From: Balamuthia mandrillaris
Taxonomy: Eukaryota
Assembly (NCBI GenBank): GCA_031835245.2
Contig: JAVKOQ020000081.1
Coordinates: forward strand, 174,816-194,815
Reading direction: 5' to 3'
Length of the DNA stretch: 20,000 nucleotides
Every line of letters starts with the position of its first letter. The first letter of the stretch is position 1. Positions 1-20,000 of the stretch are shown here, in pieces. Under the pieces are notes generated by a model. That model ran no database searches. It had not been told where the DNA came from and saw only the letters and a list, made by a program, of their open reading frames with translations. The position numbers and the translations under genes are program-made.

Positions 1-2
1 AG

Positions 3-1492
3 GTCATGGTGCAGGTGGGCGCGGGCGCGGTGAAGCCCGAGAACCTCAGCAAGCCCCTTCGCATGGAGTTTTACCGGCGCGGGCTCGAGCCCAAGCGCCA
101 CATTGCCGAGTTTCCTGTCAGCGAGAATGGAGTCCTTCCTGTGGGTTCGTTTGAGCTCTGCTTTACGCTGTTTTCTCCCTTGGCTCTTCCTGCTTGCCAT
201 TTTTCCTCTTCCTCTCCTCTCCTGTCCTTGTCCTTGTTCTTCTCTTCCTTCTTGTTTCCTTGCGTCTTTCCGGCTTCCTTCTTTCTCCTCTCTTCCTTTT
301 TCCTTTTTTTCTTCCTTCTTTTCTTCCTTCTTTCTTCTTTGTCTTTCTTCTTTCTTCTTCCTTCTTCTTCCTCTCTTTGCAGGAAGTTCTTTCTATGCCT
401 AACTTACGAGAATAAAAAAAGGTACGGAAATAAGGGCAGAACACTTCACACCGGGACAATACCTCGACATCTCAGGAGTGTCCATTGGCAAAGGTTTCCA
501 AGGTGTCATGAAGAGGTGGGGTTTTGCTGGCCAGCGTGCCTCTCACGGCAACAGTCTTTCGCATCGAGTTCCGGGTTCCATTGGTCAACACTCTGTATGC
601 TCTTCCTCTAGTTCTTCTTTTTCTTCTTTTCGCTCTTTCATCCAGTGTTTTTATTTTCTAACAAACGAGTTCAATGATGACTAGATTCCAAGCAAAGTGT
701 TTAAGGGCAAGAAACTTCCTGGACGCATGGGTGGCAAGAACTGCACCGTCAAAAATCTCTTTGTACACTTCGCTCTCTCGTTCTCTCCCTCCCTCTCTCC
801 TTCTCCCTTGCGTGTCGTGATCCTCCCTCTCAGTTTCTCATTTTCACAATCAACGTTATTAATCGCAACAACTCCAACAACATCAGTTATGGAAGATCAA
901 CACGAAGCACAACTTGCTCTACGTGCGCGGCCACGTACCCGGCCACGCCGGCAGCGTTGTCCGCATCAGCGACGCTAAGAACAAATGGCACTACTTCCCT
1001 CCTCCCTACCCCACCTACATCCGCAAAAAGGACGAAACGGGCGAGGAGGAAGAGCTGCCCCACATCATCACCGCCAACTGCAAGCCGCCCGAGTGGTGGA
1101 GCGCCATGCAGGCGCGTAAGGCGGCCTTTGCCGAGGACCCCTCCAAGAACAAGGACGACTCGCTGGACGTGGTCTCCATTGTGGAGGCCTACCGCAACAG
1201 CTTCCCCACCGTCGACAAATGGAGGGCCGGGGAGCTGCCCTCCGGACCCTGGATTTACCGCGATAACTCAGCGTTCGTCTCTCCCGGCGAGATCTCCTTC
1301 ACCAGGGCGGAGAGGGACCTGCTGAGGTTCGAGGTGGAGGGCGCGGAGGAGGAGAGGCGCGCGGCGGAGCTGCTGTCCGAGTGGTCGGCGGAGGCGTTGG
1401 GCATGAGCGAGCTGGCCGAAGAGGAGGAGGAGGAAGAGGGATTCTACGAGGAGGACGAGGAGGAGGACGAAGAGGAGGAGGACAGAAAGTAA
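3..1492 (+). CDS. MRPL3: Mitochondrial (bacterial-type) large-subunit ribosomal protein uL3, 5'-truncated by the window edge; exons 3-144, 422-594, 685-762, 887-1492
   Basis: The spliced translation has uL3 signatures: [77 protein letters not shown] and [22 protein letters not shown]. All three introns are GT-AG and keep the phase. Stop TAA at 1490-1492. Confidence 0.93.
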
Positions 1493-1856
1493 CAGATGAT
1501 TCCCTTGCAACGGAATGAAGGTTCCGCAATGAAGAGTGGAATGCGCGACAACGAACAACACCCCAAAAGAAAACTAATATATGGGCCATACCTATCTCTT
1601 GTCTACCTCCTGCCTTCATTGCAGGTACTTTTTGTCCGCTCTCACGTCCTTCCACCAAATTAGGGCATTTTTCATTTCATTTCCGCTCTCCGCTGTTTTT
1701 TTTGTGGGTGCAGCGAAGAGAGAGAAAAAAAAGGCCTCTCTCTTCTTTGGCCAGTGGTGCGGTGGTGGTGGAAGGAAGCAGTAGCAGCGGCGTAGTAGCT
1801 TTTTTATTTTGTGTGTGGAGGGCTGCGCTTGATTCATCTTTTTTTTTTAAAAAAAA

Positions 1857-1939
1857 ATGAATATGATGAAGGTAGAGTTCTCTTTTTTTTATTTATTTAT
1901 TTTCGATCTCTTTACAGCTGTTTGATGGATTTTAAATTT

Positions 1940-1971
<32 letters not shown>

Positions 1972-4900
1972 ATGTCACTCACTACTGCTGCTACTGCTGC
2001 TACTTAGGGGAAGAAGAAAGAGCAAAAGAAAAGCTCTGGGCATAAATCGGGTGGTTCGAGCGGCGGCAACACCAGTGGAGAGGCGGTCACGAAGCTGTTA
2101 GAAAAGCTTGACACGATCCTAGTCTCGGTTCGTACTACTTTTTTGATGTTGTTGTTCTTTGATTTAAACACTCGCTCTCTCATCTGTTTTATTGTTGTGT
2201 TTGTTTTTTCTTTCTCGTCGGTCGTTTCGTGGCTGCCTCTCCCTTCCTTGTTGTTTCTATCTTGTCGTTTCTATTCGCTAGCGTGCATCCTTGTTGTTTG
2301 TTTTCATTGCTTCCTTCTTCTGACTTTACGAACGCTTTTTTTTCCCCACAATACAGGATGAAGAGGAGGAAAGCGAAAGCCATTCTTCTGGCGGCAAGAA
2401 CACACCAAAAGACATTCCCAAAATGGGACCATACAAGTACGCTCTCTCTCTCTCTCTCTCCCTCCCGCGCTCTCTCTTCTCTCTCCTCTCTCTCTCTCAC
2501 TTTCCTCTGCTGGTTTCTTCTCTAAATGTTTGTTTGTTTTGGTGTGCCATAGAGAATGGATATTTCTACCAGATATAAAAGTGAAAGGAGCACTGAAGGC
2601 GGATGGTGAGGCTATTAACGGCCCCGTGGATGACTTGACTAATCAAATGGAAACTGTACATAACGTAGCATCAGGGCTTGCGATTTCTAGTTATCCCAAA
2701 GGAGTTAGTGCTTCCCTTCCCTCTCACATTGTTCTTTTCTTGCTCGTAATAGGGGCACTGAAGGTGCTTTATATTACTGAAACTTAAACAGCAAGGAGAA
2801 CCCATTTGCGACTTTTTTATGTTGGAGCTGTTCGAAAGGCGGAGCTTGGTGTGTCTGGCTGATGGTTGCTCTTGGGGAGAGGCTCCTCGTCAGGCTGCTC
2901 GCAAAGCTGCCCACGCTTACATGGAATATCTTAAGCAGAATTTAGAAAGCATCACTGACATACGGTTTCTCCGCCTCTCCCTCCCTCTCTGTCCCTCTTT
3001 CTCACTTTTGTACTTTGTTTTCTTTGATTATTCAAATGTGCAGAGAAGCTGGCCGCTTGATCTTGCGCGCTTTCTACAAAGCTCACACCAAAATTGTGGA
3101 AGGATACACCGAAGTATGGGATGCAGGCACTACCACTCTATGCGGAGGCATCATGTTGGAGTTGGACGAGAAGGATGCAGAGATGTTGGCTAAGCTTCGC
3201 GGAATGACTACCCACAACACAACCCATCGCAAGCTTTTTGACACTTCCTCCTTTCAACAACTGTATCGCTTGTATGATTCTGATTATTGCAGCTTGAACA
3301 TCACCATCCACAACAACTGCACTTCACCACCTTCTTCTTCTCCTTCATCATCATTATCTTCTTCGAATCATAAGAACGGTTCTCCCAATGTGCAACGCAA
3401 ATCAGCAAACATTAGTCCTTCCCAGTCCACCAGTGCTTCTTCATCATCTTCTTCCTCCTCAAACAAAGAAAAGAAGAAAGAAACAACAAGGAGTAAGAGC
3501 AGAGCAAACTCGAAGAACTTGGCAGAGTTGCAGATGCTGCAGCAACGACAAGCGAACGATCCACGGTGGGTCTTTGTCTGCGCAAGCGTTGGTGATTGCA
3601 AAGCGTTTCACTACGACAACAAAACGGGGTTGTTCACGGACATAACGGAGGGCAATCGCACCAATCTCACCGATGCGAAGGACCCTGGCGGTCGTCTTGG
3701 TCCTCAGGTTCAACCGGAAGGCGGTCCTGATCTACGAAATTTGGTGGCTTTCTCTTTTCCCTATTCTTGTTTCTGCTCCTTTCTCAATTCTTTGTTTGAT
3801 TGAACCCCTTTTACTCATTCTTATCCTTGTATTTGAAATACAGGCGTTGTACTTTATTCCTTGCCGCGATCAAGACATTATCTTTCTGGTATCAGATGGA
3901 GTGCATGACAACTTAGACCCCCAAAACTTGGGAATAACGCCCGGCCATTTAGGCTTGAAGTACAGCACATGGGAAGAGGCCGAGAAGCAAGACCTGCGAC
4001 TCGCTGATGAGACCAAAAATCAGTTCAGGATTCAATACTTGAACGATATCATTAAAAAGGGTACTGCTATTCTATTCTGTTTTATCTTTTCTCTTTTCCT
4101 TTTCTCAACATTTTTTGTATATTTTTTTTGTGTCAACCAAACAGCAAAGCGAAAAGGAAGCCCATTGACCCCAGCGCAACTGGCGGCGCAAGTAACGTAT
4201 CATGCCTACGCTCTAACGCAATCGAGCCGACAGTTTATCGAGAACAACTCCCATGCTCGCCTCCCGGAGGACTACACCCTTTATCCTGGCAAAATGGATC
4301 ACACCTCTTGCGTCGCCATTTTCGCTGGTGGTTTGACCTTAGAAGGAGGTAAATAACCTTTTCTCACTTCTATTCTTTCGGTGAAAATGTTTTGTATAGT
4401 TAACGTTTTTCCTCTCGCTGTTCTCCTTCTTTCTTTAAAGCCTCATTGGAGGATTCAGAAGAGCCTTCCGAAAGCAGCAGTACCGAAAACCTCCTCACCC
4501 AGGACACTTTCTACCAAGCCATCCCCCTCACTACCTTCCTCGACTCTGCTTCTTCTGCCTCTTCCGCTTCTTCCACAGCATCCTATTCCACCTCTCCATC
4601 CGCCGTGGCTTTTCACAACAACTATAGCAACAGCATTAGTGATACAGCTTACAGCAAAATTCCTGTTCACTCGCCCCGAGGTGAAAAATCACGACAACAA
4701 CAGGCCCAACAACAACAGCAGTTGCCTCGCTTGAAGGCCATTCGTTGTTATAACATGGATCAAGAGCCGCTGGCGGAGATCCATGCGGTTCCTTCTGATA
4801 CTATCCACAACATCATTGCGAAGATCAAAGATGTGCGTCTCTTCCTCAATCTCTATTGTCATTCTTTCTTTTTTCGTCGTTTCTTGTCTTTCTTGTCGTT

Positions 4901-5135
4901 ACTTTTTCTATCCCTGGAACTGAAGAATAATTCTTTCTTTTTTTTTTTTTAAAAAAAGGAATTGGAAGAGGTAATAGAGGGCAGGCCGTTCCGTTTACGA
5001 AAGGGAGATGAGGATTGGGTTCGCAAGCCGGTTCCAATCCTGAAGAAACAATTCGACAAGAAGGCCTACGACTTTTTCATCTTCGAAAAGGACATCATCG
5101 TCATCCAGTTTCATCCTCTCAATAACTCGAGTTAA
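1857..5135 (+). CDS. PPM/PP2C-like Ser/Thr phosphatase-domain protein (~742 aa) with Ser-rich insertions and a C-terminal small globular domain; exons 1857-1871, 2008-2127, 2357-2436, 2553-2703, 2792-2964, 3044-3743, 3844-4060, 4145-4348, 4441-4832, 4959-5135
   Basis: The spliced ORF is 2229 nt with no internal stop. PP2C-like motifs occur in order: GEPICD, CLADGCSWG, DAGTTTLCGG, ASVGDCKAF, DPGGRLGP, FLVSDGVHDNLDP, PGKMDHTSCV. The four expected metal-binding Asp positions are present. The two 5'-most exons are the least certain. Confidence 0.85.
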
Positions 5136-5553
5136 GTGATTAGCTCGTCCAAGACCGGTTTTGGGGAGGAAAGAAGACACGAAGAAGAAGAAGAAGAAGA
5201 GGAAGAAGAACAAGAACAAGAAGAGAAAGATGGTGATGAAAAAAAAGAAGTAGAAGAAGAAACATGAAACGGTTTTCCTCAACTTTGGGGAGTGAAAAAA
5301 AAAAGGTGGTACCAATGTAGCAGCTCACCTCAATAGACTGTTTATTTTGTGTTTGTACAAATATGTGGTCTGGAGAAATGCCTTCTTTTTGGCTGGCTCA
5401 GTGTGATACCAGAGGAGAAGAAGCAGAAGAACCAATGGAGACCAAGAAAACGAGAGAAAAAGAACAAGAAGCAGGAAAGGAAGAGAAGAGAGGAAGAAGG
5501 AGAGCTATTCTCGCGTTTGTGTGTTTTTTGTTAAAATACGAAACATGCTTCAT

Positions 5554-6280
5554 TCATCCAAACATGCCAAAAGGCGCAGCACCTCCAGAGGGGGAGATGG
5601 AGAGCTCCTCCTCCGCCACCGCCACCAAATCCGCCATAGCGATGCACCTCTTCTCCGGCTCTCTCCTCAGCGCCGCGAATGCGGCCGCCTTGTAGCAACA
5701 GTTCTTGATGACCCCTCCGCTGAACGCAAACTTCTCCGCCAGCTCCCTAAAGTCAATGTCCTCCTTCAGCGGCGCTTTCGGCGGCAGCAGCTGCCGCCAG
5801 AGCTGTTCCCTCTGAGCGACATTGGGAAGCTCAAACTTGACGGCGAAGCGGAAGCGACGGAAGAAGGCCTGGTCGATGGTGTCGATGAGGTTGGTGGTAA
5901 GGATGGTGATACCAGGGAAGCGCTCGATGTGATAGAGCAGGATGGAGGTGTCGAGGTTGGCGTAACGATCGGTGGAGCTGCTGGGATCGGCGTGGCGGGC
6001 GCCAAAGAGCGCCTCCGCGTCGTCAAAGACCAGGATGGCGTCCAGGCTTTTGGCCTCCTTGAAGACCTCCTCGATGTGTTTGCCGGTCTCGCCGACGTAC
6101 TTGTCGACGAGTTGGCTGGCGTTCACCATTTTGAGGGGTTTGCCGGTCTCAAAGCCGATGACCTCTGCGGCGAGCGTCTTGCCGGTTCCTGGCGGGCCAT
6201 AGAACAGACAGGTGGTGCCTTGATCGTTGAACGTCTTCTCGGAATAGCCCCATCTGTTTGTCAAAAAGAAACACATGTGA

Positions 6281-6317
<37 letters not shown>

Positions 6318-9272
6318 AACTATACTCGGAGAAAAGGATTTGACTGGCTTTTTCCATTTGGATGATTCTCTCCAACTGTCTGAGCACCTCCGGCGTGGCA
6401 GTGATGTCCTCGATACCCCTCGTCGGCACTATCCTCCTGTCAAAGTCCACCATGGCTAACCTTCCTCTCAGCTGGTTGATGGCGCCTTGCTCCAAATCCT
6501 TTTGGGTGATGACAGGATCGTCTCCTTCTCTGGTGACGGCTTGGGAGAGGGCTATAAGAATGGCATTCTTGATGAAGCCACCGGTTAGCTCGTACTTGAG
6601 AGCGAGCCGCTGAAAGTCAACATCTTTGGCGAGCTTGACCATTGGCGGCATCAAGAGGCGCCAAATGTCCGCTCGCAAGTGGGGATCTGGTTGTCGGAAC
6701 TTTTTCATGCAGAGAGAGAGAGAGAAAAAGAAGTGAGAACACTAGACATAAGACTAATGAAAGAATGGAAGAGAGAAAGAGAGAAAGAAAGAGAGAGAGA
6801 GAGAGAGAGTTCAGTGGGGCAGGACGAAACCTCAATGGCGAGTGTTATGCGGCGATGCATTGCTTCATCCAAGTCGAAAGCTCTGTTGGTGGCCATTATC
6901 TGTTTGCCAGATTTAACAAGTTAACATCTGGAGGAGGACATGTGGATAGGAAGGGCAGGAGGACAAAGAGGAAAAGAAACAGAAAAAGAGGAAAGAAGAA
7001 AACCATACAATGAGTCCGTTATGTCGCTCAATTTCGGTGAGGAGCAAGTTGACACCACTTGCAGAAGTTTTATCTCGGGACATGAAAATGGTTTCACATT
7101 CATCTTTGTTGTGTATGGAGAAAGATGAAAGAGTGAGCAAAGTATCACCGGTTTCTATTTTTTTAAAGTGTTAGAAAGCGGTACGTACCGAAGAAAAGGA
7201 CAGAGTCTGTCAGTTTGGCCTCTCGGAAGATGAACTTGATAACGTGGTCAGCTTGCATAAATCCCAGCGATGGATAGTTGATCAACAGGATTCGTTTATC
7301 TAACATTGCAGCCACTATAAAAAGAAGCGGACAGAAATAAGTGAAGAAGAAGACAATAGAGGGAAAGGGAAGAGATGAAACGCACAAGCGTTGGCCATCA
7401 TGGTTTTTCCAGTGCCACTCTTTCCAAAGAATAACAACAACATGCCAGAACCGTAGGCAATCTGCCATACAGAAGAAGGGAAGTAAGTTTTAACTAAAGA
7501 AGAGAGAAGAGAGAAGAGAGAAGAGAGAAGAGAGAAGAGAGAAGAGAGAGAGAACGTACTGTGTCACCGACGGACAACTTTTTAGAGATGCTGGTAAACT
7601 TATCAAAGTTGCGAACAGTGTTCACAATCAATGACTTTTGATCTTCGGGTAAAATGACAGATTCAAGCTTTACATTTGGAGTGTACCTGGCCAATAACAA
7701 GCGTCTTTAGCAAAGAATAGCTCTCAAATAGAAGAGAAAGAAAACGAAGAAGAAGAACAACAACAAGCATAAAAAGAACATGAAGAGCTTACAAATGACT
7801 GCCTTCCACCAATTCTGAAAGCTCAGAGTCAAGACCAACAATGAAATCCAACATTCTTCTATCCAGCTCAACGTCCGTGTTCATCAGTTCTCTGTCTGTA
7901 GTTTAAGTTATTTAAAAGTAAGCATTTATGTATAGACTTACAGAAAGAACTGAAAACAAACCCCATGTGTCAGACAAACGGATGATGCCTTCTCGCACCA
8001 GCCTTGCGTTCTTGTAAAAGTAACTGTTTTGAGCAAACCAAAGTGAGAAATACATACACAGTTGTTCCTCTCTCTCTCCTCCTCCTCCTCCTCTCAGCAC
8101 TCATTTTAGTACCTTCTGTTCTTCAGCTCTTCTTCGAAAGAGTTGCAAAAAGTGCTCAATAAAGCGCCAACGTTGAAGTTCTCCACATTCGTGGAACGGC
8201 GATAGCGAGACGCGTCCGGAGATATCTTTGGAGAGATGACATTGGCCACCAAAGTCAAAAGGATCAACCGCTCGAATGGTTCCAGGTTGAGACGCAACGC
8301 CAGTCGTTCCAGGCGAGGAAGCCATTTGCCTGAGTTGCGGGCCACTGTCATCTGCATTCATTTAACTTGGCGTTAAACAAAAATAAAAGAAAAACCAATA
8401 AAACAAAACGTACAGCAACTCTCTTCTCGCATTTGCCTTTCAACATTCGTTCCTTCGCTCTCAGCTCCCTCAACTGCAGCTCCTGCTTGGCATCATGATC
8501 CAAGTCCTCCTCCCTCTCTCTTGCCATGTTGATCACTCGCAACTTAACAGCCAACCAGTCGATGTGATCCGAAAGATACTGAACGTTGTTGGTGTAGGGA
8601 GACAGACCGGAATCATCTTCTTCGCCAACTTCTGTCTTTTTCGGTTCATCATCTGCGCTTTGAAGATATTCTTTTTCCATCATCACTTCCATTCGAAGAA
8701 TATCAAAGATGTCTTCTTCCTCTTCCTCTTTTTCCTTCTGCTTTTGGCTATCCTCAGAACCGGAGTCAGCATCAACTTCCTCTTTACTCTTCTCCTCGGC
8801 ATCGTCGTCGCCTTCTTTGTCTTCTTCATCGTCACTGCCTGTTTTGGAGGTGGAGAGATTGGCTTGGGAGCTGCGTAAAAGTTTGTACTTCTTGCCAGCA
8901 ACATCCTCTTCGCAAACAACCTCTGCTAAAACGGTTTTGTCGATCTTTAGTTGTTGTTCCTCTGAGAGCTCCATTCCCGCCTTTGTTTTTGGTGTCACCA
9001 GGGAAAACAAAGTGAGAAAGGGGAGAGCTGAGAGAACGAAGACAAGAAAGGTGGAGCATGAAGAGACAAAGAAGAATAAAGAAAAGGATAGTTACCAGGA
9101 CGCCAGCTGTGGTATAAGGGATCTTGAAGGAATAACTGGAGACAGGATCGTCTTCGTCAGGACTAAGAATGCCTTCCTTGACGTGCATTCTCTCCGCAGA
9201 AATAAAGTTCAAACCTTCACTCAACGTCATTTCGCAATACTGCAAACAAAAATGTGTGAACAACTAAGCAGC

Positions 9273-9313
<41 letters not shown>

Positions 9314-9948
9314 AGAAGAAGCAGAAGAAGAAGAAGAAGAAGAACAAGAAGAACAAGAAGAACAAGAAGAACAAGAAGAACAACAACAACAACAACAAGA
9401 ACAAGAACAAGAAGAAATTAGAAGTTACAAACATTGAGCATGCCATTGAAGTAAAACCCGGTGCCGTCAAACAACATGTCGCCATAGGTGAGCACCACGA
9501 ACGCCATGGCATAGGTCTCCTTCTCGCTGAGCTCCAACCGTTGGGCCAACCGCACGCAGCGCGGTTGCAACGCCCCCGTCCTCCTGTGCTGCTCCAGGCG
9601 AGCCTCAATGAGGTACTTGGCGTAGGCGTGCAGCCCGCGCAGCGCCTCTATCAGCCGGTTCAACTCCTCCACATCCACTCCCTTGGCGCTGCCGCCTTGT
9701 TGCGTCGTCTCTTTCTTTGGCTCGCTGAAGACCTTTCGGAGGTTCTTCTTGGCCTCCTCCCCGGCGGACCAGACCTCGAAGACGGCGTTGACGGCGGCCA
9801 GGTAGTCCATGTCCCGCAGGAAGAGGGCCTCGGGGGAGCGGGTCAGCTCCGTCCAGGACTGGGGCCGGAGGCAGTAGGGCAGCTTGGGATAGTCCCGAAG
9901 GAGCTGTTCCAGAGTGGGCGGAGGGAGGGTAGAGAGGGGGTCGCTCAT
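5554..9948 (-). CDS. Tandem (D1+D2) AAA+ ATPase, ~1065 aa, bacterial-like COG0464/Afp15-Pvc15-type; exons 9948-9433, 9239-9096, 8980-8414, 8351-8113, 8023-7962, 7895-7793, 7686-7560, 7461-7386, 7314-7189, 7103-7009, 6899-6831, 6699-6326, 6253-5554
   Basis: The spliced ORF is 3198 nt. D1: FFGKSGTGKT (Walker A), VLFFDECE (Walker B), MATNRAFDLDEAMHRRI (sensor 1/Arg finger), YELTGGFIKNA. D2: FYGPPGTGKT, VDKYVGETGK, LVFDDAEALFG, DRYANLD, ILTTN, IDQAFFRRF, FAFSGGVIKN. All 12 introns are GT-AG with consistent phases. Confidence 0.9.
7498..7553. repeat. Intronic GA-rich microsatellite (AGAGA/AGAGAGA units)
   Basis: Visible directly; lies within AAA intron 7559-7462 (-). Confidence 0.85.
9266..9417. 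repeat. Compound intronic microsatellite (GCA)n-(GAA)n-(CAAGAAGAA)n-(CAA)n in intron 1 of the AAA gene
   Basis: Visible directly; lies within intron 9432-9240 (-). Confidence 0.9.
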
Positions 9949-10645
9949 TTTTCTGTTCCTGTTTCTTTGTTTGTTTCTCTTTTTTTTGAAGAAGAAGAAG
10001 AATGGACAAGAGAACAAGGAGAACAAAAAAGAAACAGGAAAAGTAGGCTTGCTGCCGCTTGAGCGAAAAGACGGACTCAGAGGCACCACCGGCGGCGTTA
10101 CGGCCCTCTCCTTCTGCTAATTTCACTCCATTTCTATAATTTTTCTGATCGATCGATCTACTCCTTGGCCAATGAAAATTCAAAACCGAGGGACATCGGA
10201 CCAATCCGATTTCATAACGTGGATATTAACCTTCCATGACGACGCGAAAATTGGCTCGATGCATGCTTTGTCCGCAAAAAATACAGCGAAAGAGAAGAGA
10301 GAGAAGAGAGAGAAGAGAGAGATCGACTTGACCACCCGAGAGCGATTTGTTTTTTTTAAAAAAAAAACAGCCACCACCACCACCGCAGGGGTTGGCGGTA
10401 AAAACAACGAAAACACCCAAGGTAGGAGGAGGCACGCTCATTTTTGTTTTTTGTTTTTTTGATGAAGCGCTACCCCCTTTTTTTTTGTTGTTCAGTTTTT
10501 TTTTTATTATTAATAGATTTTTATTATTATTATTTTTTTTGGTTTTAGTGAAAAAGAGAACAACGCACGGTACGAAGAGCGCAAAAGGGAGTGTGTTTGT
10601 TTTGGTTTTTTTCAAAAAAAGCCTTGAGTCTCTCAATCCTACGCC
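9949..10645. promoter_or_regulatory. Divergent (bidirectional) promoter region between the AAA ATPase and UBR4 genes, with three CCAAT boxes
   Basis: Start codons point away from each other at 9948 (-) and 10646 (+). CCAAT at 10169 and 10201, ATTGG at 10250. Confidence 0.55.
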
Positions 10646-10699
10646 ATGGAAGCTGATCCCGACCTTCTCTTGGCTATCGCTTTGTCCGAGTCTCTAATG
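10646..10699 (+). other. Putative ubiquitin-interacting motif (UIM) forming the whole first exon: [18 protein letters not shown]
   Basis: Matches the UIM consensus (acidic patch, then L-x-x-A-x-x-x-S). It is followed by a GTACGT donor at 10700. Confidence 0.65.
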
Positions 10700-13600
10700 G
10701 TACGTATTGTTTTTTGATTTGATGTTTTGATTTCTAATGTTATTTTTAATTGTCTTGTCAGGAAGGAAAAGGTGAGTCTGGAGAGGATGCTGGCTCCTCC
10801 ACCCCTGCTGCTTCGGGCCAGCAGCAGTCCTCCTCTGGTTCTGCTGCTGCTTCTTCCTCCACCGCCGCGGCCGGTGCTTCCGCTTCTACCGATACCTCCC
10901 AGCCTTCTATGATCGTAGAGGTGTGTTCTCCTTCTCCTTCTCCTTCTCCTTCTTTCTTTTCTTTTTGATCTTACTTTTGTCCGAAATAATAAAAAACAAA
11001 GGAACCTTCGTCATGGAAGGAGTTGGTAGAAGCGTTAGCAGAAGCCGCCACCGAGGAAGAAAAAGCGGCATTGTTCTTTGCGGAGGACCGCTCCTCCCTT
11101 TTAGTCCCTCTCGCTTCCTTGCTGGCTTCGTTCCCGCTCTGTTCTCCCAGCGATGCCCAGTCACCTCTCAGTCCTGAGCAACTGTCCTGCATACTTGTCA
11201 TTTTGGAGGCGCTCGCCCACCACATTGCAGCTTGCGATTGGAAGTCATGTTCGTACCTCTCTTTTCTCACCCGCTCTTCCTCCATCTGTCTCTACCTTTC
11301 TTTATTCCTCTCTCGCTCATTCTTTGGTGTCGATACAGCTAAAAGCAACAAAGCGCCCTCTCTGTTCTCTGAAAAAGAGAGCAACAATATTGACGACAAT
11401 GTTTTGAAGAACAACCTCAGTGTTGTAAAGAAGACCTGCAAAGGCATGCTGAAGCTTCTGTTGTGTGTTCTGGCCACCACAAATAACAACAAACAAGAAG
11501 ACGGATCATCACAGACTACACATGACAAGGACACCAGGGATACAATCTTACGGATCTTTAAATGCCTTTTGCAAGGCAAAACTGACAAGTCTTCGGTGGC
11601 CACAGTTTCTGCCCTTGTTATCTCTCTTTCTCCTTCTCAACTGGCTTCTCTGCCTCCGCTTTCTGTAGACGAGGAGGAAGATGTGATGGGCAAGTCGGTT
11701 CCCAAAGAGTCTTCCGGCGCCTCGTCATCTACTTCCTCCTTGTTGAAGGATGAAAAGGAAGGGGATAACGACATGATCACCATTATAGAACGATTTTTGC
11801 GCCCAGACGTTCAGCTTTCATCTGTTGGAGAAAGAAAGAACACTCTGCGTAAATCTTTGCAGTTGCCATCGTCGGCTGCTGCACTGCAACCTACCCTCCT
11901 CCAGTCCAATGCTCGGCACTTTTTCAACTTCTTTGGAGGTTTCTTGCTTCCCTTCTTCTGTTCTCTAGTTGTTCTCTTGATCGGCTAACTGAAATCATTT
12001 TTTTTTTCTTTGCATCAGTTTCGGTTATGGCTTCGTTGTGTGGCTCGCTGATTCTCGGTCTGGAAGGGAACATCGAAGATGAGAAGGGATATATGGACTT
12101 GAGCGAACGTATCAGCTTTGTGAAGGAAACGCTCAATCTGCTATTGTCTCCATCTCTCCATTCTCCTCCCATACGTACGTATTCTGTCTTTTTTTTGGTC
12201 ATCTCATTATGACAAAAGCCAATCATGTGCATTTCTTATTTTATGCTGTTAATACAGACATAAAAGACTGGAGCGCACTTGCATGGTGCCTGCACCTTCT
12301 CCATCGTGTTCTCCAAACCCATCGAGCGGAGCACCGTTATTTAGAACGACTGGAACCTGCTCGACAAAAATCAACAAAGCTTCTTGTAGATCGTTTGGTG
12401 CGTTTCCCTAAATCAACCAAATCCCAAACTGCAACGTTTATTCTAACCGTATCGCGTTTTTCTTGATTTGCTTATTGGATTTTCTTTTTTGGTGCATTAG
12501 TTGATTGAGAGTGTGCTCACTCTTATCTCCCGCCTGCAAGCGGGACACCCAACAGACGTTGATGTAATCACTAATGCACGTGTATTGGTCATTCATACCA
12601 TCCTGCACACCATCAACTCCCATCGCATCTCTCTCCAAAACTTATTAGAACATGGGGTTACATTAGAAACGTGAGACTGCTTTTTTTTTCTCACTTATGT
12701 GTTTCTTCTTTTGCTTTTGCATTAATTCTCGTAATCTATATAGCGAACAACGCTCCTATAGCCTGCTCTCTTTGACTTGGCTTGCTTTAGACCTTATCTC
12801 GGTGCATTTGGAACAAACCAACAACAAGTCCTCCTCACTGAAATCGGCTCTTCCAGAAACAGAAGCTACTACTCTTCCGCCTTATCTTCAGGGCCAACAG
12901 GTGCCGTCTACCTCCTTTTCTCTGCAACAACAGACGGACAAACCAGAAGTTAGCCTTGATTGTCTCAAATCCTACGACCCGGAAACGCTTTTCCAGTTCA
13001 TTTTTGGTCAAAGTGATGATTCCAATTTTCTTAACTCTATTTTTGCCCTTCTTGTAGTTTGTTTCGTTTCCGTACGTTCTTCCGTTTATATTTTTTGATC
13101 TTCTTTTGTTGATGGATATACTAAACCCAATATACGAAAATAGTGCACAGTCAAACCTGTTGAAGAGTCTTCAAAATCCTATTCGCCTGTTTATTCCCCA
13201 ACCTCGCCCAGCTACTCCCCTACCTCTCCTCGCTATTCTCCTGCCTCTCCTCGCTATTCCCCTGCCTCTCCTCGCTATTCCCCTGCTTCTCCAACCTACT
13301 CCCCTTCGTCCTCTCTTTTTGATGATGACGAGCCTATTGCTAGCTCCACTGCCACTTCTACTTCTGCTCCTCCTCCTTCTTCCGCTTCTGCTCCGTCTGA
13401 AACTGCTACAGAGTCCGCTTCGGATAGACGAAGAAGCGCCATTCTTAAACTTTTCAATACAATGCGTCTCTCTGGACGTGTTGCCTCCTCTTCTTCTTTA
13501 TCCTCTGCACCGCAAGAGGCGGAGGTTAAGAAGACGGAAAAAGAAAAAGAAGAGGAAGAGGAAAATGATGACGAAATTCTTCCCTGTTGGTTTGGAGAGG

Positions 13601-16600
13601 AGGAAGACGAAGAAGAGGAAGAACCAGTCAAGCGGAAGGAAAGCGAAAGCGGAAGCCACAAATCCCTCCGATCATCACGCTCAAGAACCTCTTCTTCCTC
13701 ATCTTCTCCTTCCTCTTCTTTCTCTTTATGCGCCTTTTGTGAACAGGTTTTCCAATTCTTCACCACCAATTTGTTGAACAACGAAACTGCTTTCAGCCAT
13801 TACTTCCAGTACGTTTTTTTTGTTTTGGATTCCGAGTTTTCTAGTTGTTTCTTTATGCTAACCCTAAACCTCTTATTTTCTTTTTTAGGGCTACTTTTGC
13901 GAACAACACGAATTACATTGATTCAGTTTTGATGATGGCTGAACATGCCTCGCCCGCCTCCCCAGCTTTGGAGGAGAGCCCATCCCACAGCCGCCGTGTT
14001 GTGGATGAGGACCTCTTACGTGCTTTCCAAACGTTTGTCCACCATTTGATCGTTCAAGGCTTCCTTTCAGAGGTGACCCAGCAATACATTGCCACTCGGC
14101 TTGGATTATCGGCAGCAACACCAAGCGATAGTGGGTATCCGATGTTTATGCCGGCTCAGCATCTCTTCATCTTGGCGCGCATGTTGCTCAAACGACAAAG
14201 CTCTGTTGCTCCTTCTGGAGACGAAGACTCGCTTAGTGCAAAGCTTTGGGACGCTTTCTTGACTTCCTTTAATTCAGCTCTATTAACCTCTGAGCAGAGG
14301 GATGAGGTTGGTTTTCATATCTCGTTTCTCTCGCTCTCTCGTTATTCTTTCTCTTCCCTCTCATGTAATCATGTATTTTGTTTTGACTAATGTTTTTTTG
14401 GCTTGACGACAGACCAAACTCTATATCAACATTGAGCATTTGGAAGTCCTTCTCTTTGTGTTCCATAGTTTGTCCACACAAACTCGCTCTAGGCTGTTCA
14501 ACAAATGTTTGGAAATTGTGAGCAATACCCAGCAACTGCCCTCCGCACTTAGTCCCTATAAACTGCTTTTGCTTGGCAGATTAGTGCAACTCGTAGAATG
14601 TACGTTGTTCTCGTTTCTCTCCCTCACTTGTTATTCTTTCTCTCCCTCCTCTCTTCCCCTCTCTCTCACTCTCCCATTACTCATCATAACTTTGAGATAG
14701 ACATGTGCCTTCATTTCGAGGGACCATCTCAGCACCTCATTGGAAAATTGGAAAGAACTTTGTTCTCTACTTCTGCCATTCCCTCCGGCAGTGGAAGCCA
14801 TCAAAGCGCGGATTGGTTCAAATACGAGCTACGAAGCCGAAGCGATTTGGACGATCGAGATGCATCCTTCTCTTCCGCTGCCAAGTCTTTGTTGGTCAAT
14901 CCATCAACCGGTTCTTACGACACTTTGTTCAACTTGTTCGCTAAACTGCTTTCCTACGAGGGTGTTCTTCCCCCTCAAGCCACCATCGACGATCGCTCCC
15001 TGGATGAGCAAGAGATTTCCTCCATTAACGATCATTACTTTTCTGTTTGCTGGCGATTCGTTTGTGCTCTTCCCTTTTCACCCTCCTTCCAACACTGGTT
15101 GGGATCTCCTGAGAGCGAGACCCACACGCCAGCTTTTGTAACGCAGCCCTCCAATGCCACACTTCTATATCTCAATGCTTTGGCCTTCATCGTCACTTCT
15201 TCTGCTTCCACTTCTGAAGTTTCGAAGCAAACTCCACCTGGTGATGCGGAAAAAGAGAAAGAAAAGGAAAAGGAAACAGTAGCAACGTCTAAGAAACAAA
15301 AGAAGAACCTTCCGTGGTTGCCTTCGATCTCAGCCGCCCAACTGACAAACCATTTCAAGCTTTGTCTCAAGCTACTAGACAAAGTTACTGAAAGTAATGG
15401 TGCATATTCTTACCCTGTCTCTCTGCCTCTGTCTCTCTGTCTCTCTGTCTCTCTGTCTCTCTGTCTCTCTGTCTCTCTGTCTCTCTGTCTCTTGTCTCTT
15501 GTCTCTCTGTCTCTGTCTCTCTGTCTCTCTGTCTCTTTCTGTCTCTCTGTCTCTCTGTCTCTCTGTCTCTCTGTCTCTCTGTCTCTCTGTCTCTCTGTCT
15601 CTCTGTCTCTCTGTCTCTCTGTCTCTGTCTCGTTGTAAAATATTTACCGGCCTATTGCTTCCACAGCACCGCAAACAAATTTTGCTCTTTCTGGTATGAA
15701 CCGTCGCAGCGCACTTGTGGCTTGCTTCGCCTCCCTATTTCAAGCGTTAGTGCAAATTCTCCCATCCCGATTGCGCACTGCGGAACCTCAGCAGTCAGCC
15801 ACCGCCACTGCTGGTCCTCTTCGGGATGCAGCACAAGCTCTTCTTGTTGGCGAGGTCAATCAAGATTTCCAGCGACAACTTGTATCCAGCTTGTTGGCTA
15901 TCCTCTCTCGTTATGCTAGGCTTTATCGCAGTCTTTTCGTGGACGTACTCAAAGAAGACCAAAACGAGCAGAAGGAGGAGCATAGAACAAATTTGGCCAA
16001 CATGGTCTCTGGTGCTCTTTCTGCTGGAATAAGCAAAGCGAACGTGCGCAAAGCTATGAAGGTTACCTTTTATTCTGCCATCATCAGTTATTTAAACAAG
16101 AACTAACCACTTTCATGCTAAAGAAACTTGGTTATAGTGATGACGTCGCCACCATAATGTTGCATTGGGGCGGAGACCAACTCTCCACTAAGAGCAGTTC
16201 CGTGAGAACAAAGTTGTCATTGTCCTCCTCTTCCAAGGAGAAGAATAGAGAAGGAAAATTGCCTGATGATCAACACATGGTTTGTTTATTTTAGAAACGA
16301 TATGTTTTGCTCTGCTTTGCTTTGTTTTTTTGTTTTTTGAAGTGATAGTTCTAACATTTTAATGTACTCCATTTCCTCAGATTTATAAGATTGTTTTGCG
16401 TTATCCCACTGAGAACCAAAGCAGTTCTTCTGCCATGGAAAGCATACTGCGAAGCGTTATGGAGCTGATGCAAGCTGTGCACGATACTATTTCTCCCCCT
16501 TCTGAGCAAACTACAACTGTCTCCGCTGTGGACACGAAGCAAAGCGTTCAACCCATTGCAGGATTGAAGGAACAACTACTTGATTTATCCAACGACTCGC

Positions 16601-19600
16601 GCTTTGAGTTTTTGGACCATCACGCGTGGGTCACCAAAGCTTTTCAGACTTATAACCTCGACTACTCCTCTCTTAAGGTTTCTCGCTCTCTCGCTCTCAC
16701 CTTCCAATCAAGTAAATCTCATCAAGTGCTTCTCATTAAACAGGATGAGCATAAGCTTCGATGCATTCATCAATTTCTTTCAAGCATTGTGAGCCTCACA
16801 GCAGTGGATCTTAAGCGCTTCAACCCAGTCCTGAGGGAGAGTGCCGATTTTGTTAACTGTCTGTTGGATGGGATCCAAGAACATGATGGAGTTGATGCAA
16901 TGGATACCGAAGGCACAGCAGCTACAACCCCGGGCACTCCTCCTCCGCCTCCAGCTCCCGCACCTGTTGCTGTCAAGGGGAAGGAGAAAATAGCAGCATC
17001 CCAATCTTCTTCACTCTCTTCTCCTGCTACTTCTTCTGAATCCATTTGCAGAACGAAAGACGCTCTTTGCTCCGTCTATTCTGCCCCTACCAGTGTGGAT
17101 ATCTCGCAGTTCATGGCTGTTCTAGCCAACAATCATTCTTCGGTGAACACCAACGTGCTTCGCTTGCTCGTTCGTTTGGTGTCTTTCCCATTGTCGGAGA
17201 AAAGAACCTTAGCTGCTGTGCTGGTTTCTCGATTAGCAACATGGAGCGATGCCGCATTGACGTTATGGTTTAGCAGCAAACTTGCTGCCTATTCAGCAAG
17301 CTCCCTCTCCGAAGCCAAAGGCAAAGCTCCCGCGACGAGTTCGGAGGACACCAAAGAAGCCATGCAACTGGTGGAGTCTTCGACTGAAGAAGAAAGTGCT
17401 CCAAAAGGGCGATACATAGCTACTGAAGATTCCGTGAGGAACTTAACAGTACAGCTTATTGCTGCTCTGATCAACTTTGGAACAACTGAGCAAAAAGAAG
17501 AAGAAAGCGAAGATAAAGCGGAGATGATAGGATTTTCACAGAGATTGTTCTCCTTGCTGCTTTCACAACTGGCTCCTGCCTTCCTGGAATGGGGAGTAAT
17601 GCTGAAAGAGTACCTCTACACGCTGTGGATGCTCTCCTCCAACGCCAATAAAGGACTCACGGAGGAAGTACGACAATCCCAACGAAACGCCTTTGTCTCG
17701 GCCATTCTCTCTCTGATGAGCTCTCCTTCCGTCACAAAGCTTCCATCTCTCACCACAGCTCAGCTACATTCTGTGCATTTGTTGCTACACTTTTTGGGCG
17801 GAACATTGGAGCAATGCGTGCCTCACTCTGTGCTAAGCGCGGAGGGACGAGCATCCTCCGCAGTCTCTTACCTCGCTGAGGCTGGTGATTCGTCAGCGCA
17901 ACAAAAGCAATTGCTCATGAAGAAGAAGAAGAAAAAGCAGAGGCAGAAGACGCAAAAGGAACAAGCACAGAAAGAACGGGAGGCGCGTGCTCTGGCTTCC
18001 ACTCTGTGCACCTACACCTCCACAGGCTCCAACTTTGAAGACCAACATTGGTACTACTGTTACACTTGCAAGCTTACCTTTACGGAGGGTTGCTGCTCCG
18101 TTTGTGTGAAGGTCTGCCATCAAGGCCACGATGTGTCCTACTCTCGTAAGAGCAGTTTCTTCTGCGATTGTGGGGCTGGGGCGTGCGCTGCCATCACTCC
18201 ATGTCGTGCTCTCCAACCAAGACCTTATGTTCCCCCTACAACAACAACTTCATCTGATGCCAATGACTCTTCTTCATCACCGTCTTCTTCGCCTTCTTCT
18301 GCTCTGTCTCACCTTCACGAACAGCAACCAGTGACGAAGATAGACAAGGCAACATTACTTCAGCTGCGGCAACAGCAACTTCCTGCAACCATTTTTGCTC
18401 TTTACCGTCAACTTCACGCCCTGTTAAAGCAACAGACGGAGAACGACCAACAGCAATTGTCGGCGTCTTCCTCTGGGAAAGACTTTTTCTCTTCCAAGAA
18501 GAGCATCGTCTTCATCGACAAAAGCCTTAGGGGTACTTCTGGCACCATCCAACACAAGAGCGTTGGCGAGTTCAAGTTGGCTAGCTCCATCCGCGCGGGC
18601 GCCTTTGATACCAAGCTGAGAATGAAGAGCAGCGACAACAGTAAACACCTCAAGACCCTCATCCAAGCAGGCGCTTTGACAAGGAGCGCCCTCGCCATGA
18701 ACGGCATGGGTCACGTGGCCATTGCTGAGGGCAACTTTGTTACTGTATTGGATGCTCCTCAGTTGTTACGAAAAGACAGCCCCAAACCTCCTTCCACGGA
18801 GCAGGTGTTGGACCCGAGCAGTGCCCATACGTTGTTGTCCAAGACGGAGATGCCTCATGAAGTGGTGTCCCTTGTGTTTAACCCGTTCATGTTGCATCAT
18901 CACAATTCCTTCCTTGCAGTGGCTGGTTTGCGAGGTTGTGTTGTTCTCACTTTGAATTCACGGTACGAATTCTCTCTCTCTCTCTCTCTCTCATTTAGTT
19001 TAACAATGATTGTGTTTGGTGTGATAGGGGTGAGGTAAAGGAAGAGCTGGAAATTCCTCTGGGTCTTGAGTTTGGTGGCAACGACGTTTATGTCTTGCAA
19101 GTGCAATGGGTACCCGGCGCTGAGGTCAAGCTCGCCATCATCACCAACCGCTGGATTAAAATTTACGATCTCGCCAAAGATTCAATCAGCCCTACCCACT
19201 ACTTCACTCTCTTGGAAGATACTGTGTTGGGGGATGGAGTGACTTTCCTCACCAACCCGAAGAGTGGCATCACGACCATGCTTGTTCTTTCCGCCTCTGG
19301 TTTGTTGTACAGACAACAATTGTTTGAGGGAGCGGACGGCGATGAAGGAGCTTGCATTCTAACCGAGACCATTCAAGTGCCGGCCTATCTCAAAGGCAGC
19401 CGTGGAGCCTCTGCCCATTACTCTCCTCACATGCGCCTGCTCTTCTGCACGTATCATGACGGTGATGGTAATGGCAAGCAAAAGAGCTTTGGTGGCCGCT
19501 TGGACGAGTCCCACTCAACTCTTGTTGGGGCATTCCCCTTGCCCTCTGCTGCTTCCGCTTCTTCTTTGACCAACAGTCGCAGCAATAGCAGCAGCGGTAG

Positions 19601-20000
19601 ATCATCTACCTCCTCCTCCTCAGGAGATCGCCCTCTGCCCTACAATCATTGGGTGGACACTCCCGCTCACCAGCAATTGGGACCCAATGCAGGGGGAACA
19701 CCGTGCGCCAGCCTTTTGGCCCTCACCCGCAAAGCTACCACCGCTCTGCACGTGAGCGTTCTGCCCGATGCCATTTACGTGCAAACCCTGAGAGCGGCTT
19801 CTCCCTCCTCCGCCTTCTCTCCGCTGAGGCGTATCGAAGGCCTCTGCACCTACTCGCAGGTGCCAGCGGCGGAAAATAACTTGGGCAATCCCTCTCACTC
19901 TGCTCTCATCCTTTTGGACGATGGTAGCTTGCATCGTTGGGACTTAGTGCCCGCTGCTGTTGGTGCTGGAGCATCCGGTACCCCGGAGAAAGTCCCTTCA
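10646..20000 (+). CDS. UBR4: UBR4/BIG/p600-like giant N-recognin E3 ubiquitin ligase, 3'-truncated by the window edge; exons 10646-10699, 10762-10920, 11002-11248, 11339-11938, 12019-12174, 12258-12397, 12501-12670, 12744-13071, 13144-13808, 13889-14306, 14413-14599, 14701-15399, 15667-16061, 16124-16279, 16381-18962, 19028->20000
   Basis: UBR box [21 protein letters not shown]...[18 protein letters not shown]...FFCDCGAG. Downstream beta-propeller motifs typical of UBR4/[61 protein letters not shown]. Upstream UBR4-like segment [16 protein letters not shown]...[13 protein letters not shown]. Exon phases are consistent over about 2643 codons. A few donors (13072, 15400) have nearby in-phase alternatives. 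Confidence 0.92.
13180..13317 (+). repeat. Coding 21-nt tandem repeat encoding RNA Pol II CTD-like heptads: [46 protein letters not shown]
   Basis: Direct translation from the acceptor at 13141-13143 (TAG|TGC ACA GTC...). This frame is continuous with ORF 13462..13932 and with the spliced UBR4 frame. Confidence 0.9.
15415..15631. repeat. Intronic CT/CTGT compound microsatellite with ~18-nt higher-order period
   Basis: CTCTGTCTCTCTGTCTCT-type units fill UBR4 intron 15400-15666. Confidence 0.9.
18007..18180 (+). other. UBR-box zinc finger (N-degron recognition domain) of the UBR4 homolog
   Basis: Cys/His pattern C...HWYYCYTC...[13 protein letters not shown]...FFCDCG in the 16396..19038 ORF. 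Confidence 0.95.

Follow-up and report, generated by a model that had tools for sequence, protein, structure and literature searches.

A ubiquitin ligase gene of the UBR4/BIG family in Balamuthia mandrillaris encodes, inside one exon, five tandem heptads resembling those in RPB1's C-terminal domain (CTD), RPB1 being an RNA polymerase II subunit. The array is transcribed and in frame, lies in a loop of variable length, differs in copy number between isolates and is unchanged at five core positions. It is an add-on rather than a core part of UBR4, and we favour the reading, at a probability of about 0.45, that it is a lineage-specific, likely selected phospho-docking array of CTD type. The following features were located in the window, the whole stretch of 20,000 nucleotides that was analysed.

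10646 to 20000, plus strand: 5′ part of the UBR4/BIG gene, with 17 coding exons in the window and continuing past its right end (Pfam, RNA joints, open spliced frame, PDB match).
13144 to 13808, plus strand: ninth coding exon, with the array and a long loop rich in Ser, Pro and Glu (joints 13071>13144 and 13808>13889 in RNA reads; spliced contig).
13180 to 13191, plus strand: partial unit YSPV (sequence).
13192 to 13296, plus strand: five CTD-like heptads, residues 635-669, forming a 21-bp tandem repeat (sequence, repeat scan, Pfam).
13240 to 13260, plus strand: one repeat unit absent in the X3 and X11 contigs, which have four heptads against five with the frame kept (contig comparison, translation).
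13297 to 13317, plus strand: degenerate sixth unit YSPSSSL (sequence).
13567 to 13593, plus strand: acidic-hydrophobic-WF motif closing the loop (like motif in insect and Luapeleamoeba homologues, by inspection).
13992 to 14306, plus strand: Pfam E3_UBR4_N match, part of the N-terminal helical scaffold (Pfam, PDB match).
18028 to 18183, plus strand: UBR box (Pfam zf-UBR).

The gene was identified as UBR4/BIG by the E3_UBR4_N match (E=1.6e-9, 36.2 bits, cut-off 25.1), and a zf-UBR match (E=1.8e-7, 31.6 bits, cut-off 25.2) indicates that the UBR box is present; this box is 76% identical to that of a homologue. The exon after the one carrying the array matches residues 672-792 of human UBR4 in a PDB entry (E=4e-6). 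The protein shares with human UBR4/p600, Drosophila Poe and plant BIG (SIFI complex) an N-terminal helical scaffold, a UBR box and a downstream propeller region; the C-terminal hemi-RING and the DOC/ZZ modules would lie past the right end of the window. Its closest homologue is from Luapeleamoeba hula, followed by those of Pelomyxa and Mastigamoeba. The N-terminus (10646-10699) is kept in the homologues of all three, and resembles a ubiquitin-interacting motif (UIM); a Pfam search of this N-terminal motif gave zero matches. Upstream on the minus strand, head to head with UBR4 across a gap of about 0.6 kb, lies a gene of several exons (5554-10116) for an AAA ATPase whose N-terminal part is winged-helix-like. 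Two further genes resemble by eye mitochondrial ribosomal protein L3 (3-1492, spliced) and a PP2C-type phosphatase (2362-4356); those of their exons that were scanned singly gave no Pfam match.

The initial annotation had placed the array in an exon at 13144-13808, and RNA reads and contigs bore this out, the exon being spliced in and the frame kept. The upstream joint, 13071>13144 (GT..AG), was found in six raw RNA reads from all three raw-read runs and in one contig, and the downstream joint, 13808>13889, in seven RNA reads from two of the three runs and in one contig. A spliced contig from set X5 spans 13000-13071 and 13144-13307 with zero differences. Altogether 13 UBR4 splice joints, all of them GT-AG, were seen in the RNA data of three raw-read runs plus a contig set; in the gene model these 13 are supported by reads, and the first two introns and the last were set by GT-AG and frame. 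Once joined, the exons give 2,621 codons uninterrupted by a stop. Among the UBR4 introns the longest, of 267 bases, contains an 8-base tandem repeat in 27 copies (15415-15626).

In the spliced protein, residue 635 is the start of the first exact heptad and residue 669 the end of the fifth, in agreement with the five in-register heptads originally described; the flanking partial units YSPV and YSPSSSL are likewise present in the translation of 13180-13317. Y1, S2, P3, S5 and P6 are identical in all five units, and variation is confined to heptad positions 4 and 7. The exact consensus occurs in one unit of the five, and three units end in Arg. The array scores above the cut-off of Pfam PF05001 (34.5 against 20.3 bits). 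When the exon peptide was shuffled 20,000 times, a procedure that does not model tandem duplication, YSP[TAS]SP occurred 0.002 times on average and once at most, against five observed. Positions 4 and 7 are the tolerant positions of the CTD according to PMC13377220, and the same tolerance was seen in 4,988 heptads from 120 RPB1 proteins (the best 120 of 1,575 matches to the array region, all RPB1). In register, in its fixed Y1-S2-P3 and S5-P6, in where it varies and in its PF05001 score the array is like the RPB1 CTD. It resembles a short CTD and carries the yeast functional unit as defined in PMC3646058, with three SP pairs inside nine residues and a spacing of seven between tyrosines. It is unlike the RPB1 CTD in being internal to an exon, in a ligase loop and not in a C-terminal polymerase tail, in having 4-5 units against about 20-52, and in its three Arg-ending units, Arg7 being rare in RPB1 tails (71 of the 4,988 heptads). 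Four to five units is also below the minimum that supports transcription, 9-11 in yeast or 17 in human, according to PMC13377220.

In homologues, the place of the array is taken by a loop that a conserved helix precedes and the acidic-hydrophobic-WF motif closes. Its length is 43-45 residues for three insects, 99 for Luapeleamoeba and 148 for Balamuthia, in which Ser makes up 26%, Pro 11% and Glu 13% of the loop; because of this composition and this range of lengths it is probably disordered. The Luapeleamoeba loop contains scattered SP/TP sites and no tyrosines. Conservation of the heptads among UBR4 orthologs had been put forward in the initial annotation as a point to check: the hexamer Y[ST]PxSP was absent from all 51 UBR4/BIG records examined, which are all distant and include no close orthologue, the blocks of the nearest (Luapeleamoeba) being 25-38% identical outside the UBR box. 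Of these records 21 align to the block just past the loop, one of which starts too late to hold the loop, so that some 20 span it. One homologue search ran under length limits that shut out close relatives' full-length UBR4, and a later one gave 30 candidates. By this absence the Balamuthia array is set apart from human UBR4/p600, Poe and BIG.

Differences between the five units are silent at the core positions in six cases and replacements in none, against an expected silent share of 0.29 (P=6e-4), in a test with a bias, since it was CTD likeness that singled out the array. With the degenerate sixth unit included, there are seven silent changes and one replacement (P=1e-3). All three replacements among the five units fall at positions 4 and 7. 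Between isolates, the array has two silent variants and no replacement and the next 129 bases two silent variants and six replacements (Fisher P=0.13; site-based P=0.014), among the variants listed, counts that are incomplete, contigs dropping single variants. We consider it likely that the array is selected. The silent diversity between units may, on the other hand, have come along with an RPB1 fragment that was copied.

The DNA of the array is a tandem repeat of period 21 with 4.8 copies and 87% matches. Units 3 and 4 are one base apart, and units 2-4 differ from one another by 1-3 bases. Five units are kept in contig sets X1, X5 and X12, and in X3 and X11 (two of the five sets) exactly one 21-base unit is missing. 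Since copy number differs between isolates, slippage or unequal exchange is active at this site. Collapse during assembly was considered as a source of the 21-base deletion and is unlikely, the longest exact repeat (26 bases) being shorter than the 31-letter words; the deletion may represent a single allele in a heterozygote. In the interval 13278-13446 two haplotypes with nine differences are present in X1 and X5 at a depth of about 2:1, which suggests either a heterozygote carrying more than two copies of its genome or a mixture of strains. The use of different synonymous codons had originally been taken as a sign of constraint on the protein rather than slippage. The silent excess at the five core positions speaks for the first half of that proposal, and the varying copy number contradicts the second; constraint against slippage is therefore a false choice.

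The closest competitor to a selected docking array is a near-neutral passenger, in which a tolerant loop received a short copy of the species' own RPB1 tail DNA, or slippage multiplied a heptad that had arisen by chance, the product now drifting without function. The lack of the array in every homologue examined, the variable loop length, the near-identity of units 2-4 and the unfixed copy number all agree with this, as does a window full of coding and intronic repeats (74 rows), and copying from RPB1 would yield a CTD-like silent pattern without any selection in UBR4. Against it, the array contains no replacement among the listed isolate variants and its flank six, and a bias of such arrays towards ligase-type proteins, described below, would not be expected. 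No second contig covering the five heptads at 80% likeness was found in any of four runs, in which tail repeats may be filtered or unassembled, and this is weak evidence against a recent RPB1 copy. We regard the passenger as somewhat unlikely.

A generic multisite switch would instead be a selected Ser-Pro cluster for a cell-cycle CDK, MAPK or DYRK, acting as a phosphodegron or charge switch for UBR4 with no role for tail readers. UBR4 has 45 SP/TP sites in its 2,621 residues, and 12 of these are concentrated in the 46-residue array region; the Luapeleamoeba loop has such sites without tyrosines, and Arg7 places a basic residue next to both serines, all as a switch of this kind would have it. 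The invariant Tyr at exact seven-residue spacing is left unexplained, and this is the defining feature of CTD reading (PMC13377220, PMC3646058). Such a switch seems to us quite unlikely. An artefact, whereby the stretch would be intronic, out of frame or an RPB1 misassembly, is refuted by spliced reads and contigs from several samples that are in frame with UBR4 flanks, and by X3, in which the whole stretch lies within one 5.9-kb contig.

We also compared the array with non-polymerase proteins known to engage CTD readers. In Trf4, Sen1 and Mpp6 a CTD-like peptide in a disordered region binds a CTD-interacting domain (CID) (PMC7110113; see also PMC4186968). Each of these proteins uses one acidic, phosphorylation-independent motif whose binding is proven (PMC7110113); the UBR4 array consists of literal tandem heptads, a putative binding site. 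The known substrate sites of human UBR4 are the central DOC2, ZZ and UBR modules (PMC12286842) and not the loop that bears the array in Balamuthia. Searches of the open full-text literature, covering listings and the openings of abstracts, turned up neither a description of heptads in UBR4 nor one of CTD arrays serving ligases as a module.

To look for CTD-like arrays outside RPB1, a library of 1.84 billion representatives (clustered at 50%) was searched, giving 770 matches, of which the best 150 were examined. Among these 150, 62 are RPB1 by motif or Pfam, one more is RPB1 by a weak Pfam match, and about nine more are like RPB1 outside the repeats; the Pfam scan covered 102 of the 150, the other 48 having clear RPB1 motifs. 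Around 60 non-RPB1 matches have no other domain, and many of them are like RPB1 last exons. Fourteen non-RPB1 proteins among the best 150 have another Pfam domain above cut-off, and eight of the 14 combine the heptads with a domain of ligase type:

P0070 (Mytilus): MATH protein.
P0097 and P0167: BTB proteins.
P0113: ankyrin-SOCS box protein.
P0160 (Saponaria): RING-vWA protein.
P0163 and P0165: RING proteins.
P0164: IBR protein with a weak RING.

The other six have TPR/KOW/RRM, vWA (a homologue of P0160), FHA, helicase, RNase H and CD225 domains, three of them with 0-2 strict heptads. Eight of 14 corresponds to a binomial P=9e-8 at a background of 5% and 3e-4 at 15%, both backgrounds being assumed, and ligase-type families are fast-evolving and over-represented in a library clustered at 50%. 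P0158, ZNFX1-like by eye, was entered as non-ligase; ZNFX1 itself presumably has ligase activity. A protein combining MFS with a piece of RPB1 (P0066) is probably a fusion in the gene model and was excluded; including it would make the count 8/15. Five proteins that look F-box-like or vWA-like by eye (P0064, P0133, P0128, P0127 and P0129) were left uncounted without Pfam support, as was P0143, with a Pfam E of only 0.09. Four proteins (P0070, P0071, P0124 and P0059) are called 'RPB1' or 'RPB1-like' at their source, yet have no polymerase domains and share the repeat only.

A metagenome scan gave at least 121 loci, 52 beside RPB1, 66 not, and three not strict. Domains were scanned in 41 of the 66 non-RPB1 loci, the other 25 being near-pure repeats, RPB1-tail look-alikes or duplicates. 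This yielded three distinct proteins with another domain, one with SAM and two with RING and a TRAF finger, the TRAF finger scoring above cut-off and the RING below. The RING and TRAF-finger family (L051:2235-3710, L092:179-1654 and L067:322-1611) is 22% identical, with 3-4 CTD heptads near each C-terminus. Viral contigs contained 19 loci, and controls with a scrambled unit or with 8-residue spacing gave none; low-complexity sequence does not commonly produce three heptads in tandem. At least 12 of the 19 viral loci (L001-L019) are giant-virus RPB1 ending in true heptad tails. Heptads outside RPB1 were seen in L006 (zinc-finger-like by eye), L007 (glycosyltransferase 90) and L009; none of the three clear non-RPB1 viral proteins is of ligase type. 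Prokaryote genomes gave eight loci in 596 billion bases, three of them strict (L141, L144 and L146). These three lie on short or binned contigs and are probably eukaryotic or giant-virus contamination; L144 resembles the C-terminal part of RPB1.

These counts, together with the controls, indicate that the arrays are bound up with organisms that have polymerase II and with the viruses of these, and that they occur repeatedly outside RPB1. On small numbers, the non-RPB1 arrays lean towards ligase-type proteins. The other ligase-type carriers (P0070, P0160, P0097, P0167, P0113, P0163/P0165, P0164 and L051/L067) are like UBR4 in that heptads are joined to a domain of the ubiquitin system, and unlike it in belonging to unrelated domain families, mostly single-member clusters with 4-16 units; the literature searched contains no characterisation of any of them. 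The earlier suggestion of a CTD-like module on a ligase is favoured by arrays on unrelated ligase-type proteins in both library and metagenome.

If the array in UBR4 is indeed a selected docking array, a 21-base repeat would have expanded in a variable loop of the protein in this lineage, with selection likely keeping it. On the N-terminal scaffold the loop, presumably disordered, would lie exposed, and the Ser2 and Ser5 of the array could be phosphorylated by the proline-directed kinases responsible for marking the polymerase tail (CDK7/CDK9/CDK12 type, or DYRK); given the preferences of these kinases, Arg7 would provide DYRK with an RxSP site. Readers of phosphorylated Ser-Pro, such as Pin1-type WW proteins, CID proteins and SCP/FCP1-type phosphatases, might then dock on the ligase, either as regulators or as substrates carried to the ubiquitin-transfer centre. 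This would call for nuclear access of UBR4, at which one basic run near residue 1953 only hints. The natural alleles with four or five units, together with the shortness of the peptide, make function of the array cheap to test.

UBR4 is best known for N-degrons and for silencing of the mitochondrial stress response. Provided that the array is functional, a giant ligase engaged in quality control has gained, in one lineage, a handle read by the transcription machinery. A broader reading is that ubiquitin ligases and their adaptors have repeatedly and independently acquired copies of the polymerase II tail as a module, a phosphorylation-gated bait that would draw CTD kinases, phosphatases and readers to the ligase for ubiquitylation, with this amoebozoan UBR4 as one case. 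Stated jointly for UBR4, RING, RBR, BTB, SOCS, MATH and RING-TRAF proteins in protists, animals, plants, fungi and giant viruses, this is speculative and on balance unlikely. At a practical level, proteins automatically named 'RPB1-like', such as P0070, can be carriers of arrays and not polymerases. The UBR4 array itself is restricted to one lineage, and the wider pattern among ligases is the part most worth pursuing: should the array work, the return of such arrays on unrelated proteins of ligase type would suggest a mode of substrate choice not yet described, in which the polymerase tail has been copied as bait.
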